From positions 12,834,001-12,898,000 of the forward strand of contig NC_043009.1 in NCBI RefSeq assembly GCF_006345805.1: a stretch of DNA of 64,000 bases. The letters run 5' to 3'. The notes under the pieces were generated by a model. It was given only the letters and a program-made list of their open reading frames with translations. It was not told where the DNA came from and made no database searches. Source of the stretch: Octopus sinensis. Taxonomy: Eukaryota. Of this stretch, positions 1 to 64,000 are shown piece by piece. Positions within the stretch are counted from its first letter, which is position 1; every line of letters starts with the position of its first letter. A program made the translations under genes and the position numbers.

Positions 1-620
1 TAATTTGTGTGATGTTTAGTTAATAACTTTCAACTGAAACTAAGTGGGATAATGAATGTTTTATTGGAAGATCTTTCCTTCTTGAACCTTCAGTATTGAG
101 TTAGAATCATGTGAGTACAGTATTTTGGCAATTCCCATTTCTCAAGACTTTGCTTTTCAACTAGCCTACCTCTTGTCTTTGTCTAAATAAATCTATGAAA
201 GAAATCTGTGATTAAATTCGCTCCAGCTGCGTGAGACTTATCTTATTTTCATTATTCATAATATATATTTTTGATCACACTATCCAATATATACTCTCAA
301 GTTTTATAAACGGTAGGATGTGGTTTGAGCGAGATTAAGATATTGCAGGGATATTGAAGCGCTTTTAAAATATGAGAGAATGGTTATTGTAGAAATAACT
401 CTTCCACTTAAACAAGGCGTGAACGAAGCACAATACATACAAAGACACAGACACATACGTACGTATAGAAAAACGAATAAAAGCTGAGGTAATTAAACTC
501 TGCCTTGGTACGGTCACGACCAGTAATAAATCAAAAAGAAAATTACCTGTTATATATCGACCGATATGTTCAATAATCACTACTAGAACCTGCTGCCACT
601 GGGCGGCGTAATTGTATACC

Positions 621-848
621 TATTTCTTTACTACCCACAAGGGACTAAAGACAGAGGGGACAAACAAGGACAGACAAACGGATTAAGTCGATTACATCGA
701 CCCCAGTGCGTAACTGGTACTTAATTTATCGTCCCTGAAAGGATGAAAAGCAAAGTCGGCCTCGGCTGAGTTTGAACTCAGGACGTAACGGCAGACGAAA
801 TATGGCTATGCATTTCGCCCGACCTGCTAACGTTTTTGTCAGCTCGCC
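621..848 (-). mobile_element. tRNA-derived SINE, family A
   Basis: Reverse complement of the ~230-bp unit AGGCGGCGAGCTGGCAGAA...GAGTTCAAATTCC (B-box-like)...GTCGACTTTGCCTTTCATCCTTTCGGGGTCGA...CCCCTTGTGGGTAGTAAAGAAAT found about ten times in the window; flanked by the duplicated sequence GCGTA(A/G)TTGTATAC. Confidence 0.9.
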
Positions 849-1840
849 GCGTAGTTGTATACTATTACATGAAACCTTATACAATGCACCTCTACATTTT
901 CAAAGGAAGTAGTGGGGTCATCTTCTAGGTGGAGATGTATTAGATTTGAAAATGAAACCTATCCTCTTACCGATTGTCTATTTTCCATAGATGAGATACA
1001 TCGAAGCTGAACTTGGCTAAACAACGAGAGATTCACAAACCCCGACTCAACGACAATAACACTCTTCTCGCCAATACACCATCATTTCACAAAACTTGCA
1101 ACAACACAGCTCTTTCAAAATAAAAATGTGCAGCCAAATCTACATCAAATATTACCCAATTACTTTAGGCAGGAGTAAAAAAGTAGTGCCCGTGAATTTC
1201 TACAGGAACTCTGCGATTAGTGGGAAAGTGGGAGAGAAAGATGTCCTCTAACCCGATATCAGGCACGGATGTTAAATTTAGGGTAGACTCTGGTAAAACA
1301 AGCAAAGATCAGGTGGTGGTGTTAAACCATGGGTGGATTAAATCTACCATCCAAGTAGGTAATGGTGAAATTTGAACTCAGAACATTAAAAGCTGGAAAA
1401 ATATTGCTAGGCATACCGTCCAACGAATTTGCCAATTTTATCACCTTAGGCTCGTTCATTATTCAGTGAATCTGGAAGAATGAAAACAAAGTTGACCTAG
1501 GCAAGACTTGAATTTAGAAAGCAAGAAAAATACGCAAGGCATTTTATCCGATGCATGCATTAACGTGCAAAAATATAATATTCCAGAATAAAAACAGAGC
1601 TGTCACGATTAGAAGGTCGAATAATATGTCCTCGAAATGTAGAAACACTTCTTACAATGAGTACGAAAGAAGTGAACTCGAAAGCACCTATAACACCTGT
1701 TTCTTACAGCCAACTTACAAAAAGATCAATAAGCAATAAAATTGACAAATATTCAAGAAAAATACTGGGTTTTGTAGAAAAATTAGCTACAACAATAGCA
1801 ATGAGTCTAACATTTCTATTCAAGAGGTACCATTGATATC

Positions 1841-2072
1841 AAGGCGGCGAGCTGGCAGAAACGTTAGCATGCCGGGCGAAATGCGTAGCCGTATTTCGTC
1901 TGCCGTTACGTTCTGAGTTCAAATTCCGCCGAGGTCGACTTTGCCTTTCATCCTTTCGGGGTCGATTAAATCAGTACCAGTTACGCACTGGCGTCGAAAT
2001 AATCGACTTAATCCCTTTGTCTGTCCTTGTTTGTCCTCTCTGTGTTTAGCCCCTTGTGGGTAGTAAAGAAAT
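1841..2072 (+). mobile_element. tRNA-derived SINE, family A, full length with TSD
   Basis: Complete unit; 16-bp TSD AGGTACC(A/G)TTGATATC at 1825-1840 and 2073-2088. Confidence 0.95.
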
Positions 2073-2143
2073 AGGTACCGTTGATATCGCTTCCGAAAGT
2101 CACAAGTTCACACACAATACACCTTTATATAGTGAAGTGAAAT

Positions 2144-2570
2144 AAGGTGGCGAGTTGGCAGAATAGTTAGCACACCGGGCTAAATGCTTAGCGACATATC
2201 ATTTTGCACCTAGGTCGACTTTTCAAATTGCACCTAGGTCGACTTTGCCTTTCATCCTTTTAGTGTCGATAAAATGATGTAGCAGTTAAGCATAGGGATC
2301 GATGTAACCGACTTACCTCCACTTTCGAACTTGCCTGCCTTGTACCAAAATTTGAAACTAATATATGAATGGGGTTGTGATATGGCAGAATCGTTAGAAG
2401 GTCGGGTGGAATGTGTTGCAATTATTCTTTACGTTCTGAGTTCAAATCTCGCTGTGGTCAATTTTGCATTTCATCTGTCTAGGGGCAAAAAAAAAAGAGA
2501 CAACATTGTAGTACTTAGGTTAATGATATCAGTTTATCTATTCTCTAAAATTGATAACCTTGTGCCTGAA
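2144..2570 (+). mobile_element. two degenerate family-A-related SINE copies
   Basis: AAGGTGGCGAGTTGGCAGAAT...GTCGACTTTGCCTTTCATCC, then a second decayed head ATGGCAGAATCGTTAG...GTTCTGAGTTCAAATC. Confidence 0.7.
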
Positions 2571-3412
2571 TTTATAAAAGTGAATACATTCATGTAAGGT
2601 AAAATTTATATGCTACAGTTTTTTTTTATCAGATACCTGGAATTTTGCACAAAGGCATATCTTTTCAAAGAGAATATTCCAAACTATGTAACTCTTTAAA
2701 ATACTTTCTATAAACCTGAGCAGAATTGTTGCTGATAGTTTGAAAGTAAACACTTAAAACACACAACACACACACACACAAACTATGTAAGCATTACTCA
2801 AACAATCTAATAATTCTGGCCTACAACACCAACGGCGCTAATACGCCTTTATTGAAGCAACATAATTTATCACCACACACGACAGCAAAGCAAAATTTAG
2901 GAAACATTCTTACTACAAGAACATAAAACTTGTAACAATTGCAGCGTGGAAGGTGTTTCTAAGCCATATAAGAAACACACAAAAAGATTTGTCAGTGAAC
3001 AGGTCGCGGTCTCAAAGCGACGAAAATATTTTGACAAATTAAATTTAAATGCTGAAGTGAATCTAACGGTTTTTGTGTGTTTCTTAAATGGCTTATAAAC
3101 ACCTTCCACGCTGCAATTGTTTTCGTTCCAGCACACGATCTCAGATCAGGTCACTTGCTATGCAAGTACATCTGCGTAATAAAACTTGTAGCATTCCAAA
3201 ATATATTTATATCAGATTAGTCGGATCCCTTCAAAACAGGCTCAATTTTCTTTCATATACTAAAACCGGCATTCGGTATAGAGACATCACGGAATGATAT
3301 TCGTTACCTAAAAATGAAACATTATACTACAAAAAACAGGGTTTCAAAGTAACAAAATGAAAAGAGAAAAAATAAGCAGCAAGACTTTAATACTTTAATA
3401 GAATAAACATAC

Positions 3413-3589
3413 AGGATTAGGAGTGGCTGTGTTGTAAGTAGCTTGCTTACCAATCACATGGTTCCGGGTTCAGTCCCACTACGTGGCACCATGGGCAAGT
3501 GTCTTCTACTATAGCTTCGGGCCGATCAAAGCCTTGTGAGGGGATTTGGTAGACGGAAACTGAAAGAAGCCCGTCGTATATAGGTATAG

Positions 3590-3622
<33 letters not shown>

Positions 3623-3856
3623 TATGTGTGTGGTTCTATACGTTTGTCTGTCTGTGTTTGTCCCCCCAACATCGCTTGACAACCGATGCTGGTTTGTTTA
3701 CGTCCTCGTAACTTAGCGGTTCGGCAAAAGAGAGACCGATAGAATAAGTATTAGGCTTACAAAGAATAAGTCCCGGGGTTGATTTGCTCGGCTAAAAAGG
3801 CGGTGCTCCAGCATGGCCACAGTCAAATGACTGAAACAATTAAATGAGTAAAAGAG
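3413..3856 (+). mobile_element. tRNA-derived CORE-type SINE, family B
   Basis: GGAGTGGCTGTG..GTAAGTAGCTTGC...GGTTCAGTCCC head, GTGGCACC.TGGGCAAGTGTCTT CORE-like block, internal (TA)n/(TG)n, tail GGCGGTGCTCCAGCATGGCC...GTAAAAGAG; six copies in the window. Confidence 0.9.
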
Positions 3857-4596
3857 TATATGTAGTACCACCACCGAGGCACATACCACAAGTATAGTAC
3901 TTTAACATAATCTTGAAAACTCTATCATCAGAGAGACTTTAATGCACTCAATACTGGTTCTCAAACAGTGCAGATAACAAAGAAATAACATAACAATATA
4001 GAACATAAACATTCCTTTAGCTTTCACAGTTGCTTGGCAAGCAATGTCACCAACTTTCTCCTTCGGCCTTCTCATGATTTTCGCAATACATTCGCGTATC
4101 AATGAAAAGAAAAGCAAAAACCATCTATAAAATGAAAGGAAAAGCAGAACTAAAAGATTTCAATCAAAATACAGAATTAAGGCTTTCAAAATTCCAGTCA
4201 CCAGCTTAGACAACACTACGTTCATACAATCAACAAAATAATTATAGCCGCACAAAAGCCTTAAGAGAAAAGAAACAAACATAATAAAGAAATCAAAATG
4301 TGACATAGAAACGTATTCTATTAGCAAAAACAAAAACAAAAAACAAAACAAACAAACAAAAATCCCAGAAAACATAAGAGAACCAAAATAGAGTCTCAAT
4401 TACACGTCATGAAATAATCAACCTCATTAACTCCAGGGACAGTTTCAAACACAATTCGCCAAAATCACATAGCTGAAATAAATTACAATATCAAACAGCT
4501 AAATAAAGGAATAAAAAACCCACAAAAACGTAACAAAACGTAAAACTGACAACTGTTTATATCCACCATAACCCAAATATCAAACAGTTAAGACCA

Positions 4597-4608
4597 ATAT
4601 ATATATAT

Positions 4609-4644
<36 letters not shown>

Positions 4645-4668
4645 GAATATAATATATAACATATATAT

Positions 4669-4700
<32 letters not shown>

Positions 4701-4832
4701 GTATACATATATGTATAAATATATTATATATATAATAATATATATATATGTATATATATATATGGTATATATATTATAATATATATATATAATTATATAT
4801 ATCTATATATATATATATATATATACACATAC

Positions 4833-4880
<48 letters not shown>
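4597..4880. repeat. (TA)n microsatellite (imperfect)
   Basis: Direct reading; one of many (TA)n tracts (also about 5535-5580, 5680-5860, 11150-11290, 16792-16880, 28510-28590, 34397-34470, 41740-41833, 51105-51170). Confidence 0.95.
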
Positions 4881-4883
<3 letters not shown>

Positions 4884-5109
4884 TTTACTACCCACAAGGG
4901 GCTAAACATAGAGGGGGTCAAACAGGACAGATAAAGGTATTAAGTCGATTAAATCGACCCCAGTGCGAAACTGGTACTTTATTTATCGACCCGGAAAGGA
5001 TGACAGGCAAAGTCGACCTCGGCGGAATTTGAACTCAGAACGTAACGGCAGAGGAAATACGGCTACGCATTTCGCCCGGCATGCTAACGTTTCTGCCAGC
5101 TCGCCGCCT
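4881..5109 (-). mobile_element. tRNA-derived SINE, family A
   Basis: Reverse-complement match to the family-A unit; the 3' end runs into a (TA)n tract. Confidence 0.93.
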
Positions 5110-5260
5110 CGTATGTATATATGTATATACATACTTACACACACACACGCACGCACACACACACATATATGTATATGTATGTGTATAAATATGTATATAT
5201 GCCGCTTATCAAACAGTAAGACAATCTATCTATCTATGTATCTATATGTCTGTCTGCCTG

Positions 5261-5332
<72 letters not shown>

Positions 5333-5531
5333 ACTATAGTGAAATCAGACAAAGAAGAACAAACATGAAAAAACAACAGTGTGAGGACGTGGTACAAGTA
5401 ATGTATTATTAGACGCTAAGGAAAGGAAAGAAAGACGATTTAACGTTTCGAGCAAAGATCTTCTTTAATAGATATAGGGAAGTCCAAAGAAAGAAGACGG
5501 AGGAAGAAAATCGCCAACGATTCACATGTGA

Positions 5532-5582
<51 letters not shown>

Positions 5583-5679
5583 ATAATAACATAATTTAGG
5601 AGTAAATCCAAACTTACAGGGAAAAATTAGATTTAGGATTTTTGATTTGCCTAATAGTGGTTTTATCTCTAATTTAATG

Positions 5680-5733
<54 letters not shown>

Positions 5734-5859
5734 ATATATATATATTGATATATATATATTATATATATATATATTGTATATATATATATGAATATATATA
5801 TATGTATATATATAGAGTATGTATATATATAGATGAATATATAATATGTATATATATAT

Positions 5860-6259
5860 GAGTTGAGTGTAGAAATTCGGGGTGAGTACTTGATAATTAT
5901 AAGCACTTGTGTATACCGTTTGGTGGTGTAGGTGGTGGAGTAAATTGATCAAAATAAAAATAAAAAATAAAAACATGAGGCGAAGGATTCAGCGGTACAT
6001 ATGTTTCGGGCCTTTATTAGACAGATTCATAACAAATCATAATGTATGTCTGTGGCCTTCTTCAGCCGCGCACAACAGCTTCCACAAGGACATGTGTTAC
6101 TTCCAACACATGTCCTTGTGGAAGCTGTTTGTGCGCGGCTGAAGAAGGCCACAGACATACATTATGATTTGTTATGAATCTGTCTAATAAAGGCCCGAAA
6201 CATATGTACCGCTGAATCCTTCGCCTCATGTTTTTATTTTTATTTTTATTTTGATCAAT
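5860..6259. mobile_element. Penelope-like (PLE)-derived foldback element between (TA)n tracts
   Basis: Near-perfect palindrome 5944-6259 (arms about 155 bp, 6-nt loop ACTTCC) with a hammerhead motif in each arm; (TA)n on both sides. Confidence 0.75.
6135..6212 (+). ncRNA. type I hammerhead ribozyme motif (mirror copy on the - strand at 5992-6069)
   Basis: Stem I GCGG/CCGC, core CTGAAGA, stem II (A)GGCC...GGCC(C), GAAA, palindromic stem III ACATATGT, cleavage triplet GTA. Confidence 0.75.
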
Positions 6260-6602
6260 GTATATATATATGTATATATATATATATGTATATATATATA
6301 AAGAGAGAGAGAGAGAGAGAGAGTAATTGGCATTGTTAGCAACAACTGTCACACTTCATTGAATGTCTCTACAAATTATAAATAATCTTCCTACACCAAG
6401 AAAACGCACTTAGACTCTGCTCGAAAACCAGCCTTAAATACAGACACAAAAATGTCTGAATCTGAGAAACCAATAAGTACACACCTTCAATTTATACCAC
6501 GCTTTGACAAAATCTCTCTAACAGACACCCCAAAGGAAACCTAAAGCTTAAAATCCAGCAAGGGCAGATAAAATGTAAACCCTAAACATGAATCACCTAG
6601 GG

Positions 6603-6866
6603 CAATGATAATCGACCGGCGTCCATATGACCCATGAGATTCGATATGACCCTTAGAATTCTGTTTGTCACTTGGAGATCCATGCAAGATTTTGTTAAAA
6701 CTTATATGCGATAAATCGGTTATAATTCTACAACATACACTTCCTAATAATATGAAATTATAAAAATATGTGATTTTTAAAACATTGAATGGCTACGGGG
6801 TTCTATCCAAATAAAGTAGAAATCAAAGGGGACCGTAGGTAACAATTGGTTAAGAAATTCTACTGC
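6603..6866. mobile_element. degenerate hAT-like MITE
   Basis: Ends CAATGATAATCGACC... and ...GGTTAAGAAATTCTACTG resemble decayed CAGTGGTTCTCAACC-type TIRs; subterminal GTCCATATGACCC / GGGGACCGTAGG motifs. Confidence 0.4.
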
Positions 6867-7640
6867 TAACATCTACAACTTCATGTACTGAAGTTGTTAT
6901 ATTCCCACGTCTTGGGACTGGACAAGACGAATTCATCCAATTACTCTACTCGTCACTAAAATAACACAGAAAATACACGAATGTTTCAACAAGAAAAAAG
7001 AAAGAAAATCTCTTAAAAATCTCTTAAAGACACCTCACTGACTGCTATTGGTATTATGAAAGCAATCTCTTTAAAAGAAATAACACAAAACCCGGATGAG
7101 CAAACTACGTCTCAGACAGCCAACCTATAGTGTGTACAATGATAGAACTTTAAGAACCTGAAGTTTCCCGAATTGTAGGCAATAAGTACCCGAACTTACA
7201 CAGAATATTTTCAACTTTTAGCTAGGTAGCCTCCAAACACATACTTAAAGCAATCACAGATGCCACGTTTGGCCAAAGAAAAAAAATGAAAAAACAAAAA
7301 ACAAACGAAAAACACGTTGCACAAACAATATGTCAGATCCCGCATGACTCTTCATAACAAATCAATAAACTTCAAAGAACAAAACCGGCTCACTCTGCTA
7401 TTTGTACTCCTTGTACACCTTGTATGTTGTACACAGACTACATTTGAAAGCTACTACAGAGCAATATTGAAATACTGAAAGACTGGAAGACAGTCTATAT
7501 ATTCAAAGGGGAAATTTGTTGCTGTTGTTGTATTGGAGATATTACAGCCACAGTACTTATGACTTCAAAAGAATCTACCTCCAAGTATGCAGATATATTT
7601 GCAATATCCCAGAGCATTACCACAACATACTAAAACACTC

Positions 7641-7667
7641 TACCCCGTTCAGTCGGGGTAAATCTAG
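7641..7667 (+). mobile_element. possible Helitron 3' terminus
   Basis: Hairpin TACCCCG-TTCAGT-CGGGGTA followed by AATCTAG|T; no 5' end identified. Confidence 0.4.
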
Positions 7668-7685
7668 TAAAACACACACGCATGC

Positions 7686-7730
<45 letters not shown>

Positions 7731-8002
7731 AAGAGATAGGGAGAGAAGGAGAGAGAAAGAGAGAGGGAGAGTGGGAGTGCGTGCACGGGAAAGAGAGTTC
7801 CTGAAGGAGGGTTAGAAACGTAACATTGACAAACTTATAAAACCCAAATAGTATAGCCAGATGCTAACCACCGACAATATGCATAGAGAAGCGCACTCAG
7901 ACTGAATGCACATTGCCCTTCTCCGCAGGAACCAATAACAAAATCCACAATTGATCTGAAGTAAAATAGACAGTGAAGTGGGTGTAATATGTTCAAACTG
8001 TG

Positions 8003-8630
8003 AGGCAGTGAGTTGGCAGAATCGTTAGCACGCCGGGCGAAATGCGTGCCATATTTCGTCTGGAGCTACGTTCTGAGTTCAAATTCTGCCGAAGTCGACT
8101 TTGCCTTTCACCCTTTCGGGGTCGATAGATTAAGTACCATTTACGCACTGGGGTCGATATAATCGACTTAATCCATTTGTCTGTCCTTGTTTGTCCCCTC
8201 TGTGTTTAGCCCCTTGTGGGTAGTAAAGAAATAGATATTTCGTCTGCTTCTACGTTCTGAGTTCAAATTCCGCCGAGGTCGACTTTGCCTTTCATCCTTT
8301 CGGGTTCGATTAAATAAGTACCAGTTACGTACTGGGGTCGATATAATCGACTTAATCCGTTTGTCTGTCCTTGTTTGTCCTCTCTGTGTTTAGCCCTTTG
8401 TGGGTAGTAAAGAAATAGGTATTTCGTCTGTCTTTACATTCTGAGTTCAAATTCCGCCGAAGTCGAATTTGCCTTTCATCCTTTCGGGGTCGATAAATTA
8501 AACACCAGCTGCGTACTGGGGTCGATCTAATCGACTGGCCGCCTCCCCTCAAATTTCGGGCCTTTTGTCAAGAGTAGAAAAGAGTCGTTAGCACGCCGGG
8601 CAAACTTCTCAGCGACATTTCGCCCGTCTT
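8003..8630 (+). mobile_element. tandem/nested array of family-A SINEs
   Basis: Three consecutive units rejoining at AAATAG(G/A)TATTTCGTCTG (about 8231 and 8415), then a further head fragment at 8585-8630. Confidence 0.9.
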
Positions 8631-10296
8631 TAAGATATGGATAATTGGGAAGATGGATGTATGAATCGCTGACTATTTGCCTGCCACAGAACTACTTGAT
8701 CAGGAATGTGGACATAAGAACAGCAATATACACACAGCAGAGCCAACAAAGGAGGCTCGATTGCGAGTATAATTTACTGTATCGATCGATATGCTAGAAA
8801 TCATCGTCAAATCTTCCTCACAATATACTTCGTCTTGAAAATTGAAAAACAGAGAAACATGATAAAATGCTCTTAAAAAAACTGTGAAGCGCTAACTGAA
8901 TATAAAAATGTGAAAGAAGTAGAGGCCAGAAAATTCATATTCGGAATATCTTTGATCAAAGCTTGCTAATTCAAAACTCAGCTGAAGCTAAATAAAAACC
9001 AACGATAATAGCAAAAGCGATGACAGTCATAACATCAAGAACATTATAAATGATTGGCAGCTAGTTCCCTCAACAACACCAACAACAACGTGTGGGTGTG
9101 TCGCAAGCAAGCAAAATAAGCAAACGAAAGAACAACACATGCTGGTTTCCGATTGCAGGACTATGTGGTGTGATAGGTCTAAGTAATAGATATAGCCTCG
9201 ACAACAATAATGAATAGTGAGAGATTTATCATATCTCTCACTGAAAAACACTGGCATAGTAAATGCATAACAGACACAATGTATATGAAATAGTAGAGAG
9301 AAAATATTTGTGGTACAAATAACGAAGTAGATACCAAGTGGAAGGCTTCCTACTGTTATTCATTGTTAAGCCTTGTTGTGGCTGTCGTGATTGTAGTCGC
9401 TGTTAATGGTAGTTGTGACGATAGTGGTTGTGGTGATGGTGATGGTGGTGGTGGTGGTGGTAGTGCGTTGTTGCCGCAGTGGCAACGGTTGTAATGGCTG
9501 TAGTAAGCAGTGAAGCTGGTTGTGGCGGTTGTTGTTGATTGTTGTTGGATATGTTTTTTGAACGCGGCGTTGCTGCTGTTTGATTGGTGGAGTCTGTGAG
9601 GATGGTTGCGATAGTGTGGGTGATGGTTGTGGAGGACTTGCGGTGACAGCGATTGGAAATCGTGGCGGGACTCTGTGTGTGTGTGTGTGTGTGCGTGATA
9701 GAGACAGAGAGAAAGTGAGAGAGAGAGAGTTTGCTTCTAAATTACTTAGGACATACCTACATACAAACTCGCGTTAATTCACAAACACCATACACACACA
9801 ACACACAATTTAGAGAGATATATCTGTGCGGTATGTATGTATGTATGTATGTATATTCATATATATATATGTATGTATATATGTATATAGATATATATAT
9901 ATATTATATATATATATATATATATACTTTGATACTTTATATATCGGCATATTCCAGGCCATGTCTAACTAATACACCACGTGTACACATCGTCCACTTT
10001 TCTGTCCACGTATACATTCGATTCTTTTTAGAAATCTAATATCGATAGCTTATAGTTTTCCTTATCCATATGAGCAATCAGATTAATCATCCGAAATGCG
10101 ACGATGATCCGGTTCTGACTGAAGATTAGAGGCTTCGAATGACCCGTCCGTTTTTTGTATCGTTCATTTGTTTTGCGTTCTGTCCCATTTGTATTTAATA
10201 TCTATATTATATATAATATATATATATATATATTATATATATATATTATATATATGTATAATATAAATATATATATGTATATATGTACATTGTATA

Positions 10297-10692
10297 TTCT
10301 TTATTCTTTTACTTGTTTCAGTCATTGTGACTGCGACCAAGCTGTGGCTCTGCCTTTAGTCGAACAAATCGACTTATTCTTTGTAAGCCTAGTACTTATT
10401 ATATCAGTCTCTATTGCCGATCCGCTTAGTTACGAGGACTAAACATACCAACACTGTATTTGTTAAGCGTGTGGTGGTGGGGATACACAGGCACATACGC
10501 ACAAAAACATACTTTTATATATATATATATATATACGACGGGCTTCTTTCAGTTTCCGTCTACCAAATCCACTCACAAGGCTTTGGTCGGCCTCGAGACT
10601 TTAGCAGAAGATACTAGCCCACTACGAGTGGGACTGGACCTGGAACCAGTGGTTGGGAAGTAAGCTTCTTACCACACAGCCATGCCTGTGCC
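10297..10692 (-). mobile_element. SINE family B
   Basis: Reverse complement of the family-B unit, including the internal (TA)n. Confidence 0.88.
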
Positions 10693-10740
10693 CACATATA
10701 TACATACATGCATGCATGCATGCATACATACATACATACA

Positions 10741-10772
<32 letters not shown>

Positions 10773-11171
10773 CATATACCCACAAATATATACACACACA
10801 CTTATATCTGATGAGAGAGAGAGAGAAGAAGAGGAGAGAGAAAGAGAGAGAGGGAGAGAGAGAAAGAGAGAGAGAGAGAGAAATGCAGATGGAAGAGAGC
10901 AATGGATAAGAAATGAGAATTAAAGGAGGAAATCAGAGGACTCTTAACACATTTGGGGGAAAAGTTTGTGAGCAGAAGATAAATTGGAACATGTATTAAG
11001 ATAATGTGAAAGAGACCTCTTTGCATAGCTCTCTGTTTATATTTGTTTTTGTGTGTTGTTTGTGCGCACAGGTCTGTCTTTCTATCTAGCTTATTGTTGT
11101 TATTGCCGTTAGGTTCCCGTTATATACATATATACATACATAAAAATAGTATATATAATATATATATAATA

Positions 11172-11218
<47 letters not shown>

Positions 11219-12338
11219 CATATATACATATATATACATTTATATACATATATATAATATATGTATATATATATTATATATATATATACATCTGTTTGTT
11301 TTGTACATCACCTATTTTCGTCTTTTGTTGTTGTTTTTTCGTAAACTCTCCCTATATATATATATATATATATGTATATGTATATATATACACATATATG
11401 ATATATCTATAAATATATGTATATATACGTGTACATATATATAAATATGTATGTGTGTGTGTGTGTGTGTGTGGTTGTATATGTATGTGATGGCATCGAT
11501 ATTTTCATTTACGGGCATCATTCACTGTGACTGCAAAGCCATACCGAGAGACATCTAAATGACATTCCTTAACCGATATAATTTATCTTATTGACCGCGC
11601 TCAGTCTTTCCTTCAAGTAATAATTCTATCAACTCGGTCGAAATCTCTAAGACTTGAGTAACAGGACAGAAAATATACTAAATATACTGCAGCTGTGTAA
11701 ATTTGAAACACTATCAAGCATAGTCGTATAAACAAATTAAAATAAAAGTATAGGGGTTTCCGTCGGTGTCGACTATAAGTGTTTAGCCGTTTGATCAACT
11801 AATCACAGAATTTATCTGTTAGTGACTGAATATTCCACAGTCATGTACCTTTGATCTAAATTTCATACAGAATTAGTGTAGTTCACCGTCTGACAATGTT
11901 GTATCTAGAATTTTAGGTTCAGTCATGCAACGGACTCCTGAACAGTTCCTTTCGAATGTAGAGAGATTTATTTATAAGGTTTGGCTCTGTCTGAGACTAT
12001 GGTAACTGGTACAAGAGCAAAACAAAACCAGGTTACGGGGGTCCATAACTCGGTTTTGTTTTGCTCTTGTAAATAATGGAAGGACTACCTCACGGAAGCG
12101 AACTCGTAGTTTATTAGCTAGAGGTTGGAATCTAGCTTAACCGAAGATGTAACAAATCTGTTCCGCCCTCAAATCCGCGGATGGCTTTATCTTCAAAGAT
12201 AAAACAATACAGGTAAATGAGCCTCAGTATCTTGCGGGTCAATCGGACCGCTTCATGTCGGCGAGGCAAAATCCGAACGATCAGAGGCTGCTAAAAATCT
12301 CAGGTACCCAAAGGCCGCCGAGGAATCGGACAACAACC

Positions 12339-12533
12339 CTTGCCATATGTACCTACAACTGCAAGTCTTTTGCAGAGAGAACGAGAAAGACCCATCTAAT
12401 GGGAAATAAAAATTAAATCAAATGCAATGTGCTAGGACACTGTGAAACATGCCGAAGGAAATAAATAATTGTGAGATGGACTGATGGACGTGTCGTGAGA
12501 CTGGGAAAAGCGAAAGGTGCAAGAGAAACAGGT
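12339..12533 (+). pseudogene. RTE-clade LINE AP-endonuclease N-terminal fragment
   Basis: Translation LAICTYNCKSFA...IKCNVLGHCETCRRK*IIVRWTDG matches APE motifs I (TxNxR) and II (D/N-xxGLxET); two stops. Confidence 0.7.
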
Positions 12534-13199
12534 AATATATGAATAAATTGAAGGGATATTGTGCCGATCTACTCCCAGAACTAAATTTTTTTACTGAGAA
12601 ACAATTATATTAACAAACCAAAACAGGTGAAATATTCAAAAAGAGATGAAATTAAGTTTCATCCAAATAATATGAACGATGATAGAACAATGTGGTTTCA
12701 CAGTTAGCGACATTCCAACTGATACCATACTGCCAGCCAACCCAACTAAATTTAAGGCTGAGGCAACTGATCCCTGTTCCACTACTACTATGATAAATAG
12801 CAGGCACAACTTTGATAATGTCTGTATCGATGGTGAAGGATATATCGAAGAAATATGTCCTTGATAAGATTTTTCTAGAAAAATATAATTTTGGCTTTGA
12901 AATACTCTTTCAGAGAATATCATTTACCAAAGCATAAAAACAACAAAAAACAAAGACAAAAGAAAACAAACAAGCAAAAACCCCACCAGAAAATGTTTTA
13001 AGAGCTATTAACGAAATTCGAGAGGAGTTCTTGCAGCAAGGTAATGTACCTTCACCTCTGTAGATTAACGCATGTTTATGTGTTGTCTGCTACCGACAAA
13101 GCAATGCATGAACGGTGCTTTAAAATATAAATAATAAATGAGTGGAAATGGAACCGGTGAGTGTGTTAAATAATCAGGCATTAAGACAACATGACTCTC

Positions 13200-14620
13200 C
13201 TCAGAGACACATAATAGGCAGAGAATTTAACCGGAATCAAACAACAGTGTACAGAGACAAGGGAGGTGAAGCAGTAAATATTGTAGAAGCCCCATTCCAA
13301 GAAGAGAGACTCCGCTTGGAGAAAAATCAGGCGCGAAGCGGAGTTTAATCTAGATACTTTATGGCTGGAATGTTTTCAAGTAATAGTTGTCCCTGCATTA
13401 CACTCAAGATATACGGCATCGGTGGTGATACCGTGTGATTGTAATTCATAAGCTTCACCATGGAAAGGAAACCAGGAAGAAACAGAATTGTTGGATAGTG
13501 ATACAAGCAGCTAACCTTCTACCGACCATACCTTATCAATCTGTGCCAGAAAATTCTCGATGGAAATACTAGCACACCACGGCAGTTAACTCTGGCAGAG
13601 ACAAAACTGAATCCCAAAAGCACAACTAGACAGATGGCAAAAAACTACCGGCTAATTGAATGGCGGTCTTTAATTTTAAAAAAATACAGCATGTTTAAAC
13701 GTATTTTTCTAAGACCTTTATATAAGTAATAATATCATTACAGCAGAACGAAGCAGTTGGGAAAAAAGGAATTTGGGAACGTGCTGAATAATTGTTGATC
13801 AACAGAATTGTAATATCAGAGGAGCAGTGCAATAGGAAGGACCTGGTTTCAATGTGGATGGACTACAAAAAAGCCTTTGACTCTGCCTCCCAATTATGGA
13901 TGCTAGAAACTCTTCGACTTGCTAAATTTTCAGAGCATAATTAAAGCCACAGCTGACCTGATTTCATCTTGGGCCATCACCTTGAAGTTAAATGTAAGGA
14001 GTAACTGTTTTATCGCTGATAAAATGCAGGATTGCAGAAGTATATTCCAAAGAGACAGCCTCTTTGTGATACTGTTTATACTTTCTGTAAAGCCATTGCC
14101 ATTTATGCTGAAGATGTCTGAAGAGGATCACATTGGTTTAGAGAGAAAGACAGAAACAACAAGATAACATAAAACTTCTTTGCGGATGACTTGAAGTTGT
14201 ATGCAAGAAATATGCATGAGATGAAAAAGAGCCTCCACCTGGTTACAGTTTTCTCAAAGGATACAGGTAGGAGTTTGCTTAGGATAATGTTCCAATATGG
14301 TTGTGAAATAAAGGAAAACTATAAAACAGGCAAACATCATCTCTATCAATGCTTTAACTTTTTCACTTACATCTGATGAAGGATGTTTCAGGTACCTAGG
14401 GTAGATGAAAACATATCTTATGACGGTACTCGTAACGAAGGGTACGTTATTAAAGAACATAACAGCCGGATAAGCAAAATATGGAGAATGGGTTCTCTGC
14501 ATTCAATACGACTGTGGCCCACCATGTTTATGCAGGATCAGGACTCATACAAACATTTGGGCTCCTCGATTTGTTACTTTATGAAATCCGAGACATTGAT
14601 ATGAAAATCTGGAAGATACA
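13200..14620 (+). pseudogene. R4/Dong-clade non-LTR retrotransposon RT remnant
   Basis: WMDYKKAFDS, SIFQRDSL (GIFQGDSL equivalent), FADDLKLYA and FRYLG; many stops and frameshifts. Confidence 0.85.
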
Positions 14621-15049
14621 GATAATCAGAACAAGAGAACAGAACAGAAAGCTATGATAATCCACTGGGAGACATTCGTCTTCAGCCATTTAGACTAATT
14701 GTTATAATGTAGATCCTCGTCCACTTGTGTGTTATTGTCGGCACTGCAATATTCTTGTTGCCACTATTATGTTGTGACAGTATTCCGTGTTTTATTATCT
14801 TTGAATCGTCTTTCGTGCTATCGCCGGTAGCTTTGCAAGACGAAACGTCAGTAACTTGAACTCGTATATAACAAGTACCTAACACTGACTTCAACTAAGA
14901 ACTCGTACAACGACTCTACTGCTACGGACCTGCTACAACGACTTTGTAGTGGCTAAATCATACCACTTTGTCACGTGAGAAGGGGAGTACTATGTTCACT
15001 GGAACACTCCAAACTATGATTACCACACTGTAAAATTAACGGCGGAACA

Positions 15050-15480
15050 CAAAGAAATCTAGCGAAGCTACACAAAAACGATCGTCTCAATGCGACATGT
15101 GAGTTCCTGGGAGAGATTGAAAAAGTCAAAATTTCACTCCTTTAAACGGAGGCGAGAAACGAATACACCATGAGATTCTTGGAAGGACTTGTTCCAAACA
15201 TTGGCATTACACAACTAGCAGAATGAGGCGACACTGCATAGTGCCAATGATTTCAACATTGTCATCAGGACACAGAACGAGATACTGCAACAACTTGGGC
15301 TTAAAGGACCCACGTCTCTTCAATATCACCCCCAAAAGCCTGAGACACTTACATGGAGGGGATTTAAATACCTATAAAACAGAATTGGATCTTCTTCTGT
15401 GAAGAGTTCCGGGTTAATCCACCTCGCGGTAGGAAACACAAATGAGGGCAACAGCATCAAACTCCCTCATTCACCAAATT
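15050..15480 (+). pseudogene. CR1/L2-group LINE ORF2 C-terminal remnant
   Basis: SWERLKKSKFHSFKRRRE...EGLVPNIGI...KGPRLFNITPKSLR resembles the YWERLK.L.LYSLERRRER...GPRLFN.LP motif series. Confidence 0.75.
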
Positions 15481-15575
15481 CCACATGCTAGAGGAAATTT
15501 CAAGTAGTGAAGGGGTAACTGAGCTAACGGTGGTTCCCCAGCTTGGGTGCAACTTTCGAGCTGAAGCTAAAAAAG

Positions 15576-15628
<53 letters not shown>

Positions 15629-15759
15629 CACACACACATGTACACACACACATGTACACACATATTAGAAGAAGAAGGTAGTCAGAATTTTGGATAAAAA
15701 TTAATTAGCAATTTCAGTACTTCTGAGAGATTCATCATGAATGATTTATTTACAGAAAA

Positions 15760-16050
15760 TTACAGAATAAAGCAGTCACAGAGGAAGTACTTCCACTTTT
15801 CAATGACGTATCTCCTCGTACAGTTTTTCAGCTAAAAATCCCATCACCAGATTAGCATATGAGGATGATAATTTAGTACCCATAGCTGTTCCCTATATTT
15901 GTGGCTATGTTTTACCTTCAAAGTTAAAGGTGTTCTCCTCGAGTATCAATGATGCAATCTTGGTAATGAAGTCCAGTTTGAAACATTCGTTTATCTTCTC
16001 TCAATGTTTTTCTAGCAAGTGTTTGATTACTTCCAAGTTCAAATAAAGAT
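15760..16050 (-). pseudogene. Penelope-like element reverse transcriptase fragment
   Basis: Minus-strand translation ILEENTFNFEGKT*PQI*GTAMGTKLSSSYANLVMG, then WKYFLCDCFIL (WxRYxDDxF equivalent) after a frameshift. Confidence 0.85.
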
Positions 16051-16191
16051 TACTAATATCGAAATTTATAAATTTCAAGGACAGTGGGTGGGAGGTATAT
16101 ATATATGTATGCATGTATGTATCTATATCTATCTATATACCTATATGTGTGTGTGTGTTTATGTATGTATATACTTATAGTTATGTATATA

Positions 16192-16225
<34 letters not shown>

Positions 16226-16789
16226 ACAATATGATCGTGTACATATCTGTAAACTTTTTGTCATAAGGGAGTGATTCATTTCCATCGGAGATCTCTATGT
16301 ACGTACATATCGATTTTAGATCGGTATTCGTAGACTGTCTAATGTAAATTAATGTCTATTTTTAATCGAATATCTTAAGTGTCTAGTTTAATCTACTTCT
16401 AATATTAATATGCTTGACATAATTTCAACCATATAAACATGAAGTATCTCAAGGTGAAAGACATTTTAAATGATAAATAATGAAAATACAAGAAGTGATC
16501 GTTGTACAGTGGACAGTAAAAAGTTAGGAAATACCGACGATTCTCTGAAGACACAAATTAGTTAAAAAGAACAAATTTACTCTTGAATAGTGACATATAA
16601 GCGCTAATTACTATGGAGTATACCGGAGTTGATTCGGTGCAACGGTTAGGACTCTGGTTTGGATTATGACTGACTGTTCAAACGATTAGGGAGTATGATC
16701 AAGTGCAACATTTCCCGTCTTAGGTTTATGCTTAAAAAGTGTCTAATGTTTGCCCACAATAAAAGAATCTTAACTGTATAATATATCAC

Positions 16790-16886
<97 letters not shown>

Positions 16887-17021
16887 CAAACGGAAATAAG
16901 ACTTAACTATATATATGCTGAGACCCCCTTCTAACCGTGTGATTGCACCTAGAAAGTTACCCTCCCAGCCACAAGTCCAGGCAAGGTGGTTTATGGAAGA
17001 CCAGCAATCGCCCATGCATAC

Positions 17022-17255
17022 CTATTTCTTTATTACCCACAAGGGGCTAAACATAGAAGGGACAAACAAGGACAGACATAGGTATTAAGTCGATTGTATC
17101 GACCTCAGTGTGTAACTGGTACTTACTTAATCGACCTCGAAAGAATGAAAGGCAAAGTCGACCTCGGCGGAATTTGAACTCACAACGTAACTGCAGACGA
17201 AATACTGCTAAGCATTTAGCCCGGCGTGCTAACCGTTCTGCCAGCACACCGCCTT
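17022..17255 (-). mobile_element. SINE family A nested in an older repeat (16920-17370)
   Basis: Family-A unit flanked by duplicated TGCATACC. Confidence 0.9.
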
Positions 17256-17567
17256 GCATACCGGCCTCCCCTCTCCACGCCACCAGTGTTATCCAAGGGA
17301 AAGGCAAAGGCTGATACAGCTTGGCACCTGTGACGTCGCAACTCATTTCTACAGTTGAGTGAACTGGTTCCAATTTCTGGATTAAAACCATAAATAAGCT
17401 TCCTTTCTTCATCAACACAATACACGGGAAATATATAAATACAAATAATTGTACATAACGTACAAAGCAGATTCACACGTCTACATACAAATATATTTGC
17501 ACGTATAGATCGAAGATAAGTCAATTCTAATTCTCCTCACGACAGCCACATGTATATTATATGAATA

Positions 17568-17762
17568 TTGCCATGATAGATCGTTAGCCACTACACACAT
17601 TTGTTTTTCTCTCCTTGTTTTTTCTGTGTCACTTTCTGTAGAAGAGCGTAGGCTCGAAACGTAAAAGACTTTTTCTATTCCTGAGCATTATACTAATACA
17701 TCTGTTTGTTTTGTACACCACCTGTCTTCGTCTTTCGTTTTTTTTCGTAAACTCTCCCTATA
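17568..17762 (+). mobile_element. short PLE-derived repeat with a hammerhead-like motif
   Basis: Near-identical to 56680-56860 and (3' part) to 11288-11355; contains CTTT-CTGTAGAA-GAGC-GTAG-GCTC-GAAAC-GTA-AAAG; ends CTCTCCC-TATA. Confidence 0.7.
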
Positions 17763-18074
17763 TTATATGAATAGCCAAGCAGGAAATGGTATTCCGTCAG
17801 GAGTAAAAATAATTAAATTATTTTATTTTAACTATTAATTCATAATAGAATATAAGGATAAATCACACGTTAATGATTTCTATCAGGTAGTCAGCATGCT
17901 ATCAAAATTTATACATTAAATTAATAATAATATACATATGTTTATAATTATATTAAGGGAGCAAGGGCGAAAACGACCTATCTGCAGCATGCTTGAAGTG
18001 CCGAGACCTTCAAAACGCTACAAAAACTCCAGATAAATATATACATGACTGAAAGCGGGCTAGTGAAAGAATAT

Positions 18075-18116
<42 letters not shown>

Positions 18117-18124
18117 CACATTGA

Positions 18125-18405
18125 TTACTGTTGCTACACATCGCTGGTCACAATGCGCTTCGCATAGTTTTAGCCTTAAAATGACGCCACCCCGTTGGCT
18201 AATCAGGCAGACCAACAGAAGAAAGAGCGAGAGAAAGTTGTGGCGAAAAAGTACAGCAGGGATCGCCACCACCCCCTGCCGGAGCCTCGTGGAGATTTAG
18301 GTGTTTTCGCTCAATAAACACTCACAACGCCCGGTCTGGGAATCGAAACCGCGATCTTGCGACCGCGAGTCCTCTGCCCTAACCACTGGGCCATTGGGCC
18401 TCCAC
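18125..18405 (-). mobile_element. tRNA-derived SINE, family C
   Basis: The minus strand begins GTGGAGGCCCAATGGCCCAGTGGTTAGGGC...GGTTTCGATTCCC (A/B boxes); the body is shared with 55330-55503. Confidence 0.85.
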
Positions 18406-19723
18406 ACACACATATAATAACGACACACACGCATACACAAACACACACAATTACAAACGCAAACACATGCGCATATTACATCACAGAAGAATAAAATGAA
18501 CTAAGCTGAGCAGCAAGAACACACAAGAGGACGGAAAGTGTCACTAAAGAGGTCACAGAGGTGTGACGAAAGATTTCCGGACAATAGACACGAGTAATAA
18601 ACAAGGGAAGAACGAATGTATAGTGCGTGTGTTTATTTGGAAAAAAATTACCGTCCCGAAATACATCTATTTCATTTCAGGTTTTCACCCCAGGAATCTA
18701 GTAAAACAAATTCATACTCGTAACACCCCACCCACCAATAGATATTTATATATGCGCTTACAAATAATTATGTATTATGGAGCTCGATTTTGGTTTTGCT
18801 GCATTTGTTAGTAAAAAACCATGTTTTGGCATTCTATTTATTTCTGTTGGTGTCTGGTGGTCTTAAGAAGGCACCAGCACGCCAAATGGAAATTTTGAGT
18901 TATTTGGATGATGATTTGTACTTTCAAAGAATAATCAACATGGTTGATAACTTTTAAACAAGCTTCCAGACAAAAAAAAAAAAAAAAAACCCAGCCATTA
19001 TAAAACAACGAAAAATTGGGAGATGTAAAAAGATGACAGAACTGAATAGAAAGAAAATTCGAGAAGTGTTAAAGAGACCTGACGTAAACGAATTAAAAAA
19101 AAGTTTGCAGGAATATCTTGAGAGAATGGTAAATAAAAATAATTCATTTGATCTTTGTTATTTTAATGAAGAAATATTCTCGTCCTTCAACTGTCATAAT
19201 TAAATCTTTGGATGTCTTCCACTTCGCCATTATCATTAACTCTACAATTAACTACACGCCCCCAAATAACTGAAACTACCATTTCAGAATATTACTCCTC
19301 CTTTCTTCACCGCATTCTCTCCTCTTCCTATTCCTATTTCTCCTCCGCCTCCTCCTACAAGAACAACTATAACAAAAGGAAGAACATCACTGACAGTAGA
19401 ACCTACCCCGGAAATAACTGAAGCACTAAAACAAATTCCCCAGTTGCATCTAGCGATACCACCACCAACACAACGACCACAATCACAAGCTATAGTTGTC
19501 AGCCAATAAGTAAATCGTGCGTCCTTTTAACCATTCGGCTTCAGTTCTTCTAAGTTGGTCCCATTGTTGTAATTCGTACTTGATTTCTGTATTCGGCCGT
19601 CGAAGAAATTTCTTCGGAATATATCTAGTCACATGTTATAGAGATTTGATTTATCCATGATTACAATTCCGGTAATTTTTCCGGCCTTGGTACTTATAAA
19701 TCCTCTGATCTGCAGTTGTGCAT

Positions 19724-19754
<31 letters not shown>

Positions 19755-20012
19755 TTTCTCTCTCACTTATTTACCGAACTATATACCAATGTAAAACGTA
19801 TCTGTTTTACAGTGTTCAAGAAGCAGATGTTTAAACTATAATTAATACTTAAGTTATGATTAATCTCTATATATGTACATAGAGATTAATCATATATATA
19901 ATCGTATATATAAGTACTCTCTCTCTCTCTCTATATATATATATAAGAAGAAAAAGAAAATGAAGATGGGGAAGTAAATAATTCCTTATTATTAACAGCA
20001 AATTAATCATCA

Positions 20013-20098
20013 TCCCTTACAGCTGTTTCAATCAATACTCAGTAAATATTAAGTAAATAGTAAATTTATACGACCTGACCATAATATCTTCAGCGGGA
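20013..20098 (-). ncRNA. degenerate type I hammerhead motif
   Basis: TCCCG-CTGAAGA-...-GAAA-CAGCTG-TA-AGGGA; palindromic stem III ACAGCTGT; weak stem II. Confidence 0.5.
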
Positions 20099-20197
20099 CA
20101 GAATTATAACGTTGGATGTTTTATCCAAGGGTATATTTTTGCCCTCTTTCTATGCTTTTATATGGATATAAACTATATGTTTCTCTCTCTCTCCCCC

Positions 20198-20267
<70 letters not shown>

Positions 20268-20807
20268 TTAAGGAAATTAATGCCCCCACAATACTAGGTG
20301 TTGAACCAGTATTTATTTGGACGAAACCATTCCTTCATGAGATAACGCAACCACTAAACGAAGTGTGTGTGTGTAGATATATATATATATTATATATATA
20401 TATATATACAAGATAAGAAAATGGAGAGATACATCTAAATCAAATTACCAGATAATACTCAATCACATACTTTATTAAACCACCACAAAAGAGACTGTAG
20501 GGTTAAACATAAAAAAGCAGAACAAATCAGTGTACATAAAGGAATTTACATAAAAAAGTGTACATAAAAGAGTAATGATATTTGATTTAGATGTATTTCT
20601 CCATTTTCTTATCTTGTATTAGTAATTTGTGGTAAATCATTTTACCTTTGCTCATATAATACAGTAAATGAATTGATTGCATCGCAATCCTTAACATTTA
20701 TGTATTAACTTTGTTGGGTATTTCACTAGTAGTATATTGGATATATGTTATCCCATGGAGGGTTGCATTTACAACCCCTATCTCAATTTGCATATATATA
20801 TATATAT

Positions 20808-21076
20808 AAATTAATGAAAGGATATACTAAGTATGTCTACCTGCTGGAAATAAGAGTCAAAACTCTTATTTAAATCGCCATTATACACTAATAATAACTA
20901 CAGAAATCAACCGTCCGAAGGTAAACGGGCTACGGGCTAAGACAATTGTCTCAGTCCGTTTGCCTTCGGACGGTTGATTTCTGTAGTCATTATCAATGTA
21001 TTTTGGCGATTTAAATAAGAGTTTTGACTCTTATTTCCAGCAGGTAAACATACTTAATATGTCCTTTGATTAATTT
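20808..21076. repeat. ~270-bp palindrome next to (TA)n
   Basis: Arm CCTGCTGGAAATAAGAGTCAAAACTCTTATTTAAATCGCC...ACAGAAATCAACCGTCCGAAGG and its reverse complement; centre GACAATTGTC. Confidence 0.9.
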
Positions 21077-22453
21077 TTAATCCTTCAGCTATTTAATGTT
21101 TCTTTGGGGGCCTATATTATTGATTCTGTTATCAGTTTTAAATTGTTACACTAGATAACAGAGTCAGTGATATCTTAGCAAGTTTTTTTTCGTGAATTGG
21201 TTTTCTCGTGAAATATTTGTTCCATACTGAAATTAACCCCCCCCCCCCCACACACATACACACACACAAAGGACAAAAAGGAATATTTTATGGTGTTTAA
21301 CCTGTGCGTATGTTTAGATTTATGATGCAAATTTATCTATCTATCAGAATTCCTTAAAGAAGTATTAAAATTGTTTATAATTATCATTATCCTCTGATGA
21401 GCTCTGATATATATGAGTATAAATGTATGTTTATATGCATGTATATTTTGTGTCGCTGTGTATATAATAAACAAGATTTTTTTCTTAAAATTCACTGAAA
21501 AAGTGTTTATCTAAACGATTGTTGTTGGTGTTTTTATAATTCCGCACCAAACACCATAAAAACATTTCTTGAAAGAAAATGAATATATAAATAACCGTTA
21601 GAGCGAGCATGTCTTGCAGTAAGGAAGTGGTTGTAATGAACACAAAAGGAATCGCGAAGAAAGCGGATATGCTCTCCGACCGGAAGTTGATGCTGGAAGG
21701 CTGTGAACATGATTGCGGAAGCAGATGTATGGAGTGACACAGTAGCAATGAAAACAACAGCAACGACTACAAAACGAATTGTTAAGACATCAAGAACATC
21801 AACAGCAACACTTGTTTCCATGAGAAGACTCTGCGAAAGAAAAAGAGAGAAAAACATAGCGATGGAGAAATCGAACATATAATGTTTAAATAAACTCACA
21901 TAAAATGGACAAAGAAGTTCAGGTAAAATATGTAGATTATTCCAAACTAAATTTTATTTGTCTATCTATAAAAAGAGCATAGCGTGGACTATGGTTCAAA
22001 AGGAGACTTTGTAGCGATTTATATTATGCGTGAATAAAAGATTCAATGGTGAAGGTTCGTATACTTTTGATCAGCACAAGCCTGGTGTTTAATAACTGCA
22101 ATATGAACCGCAGCAACATCAAAAGCGAGAACAACAATATGGCGGCCAATACTCATAAATCGTTGATATTGAAAATGTGTGAATCAAAATCCAGCCTAAA
22201 CTGCACGTTATCTTAATCATAGAAAAAATTAACAAGATAAATGCTTTGCAATTTTTCTCAGATAGTAAATATCCATAAATAAATGGTAAAATATGCAGTT
22301 AACAGTTTGAAAAGTGCATCTTCACTATCAATAATGACTCCACCGGAAGCACAGAGCATTCTATCTTTGAGAACGTTCGATGAAAGAATCGAACTAAAAA
22401 TGTATTCTTTATCAGTACTTTCAATATATACACCACCGCATCATCAAAACCAT

Positions 22454-22454
<1 letters not shown>

Positions 22455-22497
<43 letters not shown>

Positions 22498-22537
22498 ACT
22501 ACTACTACTACTACTACTACTGCTACTGCTGCTGCTG

Positions 22538-22572
<35 letters not shown>

Positions 22573-22588
22573 TCTATTACTACTACTA

Positions 22589-22654
<66 letters not shown>

Positions 22655-22678
22655 TTACCACTATTGCTGCTGCTGCTG

Positions 22679-22714
<36 letters not shown>

Positions 22715-22735
22715 GTAGTAGTAGTAGTAGTCTTA
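22455..22735. repeat. compound (CTA)n/(CTG)n trinucleotide microsatellite
   Basis: Direct reading; source of the poly-L/poly-S/poly-V ORFs. Confidence 0.95.
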
Positions 22736-24048
22736 CTGCTACCTCTTATCGTCATCGTCATCATCTTCATGATAGCCACTACATCAGATCCCAACATCAC
22801 CATCATCATTACGAGGTTATCGTAAATAGATAGATTTACGCGGGATCGTGTATGTCTGCGCTTTACCGACCAAAGAACCGGTGACAAGTGTTTGAAACGC
22901 TGGATTTCGAAATGATGGGAATTGACACCTCTTTAGTATTGTTGGCTGGTAATTCGAGACTTTTGTACTGTTTCGTCTGGGAATGAGCGATGCGTTTCTC
23001 AAACACATTCGCCTTTAATACTGTTTAGTTTACACATGAGACTCACAGTTTAAACGAAGTTTTACAAAATGTATCTTCTTGGAATGTTTATATGAAATAC
23101 ACAGAGGGGGAGCAAAGTACATAGCACAATATGGCAAGCAGATTAAAAAATTTTAATTCCTTACATCTCAACTCCTCGGCCACACAAGAAGTGATGGAAG
23201 ATGCCACAATCAGAGTATGAAGTCATCATAGAAGCCTTATTTTCTTTACTCCTAATCCTATCAGATACAGTCTGGCAAGTAAGATACCGTCCTCTTTGGC
23301 CATTAATACAATTGAGAAATATGAGCCTAAGAACATCCCATGATAACTAAGCAATTCTTTCTAGTCTACCGCCGTGGTGACATAGAAGGCCACTAATCTC
23401 ATGGCACTATCTTGATTGCTAATCACGTGTAAACATGAAATTTAATATTGATGACCATCAAGCCGCGTCTACCGAGTGCCATCAGATCATTCTTACCTTA
23501 AGATGTAGACTTTTCCTAATCAACCTTATATGGCAAAGATTGACTGGAAGAGACACACAAGTATGTGCATCTTGCTAGAAGAGTCAATACATGCGTACCG
23601 GAAAGTGTAGTTCGTTAAATTTTACCATATATATATATACGAAGCTATTCCATGTCGTAGGCCAGGTAGCCTTGCAACCACATGATTGCATATTACAAAC
23701 ACTTCAAATCTTCCATTGTCAATGAAAACGGGAAGGCGAAAAAAGTGTACCTGCCAGGAGCTAGATTACTTTTATGTACTCTCAGAAGTATTCATATAAC
23801 GTTGACACTTCATCTCGGCACGTACGAATTCCTTCAAATTCTGTATAAAGAGGATGCGAAAAAGATCCTTCATCGATACTTTGTTACTGCCTAGTCAGTA
23901 TATTGTCTAGAATTTCTAAAGAGTTCCTTTTATTTTGTGCAAAACCAACAGCTTTTATTGCTGGGTTCCTCATTGACGTTAGCAGCATTTACTGTGTTAA
24001 TAATCTCAATGGAGTAATAACCATTAAAAATAATATTTCCGACTAGTT

Positions 24049-24444
24049 AGGCGCAGGCGTAGTTATGTGGTAAAGGCAGCGAGCTGGCAGAATTGTTAGC
24101 ACGCCGGGCGAAATGCTTAGCGGTATTTCGTCTGCCTATACGTTCTGAGTTCAAATTCCGCCGAGGTCGACTTTACCCTTCATCCTTTCGGGGTCGATAA
24201 ATTAAGTACCAGTTACGCACTGGGGTCGATGTAATCAACTTAATCCCTTTGTCTGTCCTTGTTTGTCCCCTCTATGTTTAGCCCCTTGTGGGCAATAAAG
24301 AAATAAGAAGCTTGCTTTCCAACTACATGGTTTCGGGTTCAGTCCCAGTGCGTGGCACCTTGGACAAGTGTCTTTTCCTATAGCCTCGAGCCGACCAAAG
24401 TCTTGGGAGTGGATTTCGTAGACGGAAACTGAAAGAAGCCCGTC

Positions 24445-24509
<65 letters not shown>

Positions 24510-24735
24510 CGCGCGTGTATGTGTGTGTTTGTCCCCCGACCATCGCTTAACAGCCGATGTTGGTGTGTTTAAGTCCTCGTAACTTAGCAGTTCGGCAAAA
24601 TAACCAATAGAGTAAGTACTAAACCTACAAAGCATAAATCCTGGGCTCGATGTCTTCAACTAAAACCCTTTAAGGTAGTGCCCTAGCATGGCCACAGCTA
24701 AATAACTGAAACCAAAAGAATAACTAAAATAACTA
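24049..24735 (+). mobile_element. SINE family B interrupted by a family-A SINE (24074-24306)
   Basis: B head TAGGCGCAGG...TGTGGTAA, then a complete A unit, then B resumes at GAAGCTTGCTTTCC. Confidence 0.92.
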
Positions 24736-25294
24736 CAAGAATAATAATTTTTTCTTTGGTGAAGCGTATTCCTCACACCTCTCTGTGTTTGGTGAGCTGT
24801 TACTACCATTGTACATAAACCACTGAAAATCCATTTTGTTGGATGACATGTCTGAAAAATAACTTCTTTGAAAATATCTTACGGCTAAAATTTTTAGAGC
24901 GCAAAAATATAAATTATTTTTTCCGCCTACACACAAGAGGGAAAATTCGAAGACAAAAAGTCTTTTCTTTGAAAGACAGAAAAAAAAAGTAGAAAAGAAT
25001 ACCAACTTTTGGAGCACAAAATTCTGACACTTAGTTTACTGACATCAAGCATAAATGGCGGCAAACCGACTCCCTTTGAACTGAAAGTGAAGTGGTAAAG
25101 GGTCATAACTAGAAACAGCAATGCAGATAGTCCGTTGCTATCTTGTATTTAGCGGTAAATAATGAAGTGGAAGAAAGGAAAGAAGACAGAACTGCATTCT
25201 TGCACCAAAACATCATAGATAGATAGATAGAGAGATAGATAGATAGATAGAGAGAGAGAGATAGATAGATAGATTGATAGATAGATAGATAAAT

Positions 25295-25351
<57 letters not shown>

Positions 25352-26521
25352 TGAGAAAAACTAGAGAGCAAATTAAATACAGTGTTTTAATAGTCATATT
25401 GTACAATAAAATGATGATAAGAATAATTCTTTATTGATCGTAAAAACCAAAACCGAAACAAAACATTTAGGACGAGTAAAAGAGAAAGGAAAGTGATGAT
25501 TCGCACATAAACACGTCATCAATAAAACAATAACAATCAATATAAAAAAATTATACAACATGATTCTCCAATGTGGGCTATTACCGCACAGAAGCAAACA
25601 AAAGCTCCACCGATCGTGGATCACTCTAAGCTCCAAGGATACTACAATAAGAATTATTTCCATCCGTCTTGTCCAACCTACAAACGCAGCCTCGGAGCAG
25701 GCCCACTCTTTCGGTAAATTCAGCCACATTTCACTTTCGGTGAATTTACCGACGAACAGTACTTCCTTCTCCCTAATTGCTTTCCTTTTTAAAGGGAGCA
25801 TTAAAAAACCGATAAGGGCTTCTTCCAAGAGGAATGTGTATCTTCAGTTTTTCATCATAGGAACCGGACAAAGGACAACTGCCGGCCAAAGGAGGAGGAT
25901 AAGACGAGAGTAGTTATTCGACTTAACTTCACAAATCCGAAATGCTCTGGAACCGTAAGAGGCTGAGCAGAGTGAGCTCATCGCTGTGTGCACATCTTGG
26001 GCTGATAGCCTGTATAGTTTATCCTGATCAGGCAATGCCCTCTGGTAAGCATTGCAAGGCAAGAGGTTTCTGGAAATTATCCATAAGACCCCGTCCTGTC
26101 TACAAAAAGTAGAAGAGCAAGGAATAGTAGATGACAGGTAAGATATAGGTATTTCCTACCCTCACCTTCACCTTACACTTCAAGGAAAGCTTTCTCTTGT
26201 CCTATTCCTAGATGAGACTGCTCACTCTGCTTGTCACATTGTTTACATAAAGGTCCGGACCAAGCCAGACCCCGAGCAAATAAAAGGCAAATTTGGCATC
26301 GACGAGATTCGAACACAAAATGTGAACAGCCAGAAGAAATATTTCAACACATTTTCTCCGGCGCTCTAATGATTCTGCCAAACCACATACCAAAGTCTGA
26401 AATTTGAGGGAGGTGGATAATTGAAGCCATTGAGGCCAATATTAGACAGGTGCTTAGTTTTATCAACCTTGAAATAATATTAATTACTGCTACTGATATT
26501 TTGAGATATATTTACATAGGA

Positions 26522-26571
<50 letters not shown>

Positions 26572-26999
26572 GAGGACGTTTAACATATGAGAGCGATAAA
26601 ATACTACTCCGAAATTTATCCAAAAACATCGGGAATAAAGACATCACATGGAGCCAAAAATAGCCGACGAAGTGTTGGACTATAGCCGAGTAAGTAATAC
26701 TCATTGAAATTTATTTCTATTTTCCAAATGAAATGATATATTTTAACTGTGTATCATATCCACTGCTCGCACAGCACATGTAAACACGCTCGCCCCATTA
26801 CGATTTAATCAACACCAGATCATCTCCGCCCCCAAACACTATATACAAAAAAATTAAAAACAAATTGAATAATACCGGTATTATTCAACCGAAGAATAAC
26901 AATCGGGAAGTACGTACTTTAAGCTTGTTACACAAAAAGTACGAAAAACTACACGCGCAAAACACTTTAACACCATAAATAATTGGACCGGTACCATAC

Positions 27000-28345
27000 G
27001 AAAATGATGACCGTCAAAATAATGTGCCGGATGTTATTTCTCATGTTCCGCAAATAAAATTAAAAAACAACATAAATGGACACGTGAGGAATATATTTCA
27101 ATCCTACACGCTTACTTTACAGCAGTGATCTACCCAAAGAACCACAACATATACATATAAAACACCACAACATATACATATAAAATCTGGAAGAAAAATA
27201 ACCTAAATAAAGACTTAGATATAGCAATTAACCCTAATAAATTAGCCAACATACAAAGATACATTCTCGAAACAAAAACAAATATCAGAAATAGAAATAG
27301 AACACTAAAAAGGAAAAATATATCAGGAAAATGTAGATAGTAACCACACAGCAATGCCAAATAATATCATAAGCACTGGAACTATAAAATACGAAGACAG
27401 ACATAACATGTTCAACAAAGACAAAGTAAACAATGAAAGACAACAAACGTAGACCGTAAGAATGTATAATGATGAGCAAAAAGCACCAAACCAGAACATC
27501 ACAGACAAACATATGAACAGGAAGGAAGGCGAAACAAATCTAGAACTTGGAAATAGTGAAGGTGAAACTAATGATTAGGATACTGTAAAAATGAACATAA
27601 TCAAAGAACTGATAGCCACAGATCCCAGTATTGGCCACCGATTGTACCTCCCAAAAATTAAAATTGATACTAAAACAACATCAGTTATAAATAGCATGAA
27701 TTTGGCCGTCACAGAACTAATAGGCACAGAAACAAATGTCAATATCATAATATATGCAGTAGCCACTGAGGCCACAAAAGAAGCTGGGTACTCCCTCAAA
27801 CCCACCCAAGCAGGAGTACCACCACCCAAATAAACCCTGTGGGTAAATTCAATACAGAAAACAATAGAAAACAAAAGAAAAGATCTGTCAATCCTTAACG
27901 AAACTAGTAGACAATCAACTTGGTAAAAATAAAATAGACATCAATGCAGCACCAACAGCAGAAGTGGAAGAATTTTGGAAAGAAATATGGTCAGTGAAGG
28001 AACAACCACAGAAAAAGTCTATCCAAACAACTAAGCAACTGGAAGGCACCCGGGCACGATAAGATCCCTAACTTCTGGTTAAAATATCTGACAGGAACAC
28101 ACAAAAAACTGGCTGAGGAATTTAATGATATACTAGCAGAGCCAGAGATAATGCCTGAATGGCTCACGATAGGGAAAACTATCCTAATTCCCAAATCTAC
28201 TGAGACGGCAAACCCACAAAATTACAGACCAATAACTTGTCTCCCTACAATTTACAAAGCCTTTACTGAGAATGAGCAAGTATCTGGAAGAAAATAACAT
28301 TTTTCCAGAAGAGCAGATGGGCTGCTGCAAGGGCTCATACGGTGT
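27000..28345 (+). pseudogene. R4/Dong-clade retrotransposon ORF remnant (N-terminal region and RT start, internally deleted)
   Basis: EVEEFWKEIWS, NWKAPGHDKIPNFWLK, PEWLTIGKTILIPK...NYRPITCLPTIYK, EEQMGCCKGSYG. Confidence 0.9.
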
Positions 28346-28393
28346 ATTTTTTGCGAGTATTGTTAACACTAGCAATCTCAAAATAAAGCTGTG

Positions 28394-28597
<204 letters not shown>

Positions 28598-28764
28598 GTA
28601 TATGTATATGTGTATATGCATGTATATTTTCTTAAAGTACAAATGTATATCTACTAGTATAGCTAATGTATTATAGATGATAATGCACAAAGACAAGGTT
28701 TATATCTTTTCTTGATTGACATTTTTGTGACTCAGGTACTATATGTGAATGTTTAATACAAAAG

Positions 28765-29730
28765 AAATGTAGGAACTGTCCGAATTACAAAGAGCCCGTA
28801 TTGTTGGTCAATCTGAAGGTGGACCTTAGCGTAAAATCGCAGAAAACCTTGGAATCTCGCTTTCTAAAGTTAATAGAGTGATTGTGCAATTCACCAGAGA
28901 GGGAAAGGAGTCCACATCACCTCTCCCAGGTCGACCAGGGCCTTCTGACAAGACCTTTCGCTTTGTTAAAAGAAGTGTGGAGGATACTCCTCGTTGCAAG
29001 GCCTCTGAAATAACAGAACAACTTAATGTCAATTCCAGAGCTGTTGTCAGGTATCTCCACAAACTTGACTACTTCGACTAGCCAATATCAAGTGGAGAAA
29101 AGATTGGGCCAGTGAGATGGTGGAGAGGCTACTAGCATTTTGGGACACTGTCATATTCTCTGATGTGTCCAAATTTGCTGTATTTTCCGACATTGGTCGA
29201 GTGTGGCTCTGGAGACTCTGTGATCAAGAATTTTACGTGAAAAGATTGCAGCCAACAATGAAGCACGACGGCTATTCTATGATGGTATGTGGAGCAATTT
29301 GGAGCAATGAGCGATCAGAGCTGGTGGAGAGTGAGGAAAATATAAACTCAAATAAAATATGTGTCCATATTGCATAAAGGGCTACTTCTAATCTTCTCCT
29401 GTGGTGAAATGATTAAAGAAGATTCTTTATTTATGGAAGATGGGGCTGTTTGTCACACGACTAAAAAGATCCCAGATTAGTTGGAAGCGAATGACTTTAA
29501 AAAGCTTTCGTGGCCAAGCCAATCACCAAATATGAACCCTAGTGAACAACTCTGGGGCATAATGGGCAAGACACTTCGTAAAACGAACAAGAAAACATCA
29601 TCAAAGTCAGAACGTTTGTGATTACTACATGAAGCTTGGCAAGAAATTCCTCAAGAGAATATTCATCATCTGATCAGTAGCGTGTCTAACAGGGCACTTC
29701 CATAAATGCAAAAATCATGTCTACTAGATA
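28765..29730 (+). pseudogene. Tc1-family DD34E transposase pseudogene
   Basis: HTH region [10 protein letters not shown]...PGRP; catalytic motifs VIFSDVSKF, FMEDGAVCH and WPSQSPNMNPSEQLW, with exactly 34 residues between the second D and E; internal stops. Confidence 0.92.
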
Positions 29731-30688
29731 TTTCATATTCCATTATAATAATTAATAAAATAATTTCAGCTTTAAATAAAATTTAACGATTATAAGAGTG
29801 TCTATTTACTCCTGTCATGTCTGTGTATATAATATACATGTAATAGAAGATTTAGTGTGTAGTGGTATATGAGAGCAACAGAATATTTTAATCGATTCTA
29901 AAGTTGATCGCAGATGTTTCAAATTAAAATTCTGGTAACGCTTTTCTCTCACTTCTGGTGCGTTAAATGGATTTAAATCATACAGAAAACACTATAAAAC
30001 ATACACCAAACACTCCATAATATTATCGTTTGTTTAAATACAGATTAGAATTATAAACACACTTCGTGAAGTTCATTAGCGCTTTCGTTACCATATCTTG
30101 TGCGGTTACAAGGTGACTTTTTACTCATGGAAGTATCAATGACTCCTGTTCTCTTTGCTAAAATGGACAACATGGCTTTTATTAAATACGGCTGAATAAT
30201 ACGGTTTTGGACGTGATAATTTTAATTTAGTTGTTGAGGTTTCGGTGGAAAATAAGAACTTGAAAAATAAATAAAAACATTACAAATTATATAAAAATGT
30301 TTTACTACCATTTTGTTTAATTCATTTTGTCATTAATTTTTTTTATTATTCACCCTGAAGAATAACCTTTCACACACCAATTCCTTGCAAACTGGATCTG
30401 CAAAGATTGTGCACCCTCTAGAAAATTACCACAGAGTTAACTCCTCTCAATATGTATGAGATAATATGAGAAAATTAATAAACTGTTACCCAAACAGCTC
30501 GAGATGTCAGATCCATTGATAATCGAGGGAACTTAAACTTAAAGATTTTAAAGGAACATTTTCCTTCCTGATGGATTTTCGAGAATAAAGGGTCGTAACC
30601 GTGACTAAGGAAACTCATGTTAATGGCAAAATCAGCATTACAAATATTCTACTTTATATGAAGTTCAACTAAGATCCAAAATGGATAA

Positions 30689-30911
30689 TGTTGTGTGGAC
30701 GCCCCAAGACGATGAAGTAGGCTAGCCCAATACGCAGATATAGAGGGAGAAGCCTAGACGTCTGTAGCAGTCGGAGTAGACTAGAACAGAGTTGAGTAGA
30801 GTTGAGAGTAGAGGAGAGTTGAGTAGTTGAGGCATCCGAACGTGCGACATAACAGTGGCGACGAGGATTAGCGTAGCTCACACAGCCACTGTGTAGTATT
30901 GCGACATAACG
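30689..30911 (+). mobile_element. collapsed Gypsy-like LTR element (LTR, PBS, terminal LTR stub)
   Basis: TGTTGTG...CATAACA (30689-30854), PBS TGGCGACGAGGAT (30856-30868), second TGCGACATAAC end, 5-bp TSD GATAA (30684-30688 and 30912-30916). Confidence 0.75.
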
Positions 30912-31216
30912 GATAACTTCTTCACCTGCTGAGGAAATGCTGTTGTTATATATAAATGCAACATAGACGCCGGCCCAAATACCACGGAATTGATAGCCAT
31001 AACGTCATCACCGACTCAGTATCACACTTGAGCCTTTTTTGCGCAACTGCAGAGGCATATACTCCTAGAAGTTGGTTCGTCTTGTGCAAACTCCAATCAA
31101 GCACTGCCAGCACATTTGTCGTCGTTCCGTATTTCGCCAACAATATGGTGAATCTAGTCGCCACCCAAACTTAGTTTTAACCACTTGCATTAGATCATTA
31201 GTTCTCAGAATGTTAT

Positions 31217-31645
31217 TAGGCGCAGGAGTGGCTGTGTGGTAAGTAGGTTGTCTACCAACCACATGGTTCCGGGTTCAGTCCCACTGCGTGACACCTTGGG
31301 CAAGTGTCTTCTACCTTAGCCTCGGACCGACCAAAGCCTTGTGAGTGAATTTGGTAGACGGAAACTGAAAGAAGCCCGTCGTATATATGTATATATATGT
31401 ATATATATGTATATATGCATGTGTGTGTTTGTGTGTCTGTGTTTGTCCCCCTAGCATTGCTTGACAACCGATGCTGGTGTGTTTATGTCCCCGTTACTTA
31501 GCGGTTCGGCAAAAGAGACCGATAGAATAAGTACTGGGCTTGCAAAAGAATAAGTCCTGGGGTCGATTTGCTCGACTAAAGGCGGTGCTCCAGCATGGCC
31601 GCAGTCAAATGACTGAAACAAGTAAAATATAAAAGATAAAAGATA
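31217..31645 (+). mobile_element. SINE family B, full length
   Basis: Complete head, CORE-like block, internal microsatellite and tail. Confidence 0.93.
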
Positions 31646-32005
31646 ATCTAGAATTGCATCCGCGTTTCCCTTTGCCTTACAATTGTCAGCTTGGATCTGT
31701 TCAAGAGGAACATTAACGAGCATTGAGAGCCTGAAAAGACCGCGCAGATTTCAGGTCAATAAAATCAGGTTATATGATATCTGCAAGGAAAATAAGAGAC
31801 CAACTGGAGAATTCGGGAGGATTGGCGTTCTAGAAAGAAACTACGTGGAAAATGTTTAGTTTGAGAAATGCTGGAGGTATTGGTGGTGATGGTGTTGGTG
31901 GTGGTGATGATGAAAATGATAAGGACGCATTTATTAGGGATAGCAGATTTGAGAAAAAGAAGAGATATGCATGTACCATTTGATCTAAGGTAGAGATAGT
32001 ATGTA

Positions 32006-32237
32006 AAGGCGGCGAGCTGGCAGAAACGTTAGCACGCCGGGCGAAATGCTTAGCGGTATTTCGTCTGCCGTTACGTTCTGAGTTCAAATTCCGCCGAGGT
32101 CGACTTTGCCTTTCATCCTTTCGGGGTCGATTAAATAAGTACCAGTTACGCACTAGAGTCGATATAATCGACTTAATCCGTTTGTGTTTCCTTGTTTGGC
32201 CCTTCTGTGTTTAGCCCCTTGTGGGCAGTAAAGAAAT
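32006..32237 (+). mobile_element. SINE family A with TSD
   Basis: Flanked by AGG(T/A)AGAGATAGTATGTAA on both sides. Confidence 0.95.
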
Positions 32238-32569
32238 AGGAAGAGATAGTATGTAAAGGTGCTTCATTTGAGCAGAGACTGTTTTAAAAAAACGATAGGA
32301 GAGAAAAGATACAGGTAACATATGTGTGGATTTTGAATTATAGAGAATTGATAAGTAAATGGTTAAATTACTTGCATGGCGTTGTCTTACATTCTATGTA
32401 TTATAAATGCCCTTTGTTACGTCACATTTCTGAAACCCTTTACAAATTCACAGAACGTATAATTTTAATAATTGCACTATGACCCACCTTCACTTCTTTG
32501 GTACGTACTCTCATCTATTACCTCTCCCTGCTACAAATCACAGTCTGCGGTAACGAAAATATTTTAATA

Positions 32570-32788
32570 TATTGGTTTCAAATTTTGGTACAAGGGCAGC
32601 AGGTTTAGGCGAAAGGTTATGTCGATTACATCCACCCTAGTAATCAACTGGTACTTATTTTATCGACCCCGGAAGGAGGAAAGGCAAAGCTGACCTCACC
32701 GGAATTTGAACTGAGATCGTAAGGACGGATGAAATGCCGCTAAGCATTTTGCCTGGCGTGCTCACGATTCTGCATGCTCGCTGCCTTG
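32570..32788 (-). mobile_element. older family-A-related SINE
   Basis: GGTACTTATTTTATCGACCCC...AAAGGCAAAG...GGAATTTGAACT...CTCGCTGCCTT. Confidence 0.8.
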
Positions 32789-33043
32789 GATACCACATTT
32801 CGTTTAGAAATCATAATATACTATCGAGTATACTAAATATCGGTTTATAAGGGAACACCGTGTCCTGCCTTCTTTTTTGTTAGTAGTGCGATTCAACCAC
32901 TTTTAAATTATGACGACACATATTCGATAGAATTTAAATCCACGTGTCTAATTTACGACGTTTCGTACACAAATCTGTTGACATAAACAATGCGATTCAA
33001 GATAGAAAAATACGTAATGGGTGTATATACTTACTTGAAAGTG

Positions 33044-33075
<32 letters not shown>

Positions 33076-33082
<7 letters not shown>

Positions 33083-33848
33083 AAAATTGAGGGAGATAAA
33101 TTAATATTAATTTTAATATCAATTTAAAACCAGTAGTCCAGCATTCAAAAAATCTGAGGGGGTCAGAGAAAATTCAAATATATGTGTATATTGGCAGGGC
33201 TGGCCTGCTAGGTAGCCGGCCAGAATGCTAGAAAAAGATCATCAACGATCAAACTACAAGGGAAATTCTCTAGAGGAAGAATTCAGCGAACACCAGAACC
33301 AACTTTGGCGGGCAGGACATATGAAAAATTATATAAATAACAGACTTAAATGCATACCTCGGTTTCGGTCTTAACAAAAGAATTACTTGCATAATTCAAG
33401 TGTCCGTGACTTCATCAGTACATTCGGTCCTCGAGATGCAAACCGCAAGACTAACCCCAGCTCTCTGTGTCAAGACAGACACGTGCTTAGTCTTACTGAT
33501 TACATCGGGAATAAAATTTCAAATGTCTTGGTTCCGGCGCGCTGAGAGACTCCTGAAGCGAAGGGTTGCAGTGAATAATTCACTGCGGGTAGTGCTTACA
33601 ACTAGGGAACGTATTTATTTAAATATTTAAAAATTGAGGGAGATAAATTAGTATTAATTTTAATATCAATTTAAAACCAGTAGTCCAGCATTCAAAAAAT
33701 CTGAGGGGTCAGAGAAAATTCAAATATATGTATATATTGGCAGGGCTGGCCTGCTAGGTAGCCGGCCAGAATGCTAGAAAAAGATCAACGATCAAACTAC
33801 AAGGGAAATTCTCTAGAGGAAGAATTCAGCGAACACCAGAACCAACTT
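33076..33848 (-). mobile_element. PLE-derived/retrozyme-like partial tandem (547-bp period) between (TA)n tracts
   Basis: Near-identical ~228-bp direct repeats at 33076-33305 and 33623-33848, with a hammerhead between them. Confidence 0.8.
33349..33424 (-). ncRNA. type I hammerhead ribozyme motif
   Basis: Minus strand: AATGTA-CTGATGA-(A)GTC...GAC(C)-GAAA-CCGAGG-TA-TGCATT; 6-bp stem I with one G-U pair, triplet GTA. Confidence 0.8.
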
Positions 33849-33895
33849 ATATATATATATTATATATATATATATATTATATATATATATATATA

Positions 33896-34231
33896 ACGAA
33901 GCTACTGAAAAGACTCCATAAATATATGCGATTGAAAGAAGGCGAGTGAGAAGATATTTAAAATGACTCCACATTAATTGCGAATCAGCTAATTTCAAGA
34001 TTAAAATCTTAAATAGATTTTCTTCTATCTTATGCGCAATATATGTAAAAAATATACGAACGAATATATATACATACCCATAAAAAAGCGCTGAAGACAG
34101 ACGAAAATCTATTTAAGATTTTGATCTTGATATTAGCTAATTTGCAATTAATGTGGAGTCTTTTTAATTATCTTCTCACTAGTCCACTTTCAATCGCACG
34201 TATTTATAGAGTTTTTTTTCGGTAGCTTCGT
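33896..34231. repeat. imperfect inverted repeat (~135-bp arms) next to (TA)n
   Basis: ACGAAGCTAC...CTCCACATTAATTGC...TCTTAAATAGATTTTC versus GAAAATCTATTTAAGA...GCAATTAATGTGGAG...GTAGCTTCGT. Confidence 0.88.
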
Positions 34232-34396
34232 AATGCATGGACATTAATTCAGTATGGAGAAGACAAGTCTTGCTTTGACTTTTTCCCTTAAAATAATTAT
34301 ATATATAATTTAATATATAAATTGCTATAGATTGCTTTTTTCCATGCTGACTACCTGATAATTATCATTAACGTGGTTTTTATCCTTATTTTATGA

Positions 34397-34476
<80 letters not shown>

Positions 34477-34504
34477 GCATACATAATAATACATACATAC
34501 ATAT

Positions 34505-34554
<50 letters not shown>

Positions 34555-34624
34555 GTACCATTTATTTGCATAAAAAACACTTCAGGAGTTTTGTGTTAAG
34601 AGTTCCGATATGTTTAATTAATCA

Positions 34625-34880
34625 GTCAAGAGTAGATTGAATGAAGTCGATGGACTCATTATGCAGAACCACTTGCACAAATGATGTATGTGCTGTACAT
34701 GAGATCACTCCCTCCATCAAATCGACATTGCCTGTACAAGGGGCACACGTGTACCGCACGTCAGATGTCGAAACGATCGTAGAGTAACGTGAAATGAAGT
34801 GCTTTGCTAAAGAACACAACGCGCCGTTCGACTCGGGAATCGAACCAACGATCTAGTGATCATGAATGCAACATACGAAC
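34625..34880 (-). mobile_element. degenerate tRNA-derived SINE
   Basis: Minus-strand GGTTCGATTCCCG B-box followed by a GTGTTCTTTAGCAAAGCACTT CORE-like block. Confidence 0.6.
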
Positions 34881-36012
34881 CTCAATCTGTATGTGTGTGA
34901 GTGCGCGCGCACACACACATCTTTACTACCATACACAGACATTATTTTCGAGATGCTGAAATATATATTAAAATTTCTCGAAGCATTTTGCATTCTCCTA
35001 AACTTTTAATCCTCATGAAATTAAACTAAATTGCTATATACACTCAAGCCTTTTCGCCTCACTTGATATTTAGAAATCTTCTATTGACCATAAATCTATA
35101 TTTTGTTCTTATTACGCATTATAAAAGAATGGAACACGAATGATTTGTTGAAAATAGAAAATTAAAATTGCATCAAGTATCGAAAGTTGCTTACATTCCA
35201 CCGCATCTAACATGTACATGAATTAATTTCTACCTATATATCACACGGTCATCTGTTCCATATTCATTAGTAGCAGTTAAGTCCTTAACGCCCTCGCTGA
35301 CTAACAATTAACTAACATCCTTGGAAAAACTAAAAATAGCTAAGAAATAATTACAAAGTTCCGGCAGGCATCGTTTCGTATTCAACAATTTCTGCTGTAC
35401 ACTCACTCTGCAGGTGTCCAATATTGCCAGTTCTTAAACGTTACATGGTTAACAAAGAGCAAAATAGATGATCGAGCAGAGCTAAAATAATTGTTTGTAT
35501 AAGAGCAAAGCCTGTTGAATGAGAAAGACAGGACTAATGGAAGAGATCACTCTATGGAAGTTTCTAATACAACATGACATCTGGAGAAGAATCTGTCGGA
35601 AGTAAACTCGCTTGATATTCGCGATGTAGAAACAATGAAAGGCTCTTCGGGTAATGAGTTTAAATTTATCTTTGCCAATATTGGAATTGTATGGAGGCAA
35701 GGTTGGTATTTTTTTTCTTTAATTCTGCTTCCAACATTGTAACGCATCACGACTCAAACATGAATACTATTGGCAATCATCGACTCTCATTTACCGAGCA
35801 TCATGCAACATCATCACCGCTGCCTGTTATTATCGGCGTCGCTATGAGCAATGCAACCATCTTACACCAGTGATCCTCTCGCCATTACTAATAATCGCTA
35901 TCATAACTATCATGGTCAACATCGTCGTCGACATTATCCTCCTTCTTGTCACCACCACCACCACCACCACCACCACCACCACCACACCATCACTGTCATC
36001 ATCATCATCATC

Positions 36013-36062
<50 letters not shown>

Positions 36063-36265
36063 AATAATCATCGTTGTTGTCATCGTCAACATTACAGTTA
36101 ACAATTTTAACCGTCACTAGGACACTCTGCATCACTAAGAGTGCAGCCGCAGCAACAACCCAAATTAATCTGCTAGAAATAGCAGTCGAGAGGAATACCT
36201 TTAGGAATACAGAATAAAAATCGTCCTGACCAGGCCAATTTAATCAAAGCTGTATTCAAACAAAA

Positions 36266-36335
<70 letters not shown>

Positions 36336-38245
36336 GCTGCTGCTGCTGTTGCTGCTGCCTACCCACAGACATTGCTCTCCACCAACAAATGTACGACTAC
36401 TCTCAGCTACCACAACTAACACAACCACTGCCACCATGGGCAATACGACCACCAACACTACTGCTAAAGCCATCGAACGCTAGCTATATAAGTACCAGAG
36501 TACTCTCGAAGCGTAAATTTATTTTCAGGCCTTCTATATCAAAAATTAGCTTATTTAACGTAAAATTCTTTTATCAACTTACACTCTTTTTCTGTCTATG
36601 TTTAGCTTTTATTTCTCTTCTTTTTCCTCAAAACGAATCCCATCTTCCCCAACTCAGTTTTATCCTCATCGGTTTACTTGGATAAAGAAAGAGGAAAACA
36701 TTTGAATTTTCTGATGGCGATAAGAAATAGGCCACACTATGCATCTTTACACTGGCCGTTCCTGAAGTGACGAGTGAGGCTTGTTGTAGCAACAATGACA
36801 GAGACAGCATCTAGCGACCCCTTTCCTGACGACATCGCACAATTTTGAGCAAGCTCTGTTACATGCGACTACTTCTTTGCAGTCACCAAGCGAAACTATT
36901 TAACTCAGCATTTACAAGAGCTCTGGTGAGAAAGATATCTTTTAGTGCACTATTATACATACTCTTTCTCAATATTATCACTGCTAATAAGTAAAGGTTT
37001 TACGAAAGTGGGTTTTACGAATCTTACATCCAGTCGTAGACACTTATCACTTGCAAAGCTGAACATATCGCCAGCTACTTAAAATCTAAGAAACAGATTT
37101 TTCCCTACTCCACTTCTTTTGGTGTTATTTTGCCATAATTCATCAAAGTAAACATCAAAGATATTTGGCTCAAGTCCGCTTCTATTCTCGACCAGTTAGA
37201 GATAGTATAACTGAACTCCAACTCACACATTAATCTAGGCTCTCGACCCAAGACAGAAGACTCCCTTCTGTACATATTTCTATCACCAAGTACCGCGAGG
37301 TACAATCAACGAAACCGTTTGGTGCGGGCACTTTTTTACTTTCTGCTACTCACCCAATCAGGCAACAAAACATTAGGAAGATAACATTAGTTATCTCCGA
37401 TAACTTACCATTTCTTGTCACCAACAAATAAATGCGTTGCATATTGTAGCGACATAGACTCGGATGATGAAAACGAAACCAATATGCTCAGGACAGTTAC
37501 CATGTAACAATGGTCCATAATAGCGAATACTTTAAACTGAGTTAAATGGATAAGAATATTACCAAGCCAGATCTAGAGCGGATCCACTCTGCAATATACA
37601 GTATGACGTTAGAGTTTGACAGAGAAAGATCTGGCGAAGATATCACAAATAAGCGCGTATGCAGCTATGTTACCAACAACATCTTTACCAAGAAAGAGCT
37701 TTAATTGTATTGATGACAACTTTGGGCACAGTTGTCAATTGTATCTCCATTTTTTAGGCCCTTTCTCAGCAATCCCACCACATCTCGGCTTACACCGTTT
37801 TCTAATCTGCTACCAGTACAGTAGACAGTAACGAACAAGTTTATTATGCTACAATGCTTTGTTAGGGAAGGTTAACTAGCCCTGGAAGATTTTCCAATCG
37901 TACAATCAGAAACATTCAACACCTCCTCGATTTAATCACCTGAAATCGGTTGGTAGCATTATTCAGCATCTTCGGTAGTGAAACGAGAGGAAATTTCAAA
38001 AGAACAAGATCTTTCTTCACCATGTTTCCAAAACCAGATACATCTGCTTCAGATTAGATAACACACACTCACTGATGTCAGCCAAATAACAAAGCGTGGA
38101 TTTGTGCAACGCTTTATTTCTTTCAGCCGAACTCGACAAAGCATTCATATAGTTTATAAGTATGTTGTCAATGGCTACTTACGTCTAAATCTTGTCGTAA
38201 GCAATGCCTTTTCTTTTCAGCTCATCTAGTTGATCGATTAGCTCT

Positions 38246-38283
<38 letters not shown>

Positions 38284-39370
38284 CCTGAATTAGATGAAGA
38301 ACCTGAAACCACTGCCACGAAAAATGCAAAACGGATCAGACAGACTGCAAAAAAGAACGGGCAGAACTAAATTGAGGAGCGGTAGAGTCAGAAGCCTCTG
38401 CGTGGAGAGTGTATACTTCGAAGCCGAAGTTCTGATACAGACCAAGCAACAATTCATCAATTACTGAGAAACTCAGGATTGAAAGCAGAGACTGAAAGCT
38501 TCATATTGGCGGCACAAGATCAAAGCTTGCTTACCAAAAAATAACCAGGCTAGCGTTTTTCAAAACGGTTCTGACCCTAAATGCAGATTCTGCGATAGAT
38601 TTGATGAAACAATAGACCATCTCGTCTCGGGATGTCCTATACGGACACCAAACGAATACAAATATCCCCACGATAGGGTAGGACATTATTTACATTGGAA
38701 AATATGTAAACACTACAAAATCAGCACTCCTACTTACTAATATGAGCCAGTCGTTGAAGGGAAAAATTGAGAGTCAACACTAACAGAAAGATCAGGGCTA
38801 ATCGACGAGACAGTCATTAAAGACAGAAAAGAAAATACTTGTAAACTAACAGATGTAAATGTTCCCCCTGATAAAACTATATGTTGTTGTTGCTTGTTCC
38901 TTCTCGAGCCATGCCTGGCTCATAAGGGCCGGGGTTTTCGGTTTCATTGGCGTATAGGTGCCCCACCCCTGGAAGAGACGCCGGTCCGTCATAAAAAATG
39001 TCTGTAAAGGAATTTGACAAATTAAGTAAATATAAGGATCTGGAAATTGAAATACAAAATATGTGGCATCTTAAAGCGAGAACAGTTTTTGTTATTGTGG
39101 GTGCCCTATGTAGGATAAGAAAGGGATGTCAAAACATCCTGGGGCAACCATGTCTCAGAGAAATCCAAAAGATTGTGCTGACAAGCACTGTCCCCATTCT
39201 TAGAATAACCCTACCAATTTAAATGTGTGTTCCATTACATAAAGATATTTTGTTACTTTCTTTCCCCAAGCTTTCAGTCATACTGTAACATCTCTTATCC
39301 TTCACTCGCCCTAGGACGCTGAGTGTGTCTCGGCGAGTGATTGTAACAAACATGCAGATTAAATGTAAAT
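38284..39370 (+). pseudogene. R4/Dong-clade retrotransposon 3' part (zinc knuckle and restriction-like endonuclease)
   Basis: GLKAETESFILAAQDQSL, CRFCDRFDETIDHLVSGC, HDRVGHYLHWKIC, KLSKYKDLEIEIQNMW; (TAA)n at both ends (38249-38283, 39367-39392); interrupted by a SINE-C tail fragment at about 38882-38990. Confidence 0.92.
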
Positions 39371-39872
39371 AATAAAATAATAATAATAATAATCCCTGTA
39401 CCAGGCAGTGGCTTTCATGGCTTCTCATCTTAACTGTTTGGAAGTGTTACCATATACATTGTTTTGTCTTTGTATAAAAGATGGGCTATAGCAAATATTC
39501 TGCTCAATACCACAGATTTGCTGGTCAGTGGTTTGACCTTGAATATATCCATTAGTGGTTGACGATATGTGCATCTCTGATCACGAGCAGAAGTAGTGGG
39601 GGAGCATCATAGCCATGTGTAGAGAAGAATTATTTGGGGTTTGAATAATTCACTTCTGGGAACATGGGTGTTTCGTTCAATATCCTTAAACAACACTTAT
39701 TCAGGGACCTTTTGAGCGGGATGGGCTACTCGTCCTGAAGAAAGTTACTGGGCCCCACCTGCAAGGTCATGCGCGGTTAATCTTGATATGCGAACACCAG
39801 GTCGCGCAGATATGGTTGTGATCCATGTGTACCCTTATTAGATGGATAGCACGTGATAAAAGGAAGGCTGCT

Positions 39873-39947
39873 AAATAATAATAATAACAATAATAATAAA
39901 TAATAATAATAATAATAACAATAATAATAATAATAATAATAATAATG

Positions 39948-39997
<50 letters not shown>

Positions 39998-40035
39998 AAT
40001 ACTAATAATAATAATATAATAATAATAATAATAAT
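39873..40035. repeat. (TAA)n microsatellite
   Basis: Direct reading. Confidence 0.95.
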
Positions 40036-41513
40036 ATATTGATTATAATTTTAAACTACTTTTCCACATTGCAAGAGTACTAACTGTGCCATCGACACAT
40101 TAGCAGTGTTCTGTCGTATAACGTAAGAGTAGGAGATTACGGAGGCTTTCATATAGAACGTCTTAGAGAAAAACCATAAGTTAAAAAATTCAGCAAAGAA
40201 TACTTCTGTATCGGGAATACTTTTGGTTCCATTGTTCGACTGAAACTGCATTTGGATATACTTGCAACAGATTCTTAAATTGTTTTCTATCTATTAAAGG
40301 ACATCCCGCTCACTGAAATATTGGATATGTAAAAGCATGAGTTTAAACTAATTAAGGATGTTTGACTTTAGCATAAAAATACGCTTGATTTTTCTACTAA
40401 TCATGATTTTCCTGCTAATCATGACGCTAAACAAAATAGCAAGAATGGACAGAAAAAATCAAGAAAGTATAATACTGCATTTCGAATATACCACCTAAAA
40501 TAGAAAAAAAATATACATAGTGGAAATATGGAGTTTAAGCAACTATGAAATATTTTCTGTTCGATTACAGCAATACCCAGTAAAGAAATATGGAAAATGC
40601 ATATCAATTGCTTCAAAACACGAGCGAACAAAACGTTATGTCTTTAATGCATACGGAGAAGTGGCAACAATAATTTTGAAAAAGGTAGAATCCGAGCCAA
40701 AAAGAACAAAAAACATAATTTTAAATCATTTGCCTATAGCCATACAAATACTGTTTTTTTTAATATTTTGACTTCATTCACAGAAAATTTAGATTTCATT
40801 AAAGTCGAGTACAATAGACTGAAGTTTTCTTCTCTTTGCACGATTGTTCATTATATGTAAAATATTCCAGAATATCAGCTTCTAATTTATTCTAATTATT
40901 GCATCTTTATCAGAATGGACGCATCAAATGAGTTTTATTTTATCAGAACAATTGAAATAAATTAGAAAGTGATGAAACTTAGATATATTTACATTTGGAA
41001 ATCTAATACAAATGGCGTTATTAGTTGTTGGTCTTTGTTTCCTGGGTATGAGAGAAGAGGAGGCAGAATTATAAAACATGACTCGGACATTCAGTAATAA
41101 ATAAAAATGTCTTTGATTTCCTTCCTTTCCTTTTCGCTCCCGCCTCTCTTCTCTCTCTCTCCTTCTCCCCACCTCTCTCTCTCTCCCTCTCTCTCTAGCT
41201 ATTTCTACATCTGTTTCCTCTCTGAATGTCTCCATTTACTCTAGCTTTTAATGCTACTTTACATCTGACACGCTGCTTAATTAAAACTCTCCATATTTAT
41301 TACTGTTAAATAACAGAATTTCTCTTAAGTGTTTAATTCAATATGATTGGTGATATTGATAGAAACAGTCAACATGCTATCAATTTCAGCTCATCTGACT
41401 GAGACCCTCTGTCTCCTTTTTCTTCCTTTTCGAATAATATATACACAGATATACAAAATTCGCACCTGCTTTCCTAACTACCCATTTCCCTTAGAACCTA
41501 CCATCTTTCCGAA

Positions 41514-41678
<165 letters not shown>

Positions 41679-41747
41679 GCGACATATATGCATATTATAT
41701 TCACACATACATATATGTACATAATGACATATATGTAAGTATATATA

Positions 41748-41834
<87 letters not shown>

Positions 41835-42395
41835 TCATTATATCGTTTTAATATAATGGGTACTTTCTAGATTAAACACTCAATAAATCTTAAGATAGAA
41901 GGACCGCGAAATGTTATCGTTTGTCAGAGAAAAATAAATTTGTAGCGATCAGAGAAGTGTGGCGGAAATTTACAATGGTGCAGAGGAAACAACGGGTAGA
42001 GGGAGGAGAAAATGCTAGGAAGGCAAATAGTTTTGAAAACAAATTGAGGTTGGAGGAAGAAAATAACAGAAAAATATTTATATATATGAAATCGTTGGAA
42101 GGTGATTTTCAAACTTGTATGTGCATTTCTCGTATCTTACTAACCACTTCAAAACGAGGGTAAACTATTTTCATTTTGAGATTCCTCATATCTCAAAGAA
42201 TATATAATACTGCACTTTTCACGGAAAACGGGGGAAGGTGGAACACTCGAAAATCCCCATCAACCTCAGTGGGCAGGGTGGAGTGGACTGCATGCCCTAG
42301 TTTCCTAGTTTCCCTTCGCCACTGATATATATATATATATATACATACATGCATACATAGATACATACATACATACATACATACACACACACACA

Positions 42396-42437
<42 letters not shown>

Positions 42438-42439
42438 GT

Positions 42440-43130
42440 GTGTATTTTCCCTTGTTAACAATTAACACGGAAAAATAGATAAATAGTTACCAGGGTAGCA
42501 AAAATCACAAAGGTAAAAACTACAGGTTTACGTGAAATTTTAAACGTAGGTGTTATTAAAATTCTTTTACTTCCGACACATGTTTCGAAGATATCACTGG
42601 TATTATTCCAAAGGAATAAGATGGTGTAAAACAATGTAATCTTCTCTTCAGGGAAGTGAAGAAATGAAACTCGTCAATAAGACATTTTAACAGAAAATGA
42701 TGGATATGTATAGTGATTAACTGATCGCTATTAATATTGTTTCAAATAAACGTTATAGGATATAACGTCAGAGGTAGCCTATAGAAAGAGGAGGGATAAA
42801 TTAAAGAAAAACTAAATAAATTAAAAGTATATGACTATATTAAATAAAACCATATAGACTAGGAAAAACATATATATAGTGAATGTGAAATGTAAGAAGA
42901 AAATTAATGTTTAAGTTATATATAATGACAGAAATCTCCTATATGAACTAAAGGTGTGTTTCTGCCAATGTTTACATCTGTATGCACGCTCTATAGCCGT
43001 GTTTACAAGGGGTTTTCAGAAAAAAGAATAAGAAATAGTTCAGAATTACAGATAATTCCTCGCCTTTGTATTTTTATGCAGAAGGTTGAAAAGGAACACA
43101 CGAGTTGATATGTATAAGGAAAATGAGACA
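42440..43130 (-). mobile_element. Penelope-like element 3' end (GIY-YIG C-terminal remnant and UTR/pLTR)
   Basis: Minus-strand translation LCNSELFLILFSENPLVNTAIERAYRCKHWQKHTF resembles the PLE C-terminal LCxxEKxxI...LNxRxE...CRH motif; a hammerhead follows, and the element ends at (TA)n. Confidence 0.75.
42569..42657 (-). ncRNA. canonical type I hammerhead ribozyme
   Basis: Minus strand: ACTTCC-CTGAAGA-GAAGAT...ATCTTC-GAAA-CATGTG-TC-GGAAGT; perfect 6-bp stems I and II, short stem III, GTC cleavage triplet. Confidence 0.88.
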
Positions 43131-43138
43131 AGGTTGAA

Positions 43139-43942
43139 AATGCTAAAATAATTTTATCATGAAGTATATTTTAGTACCGGTTTCACCTTTGCGACTTTTT
43201 CGACTTAGAGTAAAGCATGAAAAACAATTAAATTGTGGAAAAATTAAATGAAATTTAAAACAAAATATTTTCATAGTTTTCAAATGCAAGGGACATTTTC
43301 CCTTTTACTGTATGTCTCTGTCTCCCTTTTTTACTCATGTTAATTATCGGTAGTGGGTAGCAAGTAGTAGTAGTAGTTTAATATGAATTCTTGTTTTTGA
43401 TTGTTTAAGCAGCAGTAGTAGTAGAGAAAGGAGGCGGCGAAGAAGAAGATGAAGAAGACGAAAATGCGGGAGTGGTATGAAAGTTGAAGGATGTTGGTGT
43501 AATCCTCTTAAATGGCCAATAACTACTATTACAACCTCAACGAGTCACTTTTAGGTCACTTGACCATTTAAGAGGATTTCACTAACATCCTACTACTGTC
43601 ATGCCACTCCCGCATTCTTCTTCTTCTTCTTCTTCTTCTTCTTCTTCTCCTCCTCCTTTCTCAACTACTACTTCTGCTTAAACAATCAAAAACAAGAATT
43701 TTATATCAAACTACTACTATCTGCTGCCCACCACGTAGAACTTACAAGAGTAAAAAAGAGAGACGGAGACAGACAGAAAAAAAGAAAATTCCCTTGCATT
43801 TGAAAACTACGGAAATATTTTTAAAAAACATTTCATTTAATTTTTCCACAACTTATTTGTTTTCATGTTTTACTCTAAGTTGAAAAAGTCGCAAAGACTG
43901 CAACCAGTACTAAAATATTTATGATAAAATTATATTCGCATT

Positions 43943-43943
<1 letters not shown>
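43139..43943. repeat. ~800-bp imperfect palindrome ending at (TA)n
   Basis: Arms about 43139-43520 and 43559-43943 are reverse complements (e.g. AATGCGGGAGTGG/CCACTCCCGCATT, AATCCTCTTAAATGG/CCATTTAAGAGGATT, TTTGCGACTTTTTC/GAAAAAGTCGCAAA). Confidence 0.9.
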
Positions 43944-43973
<30 letters not shown>

Positions 43974-43987
43974 TATATATATATACA

Positions 43988-44511
43988 CGAGCAAAATGCC
44001 CCGTCTAATGGATGGTGCTGAGTTGTCAAACATTTAAACCAAATTTTCTCAAAACAACTTGTCCGACCGTCCCATAGGCCTCCCCTTTGAGAAACACTGA
44101 TTTAACCTAAGTTTGAGACACCAGCAAAAGAAGAAATAAAGATAGACTCTTTGCTATTGCAAAGAAAACGATTTTATTCACACAAATATGCAACCGAAGA
44201 GTTTAAGTTACTAGTAATGATAAGGCTGTCGAGTGGGAGAACACAAACATGGTCTAAATAGTAAGCTTGGCAGGAAAGAAACGCGCCTTTAAGCAGTACA
44301 AAAACAACAAAAAATGGAAGGTGCAGTTATGTACAGGTTGACGGAAGAAAAGCAGGACAAAAACGGCTTTATCGATCGCATTCTCACCTGGAATCGATTT
44401 TTATAATTTTTTCAAGACTTGTCGGTATCTACATATCAAATTTGAGCGCAATCGGATGGAGGATGCCCGAGATTTGAGAAGACAAACAGACAGAACGGAT
44501 TTTATATTAGA
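43988..44511 (-). mobile_element. non-autonomous Helitron
   Basis: The minus strand starts A|TCTAATATAAAA...TCTGTCTGTTTGTC...CCGATTGCGCTCAAATTTG and ends in a subterminal hairpin (CCATC-CATTA-GACGG) plus CTCG|T; inserted in a TA tract. Confidence 0.7.
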
Positions 44512-44857
44512 TAAATATATATATATATATATCTTATATGCATGTATGTATTACTTAGTACACTATAAAAATATAAATAAACGCATAGCATTTAAATACA
44601 TTCTTTCTTTACAGGGACCCACAAATCACGTCTGCTCAATATTTTTAATTTTCATGTTTAATGTTTCTGTTTCTGCCAAAGTGCAATTTGTTGATTTGTC
44701 TGTTGTTACCTAAAACTCCACTTAATTCTCCAGAATGAGGAAAATCATTATCAGCATCAACGTCTTTAACTTAAATTGTCCAGTTTAGCTGATAATATTA
44801 AAGAAAATTCTGTCTTCATTCAAGAGGTTGTCAGCCATTTTTGATTGACTTACGCTG

Positions 44858-44919
<62 letters not shown>

Positions 44920-45924
44920 ATCATTATCATTATTGCAATTTCAGTAATCACAAGATTGAAGAGGTTTCTATTCTAAATTATTAGTGTGACTTTTGTTTAA
45001 CACTCACGACGGAATAACAGTGCAAAGAGAAATTGTCTCTGTAGCTTCTATCCGAAAATGAACGGAAAGAAACACGAAACTGCAATTTTCCTGCTACAGG
45101 CGGTGTGAGTGTCAATGGTTAATGGATTTTGGAGAAACCGACAACGTTAATTACACATCTCTGTAAGGACAAACTTATAATAACCAACGACCATATTTTC
45201 CGATCAAAATCTACGACTTGTCTAGTGAAATCAAAAACACTGTTCTTAAACATTTGCATGATTGCCTAGTGTAGAACATAGAAATCGTGTAAATATTTAA
45301 CCCTTGATAATTTCCTAAACTTGAAAAGACAGTGGACTTCAGTAATTCTGCAATCATTATTTTTCTCCTATTTCGTCCAATCTTTTCACCTGCTTTCTTC
45401 TCTTCATCATCCATATACTGGTGCAGTGTGTATATATCAAACACTCAAAATCTCTATACAAACCTACCCCTTCGTAATCTTATCATTTAAATATATTTCT
45501 GTCATAAAAACGAGGAAAAAAAATTGTATCAAGATGATTACAGACTAATACACACGAACGTACGCAATGAAGATCCGAGCCAACAAATGTGGCGTGAGAG
45601 ATTATGATGGAGCTCCGAATCAACGAAGAAGATACGACAGCCAAATCTGATTGAGATTTCGTTCTACACTTTTAAAATAATGGTTAGATTGCTTGATACA
45701 TTCTTAGAAACCGTGTTTGAAAAAAAAAAGAGTATCTGTGTACAGATACTTCCTGTAAACATATACAGGCTATAGCCTGGGTGTTTTTCATTATGATGTG
45801 CTCCGTGTGGAGACGTGTGTCGAAGAGAACAAATGAAACGGACACAACCATAAGTGTAAACAAAATGAAACAGTGAAAACCTAATTCGGGAATCATCAAG
45901 CAATACAAGGCTGAAACAAGCTGA

Positions 45925-46131
45925 ATCTCTTTCTTTCTTTCTTTCTTTTTCTTTCCTTCCTCGTGTCTTTCTTTCTTTTTTTCTTTCCTTCTTTCTTTCG
46001 TTCGTTCTTTCTTTCTTTCTTTCTTTTTTCCTCTTTCTTTCTTCTTTTTTTTTCTTTCTTTCTTTCTTCCTTCTTTCTTTCTTTCTTTCCTTCTTTCTTT
46101 CTTTTTCTTAATTTTTTTCTTTCTTTCTTTT

Positions 46132-46187
<56 letters not shown>

Positions 46188-46300
46188 TTTCTTTCTTTCT
46201 TTCTTTTCTTTCTTTCTTTCTGTCTTTCTTGCCTTCTTTCTTTCTTTCTATTTCTTCCTTCCTTTCTTTCTTTTACTTTCTTTCTTTCTTTCTTTCTTTC
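45925..46300. repeat. (CTTT)n polypyrimidine tract
   Basis: Direct reading; source of the K/E/R-rich and F/L/S-rich ORFs. Confidence 0.95.
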
Positions 46301-46984
46301 TGCCAACTTTAAAAACAAGGGGCTTCAGTGAAGTTTCCTCTTGCTCGGCTTCTACCATATTGTGATTCATGTCGGTTCTTTCTGGTCTACATAGTCTTTG
46401 GCAGGGTGATTATGGTTGAAATAATAATGTGAATAACAAATAGTTGCGGTGTAGACAGAGAGGGAAAGTAGTTATGTAGGAAATAGGATATAGAGAGGAA
46501 TAGGAGGTAAGTATGTATCTGTGGTGTGTAGGTCTTAGAAAGATATGGTGAAGATAATTATTTTGGTATGATATAGGAACTTCGTTACTGTCTAGGGTTC
46601 AGCAAGGCTAGGAATTAACGGGAAAAGACAGATATATAGTATATTTTCTCTAAATTAGTTTCTTTTTTTTATGGTATTCTAGAATCTCCAAAAGAATGCT
46701 TTTAGATAATATAATTCCTCGTATAATATAGGTTAAACTCAAGTTCAATTTGGTATTAGCGTTACTAGTTTCCTATGAACATCTAAAATCAATATTTTTG
46801 AAAGGTTGGATTACGAAAGTTATGCTCCGAAAAATATTTATTAGAATGTTCTGATCCGTTTCTAGCTATTATATTATATTTATATTCTATGAGTGTAGAA
46901 AAATGCTTTGATAACTACTGACTGAGGATGCGGTTTCCATGAGCATATGTATATGAACGTCTTAAAGCATCCATTACGATTGTT

Positions 46985-47413
46985 TGGGTTCAATGAAGAT
47001 TATAACTTGATCCCGGGCGACGCGAACTCGGAACTTGACTACGTTCTGAGGGAGGCGTGGTTGATGGTGGAGGGCGCGGGCACAAGCTATTTCGAGGACG
47101 ATATGTATTATTAGTAATGGACTTAAGTCCAAAAATTGAAAAATTGTAAGAGGATTAATACCTCGTTAGGTATTAATAATGGACTGCTAAGTCCAAAAAT
47201 TGGAAAAATTGTAAGAGGTTTAATACCTCGTTTTGTGTTTATCTTTTTAAAAAGAACAATGTTTTAGAGAAGCAAAAGTCGGCGGGCGCTTTTTGTCTTC
47301 TCCCATCCTTATCATCTTTCTTTCATTATCATTCACCTCATTAATGTCCTCGTCCAGCCCGCAAAGCTAACTTAATCTGTGTACTGCCTTTATGGCAAAT
47401 GTTTTGAAATAAA
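46985..47413 (+). mobile_element. 5'-truncated sister copy of the ORF1-only element
   Basis: 46991-47101 matches 49266-49377 (ORF end) and 47171-47413 matches 49506-49745 (3' UTR); carries its own ~120-bp deletion and ~62-bp duplication. Confidence 0.9.
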
Positions 47414-47426
47414 GTAGCTTGCTAAC

Positions 47427-49745
47427 ACACATGCGCAGTTAGTCAGTTGCTTCCTGTCGAGCCAGAGTGGACGTGAGTTAACCAGCTCCGTCCAATTATA
47501 GAAAAAAGATCAAAAACAGAAAGTTGTCGAGGTGAGTGATTTTGTTTATTGTGAGTTGGGCACAATTTATTGCGTGCTAATTATTATTTCAGTAAGTTGT
47601 GTCCAACTCTGAGACAATTTCGCCTGCTCTCGGCGGCTGTTTTGTTTTTGTGTTCATTGAAAAAAACAGTGGAGGGGCGTATCCTCGGAACCCAATACAG
47701 TTACTGTTAAAATTACCGTTGGCGGTAGCCAGTGCTGTGTTTGGGTTTGTTGAATTTATTCCTTTGTCGGAGTATTTCGCAAGAAAATTATAAGAATAAG
47801 CCACTTTTGGATTACCTTTCGGGCCCATTTTTGTGGAGGTTGTGTTCCAGGTGCGGCGTTCCAGGTTCAACTCAGGCCGGGAGTACCGTAAGGCCAGAAG
47901 ATTTTTGCTGTGTTTTTTTTGTTTATTAACTTTCTTTTGAACTTCATTTCACTCCCCCTTTTGTTTTTTTTTGTTTATTGCGACTTTCCGTTGATTTCTT
48001 CCCTTCTGTTGTGCTTTCTCCTTTTTGTTTTTTCAAAAATCTATCAAATTTTATTTGGACTTTTGAACTTTTTTCTTCTCGCTTTTTAAGTTTAATTTGA
48101 ATATATTTAAAAAAAAAACAAAAAAAAACATGGCAATGAAAAATGAGAAAATTTTGGAATGGGAGATCATACCGCCTAAAAAGTGGTTAAAAGACCGTGA
48201 AGATAGGACGGTGGTGTTGAGAACCTACTCCAAGGCACTCGACACCATCGCCCTATTCGAAAAGACGGCAATTGAAAAGGAGTTGGAAGAGTATTTGCCA
48301 ACAATTAAATTCATTTCCAGGGGTGTCAAATATGCAACGGTGTGTTTGCTATTTGACACCCCTTGCAAATTTGCTAGTAAGCCCCTGGAGGGTAAGGAAA
48401 TTTTATGCCTGCCCACGTACCAAAAAAAGAGACTGACGAAAGCTTGGATTTGCGGGCTGCCACCCGGGATAAGACCCGAGTGGATAGAGGAGACTATCCG
48501 CCGGGGTTTGGGTAGCAGCGAAACTAAGCTCCTTAATGTAAAAGTTCTTCCTGTGGCTGCTTGGGTTGGGTCAAAAGCAATTTTGACCCTGTGGACCCAA
48601 TCAGCCAATCTGGTTCTTCCAGATTTTTTGAAAATGGTCGGGTGCAGGTACCCGGTGATGCTTGAGGGTCGCCCCCCTAAGTGTCATCGGTGCTTGGAGT
48701 CCGGCCATATAAAGAAAAACTGTCCCCGGGAACAAAATAGGATCCCGGAACAGTTAATAGAAACCCCTCTAGAAGAGGGAATGATAACGGCCGAGGAAGC
48801 AGAGGACTTCTCAAACAGAGGCAGAAAGAGGAAGGTGAGCAACAATGGGTGCTCACCAAAGGATACTAGGGATGAGGAGGGAAAGGCGAATCTTCCGGCC
48901 ACGGAGGAGACGCACCCTCCCTCAGTTGAAAAGAAAAAAAAGAAAAAGAGGAAGAGAAACAGGACATTACCGGCTGTCGGTGACATAGCACCGGAATGTC
49001 CCGGAACTACGTCGGTTGGGGTTGTGCCACCGACAGGAGAAGAAATACCGTTGGCGGGAACTGTGCCGCCAATGAAAGAATTGAATATCCCGCAACCGAG
49101 CAAAAACGATGTATTGATCCTCTTCTATAGAGGCGGAGAGATTGAAAAGGTGATGGAAAAGCACCACAAGGGAGCACCTTTAGCCTTCACAAAGGACCCC
49201 GAATGGCCTCCGCAGGTAGCCGTGGAGGCCGTGGCGTTCGACGTGACGCTTGGGCTGAAGGAGCTCAATGAGGATTATAGCTTGGTCCCGGGCGACGCTA
49301 ACTCGGAACTCGATTATGTTCTGAGGGAGGCGTGGTGGATGGTGGAGGGCGCGGACACAAGTTATTTCGAGGACGAGTCAAATTGTGATACGACTTGAGG
49401 GACCCCGACCTAGAGCTGGCGCATTCCTAAGGGAAGTGTAAACCAGGTCTGGGAGGAGGGGCTTTGTGTATTGTATTTATATATGTAATTATTGAACTAT
49501 GTTGTTATTAGTAATGGACTGCTAAGTCCAAAAATTGAAAAAATTGTAAGAGGTTTAATACCTCGTTTTGTGTTTGTTTTTAAAAGAACAATGTTTTAGA
49601 GAAGCAGAAGTCGGCGGGCGCTTTTTGTCTTCTCCCATCCCCACCATCTTTCTTTCATTATCATTCACTTCATTAATGTCCTCGTCCAGCCCGCAAAGCT
49701 AACTTACTCTATGTACTGCCTTTATGGCAAATGTTATGAAATAAA
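47427..49745 (+). mobile_element. apparently full-length L1/Tx1-like non-LTR element encoding ORF1 only
   Basis: About 700-bp 5' UTR, one ORF, about 350-bp 3' UTR ending AATAAA; flanked by duplicated GTAGCTTGCTAAC (47414-47426 and 49746-49758). Confidence 0.82.
48130..49398 (+). CDS. gag-like ORF1 protein (L1/Tx1-type; RRM-like region, CCHC zinc knuckle, basic NLS-like tract), 422 aa from the first ATG
   Basis: The only long non-repetitive open frame in the window; contains TKAWICGLPP (RNP2-like), LPDFLKM...PVMLEGRPPKCHRCLESGHIKKNCP (CX2CX4HX4C) and KKKKKKRKRNR. Confidence 0.85.
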   Translation: MAMKNEKILEWEIIPPKKWLKDREDRTVVLRTYSKALDTIALFEKTAIEKELEEYLPTIKFISRGVKYATVCLLFDTPCKFASKPLEGKEILCLPTYQKKRLTKAWICGLPPGIRPEWIEETIRRGLGSSETKLLNVKVLPVAAWVGSKAILTLWTQSANLVLPDFLKMVGCRYPVMLEGRPPKCHRCLESGHIKKNCPREQNRIPEQLIETPLEEGMITAEEAEDFSNRGRKRKVSNNGCSPKDTRDEEGKANLPATEETHPPSVEKKKKKKRKRNRTLPAVGDIAPECPGTTSVGVVPPTGEEIPLAGTVPPMKELNIPQPSKNDVLILFYRGGEIEKVMEKHHKGAPLAFTKDPEWPPQVAVEAVAFDVTLGLKELNEDYSLVPGDANSELDYVLREAWWMVEGADTSYFEDESNCDTT

Positions 49746-49886
49746 GTAGCTTGCTAACCAACCACATGGTTCCGGGTTCAGTCCCACTGCGTGGCATCTT
49801 GGGCAAGTGTCTTCTGCTATAGCCCCGGGCCGACCAATGCCTTGTGAGTGGATTTGGTAGACGGAAACTGAAAGAAGCCTGTCGTA

Positions 49887-49947
<61 letters not shown>

Positions 49948-50157
49948 TTGTGTGTCTGTGTTTGTCCCCCTAGCATTGATTGACAACCGATGCTGGTGTG
50001 TTTATGTCTCCGTTACTTAGCGGTTCGGCAAAAGAACCCGATAGAATAAGTACTGGACTTACAAAAGAATAAGTCCCGGGGTCGATTTGCTCGATTAAAG
50101 GCGGTGCTCCAGCATGGTCACAGTCAAATGACTGAAACAAGTAAAAGAGTAAAAGAG
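49746..50157 (+). mobile_element. SINE family B lacking its first ~26 nt
   Basis: Starts at GTAGCTTGCTAACCAACC directly after the AATAAA of the ORF1-only element. Confidence 0.92.
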
Positions 50158-50699
50158 ATATGTAATTAAATGAGACAGCTAGTTAGCAGTCATCAAATAT
50201 AAGGGTGTTAGACCACCTAAACTTCTAGAAACAAGAGCTAAAGCACTCTTACTGTTGTCAACGTATATAAATTATATGCATACATGCTGGCAGTGATCGT
50301 AAATGGCCGGAAAGTGGCGAACGGAATATCCCTTTACGATACAGTTTTAGCTTTAGACTGAAACCCTCATCAGAAGGGTCGGCACAAATCGTCATATTCC
50401 GGGCAAACATCAGCACGAGCATACATGTGTACACCATAAAAAATTGTGGATTAATTATCGAATTGCTAATGTGTATACAAATAATTAAATGAGGCAGCGA
50501 GTTAGAAGGGTTTTTACCAAAAAGATAAGAAATAATTGTCATGAAATATGACTGAGGGTGTTAGAACACTTACACTGCTAGAAATAACAGCTGAAGGCCG
50601 CTATTGCTGATGTCAATGTGCATAAATTGTATACATACATACATACATACATACATGCATGCATACATACATACATACATACATACATACATACATACA

Positions 50700-50995
50700 T
50701 TCGTTTATTACTGTTCTTATTTTATTATTACAACTCATGTCCATTGTCCGGAAATCTTTCGTTACACCTCTGTGACCTCTTCAGCGACACATATGTTTGA
50801 CGAAAAATTTCCGAATTATAGACATGAGTTAACATAATGAAATAAAAAACAATAATAAACGAGTGAAGCAAAAACATATTGCGCGTGTGTTTATTTGATC
50901 AAAGAGGGGTAAAAAAGTGACCGTTCCGAAATCAACAACATCTACTTCAACACACGATTTCACATCAGGAATCTTGCAAAACGAATTAATAAACG
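50700..50995. mobile_element. PLE-derived foldback repeat with a hammerhead-like motif
   Basis: Inverted arms about 50700-50767 and 50796-50863; minus strand TGTCG-CTGAAGA-GGTCAC...AAC-GAAA-GATTTC-CGGACA; related to 18536-18716. Confidence 0.6.
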
Positions 50996-51107
50996 TTTAT
51001 ACATACATACATACACACATACATACATACATACATCCATGCATACATACATACATACATACATACATACATACACATACATACATACATACATAATAAT
51101 ACATAAT

Positions 51108-51170
<63 letters not shown>

Positions 51171-52045
51171 AAATGTATATATAATTAAAATAAGCAACAA
51201 GTATATCCAAGGTAGAGTAGTACAATTGTTTCATGCTGTTATATATATATGTATATATATATATACACACATACATATATACATGTATGTATTTATGTAT
51301 GTACTCGTGCCTGAGAGTATGTGTGCCTTTGTGTCAGTTTGTGTGTGTGTGTGTATGTGTGTGTGATTGTAATCTCTAACTGAAATACATTTTTGTGATC
51401 TGTAGTTTTGGAATTACATATATGGATTATTATAATCATGTATTGATGCAAACATTTTATTTATTAAACTCTTCTTGGAATTTACAAGATGTAGTTAACT
51501 CTCATTAGCGTTTTTGTAAAATATAAACGCCCATGCATGTTTAGAATATCTATTGTTATATTCGACAAAATTCAGCACCCACGAACAGGATATTTTTGGA
51601 ATAGTATATATGGAAGAACTTCATGAAATGAATAATTGTGTGTAAATTATAGACTACCTGCTGATGACTTTTGTTTACGGTGGAAACTATCAGGTACATG
51701 TTTGGTATTACTGTTACAAAGAGTATATTCATACCTATAAACGCACACAGACACTCATATATTCTTATGTACGAATATATATATATATATATACGTCCAA
51801 ATAAAAATCTTCCCGCACGTGTATAAACATACATGTATTTCTTTATAAATACATTACATCTGCCGATGTGCACACAGATGCACATATTAGTATAGTTATA
51901 TAAGATGTATTTTATATAACTATACTAATAAATAACTCTCTCAGAGATAGGTTTATATATATGAACACATATCTATCTATCTATCTATCTACCTAAAGGC
52001 CCCCTATCTTCACACACATACACACACGTACACACACATACGCAC

Positions 52046-52103
<58 letters not shown>

Positions 52104-52140
52104 TACATATTCACATGCATACATACACACACACACACAC

Positions 52141-52191
<51 letters not shown>

Positions 52192-53099
52192 TACATATTC
52201 ATCACTACATATATACATAAACGTAAACACACACACAGATAGATAGAAAGATGGCTAGATAGATATATATAGAGAGAGAGCTATTATAAATGATAAAGCA
52301 CAGGCACTCACACGTCACAATCTTTTTTAGACCCATTTTCAAACTATTCGACCCAAAATACATGCTGTTATCTGTTTCACAGAAATTACTATCATTATTA
52401 GCTAAATGATACACGGTGAACATATCAATAGATATTAAACGATAACGAATCACGACTTTGACAATCGATTAAAAAAATACATAATTTATTTGGTTTTGAA
52501 CAACGTTCGCTCTGTTTCTATTATTTATCCTTTCTTCTTTTCTTGCTAATTTCTCTAATTTCGTGTGTATATAACTTGAACATGCTGTATATAATTTGAA
52601 CATGTTGTATATAGTTTGACACGTAGTATATAACTTAAACCTTACTGTTACTTCTGTTTTCATTTAAGTTTAAATAATTAATTTTTTTCCAGTATTTAAC
52701 AATATCATGAATTTTATAAATTTCTTTTCATAAATACTTTTTGAGTCTTTTTCACCGTATTTCATAGATTTCAAGGAACTCGTATTTCTAAATAGAAATA
52801 AAATTGGTTTTTATATTTCTCCATCGAAGTCGTAGAAAGTGAATTCCTATAAGGTGTTTTGAAGAACCGGTACATAATATAATCCACATTTCTCTGATAG
52901 ATCATTTAATTCAAAACGTTTTATCCTTTTCCATAGCACCTACCTGAGTTCCTAGTGGTTCCGGTTCTTTCTCATACCTTAAGCCTGTGTCAATTACGGC
53001 AACCTTTGGATCACCGTCATACGACTTGGCAGTGAGAGGCTTGAACAGGTTGAATTGTGCATGTATCTTGGAGACTGGTGAATCCACATATGTGAAAGA

Positions 53100-53770
53100 A
53101 ATGTGGACATGGCAAGAACGTCCATGTAAAAAGAAGTGAGGTAAAGAAAGCTCTGGAAAAGGAAAAAAGCGGGACAGCATCAGGTCTAAATGCAGTACCG
53201 ATTGAACAGATCAAGGGTACAGGAGAAAGAAGGCGGCGAGCTGGTAGAGACGTTAGCACGCCGGGTGAAATGCGTAACCGTATTTCATCTCCTGCTATGT
53301 TCTGAGTTCAAATTCCGCCGAGGTCGACTTTGCCTTTCATCCTTTCGGGGTCGATAAATTAAGTACCAGTTACGCACTGGGGTCGATGTAATCGACTTAA
53401 TCCGTTTGTCTGTCCTTGTTTGTCCCCTCTATGTTTAGCCCCTTGTGGGTAGTAAAGAAATAGGTACAGGAGAAAGTGCTATAACAATACTCCACATCCA
53501 CTGCTGTAAGATATGGAGAGAGGAGGGGTGGCCATTAGATGGATGCAGAGCAAGATATGTACCTAAACGCAAAAAAGTGAGACCTGCTCATGTGTGAAAA
53601 TTATCGAACAATTGCTACGATATCATATGCAAGCAGAGTACTTTAGATAATCATCCTAGAATGTTTGAAAGCTTTCCTCGAACAAGAAACAACCAAAGTA
53701 CAAGCTGGCTTTAGAAGCGGACGTGGAACAAGAGGTCATCTGCACAATCTCTATAGAGCTTTAGAAAAGA
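53100..53770 (+). pseudogene. RTE/BovB-type LINE RT fragment interrupted by a SINE
   Basis: EVKKALEKEKSGTASGLNAVPIEQIK...CCKIWREEGWP...CENYRTIATISYASRVL...QAGFRSGRGTRGHL. Confidence 0.88.
53230..53462 (+). mobile_element. SINE family A with TSD
   Basis: 14-bp TSD GGTACAGGAGAAAG at 53216-53229 and 53463-53476. Confidence 0.95.
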
Positions 53771-54099
53771 AACAAGCGCACACTACCTCACAACTTACCT
53801 TTACGACAACATTATCATGGAAGAAAGAGTAGAGGGTATTAGATCAAGAGTCAGGCAAAGAATGCAATGGATAGATGGTACTATGAGCTGGTAGGATAAG
53901 AATGGAAAGGCACCTGGAGAACAGGTATTTCATCATCGTCCCCTAATTTTGCTTGTTGTCTAGTGCAAGCTTATTTATCATGTTGTTGTTTATGTAACCA
54001 ATTAATACATCGAGGGTTCGCTAAAGAATTAATAGCAATAATGTGTAGACAGTCACTAGAAAATGTAATGAATTAAGATGAATAATATTAGTAACGATA

Positions 54100-54448
54100 A
54101 TAGTGCTAGTGCATGCATATACAGCTGCGTGCGTGCGCACATACACGCGAGTACTGTCCAAATCTCCGACCGATCACATACAGCTAGCTGGCATTCAATT
54201 GGCGTATCAAGTTTTGGGCATTTTGATTGGGTTTTTGATTGAAAATTCACAAAATGTCACTTCTGTTGATCTTTTTAATGGCTTTGCGGGGTGACTGAGG
54301 AAATGTAAAGATATGCACGACCACACTTGGACGGTTTTGAATGACCATAGAAAGTGCGAGCCCTCTAACTGAAAAATTGTGGATTTGTATAAAGGACACC
54401 CACACACACAGACAGACATACATTTTGCCGTTTAGATATATATAGAGA
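54100..54448 (-). mobile_element. non-autonomous Helitron-like 5' portion
   Basis: The minus strand starts A|TCTCTATATATATCTAAACGGCAAAATGTATGTCTGTCTGTGTG, the same 5' architecture as 43988-44511; 3' end not resolved. Confidence 0.5.
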
Positions 54449-55209
54449 TAATAGTAATAATAATAGTAACAACAGTAATTTCTTTTTTTTAACACAAGGA
54501 CAAAAGCAAAGGACGACATATGGCATAAAAAGGAGAGGATTGCGTCAATCAGAAGGAAAAAAAAAACAACGATGAAATGATATAATCAAAGATGTAAAAA
54601 TAGAATTTAGAAATTTGAATAGATAGAATCAAAAATATCAGGACAATTCAGAAGAAACTCTACATAAACGGGCTCGGATTACTCTGTCGTCTTCACTACA
54701 TCGAAAGCGTCGTTTTTCAGTTTCTTTCCTCTTAATTAGAAAAAACAAAATCAAGGTGGCTCCATCCAAACCCACCAATGTTGCCATCATTACGACCCTT
54801 TCTATAAACACACCACAAAGTATCAGCTCCCTCTCTAGTCCCAGCTTTCTCTTCAAATGATACTTTTGCTACAACCACCAAGCAGAGAAAAAACTGCTTC
54901 TCTTCTTTCCTACCAAGGGAAGATGACACAAATTTCGGCAACCAGAAGAGCAAGCTAGATGATATGTATATAGACTCTCAGCTGTCTGAGAAACTGACAT
55001 TGTAAAAATACTACGCGAACTTTAGCTTACACCAGAACATCAGAAAGTACATAATAGACCTATCAATATTTTCCATGACAAAAATGATAGCAGCTTATTA
55101 ATTTTCGAAAACCGATACCAAATGATTATGATGTTGTTTAGTACCGAATTAAAAAACAAGGAGTTACACCAACTTATTTGTTGAAGTCAAAACATTTTCA
55201 GTTAAATAT

Positions 55210-55503
55210 GTTTGTTTGTTCCTTCTCGAGCTACGCCTGGCTCATAAGGGCCGGTTTCCCGGTATCATTGCCGTGTAGATTCCCCACCTGGACGGGACGC
55301 CGGTCCGTCGCAGGTGAGCTGCAAGATGCAGGAGGAAAGAGTGAGAGAAAGTTGTGGCGAAAGAGTCAGCAGAATTTCGACATTACCTTCTGCTGGAGCC
55401 GTATGGAGCTTAGGTGTTTTGCTCATAAACACACACATCACCCGGTCTGAGATTCGAACTCGCGATCCCTCTACTGTGAATCCGCTGCTCTAACCACTAG
55501 GCT
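55210..55503 (-). mobile_element. SINE family C variant
   Basis: Minus-strand TAGTGGTTAG...GAGTTCGAATCTC head; tail CCTTCTCGAG...GCCTGGCTCATAAGGGCCGG shared with 38895-38990. Confidence 0.82.
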
Positions 55504-56679
55504 ACTCAAGTTTGATCCTGCCTAACTGAACTTCCTCCTCTCTTGGACACACCTATCTTCTCTTCGACTCACTTCTTGCATTACTGCCATCTCTCACGGA
55601 CAACTATACCACTAAAATCTACCCGGATTATAACGGGAACTCTATTTGGATTACCACGTTCCTGGATATTACTATACCCTGTTGTTATTGTGTAATAGAA
55701 AAGTGATTTTATTCGGACTTTGAATTAATATCTATAAAAAGCGAGTTATGTGCGTATCAATAATTATGCATTGTTAAGGTATTTCTATTCAGCAAATGAT
55801 TACATTGAATATTTGTTTAACCATAAATACTTGTGTTAAGTATTTATTTTCTCGTTACTTTTGAGCATCCGTGTTTATTATGAAGGGTGTTAGGCATATT
55901 TTCCATTAAGCATTTCTGGGTTAAGCTTTGCCATTTTTGTGAATGTTGATCATTATAATTCACCATGAACACAACTGTTTACAATGAAAACTTCTGTGCA
56001 TATTATCAATGAGCTACCTAACGTTGTTACACATGGAAAAAAATGTTGATGCATTTCTCAACCCAAAACAATAAAAATAAATCTTTCTACTCCACCTCAA
56101 AAACAAAAACAACTAGCTGTTAAATGTAACACCGCCATTTAAAAAAGATGTGAGCAATAAAACGTATGAAGAGGAAACAGCTTGATTTTTGCTTGTCTTT
56201 CTTAAAGTAGCTACAAAAATCTACTTCAAATCAGGTTGGATTGTCGTCTTAAATCGAAGACCGCATTCTATAGCATAGACCAAATATTTCCTGAAAGGAC
56301 TAGGTATTCACGTATAAAATGCAATTTGCTTCCTCGATTAGAGCTGAACTAGAGTAAAGTAAGAAAAACATAATAAAAAGAAACAAAATCATAAAATACA
56401 CAAAATAAATAAATAATAAAGAAACCTTAGAAGAGAGGAACAGATTCATTCCTCTCTATGCACGCTCGGGATCAGCAAATGCTGTAAAGTAGTTTACACC
56501 CCAAATCAACAGCAAGTGTCATGGAAGTAACAGAACAATACTCACAAAACATACAGACAGCTATATCTGCTTTCATTCAGCTGTACTTGAGAAAGTGAAG
56601 ACAAATTCAAGTAAAATGTGTTAGGGTTACAAGGGACATCAACCCCAATTCAACGCATGTATTATATATATATATCAGT

Positions 56680-56860
56680 CGCCATGATAGATCGTTAGCC
56701 ACTACACACACATTTTTCTCTCCTTGTTTCTGTCCTTGTTTTTTTTGTGTCCCTTTCTGTAGAAGAGCGTAGGCTCGAAACGTAAAAGACTTTTTCTACT
56801 CCTGAACGTTATACTAATACATCTGTTTGTTTTGTACACCACCTGTCTTTGTCTTTTTGT
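56680..56860 (+). mobile_element. short PLE-derived repeat with a hammerhead-like motif (second copy)
   Basis: Near-identical to 17568-17740. Confidence 0.7.
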
Positions 56861-57070
56861 TGTCTACTCCTTATGCAGAGTTTGACCCCCTCCTGTACCT
56901 ACACCGTAGAACCATCATGGTATCTGATGTGGCTTTTTAAACCAGACGATGTTCTGAAAAGACACCCACATAGATTGCATATCCGATTTGGACCACCAAG
57001 AGCTGCAGATAAGTTCTGGTCTTTGTGGATCTTAAAATGTCTTTTCAGGCCTCCGTTAGATTTGCAACCC
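56860..57070 (-). mobile_element. RTE-type LINE 3' end with C2H2 zinc-finger remnant
   Basis: Minus strand GCKSNGGLKRHFKIH...CNLCGCLFRTSSGLKSHIRYH...stop (56899-56901), then a ~40-nt tail with stem ACTC...GAGT and AGACAAC. Confidence 0.65.
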
Positions 57071-57811
57071 TAGCATACACATATATATATATATGTATGC
57101 AGACACACACACACACATACACACCCACACACTCACACACACACACACACAAACACACACACGCATATATACACACACACTCACTTATGTAATGATTTTT
57201 TTAGGCATAGTTAGACAGATAGAAATAACTAGTTGTTAGTACTTTGCATACTTGTTTTACTGTAAGGCTTTAGGCGAATACACACACACATGTATGTGTG
57301 TGCGTGCGCGTGCTTGCGTTTGTGAGTGTGTGTATGCGCGTGCTTGCGTGCGTGAGTTTGTGTGTGTGTGAGCGTGCGTATTAACATGCTCGCGCGCGTG
57401 TGTAACAGCTTTTGGTATGCCATGACATTATGAAAGACAACAGTGAAAGACAGAATATGTCAACATGCTAAGGAATAAATATTGAAATGCTTTTATCAAG
57501 CTACCACATCACTGGACATTATTGACGCTGTACCTCAACCGAAGCAACTCCAATGATATAAAATGATCCTTCTCATCACGTAATTAAAGAGAAAATACAT
57601 TAATGAAAATACAAATTAAATGCAGAATGCTTAAACGTAACCCTGTCTACATAAAAGGTAACATTTTCAAATTGACTACTTTTGACCATTATTCCTGTAA
57701 CTACCAGTAGTTCTATGAAACTGCAATCTTAGACATCGGTGGCTTTGCGAAGTGAACGGCAAATGGCTACAAACACTGTACAAATCTATAATCCGTCTCT
57801 GAATTTGTGTA

Positions 57812-57973
57812 TAGGCGCAGGAGTGGCTGTGTGGTAAGTAGCTTGCTTACCAACCACATGGTCCCGGGTTCACTCCAACTGCGTGGCAAGGTGGGCAAGT
57901 GTCTTCTACTATGGCCTCGGGCCGACCAAAGCCTTGTGAGTGGATTTGGTAGACGGAAACTCGAAGCCCGTCG

Positions 57974-58020
<47 letters not shown>

Positions 58021-58230
58021 ATGTGTGTATGTGTTTGTGTGTCTGTGTTTGTCCCCCCAACATCACTTGACAACCGATGCTGGTGTGTTTTGCTGTTCGG
58101 CAAAAGATACCAAAAGAATAAGTACTGGGCTTACAAAGAATAAGCTCTGGGATCGATTTGCCCGACTATAAAGGCGGTGCTCCAGCATGGCCGCAGTCAA
58201 ATGACTGAAACAAGTAAAAGAGTAAAAGAG
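57812..58230 (+). mobile_element. SINE family B
   Basis: Complete head, CORE-like block, internal microsatellite and (GTAAAAGA)2 tail. Confidence 0.92.
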
Positions 58231-61200
58231 TGGCAAATGAAAGTTGAATAGATTACAAAATACTGTATTGGAATTTAATAGTAGTTTGTTTAAAATTGAG
58301 TTTAGAATTATTATTATGATGTGCCGCAGTGTCTTTCAAATGAGGCGAGATAGCCAAATGTCCATTTTTAAAGAACGAATTAGGCATCGCACTCAGAGAA
58401 TGAACACACAACTATCCCTGTAACTACTGGAATCGATTAAATCAATAGGATACAGAATACGGAAATAAATTAGAATGTAAGAAATAATACGACAAAAGTT
58501 CGATTAATATAAAAAACTGAACGCAATACTGGAAATATAAATATAGATATTAATATTCTAACCAATCTTGTCATAAACTACAGATTCTGTACATTGAATT
58601 GTAAGCTAAATTATATTATGGGAAAAAAAAAGATATAGATAGGGATAAATCACGAGAAAATGCATAAAAAAAAATTCCAAAACACTTAGGAAAGAATAAA
58701 TTAAACATTGTACGAATGGTCAATATCCTTTAAGAATAGAGAGAAAAGTGAACCAATATGAAAGCTAATAATAGCGCAAATTATGATTATACGCAAGAAA
58801 GGAAGCCACACATGATCAATGCTTAGTAACAAAAAGTAAGATTTAGAATTAGGAAAACAAACAATCGACGTCTATTATAGACAATATAATGTTGATTGCA
58901 TAATCTCGATTAAACACACTCCTAGTTTTCAGCGGGTTGATCTTAAAAATAGGCAAACTATATCTAAAAATATGAGGGGTAAGTACCTATCTCCAATGGG
59001 AAAAGATAGAAGGAAAAAAATAAATCAGAGCTCAATCGTAACTAACCAACTATGTTCACGTCAACATTAAATCAATGGATATTAGGAAAAGTAGAGTGAC
59101 ACCACCGAATTTAATAGGAAGTTTCCGATGGATGCAAATCCTAAATGAAATTTTGTGAAAGTTAGTAAAACTAGACTCAGTCACTGCATTCTCTTACAAA
59201 AAAAATCGCATAAAGACATGGATAAATTTTGTCTCCAGCTAACAGCCATTGATACACTAAATTTAACTTGTATGATCTTGAACATTAAACTTAAATATTT
59301 ATTAAGAAAAATATTCGAAAAGTACATATTTGAAAGTCGTAGTTGTGGAATTATCGAATGTGAGAGAAATAATAGGAATGTATGGCTGAGGTAAATTAAA
59401 AAAAAATCTATGAAATGTTTATTTTTTTGAGAAACAGCTTGAATGTTGTCGGCTGTTCACCGTATAGATATAGTGAGGGTCTATCAAAATAACGAAAATT
59501 ATATACGTGTTTTGAGCATTCAACCAGTTGTAGATCATTTGCTCCTATTTCAAGAAGTGTTTTCAACAGTGAAGAATGTATAACTGTCAATTCAGCAGTA
59601 TATGCAAAAAGAATTCTAAAGATGACGACTGTGTAAGAGCAACTATTTGGGAGAAAAACAAGATGCGACATAATCAAAAGAGTTGAAAGTGAATAAACGT
59701 ATTAATAAACATTAAATGTAACCTTTCCTAGCGCACAGTTCATATTCTGTACAAAATTAATGGCTTACTTAAAAGGACAGCACTGTTTCTTTTATTAATA
59801 ACGGTGGTGCCCCAGCATGGCCGCGGCCTTCGAGCTAAAACATTTTAAAGGATTTTAAGGAACGAAACTACTCTTGACAGACTAGGAGTTGACAGCTCCC
59901 GCGTCATCCAAAGTACATACTGTATACTCTCCAGATTTCTCAGAGTAATTGAAGTAAGAAAAGTTGGAATGAGAGGAATTAAATAAAAAATTCATTAGAC
60001 ATTTATGCTGTATACTGACGGAATACATAAGACGTTATTAGGGAGTATTATCAGATAATGAATTGTGCCAACATTTCTGTAACGTCACGTCAACTACGGA
60101 GACGGTATCTTCGATTGTTTTTCGCTGCTGTCTTTTGGAATCTAGCATTCTATTTTGTGCATTTGAAAATGAATTTTCGGAAGATGAACCGAGTATATGA
60201 GTGTAAACAGCATTTGACGATATATCCGCAGAAAATCGAACGTAGTTTTCAAGAAATTGTATTCGATACTTATCCACTCCCGACAACACTCAACTTGGAT
60301 GGATGATATAAGCATTGGTACTGAATTCTTTCCAAGAGATCTTGGAAGATTTTAAGAGCATCGTCAAACAGATTTCTTCAGTGAAAACACGCAATATTAA
60401 TATTGGTAAGCTTTTTCATTAAATTCAATGGGTAATTCAGGTTAAGAAATAAGGTGTTACCAGTTCAGTTCAGGCAACATCCAGACATCTCATCATCGAT
60501 AACCATGGCACATCAGTGAAAATCTTCATAGTAGCATCTATCCATAAAAAGCCAACATTATAATATCATGTATCCCATCAACTATAGCTGCATTGTTACT
60601 TACTATAGGAAAAAAAAAAAGATCATTCAACATTAAACACTCCAATACTTAACGATGCTGCTTGCAAAATCTCAATACTGAAAGAAAAAATACATGAGTA
60701 AACCATGTATTATCATTTCCTTTTAGAAGAATGGCAAATGATGTTAAAAGACAACGCATGAAAAATGTGGCATCAACATTTTGAACAAGTAATGTTTACT
60801 TTCGGTGGCAAAGTTAGCGTTTGTATAGGGACTTTCGCAAACTTTTATCTGTATAAACATGGCCATAGAGTAAATAATTTCGACTCCAGTTTTAATAACT
60901 CTTCAATATTGAAGCACATGAAAAGCTTCAACATGCAGATCGAATCATATGTAGAGAGGTTTGAGCAAGAAATTCAATCCAATTTAAGAAGCATATATTT
61001 CGTCTAGAAAATGGCACTGAAACTGAAAAATACCAAATATTCAAATGAAGAAATGTAACTGACATAGAAATTGCATTTCTATGACTTATTGAACCTTATT
61101 TCTATGATATGTTTTCTGGTACATTTCATACAGGAGAAAAAAAAAGAAAATCGCTGCAAGGCGAGCATGCAGTAGGAGAGATCTTCAGAGGAGGAACTCC

Positions 61201-61459
61201 CGTCCGTTAAGAGTTTCGGTCCTTATACCTGATACTCTACGGGAGCTAGGCCTACCTAGGTCATGACTCCAACGTGTTCTCCTGCTGCTTTCCTAAATCC
61301 TCTCTCCAGCGGGATTTGAACCTGGGTCCTTCTTTTTGTGAACTTGTGTTTTCAGATCTGTGATTCAGCCAATTAGGTCTCTCTGAATGACGAAGGAACC
61401 AGTTCTCTTCTTCATTCTATTTTTGTAAACAACCTACGGAATCCATAACTAGGCCCATT

Positions 61460-61800
61460 GGTAATTTCTTTTCACCCATATCCACATTGAGTTCTTTTCA
61501 GCAAAATCAGACGAGTGTTTAATTGTGGCAGTTCTGCAGCCTTTGATACCCAACCTCCCGAGTAGCCGACAGGTTGATGCAGCTATGAATCATCGCGATC
61601 CAACTTCAACTGGTTTCGCAGTAGAGTAATAACCCATAATCTCTCGCTGCTTTGCCAGCTTACCATATTTGCTCATTTTAAAGATGTGTTGCTCTTCTAA
61701 GCGGCTAACGTAGGGTACTGACAATTCCTTGAGAATCACTTTGAAACCCTGTTCAGACCATAAGATGACATCTGGGGAGTTCTTGTACTTCCCCTGATGT
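61460..61800 (-). pseudogene. HERO-like non-LTR retrotransposon restriction-like endonuclease remnant
   Basis: PDVILWSEQGFKVILKELSVPY...KMSKY...PVEVGSR*FIAASTCRLLGRLGI...AEKNSMWIW follows the RPDIVLWS..ELTVPWE..KxxKY..PVEVGCRG..AExxSxWLW pattern. Confidence 0.8.
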
Positions 61801-62068
61801 CTGCTGTAATTCTCGCGTTTAAATAGGTTTCCCCTTGTCACAAATTCATATTACTAAGGAACGTAATACTAAGATTGGAAAATTCTCAAAAAATAGTTGT
61901 TTTAGGTCCATAAAAGATATACCTTCTTTTCATTAAAGACTAGATATTGAAAATGTTTACAAAAAATGAAAGGCTAGTATTTAGTCATACTAAATGTTCA
62001 GTCATTGTGACTCAAATTTACACCATAGACATATCTTAAATATAATATAGGCTAATCAAAACGAAAAT

Positions 62069-62823
62069 TTAGTTAGTTAGTTAGTTAGTTAATTTGGCTC
62101 AAAAGCAAATAGCAAGGCCATGTAGGGGGACATGGAGTTAAGTACAGGGTGGTGTTCATGTAAAGAGTTCAGGCCACTTGAGGTCCAGGGAGGGTTTGAA
62201 CAAAGCGGTCGTCGGCATCTTCACCATCTCGTCTGGCAGCTTGTTCCACGGATCCGCAACCCGGACGGAGAAAGCTCCTCCTTCGATTGAGATGAAATCG
62301 TCGCAGGTAGAGCTTTTCGGAATGACCCCGCAGCCGACGCTCTGGAGCAGGAGTGAAGAACAGCTGTTTCGAGAGGTTACACTTTCCGCTTATGATGTTG
62401 TGGGCGAGAATGAGATCACCACGGCGGCGGCGTTTTTCAAGAGAATAAAGGTCGAGCGTCCTCAGCCTTTCTTCGTAGGACAAATTTTTGAGACCATGAA
62501 CCATGCGGGTAGCCAGCTTCTGGACTCTTTCGAGATGCTGTATGTCTTTGAGGAGATAAGGAGAAGAGGCTTGAATCCCATACTCCAATATAGGTCTCAC
62601 CAGCGTGACATAGAGTGGTAGGAATATGGCTGCTGTGAGCATTCCGAATGACCGTCGAATCAAGAACAGAATTCCGCGTGCTTTGTTGGCAGCATGGAAG
62701 CAGTGGGCCGAAGGCGAAAAGGAGGAATCCACCAAGATACCCAGCTCCTTTACCTGATCGGTCCTCTCCAGCAGCAGACGACCCGGTTCGAAATCAAGTT
62801 GAGTTGCAGGAGTAGAGCCGACA
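62069..62823 (-). mobile_element. young 5'-truncated CR1-clade LINE (ORF2 C-terminus, 3' UTR, (TAAC)n tail)
   Basis: ORF 62169-62735 contains LYVTLVRPILEYG...LERVQKLATRMVHGLKNLSYEERLRTLDLYSLEKRRRRGDLI; frameshift near its end; (TTAG)n at 62069-62090. Confidence 0.93.
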
Positions 62824-63246
62824 TTAAATTAACATTAAACAGTAATTATTTTATCGTTCTGCTATACACAAAAGACAGGTTATAGAGAATGATATATGTA
62901 ACAGGACAGAGAGCATGTTAACACTATCGTGGAAAAAATGGAACATGCACACCTAATATATATCAAAGTCTTGGATGCTGCAATACACCGTTGGTCACAA
63001 TGCTATCTCTGGCACTGTTGTAGCTTTCGAATGATGACATCCCACTGGCTAGACGAATAGGCTAACATTACCCCTGAATGGAATGCCAGCCTTTTGCAGG
63101 GTTACCGATTTATAGCTGAGAGTACTGCAGCCACATGAACTCCAGTGTCTTGTTTAAGAATTTGGACGCATCGCCAATCAAGGAACCCAAACCACCATCT
63201 TGTGATCTTAAGTGCAACATCCTAAACACTAGTCCAGGCACCTTTA

Positions 63247-63454
63247 CTACATACATACATACATACATAGACACACATACATACATACATACATACATAG
63301 ACACATATACATACATACATACATACATAGACACACATACATACATACATACCATACATACATACATACATACATACATACATAGACACACACATACATA
63401 CATACATGCATGCATACATACATACATACATACATACATGCATGCATGCATGCA

Positions 63455-63485
<31 letters not shown>

Positions 63486-63495
63486 GTGTACATAC
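63247..63495. repeat. (TACA)n microsatellite
   Basis: Direct reading; source of the MYVC/HTYI ORFs. Confidence 0.95.
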
Positions 63496-64000
63496 ACACA
63501 GTGCATATTTATTTGAGAGTATATACATATACGTAGCCTTTTTCTGATTCCGAACAAAAATATTTTATAATCTCTACTCCGATAAATAGGACTATTTTCT
63601 GAAATAGCAAAATTTTGTAGAAGTACTTCAAACTATACTGTAAGCGAAATTTCCCACCATCCTCTCTTAGCCTCAAATTTGCTAATTCATTTAATCTCTG
63701 TGCGACGTTCCGGAGCCAAAATTCTACATTTATCTTTAGAGATGAAGAAATGACTTTTGAAGCACAGACGTCATTAAAAAAAATTGTCAATAACTGTAAA
63801 ATAAAATAAAATCTTGTAATTATTTATAACAGAAATCCAGTAGCTTTAGCAATAATTAAATTTCACTGTGCCATGATGTGGATGGCTGGGTGTATTCATA
63901 CTTGATTTCGTGTGCGTCTACTTATCACCTATTCGAGGGATATTTATCTATCCGTCTATTTGCACAATTGTCTTTATCTATTCATCTGATTTTATCAATC

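Follow-up and report, generated by a model that had tools for sequence, protein, structure and literature searches.

Two interruptions at one position of an octopus SINE head, possibly by different routes

In a 64-kb window from Octopus sinensis (64,000 nucleotides of contig NC_043009.1, the whole stretch of DNA analysed here), two copies of one SINE family (family B) are broken at the same position of the head, one by a SINE of another family (family A) and the other by an element that carries only an ORF1 (E). This positional coincidence is real and rests on two loci, and every count given here refers to this single window. We give slightly better than even odds (about 0.55) to the reading that the two interruptions came about by different routes, family A through a match between its tail and a short word of the target, and E through a HAL1-like double insertion.

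Results

Repeat content of the window

The window is 36% GC, and microsatellites and short repeats are abundant in it. BLAST of element parts against the window returned eight family-A loci that have the tail typical of the family, six copies of family B (3415, 10691 on the minus strand, 24051, 31220, 49746 and 57815; together 4% of the window) and the ORF1-only element twice, as E1 and E2 (Table 1). The B copies are of two subtypes, a GAAG-type (10691 and 24051; 12–13% diverged) and a GTAG-type (3415, 31220, 49746 and 57815; 4.6–6.4%), and a search allowing up to seven substitutions recovered five B heads, four of them uninterrupted and four with GGTA retained at positions 21–24. Within the first 25 nt of the head lies what we take to be an A-box-like motif, read by eye against the consensus; A and B box positions were assigned in this manner throughout, regular expressions being unreliable for locating the boxes. 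A tRNA scan found no tRNA gene in the window, and the 84 Rfam matches there were without exception below the gathering score and in simple repeats. Ohshima and Okada reportedly described, in 1994, the octopus tRNA-derived SINEs OK, OR1 and OR2, which are said to have tRNA-like heads and a high copy number; families A and B are probably OK/OR1/OR2-like, and we assign no names to them. None of the five B copies tested is surrounded by a convincing TSD (scores 5–7), unlike family A, which suggests that the partner LINE of B differs from that of A.

Older elements with an A head and other tails lie at 1364–1452, 2146–2376, 2373–2540, 26268–26390 and 32560–32785, and a tail is common to those at 2146 and 32785. 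A 219-aa frame is open on the minus strand at 62169–62828; it is single-copy in the window, has no Pfam match at E 0.1 and, as we read it, presumably resembles the C-terminal part of a CR1/L2-type ORF2.

Table 1. Window coordinates of the features discussed in the text.
Feature	Position	Strand	Basis or remark
Family-B SINE head, first 25 nt, ending GGTAA	24049–24073	+	Sequence reading, head search
Full-length family-A SINE nested in B (24075 copy)	24074–24305	+	BLAST, divergence
TAA common to A 3' end and B target	24304–24306	+	Duplicate of 24071–24073, 3 bp
Remainder of host B copy, GAAG-type	24307–24735	+	BLAST, divergence
Family-A loci	621–851 minus, 1843, 4881–5108 minus, 8004 tandem		BLAST against window
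Further family-A loci	17023–17253 minus, 24075, 32008, 53232		BLAST against window
Control: family-A tandem	8004–8575	+	BLAST, junction reading
Control: closest A relative of 24075, outside B	32008–32238	+	Two diagnostic sites
E1, 5'-truncated ORF1-only copy, 3' UTR ending GAAATAAA	46990–47413	+	BLAST, alignment
Left TSD copy, B positions 26–38	47414–47426	+	13 bp; 15 bp with ambiguous AA
E2, full-length 2.3-kb ORF1-only element	47427–49745	+	ORF list, alignment
Intact ORF1, 422 aa	48130–49398	+	Two RRMs and a single CCHC knuckle predicted; basic tail of low complexity
Headless B copy, the right TSD copy forming its first 13 bp	49746–50158	+	BLAST, head search

Two of six B copies are broken at an equivalent position

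As an earlier sequence-only reading had noticed, a B head is split by a family-A SINE: the head at 24049–24073 ends TGTGGTAA, family A occupies 24074–24305 and B resumes with GAAGCTTGCT at 24307. The same reading had placed GTAGCTTGCT directly 3' of the GAAATAAA that ends the ORF1-only element, and the word indeed begins there at both 47414 and 49746. Since the word after GTAA is identical in the four uninterrupted B heads, the position of the break is equivalent across the loci. The claim of three independent events at this position has to be reduced, for 47414 and 49746 belong to one TSD at one locus; they have in common a variant (...GCTAACC/GCTAAC) that occurs in none of the five other B copies, and this private base marks them as both halves of one B copy's TSD. 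Disruption at this position thus concerns two of the six B copies, with at most two events at one of them. Two of six copies broken within 0–3 nt of each other would have a probability of about 0.003 under uniform insertion, which speaks against chance insertion as an account of the E locus (see below). The duplicated target measures 3 bp at 24075, as opposed to 13–15 bp for the ORF1-only element.

Family A prefers a short GGTA-type target

TSDs of 14, 16, 8, 22 and 14 bp were found at five family-A loci (621–851, 1843–2073, 17023–17253, 32008–32238 and 53232–53462). TSD scores reached 8–18 at six of the eight loci, one of these lying within a TA repeat and being uninformative, compared with a maximum of 6 among 56 mismatched flank pairs that served as the null; neither the 8004 tandem nor the 24075 copy rose above it. 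The left genomic copy of the TSD starts with GGTA at four of the five informative loci and with AGTA at the fifth. GGTA has a background frequency of 0.27% of sites, and its presence at the start in three of the four loci with a long independent core has a probability of about 8e-8, a value to be read in the knowledge that the motif was chosen post hoc. Family A clearly prefers a short GGTA-type target, and this preference is better supported than the positional coincidence itself. In the tandem at 8004, the 3' ends of the two A units both abut the GGTA/GATA at position ~49 of an element that has an A head and another tail; this is likely to reflect repeated insertion at an internal GGTA.

The preference bears directly on the interrupted head. 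Family A is dispersed and not B-targeted: only one of eight loci lies in B (12.5% of a small sample), whereas target-specific Tx1 families are defined, in the cited part of PMC4494074, by a single kind of repeat beside more than 20% of their copies, and the probability that at least one of nine A junctions falls anywhere in B is 0.31. Because the B head contains GGTA, the chance of finding family A at that very word rises from 0.003 under uniform insertion to about 0.12 with the preference, and the coincidence of A in B is mostly accounted for in this way.

The order of insertion can be read from divergence: relative to the family majority in the window the host B copy is 13% diverged and the nested A copy 6.1%, so that the host is the older of the two, as expected for nesting. 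The TSD score of 3 at this locus (TAA only) equals the mode of the null and is no better than it. GGTA stands immediately to the left of the insert and AGAA at the right junction, against the family-A rule, and the junction is displaced by 2–4 nt from that rule into the register of E, the 3' junctions of the 24075 copy and of E both reading GAAATA and then AG[A/T]AGC; the break points at both loci are ambiguous by 2–3 nt through the common TAA/AA. After GAAATA, the 24075 copy continues with AGAA and its closest relative at 32008 with GGAA, as against GGTA at five other A junctions, and the 22-bp TSD at 32008 has GGTA in its left copy and GGAA in its right copy. These two copies (n = 2) suggest that their -GAA tail is encoded by the element. 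If it does come from the RNA and pairs with the target, the tail of the 24075 copy would have six bases in match with the B head of GAAG-type. The TAA microhomology hotspot proposed from the sequence is supported through family A, namely by TSDs starting with GGTA (four of five) and by a TAA that the 24075 copy has in common with its target. Further A-in-B junctions were sought through spurious octopus protein predictions (one frame, 39–125 aa), which gave no candidate, and two scans for octopus contigs among bacterial and archaeal genomes both returned zero. The 3' half of B and family A scored 26 as a possible shared domain, within a shuffle maximum of 31, and this reading was rejected.

A tandem of ORF1-only elements sandwiches a B-derived TSD

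At the second locus, the same 13 bp stand on both sides of E2, at 47414 and 49746, without a mismatch. E1, upstream, retains the last 112 bp of ORF1 and has suffered an internal deletion and a short duplication, and it is followed by only 13 bp of B sequence (about 23 bp may match if a 3-bp gap is allowed) and not by a B copy. At 47102–47170 in E1, ~120 bp are lost after the end of the ORF and the start of the 3' UTR is duplicated in tandem over ~60 bp. B-derived sequence adjoins both E copies, and both are at this one locus. Between E1 and E2, 12 of 240 UTR positions (94–95% identity) and 10 of 112 coding positions are different. Six of the ten coding differences are silent (P 0.005–0.037 against neutral change), an excess which makes it likely that E1 and E2 came from different active sources and which disfavours local duplication. 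A search allowing up to seven substitutions found no B head upstream of E1 (none between 31220 and 57815), so that the original insertion of E into B, its head and TSD being missing before E1, is not seen whole. Upstream of E1, the AT-rich stretch 46300–46989 adjoins a (CTTT)n tract of 380 bp; its minus strand looked Penelope-RT-like by eye, and no Pfam family was matched in its six frames.

A tandem of this kind, with the TSD between its members, is a known mark of Tx1-type targeting and hints at a site preference, but the same picture would result if E re-inserted at the 3' junction of an earlier copy of itself. That E was never aimed at B, and arrived by one chance insertion followed by such re-insertion or by DNA duplication, the match at 24075 being a coincidence helped by AT-rich microhomology, is in our estimation quite unlikely. 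It would suit the single E locus in the window, the identical 3' junctions of E1 and E2, which are without a variable A tail, and the behaviour of family A at 8004–8575, where joining at one junction is repeated without any B; the silent-site excess speaks against neutral duplication. Still less probable is that the element really aims at a family of tRNA genes, of which B heads are look-alikes, or that an E-B composite reached this locus as one read-through transcript that ended in the B tail. The tRNA-like B head, the missing head and left TSD upstream of E1, the lack of any TSD around the entire E1-E2-B unit and the targeting of Dada DNA transposons near the tRNA A box, as cited from PMC8869645, would all agree with it, but the window contains not one tRNA gene; it is in any case compatible with our preferred reading of two routes rather than opposed to it. 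On that preferred reading, the B head is possibly a true target for the ORF1-only element alone, and E is a reasonable lead for a Tx1-type family directed at SINE or tRNA heads.

The protein of E is compatible with a Tx1-type origin

E2 consists of a 703-bp 5' UTR, one long sense ORF and 347 bp from the stop codon to the 3' end; an ORF2 is absent. The 5' UTR contains, at 47439–47473, what we take to be initiator- and DPE-like words, their spacing one base off. A poly(A) tail is absent, both E1 and E2 ending in GAAATAAA (AATAAA) without further A. ORF1 gave a zf-CCHC match at E 0.006, below the curated cut-off, and a search of PDB sequences returned matches to the knuckle only. Its predicted structure (pLDDT 80) found tandem-RRM proteins as top matches (E 1.4e-3 and weaker), with an RRM match of Z 8.2 and rmsd 2.6 over 75 residues, and the atlas clusters nearest to it were CCHC and ZCCHC3-RBD-like (0.89–0.93; a lead only). 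The modelled protein is thus consistent with a type I fold (RRM plus CCHC), which would be compatible with Tx1 and not unique to it. Two protein relatives, 62% and 85% identical, were found in Octopus sinensis. No endonuclease or RT was detected by Pfam in the relatives of ORF1 (27 of 38 hits scanned), and the 6570 candidates of 1092–3115 aa that were searched included no ORF1-ORF2 fusion, which is weak evidence.

LTR retrotransposons have terminal repeats with TG...CA ends, a primer-binding site and a TSD of 4–6 bp. We rejected this class for E, as its upstream repeat has ORF1 coding sequence and ends AATAAA and the duplicate is 13 bp long. E is likely to be HAL1-like and to derive from an L1/Tx1-type LINE. 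The Tx1-type machinery that had been proposed for both insertions is supported for the ORF1-only element alone, through the type I ORF1, the TSD of 13–15 bp and the tandem that sandwiches it.

Family A and E need not have one enzyme in common

The sequence-only reading had also offered one site-preferring machinery for both insertions, and this was not borne out: the TSD geometry of A and E differs, their 3' tails are not significantly alike and an ORF2 was not found. In its strongest form, the idea would be that one Tx1-type endonuclease/RT with an R-GTA preference, strongest at the B head, moves both family A and the ORF1-only element, which we regard as possible but unlikely. The E site AAGTAG fits R-GTA, so that one endonuclease could serve both; the junctions lie in the same 3' register, both elements end GAAATA(AA) without an A tail, and a small GCC-N5-GGC hairpin lies just upstream of both tails in some folds. 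Of the A copies, that at 24075 best matches the E2 tail (score 26, P about 0.01, uncorrected and the best of 16), but over all 16 comparisons P ranged from 0.008 to 0.6, which is not significant, and 4 of 110 control 60-mers ending GAAATA scored at least as high as the best A/E pair. The 8–22 bp of the family-A TSDs overlap the 7–18 bp given for L1-clade LINEs, but the 7–15 bp of RTE-clade TSDs suit family A equally (both from the cited part of PMC6007223). SINEU families are 13–90% targeted under shared Tx1 machinery, as excerpted from PMC4494074; against one enzyme for both stand the seven of eight A loci outside B and top-strand break points ~13 nt apart. A bolder version, in which an octopus Tx1-type LINE targets the most abundant tRNA-derived SINE head just past the A box and carries as passengers the ORF1-only half-LINE (tightly) and family A (through a 4-base core), seems to us unlikely.

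Discussion

Under the reading of two routes, family A would probably be primed for reverse transcription at short target words that match its 3' end, with target-primed reverse transcription supplied by unseen partner LINEs, and the tail of the 24075 copy (...TAAGAA) would pair with the GAAG-type B head. The ORF1-only element would have made two successive insertions at one B site rather than being duplicated there, and the B head may have been lost because a read-through copy was truncated at its 5' end, or else through a later deletion. The B head is likely to be a mild hotspot because it offers the R-GTA/TAAG word.

To our knowledge, the partner LINEs of octopus SINEs and their target rules have been little studied. 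The 4-base target word of family A is a direct handle for tracing its partner. If E is SINE-head-specific, SINEs join RNA genes, microsatellites, DNA transposons and LTR elements as objects of Tx1-type targeting, and half-LINEs extend to a Tx1-type lineage in molluscs; targeting of SINE heads would, if true, disable the Pol III promoters of a rival SINE and offer millions of safe landing sites. If E is not so specific, the locus is ordinary nesting. Hotspots would bias dating by nested insertions in octopus. SINEs account for 11.6% of the O. vulgaris genome, in which 80 L1-Tx1 families are counted (PMC13282606, as excerpted).

No report of this octopus ORF1-only element or of a Tx1 element targeting SINE heads was found in the literature searched, Repbase and subscription papers lying outside it. 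Tx1-type insertion into repeats, TSD tandems, half-LINEs and nested SINEs are already known. In crocodilians, SINEU-3 forms tandems that sandwich the TSD by sequential insertion under Tx1 machinery (Kojima, 2015, PMC4494074). In the passages cited from that paper, SINEU-3/Tx1-Mar resembles E as a non-autonomous tandem with a sandwiched TSD of about 15 bp inside an abundant transposon; it differs in that its target is a Mariner MITE (313 of 347 copies), as opposed to a tRNA-like SINE head at one locus here, and in that the passenger E codes for ORF1. SINEU-2 reaches only 13% targeting there. Like mammalian HAL1 (PMC5753468, PMC5322556, in the parts cited), E has only ORF1 with 5' and 3' UTRs, is flanked by a TSD and would need the RT and endonuclease of a partner, whereas HAL1 has a poly(A) tail, derives from mammalian L1 and has a Transposase_22 ORF1, and E, in an Octopus host, is without an A tail and encodes an ORF1 predicted as RRM-RRM-CCHC. 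Like Tx1-clade LINEs, E has a type I ORF1, which in the cited portion of PMC5203782 fits Tx1 in non-mammalian animals, and sits in a multicopy repeat; unlike them, it is without ORF2, and its clade is not assignable by RT. The Tx1-clade targets given in the part of PMC4494074 drawn on here are Tx1D for Xenopus Tx1, U2 for Keno and microsatellites for Kibi and Koshi; SINE heads do not appear in that list. Family A, finally, recalls the RTE-related SINEs, whose first TSD bases correlate with the 3' end of the element (PMC6007223, as excerpted), in that the start of its TSD matches its tail, but it matches over four bases and has no microsatellite tail, whereas those SINEs match over one or two bases and have one.

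Follow-up and report, generated by a model that had tools for sequence, protein, structure and literature searches.

The 64,000-nucleotide stretch of Octopus sinensis DNA analysed here (the window; NC_043009.1, positions 12,834,001–12,898,000) contains a full-length, ORF1-only non-LTR retroelement that belongs to a dispersed ORF2-less family, family A, residing at a fixed site in a SINE. Our preferred reading, to which we assign a probability of roughly 0.86, is that family A moves by means of the endonuclease and reverse transcriptase (RT) of a 5.45-kb LINE, the candidate helper, and likely supplies its own predicted RNA-binding ORF1 protein (ORF1p). Target-site duplications, a fixed 3′ end, and variable 5′ truncation identify family A as a non-LTR retroelement inserted by TPRT, the established chemistry of target nicking and primed reverse transcription.

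The window unit and its array

The family-A element occupies positions 47,427–49,745 (+ strand; 2,319 bp) and comprises a 5′ UTR of about 700 bp, ORF1 (48,130–49,398, +; 422 aa), and a 3′ UTR of about 350 bp. ORF1 is the sole ORF of the unit, and 342 bp separate its stop codon from AATAAA (49,740–49,745, +), which is the exact 3′ end of the unit and has no poly(A) tract after it. The sequence-only reading, in which an intact 422-aa ORF sits in a 2.3-kb unit with no space for RT or endonuclease, is borne out. A predicted hairpin, TGCC-TTTAT-GGCA, is located at 49,717–49,729 (+); its stem is common to the autonomous LINE and to a second ORF1-only lineage, lineage B, while its loop is variable. 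The unit is flanked by two copies of the 13-bp target GTAGCTTGCTAAC: a 5′ copy at 47,414–47,426 (+), located between two units, and a 3′ copy at 49,746–49,758 (+). The host SINE extends from 49,746 to about 50,156 (+) and lacks the first ~27 nt present in the intact copies of the window (3,436–3,849, 31,241–31,627, and 57,810–58,223). A check of this SINE for a tRNA-like head gave no tRNA match in Rfam for the one copy searched, and ARAGORN reported none in the window. Repeat finding over the whole window was dominated by microsatellites.

Immediately upstream, at about 46,987–47,413 (+), lies what is left of the 3′ part of a further ORF1-only unit, which belongs to a sister subfamily: the ORF1 end, a 3′ UTR that is shortened and contains a tandem duplication of 65 bp, and the tail. 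The remnant matches the main unit at 91% in the ORF end and 94% in the 3′ UTR and ends at the same target, in agreement with its earlier description as a diverged, shortened sister copy. Its layout of deletion plus 65-bp duplication is typical of a dispersed subfamily and distant loci match it at 94–95%; the array did not arise by local tandem duplication. The window contains no SINE head 5′ of the array, where one would be expected. In a comparison of four runs over 46,600–47,000, two continue past 46,986 into other DNA, one reads across the junction just as the window does and is possibly the window's source, and one ends before the junction. Because no SINE head lies upstream and two of four runs diverge at 46,986, the missing 5′ part and SINE head probably reflect a local deletion in the window allele, not ordinary 5′ truncation. 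The segment at 46,310–46,984 was considered as part of the element and rejected; it has no long ORF and only eight weak matches elsewhere, at 68–77%.

A dispersed ORF2-less family with a constrained ORF1

A search of the 2.72-Gb genome with the N-terminal part of ORF1 gave 11,317 candidates, the best 150 of which were listed; these 150 are spread over many contigs, and copies lie at internal positions, inside SINEs. We examined 90 of the 150: the top 30, 40 from the following ranks, and 20 from the 63–72% tier. None of these 90 of the best 150 matches has an ORF2 inside the unit, as against 41 of 42 autonomous-family ORF1 loci that have an ORF2 downstream in a positive control, the one miss being a full-length copy mis-called by the script. 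In the 40 next-rank loci, the tail occurs 1.4–1.8 kb past the start codon in 39, followed by the target in 38 and by a SINE body in 33. Deduplication yielded 83 family-A elements, 70 of which end at the target no more than 1.6 kb from the zinc knuckle; for the remaining 13 no nearby target junction was called, several being truncated or bearing nested insertions and two being pattern misses. The single ORF2 match among the 83 lies beyond the element's end. ORF2-like frames at two loci (L040 and L047) were rejected as family-A ORF2 and come from an unrelated RT element, presumably RTE, that adjoins or is nested in the unit. The window unit belongs to a dispersed ORF2-less family, and the earlier proposal of a propagating family in place of a one-off deletion holds.

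ORF1 has a predicted layout of an RRM at about aa 20–95, an RRM at about aa 98–180, a CCHC knuckle at aa 185–198, and a basic low-complexity middle. The window copy lacks three residues near aa 78 that are present in relatives. Pfam returned a sub-threshold zinc knuckle and nothing else. A structure model based on 51 naturally occurring copies, with a mean pLDDT of 77.6, resembles tandem-RRM proteins in Foldseek (best E 3e-4), with low whole-chain TM scores. In VIA-align, single RRMs match model residues 98–179 (best Z 8.4, rmsd 2.4, 75 residues); the second RRM domain is the better tested of the two. The window ORF1 is homologous to the helper's ORF1 (E 4e-18), and this homology, together with the predicted RRM folds and CCHC knuckle, upholds its identification as a LINE ORF1. 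The type I ORF1 layout is RRM followed by CCHC (PMC4120745, in the sections available). We predict that family-A ORF1p is an RNA-binding protein. A protein database search with ORF1 gave two matches, one of which, an Octopus sinensis protein 62% identical to it, is its only close relative in that database.

Family-A ORF1 is under purifying selection. Specifically, Nei–Gojobori analysis of the ORF1 core in 68 copies, using 900 random pairs that are not mutually independent, gave dN/dS of 0.30–0.38 for close pairs, 0.24 at dS 0.4–0.8, and 0.19 at dS > 0.8. The copies were chosen by protein similarity, which lowers dN in close pairs, and the deep ratio (dS > 0.8) is the informative one; the dN/dS check proposed in the sequence-only reading finds constraint at this depth, about 0.19 between subfamilies. 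A stop codon interrupts the ORF1 core in 16 of 68 copies, and most genomic copies are therefore probably dead.

On sequence comparison, family A is best read as an old ORF1-only lineage and not as a recent deletion product of the helper, because the two ORF1s are 27–28% identical and family A forms a 100/100 clade on a long branch of the ORF1 tree. A related alternative, which we consider improbable, though less so than the others discussed below, is that the ORF1-only subfamilies are separate, fairly recent deletion products of autonomous parents that have the same ORF1 and that our search missed, with selection on ORF1 dating from its linkage to ORF2. Repeated ORF2 loss is common in Drosophila telomeric elements (PMC13534243, in the sections available), and an examination of 90 of the best 150 matches among 11,317 candidates could overlook an autonomous element whose ORF1 is of the A type. 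However, ORF2 is absent from all 90, including the 20 from the 63–72% tier; the family-A subfamilies have a common ORF1-to-tail layout and 150–200 nt of 3′ UTR in common at 73–80%, with no ORF2 relic; all autonomous ORF1s sampled fall outside the family-A clade; and A-type tails among 30 consecutive loci matching the 3′-end pattern never have an ORF2 upstream.

The SINE target and the candidate helper

A 20-nt 3′-end pattern occurs 426 times in the genome, versus once for a reversed control. Exact GTAG directly follows the pattern at 344 of the 426 loci and not at the other 82. Among 30 consecutive pattern loci, target-like sequence comes next in 28 and unrelated DNA in two, and those without exact GTAG mostly have mutated targets. 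In a hand count of the first 100 listed pattern loci, about half belong to the window's type and about 30 to the helper's type. These non-random 3′ flanks support the re-insertion at the same SINE position proposed earlier for the family.

An autonomous LINE sharing the 3′ tail, which the sequence-only reading had proposed to search for, was found. This candidate helper family is about 5.45 kb long, encodes an ORF1 of 467 aa and an ORF2 of 1,130 aa, and has the same target and 3′ end as family A. ORF2 contains Exo_endo_phos (endonuclease), RVT_1 (RT), and zf-RVT (zinc finger) domains; its best PDB match is human L1 ORF2p (E 3e-65), as against 6e-20 for R2, in a comparison set without a Jockey reference. 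Among the 120 matches listed of 826, helper ORF2 has a 63% relative annotated in Argonauta hians and no Tx1-named entry. With its endonuclease, RT, C-terminal zinc finger, and sequence-specific multicopy target, the helper appears L1/Tx1-like, and the Tx1 label fits. The top 30 helper ORF2 loci have the same site and 3′ end (28 read directly and two placed by alignment coordinates); they stop at the identical SINE base or at the next array unit, and the SINE head lies 5′ of the full-length copies. Older autonomous subfamilies, 69–80% identical to the helper studied, also occupy the SINE site.

The helper and the window element have only the last ~39 nt in common (82%), including a TGCC-N5-GGCA hairpin. 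The TGCC/GGCA stem is preserved exactly in 127 of 149 anchored ends, whereas the loop varies by family and has four common forms; no covariation was found in the stem among these 149 ends, the two sides never changing together. The hairpin is likely an ORF2p recognition signal.

Lineage B is about 1.5 kb long and uses the same SINE site, with an ORF1 that is 37% identical to the helper's and 25% to that of family A. In lineage B, 26 of 33 elements end at the target, the top 30 loci have no ORF2 match, and ORF1 dN/dS is 0.21 at dS > 0.8. Family A, lineage B, and the helper form mixed head-to-tail arrays of 2–4 units. In particular, family A and the helper lie side by side at L046, L111, L125, and L130, and at L046 an ORF2-bearing element has ORF1-only units on both sides. 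Another unit lies directly 5′ of the family-A unit at 7 of 70 loci, versus a site occupancy near 1% (at least 426 ends and at least 47,391 empty target sites, both as exact matches), so arrays look enriched. Nearest-neighbour identity gave no single insertion order (upstream unit younger in 19, downstream unit younger in 16, and 13 ties), in a noisy classing that includes some false junctions.

We regard it as quite unlikely that another LINE moves the ORF1-only elements and that the 5.45-kb element merely uses the same target. The limited extent of sharing (~39 nt, with ORF1s 27% identical) and the presence of several related LINE families in the genome would be compatible with another source. 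However, the junction base, duplication length, and hairpin are all the same in the two kinds of element, which moreover stand side by side in the four arrays above, and the nearest sister LINE family examined (63% in ORF2) resides in (TC)n repeats at four of four loci, not in the SINE.

Insertions at the SINE site are independent: the adjoining SINE bodies differ from one another as much as empty SINEs do and show no correlation with the element, and truncated units follow intact SINE heads. Specifically, mutual identity of SINE bodies is 91.4% next to helper copies (n=27), 92.8% next to family-A copies (n=56), and 92.1% at empty sites (n=29); SINE-body identity correlates with element identity at r = 0.13 for the helper and 0.03 for family A; and 5′-truncated units of 51, 71, 254, 359, and 496 bp are joined to the SINE head, which is intact 5′ of truncated units at L061, L067, L084, and L153. 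That a single ancestral SINE-plus-element composite was amplified whole, by the SINE's partner or by DNA duplication, with the fixed site reflecting descent, is very improbable and largely refuted by these observations and by the entry of three unrelated families, and into older SINE variants, all at the same base, although nearly all copies have the same flanks and 5 of 337 pairs with near-identical elements also have identical SINE bodies.

Junctions, proposed mechanism, and related systems

Target-site duplications are 8–14 bp long. At empty sites, TAAC is the commoner target variant (63 TAAC and 37 TTAC in a hand count of the first 100 listed), and TAAC alone is for this reason no proof of duplication; private target variants truly duplicated at five loci (L010, L022, L146, L150, and L153) are proof. 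Of the earlier claim about the window unit, the flanking 13-bp duplication stands, with GTAGCTTGCTAAC on both sides, but TAAC as a private variant of that SINE copy does not. In 74 full-length single units, the 5′/3′ target copies are TAAC/TAAC in 40, TAAC/TTAC in 12, TTAC/TTAC in 2, TTAC/TAAC in none, and unclassed in 20. The 12:0 asymmetry (p=5e-4; locus L150 stands outside this count) suggests that part of the 5′ "duplication" is often carried by the element. A one-base slip is present at 10 of 81 5′ junctions. Most simply read, the RNA would begin with a target copy, which would anneal to the target overhang in second-strand priming.

We propose the following sequence of events for the movement of family A by the candidate helper. 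The element would be transcribed, probably from a start inside its 5′ target copy, and ORF1p would coat its own RNA. Helper ORF2p would bind the common 3′ hairpin and tail, a sequence that both elements have, and would nick the SINE after ...GTGGTAA, the site seen at junctions, to prime reverse transcription there by TPRT chemistry. The target overhang would then anneal to the element-carried 5′ target copy and prime second-strand synthesis, in keeping with the junction pattern; such annealing would lead to one-way TAAC conversion and to one-base slips at 5′ junctions. The target is retained at both junctions, and further elements of all three families join, which yields the mixed head-to-tail arrays observed.

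ORF1-only LINEs are known in the Jockey (HeT-A), L1 (HAL1), and CR1 (Ag-Sponge) clades (PMC5786205, PMC5753468), and in the available sections of a 2026 survey ORF1-only families make up about 40% of those at Drosophila telomeres and repeated ORF2 loss is described in telomeric, not other, Jockey elements (PMC13534243). As far as the accessible text of the sources goes, HeT-A and the ORF1-only Drosophila telomeric elements resemble family A in having a gag-like ORF1 only, with an RRM-type region and CCHC, and family A may further be likened to them in needing a partner's ORF2, in mixed head-to-tail arrays, and in ORF1-only lineages that spawn new ones (PMC13534243, PMC5786205, PMC4120745). Unlike HeT-A, family A is interspersed in a SINE on many contigs and not telomeric, with no host function evident; its candidate partner appears L1-like and not Jockey; and its site is sequence-defined, with 8–14-bp duplications. 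HAL1 and the CR1-derived Ag-Sponge are likewise non-autonomous, encode ORF1p only, and have arisen more than once (PMC5753468, PMC5786205, in part). Unlike that of HAL1, family-A ORF1 is predicted to be type I (RRM-RRM-CCHC) and not L1 type II (coiled coil/RRM/CTD; types as partly set out in PMC4120745), and unlike both HAL1 and Ag-Sponge, family A is strictly site-specific, has an ORF1 27% identical to the helper's, and has no 3′ poly(A) tract. As proposed, the system parallels HeT-A and its partners, a SINE taking the place of chromosome ends, and is neither HeT-A nor HAL1 proper.

Among the targets of Tx1 elements are snRNA genes, microsatellites, and other transposons (PMC4494074, PMC8869645, in the sections available). 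Tx1L, Keno, Kibi, Koshi, and Tx1-Mar with SINEU resemble the helper as endonuclease-RT LINEs with multicopy targets, transposons included, and with non-autonomous riders, and Kibi resembles the helper's sister family in residing in (TC)n (both from portions of PMC4494074). Unlike these, the helper targets a SINE head, and its probable riders are protein-coding, ORF1-only elements of at least two lineages, not non-coding SINEs. R2 and the R2/R1 SIDEs parallel family A in using an autonomous element's site through a common 3′ end, with 14-bp duplications at the R1 site; SIDEs, unlike family A, are short, non-coding, and confined to rDNA (PMC3414825, in part). Octopus surveys record L1-Tx1 and SINE classes and, in the sections available, describe no such targeting (PMC13282606, PMC8967140, PMC10294476, PMC4824008). 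ORF1-only LINEs and transposon-targeting Tx1 elements are each known; in the literature searched we found neither their combination nor, in cephalopods, a SINE-targeting Tx1-like LINE or ORF1-only derivatives of one, and Repbase and Dfam, outside that search, may already include these families.

Few clades are known to contain ORF1-only LINEs, and here such elements occur away from telomeres and tied to sequence-specific targets. If family A borrows the helper's enzymes, as is likely, it would be a rare test case of parasites on parasites. The system makes testable whether site specificity favours ORF2 loss and, given a parasite ORF1 that is constrained yet shares just 27% identity with that of the helper, why a non-autonomous element needs an ORF1p of its own; the 12:0 junction asymmetry offers a genomic read-out of 5′-end joining. 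The host SINE has presumed A-box, B-box, and CORE-like elements. The helper, a naturally site-specific retrotransposon, would on insertion separate the presumed A and B boxes and might curb an abundant SINE class that makes up about a tenth of an octopus genome (PMC13282606, in the sections available).

A broader joint reading, to which we give even odds, is that of an undescribed layered system: a Tx1-like LINE specialised on a SINE promoter region would be exploited by at least two ancient, independent ORF1-only lineages that track changes of SINE subfamily, carry a 5′ target copy to complete integration, and enter filled sites far above chance, the whole being one arm of a genome-wide ORF1-only radiation in which each member has its own target. 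On this broader reading, parasitism by ORF1-only elements would follow generally from site-specific retrotransposition instead of being peculiar to telomeres. Older family-A and lineage-B subfamilies occupy an older SINE variant, GAAGCTTGCTTCC. Among 20 further loci at 44–54% to lineage B, 16 have no ORF2 match; the other four have an ORF2 match at least 2 kb downstream, which in three comes after an additional, distinct ORF1 and in the fourth has 26% identity. Judged by eye, about ten of those 16 are 1.4–1.6-kb units with duplications at other fixed targets, including the head of a second SINE (three loci) and (TG)n.

ORF1-only units at other targets

Among loci 44–54% identical to the ORF1 of the second ORF1-only lineage and read by eye, three (L222, L223, and L232) carry ORF1-only units of ~1.5 kb, at about 1001–2500 after orientation, all inserted at a single fixed site within the second-SINE head and accompanied by a duplication. 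Six further loci (L225, L228, L234, L236, L238, and L239) contain ORF1-only units having the 3′ end ...GTGGGTAATAAA or a near variant. The targets across these six include one repeat site common to two loci, as well as (TG)n, and duplications of 16–18 bp are present among the units.

The second SINE and the sister autonomous LINE family

Window positions 24050–24720 contain a second-SINE copy (~24073–24306) that occupies exactly the first-SINE target site, between first-SINE head upstream and first-SINE body downstream. The tail of the second SINE resembles the 3′ UTR of the helper LINE, the proposed autonomous partner; of the 33 3′ ends of this kind in the sequence examined, just 1 is placed at the first-SINE target. 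A tandem array derived from the second SINE, comprising 2.6 units of 184 bp, is located at window 8051–8536.

The sister autonomous LINE family of the helper (L126–L129; 63% identity between the two ORF2s) has (TC)n microsatellites as its insertion site, and in this respect is Kibi-like. L129 contains two units of this family in tandem.

Unusual loci and other window features

At L047 (about 2400–5980 after orientation), an ORF1-only unit is interrupted by a nested, unrelated 3.2-kb RT element. In three older family-A copies (L308, L312, and L313), what comes after the target is not the SINE body but one common sequence, which may be a further array member. Two helper-type 3′ ends, L147 and L148 (G000:C1:114496034–114496099), lie on opposite strands 46 bp apart, a possible inverted, heavily truncated insertion.

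In the window, a Pfam search of a 157-aa frame at 62169–62642 (minus strand) returned no match; the frame resembles the C-terminal portion of an ORF2 from another LINE. Window 46310–46984 is degenerate, low-copy, old sequence adjoining a (TCTT)n tract, and 8 other places in the genome match it weakly.
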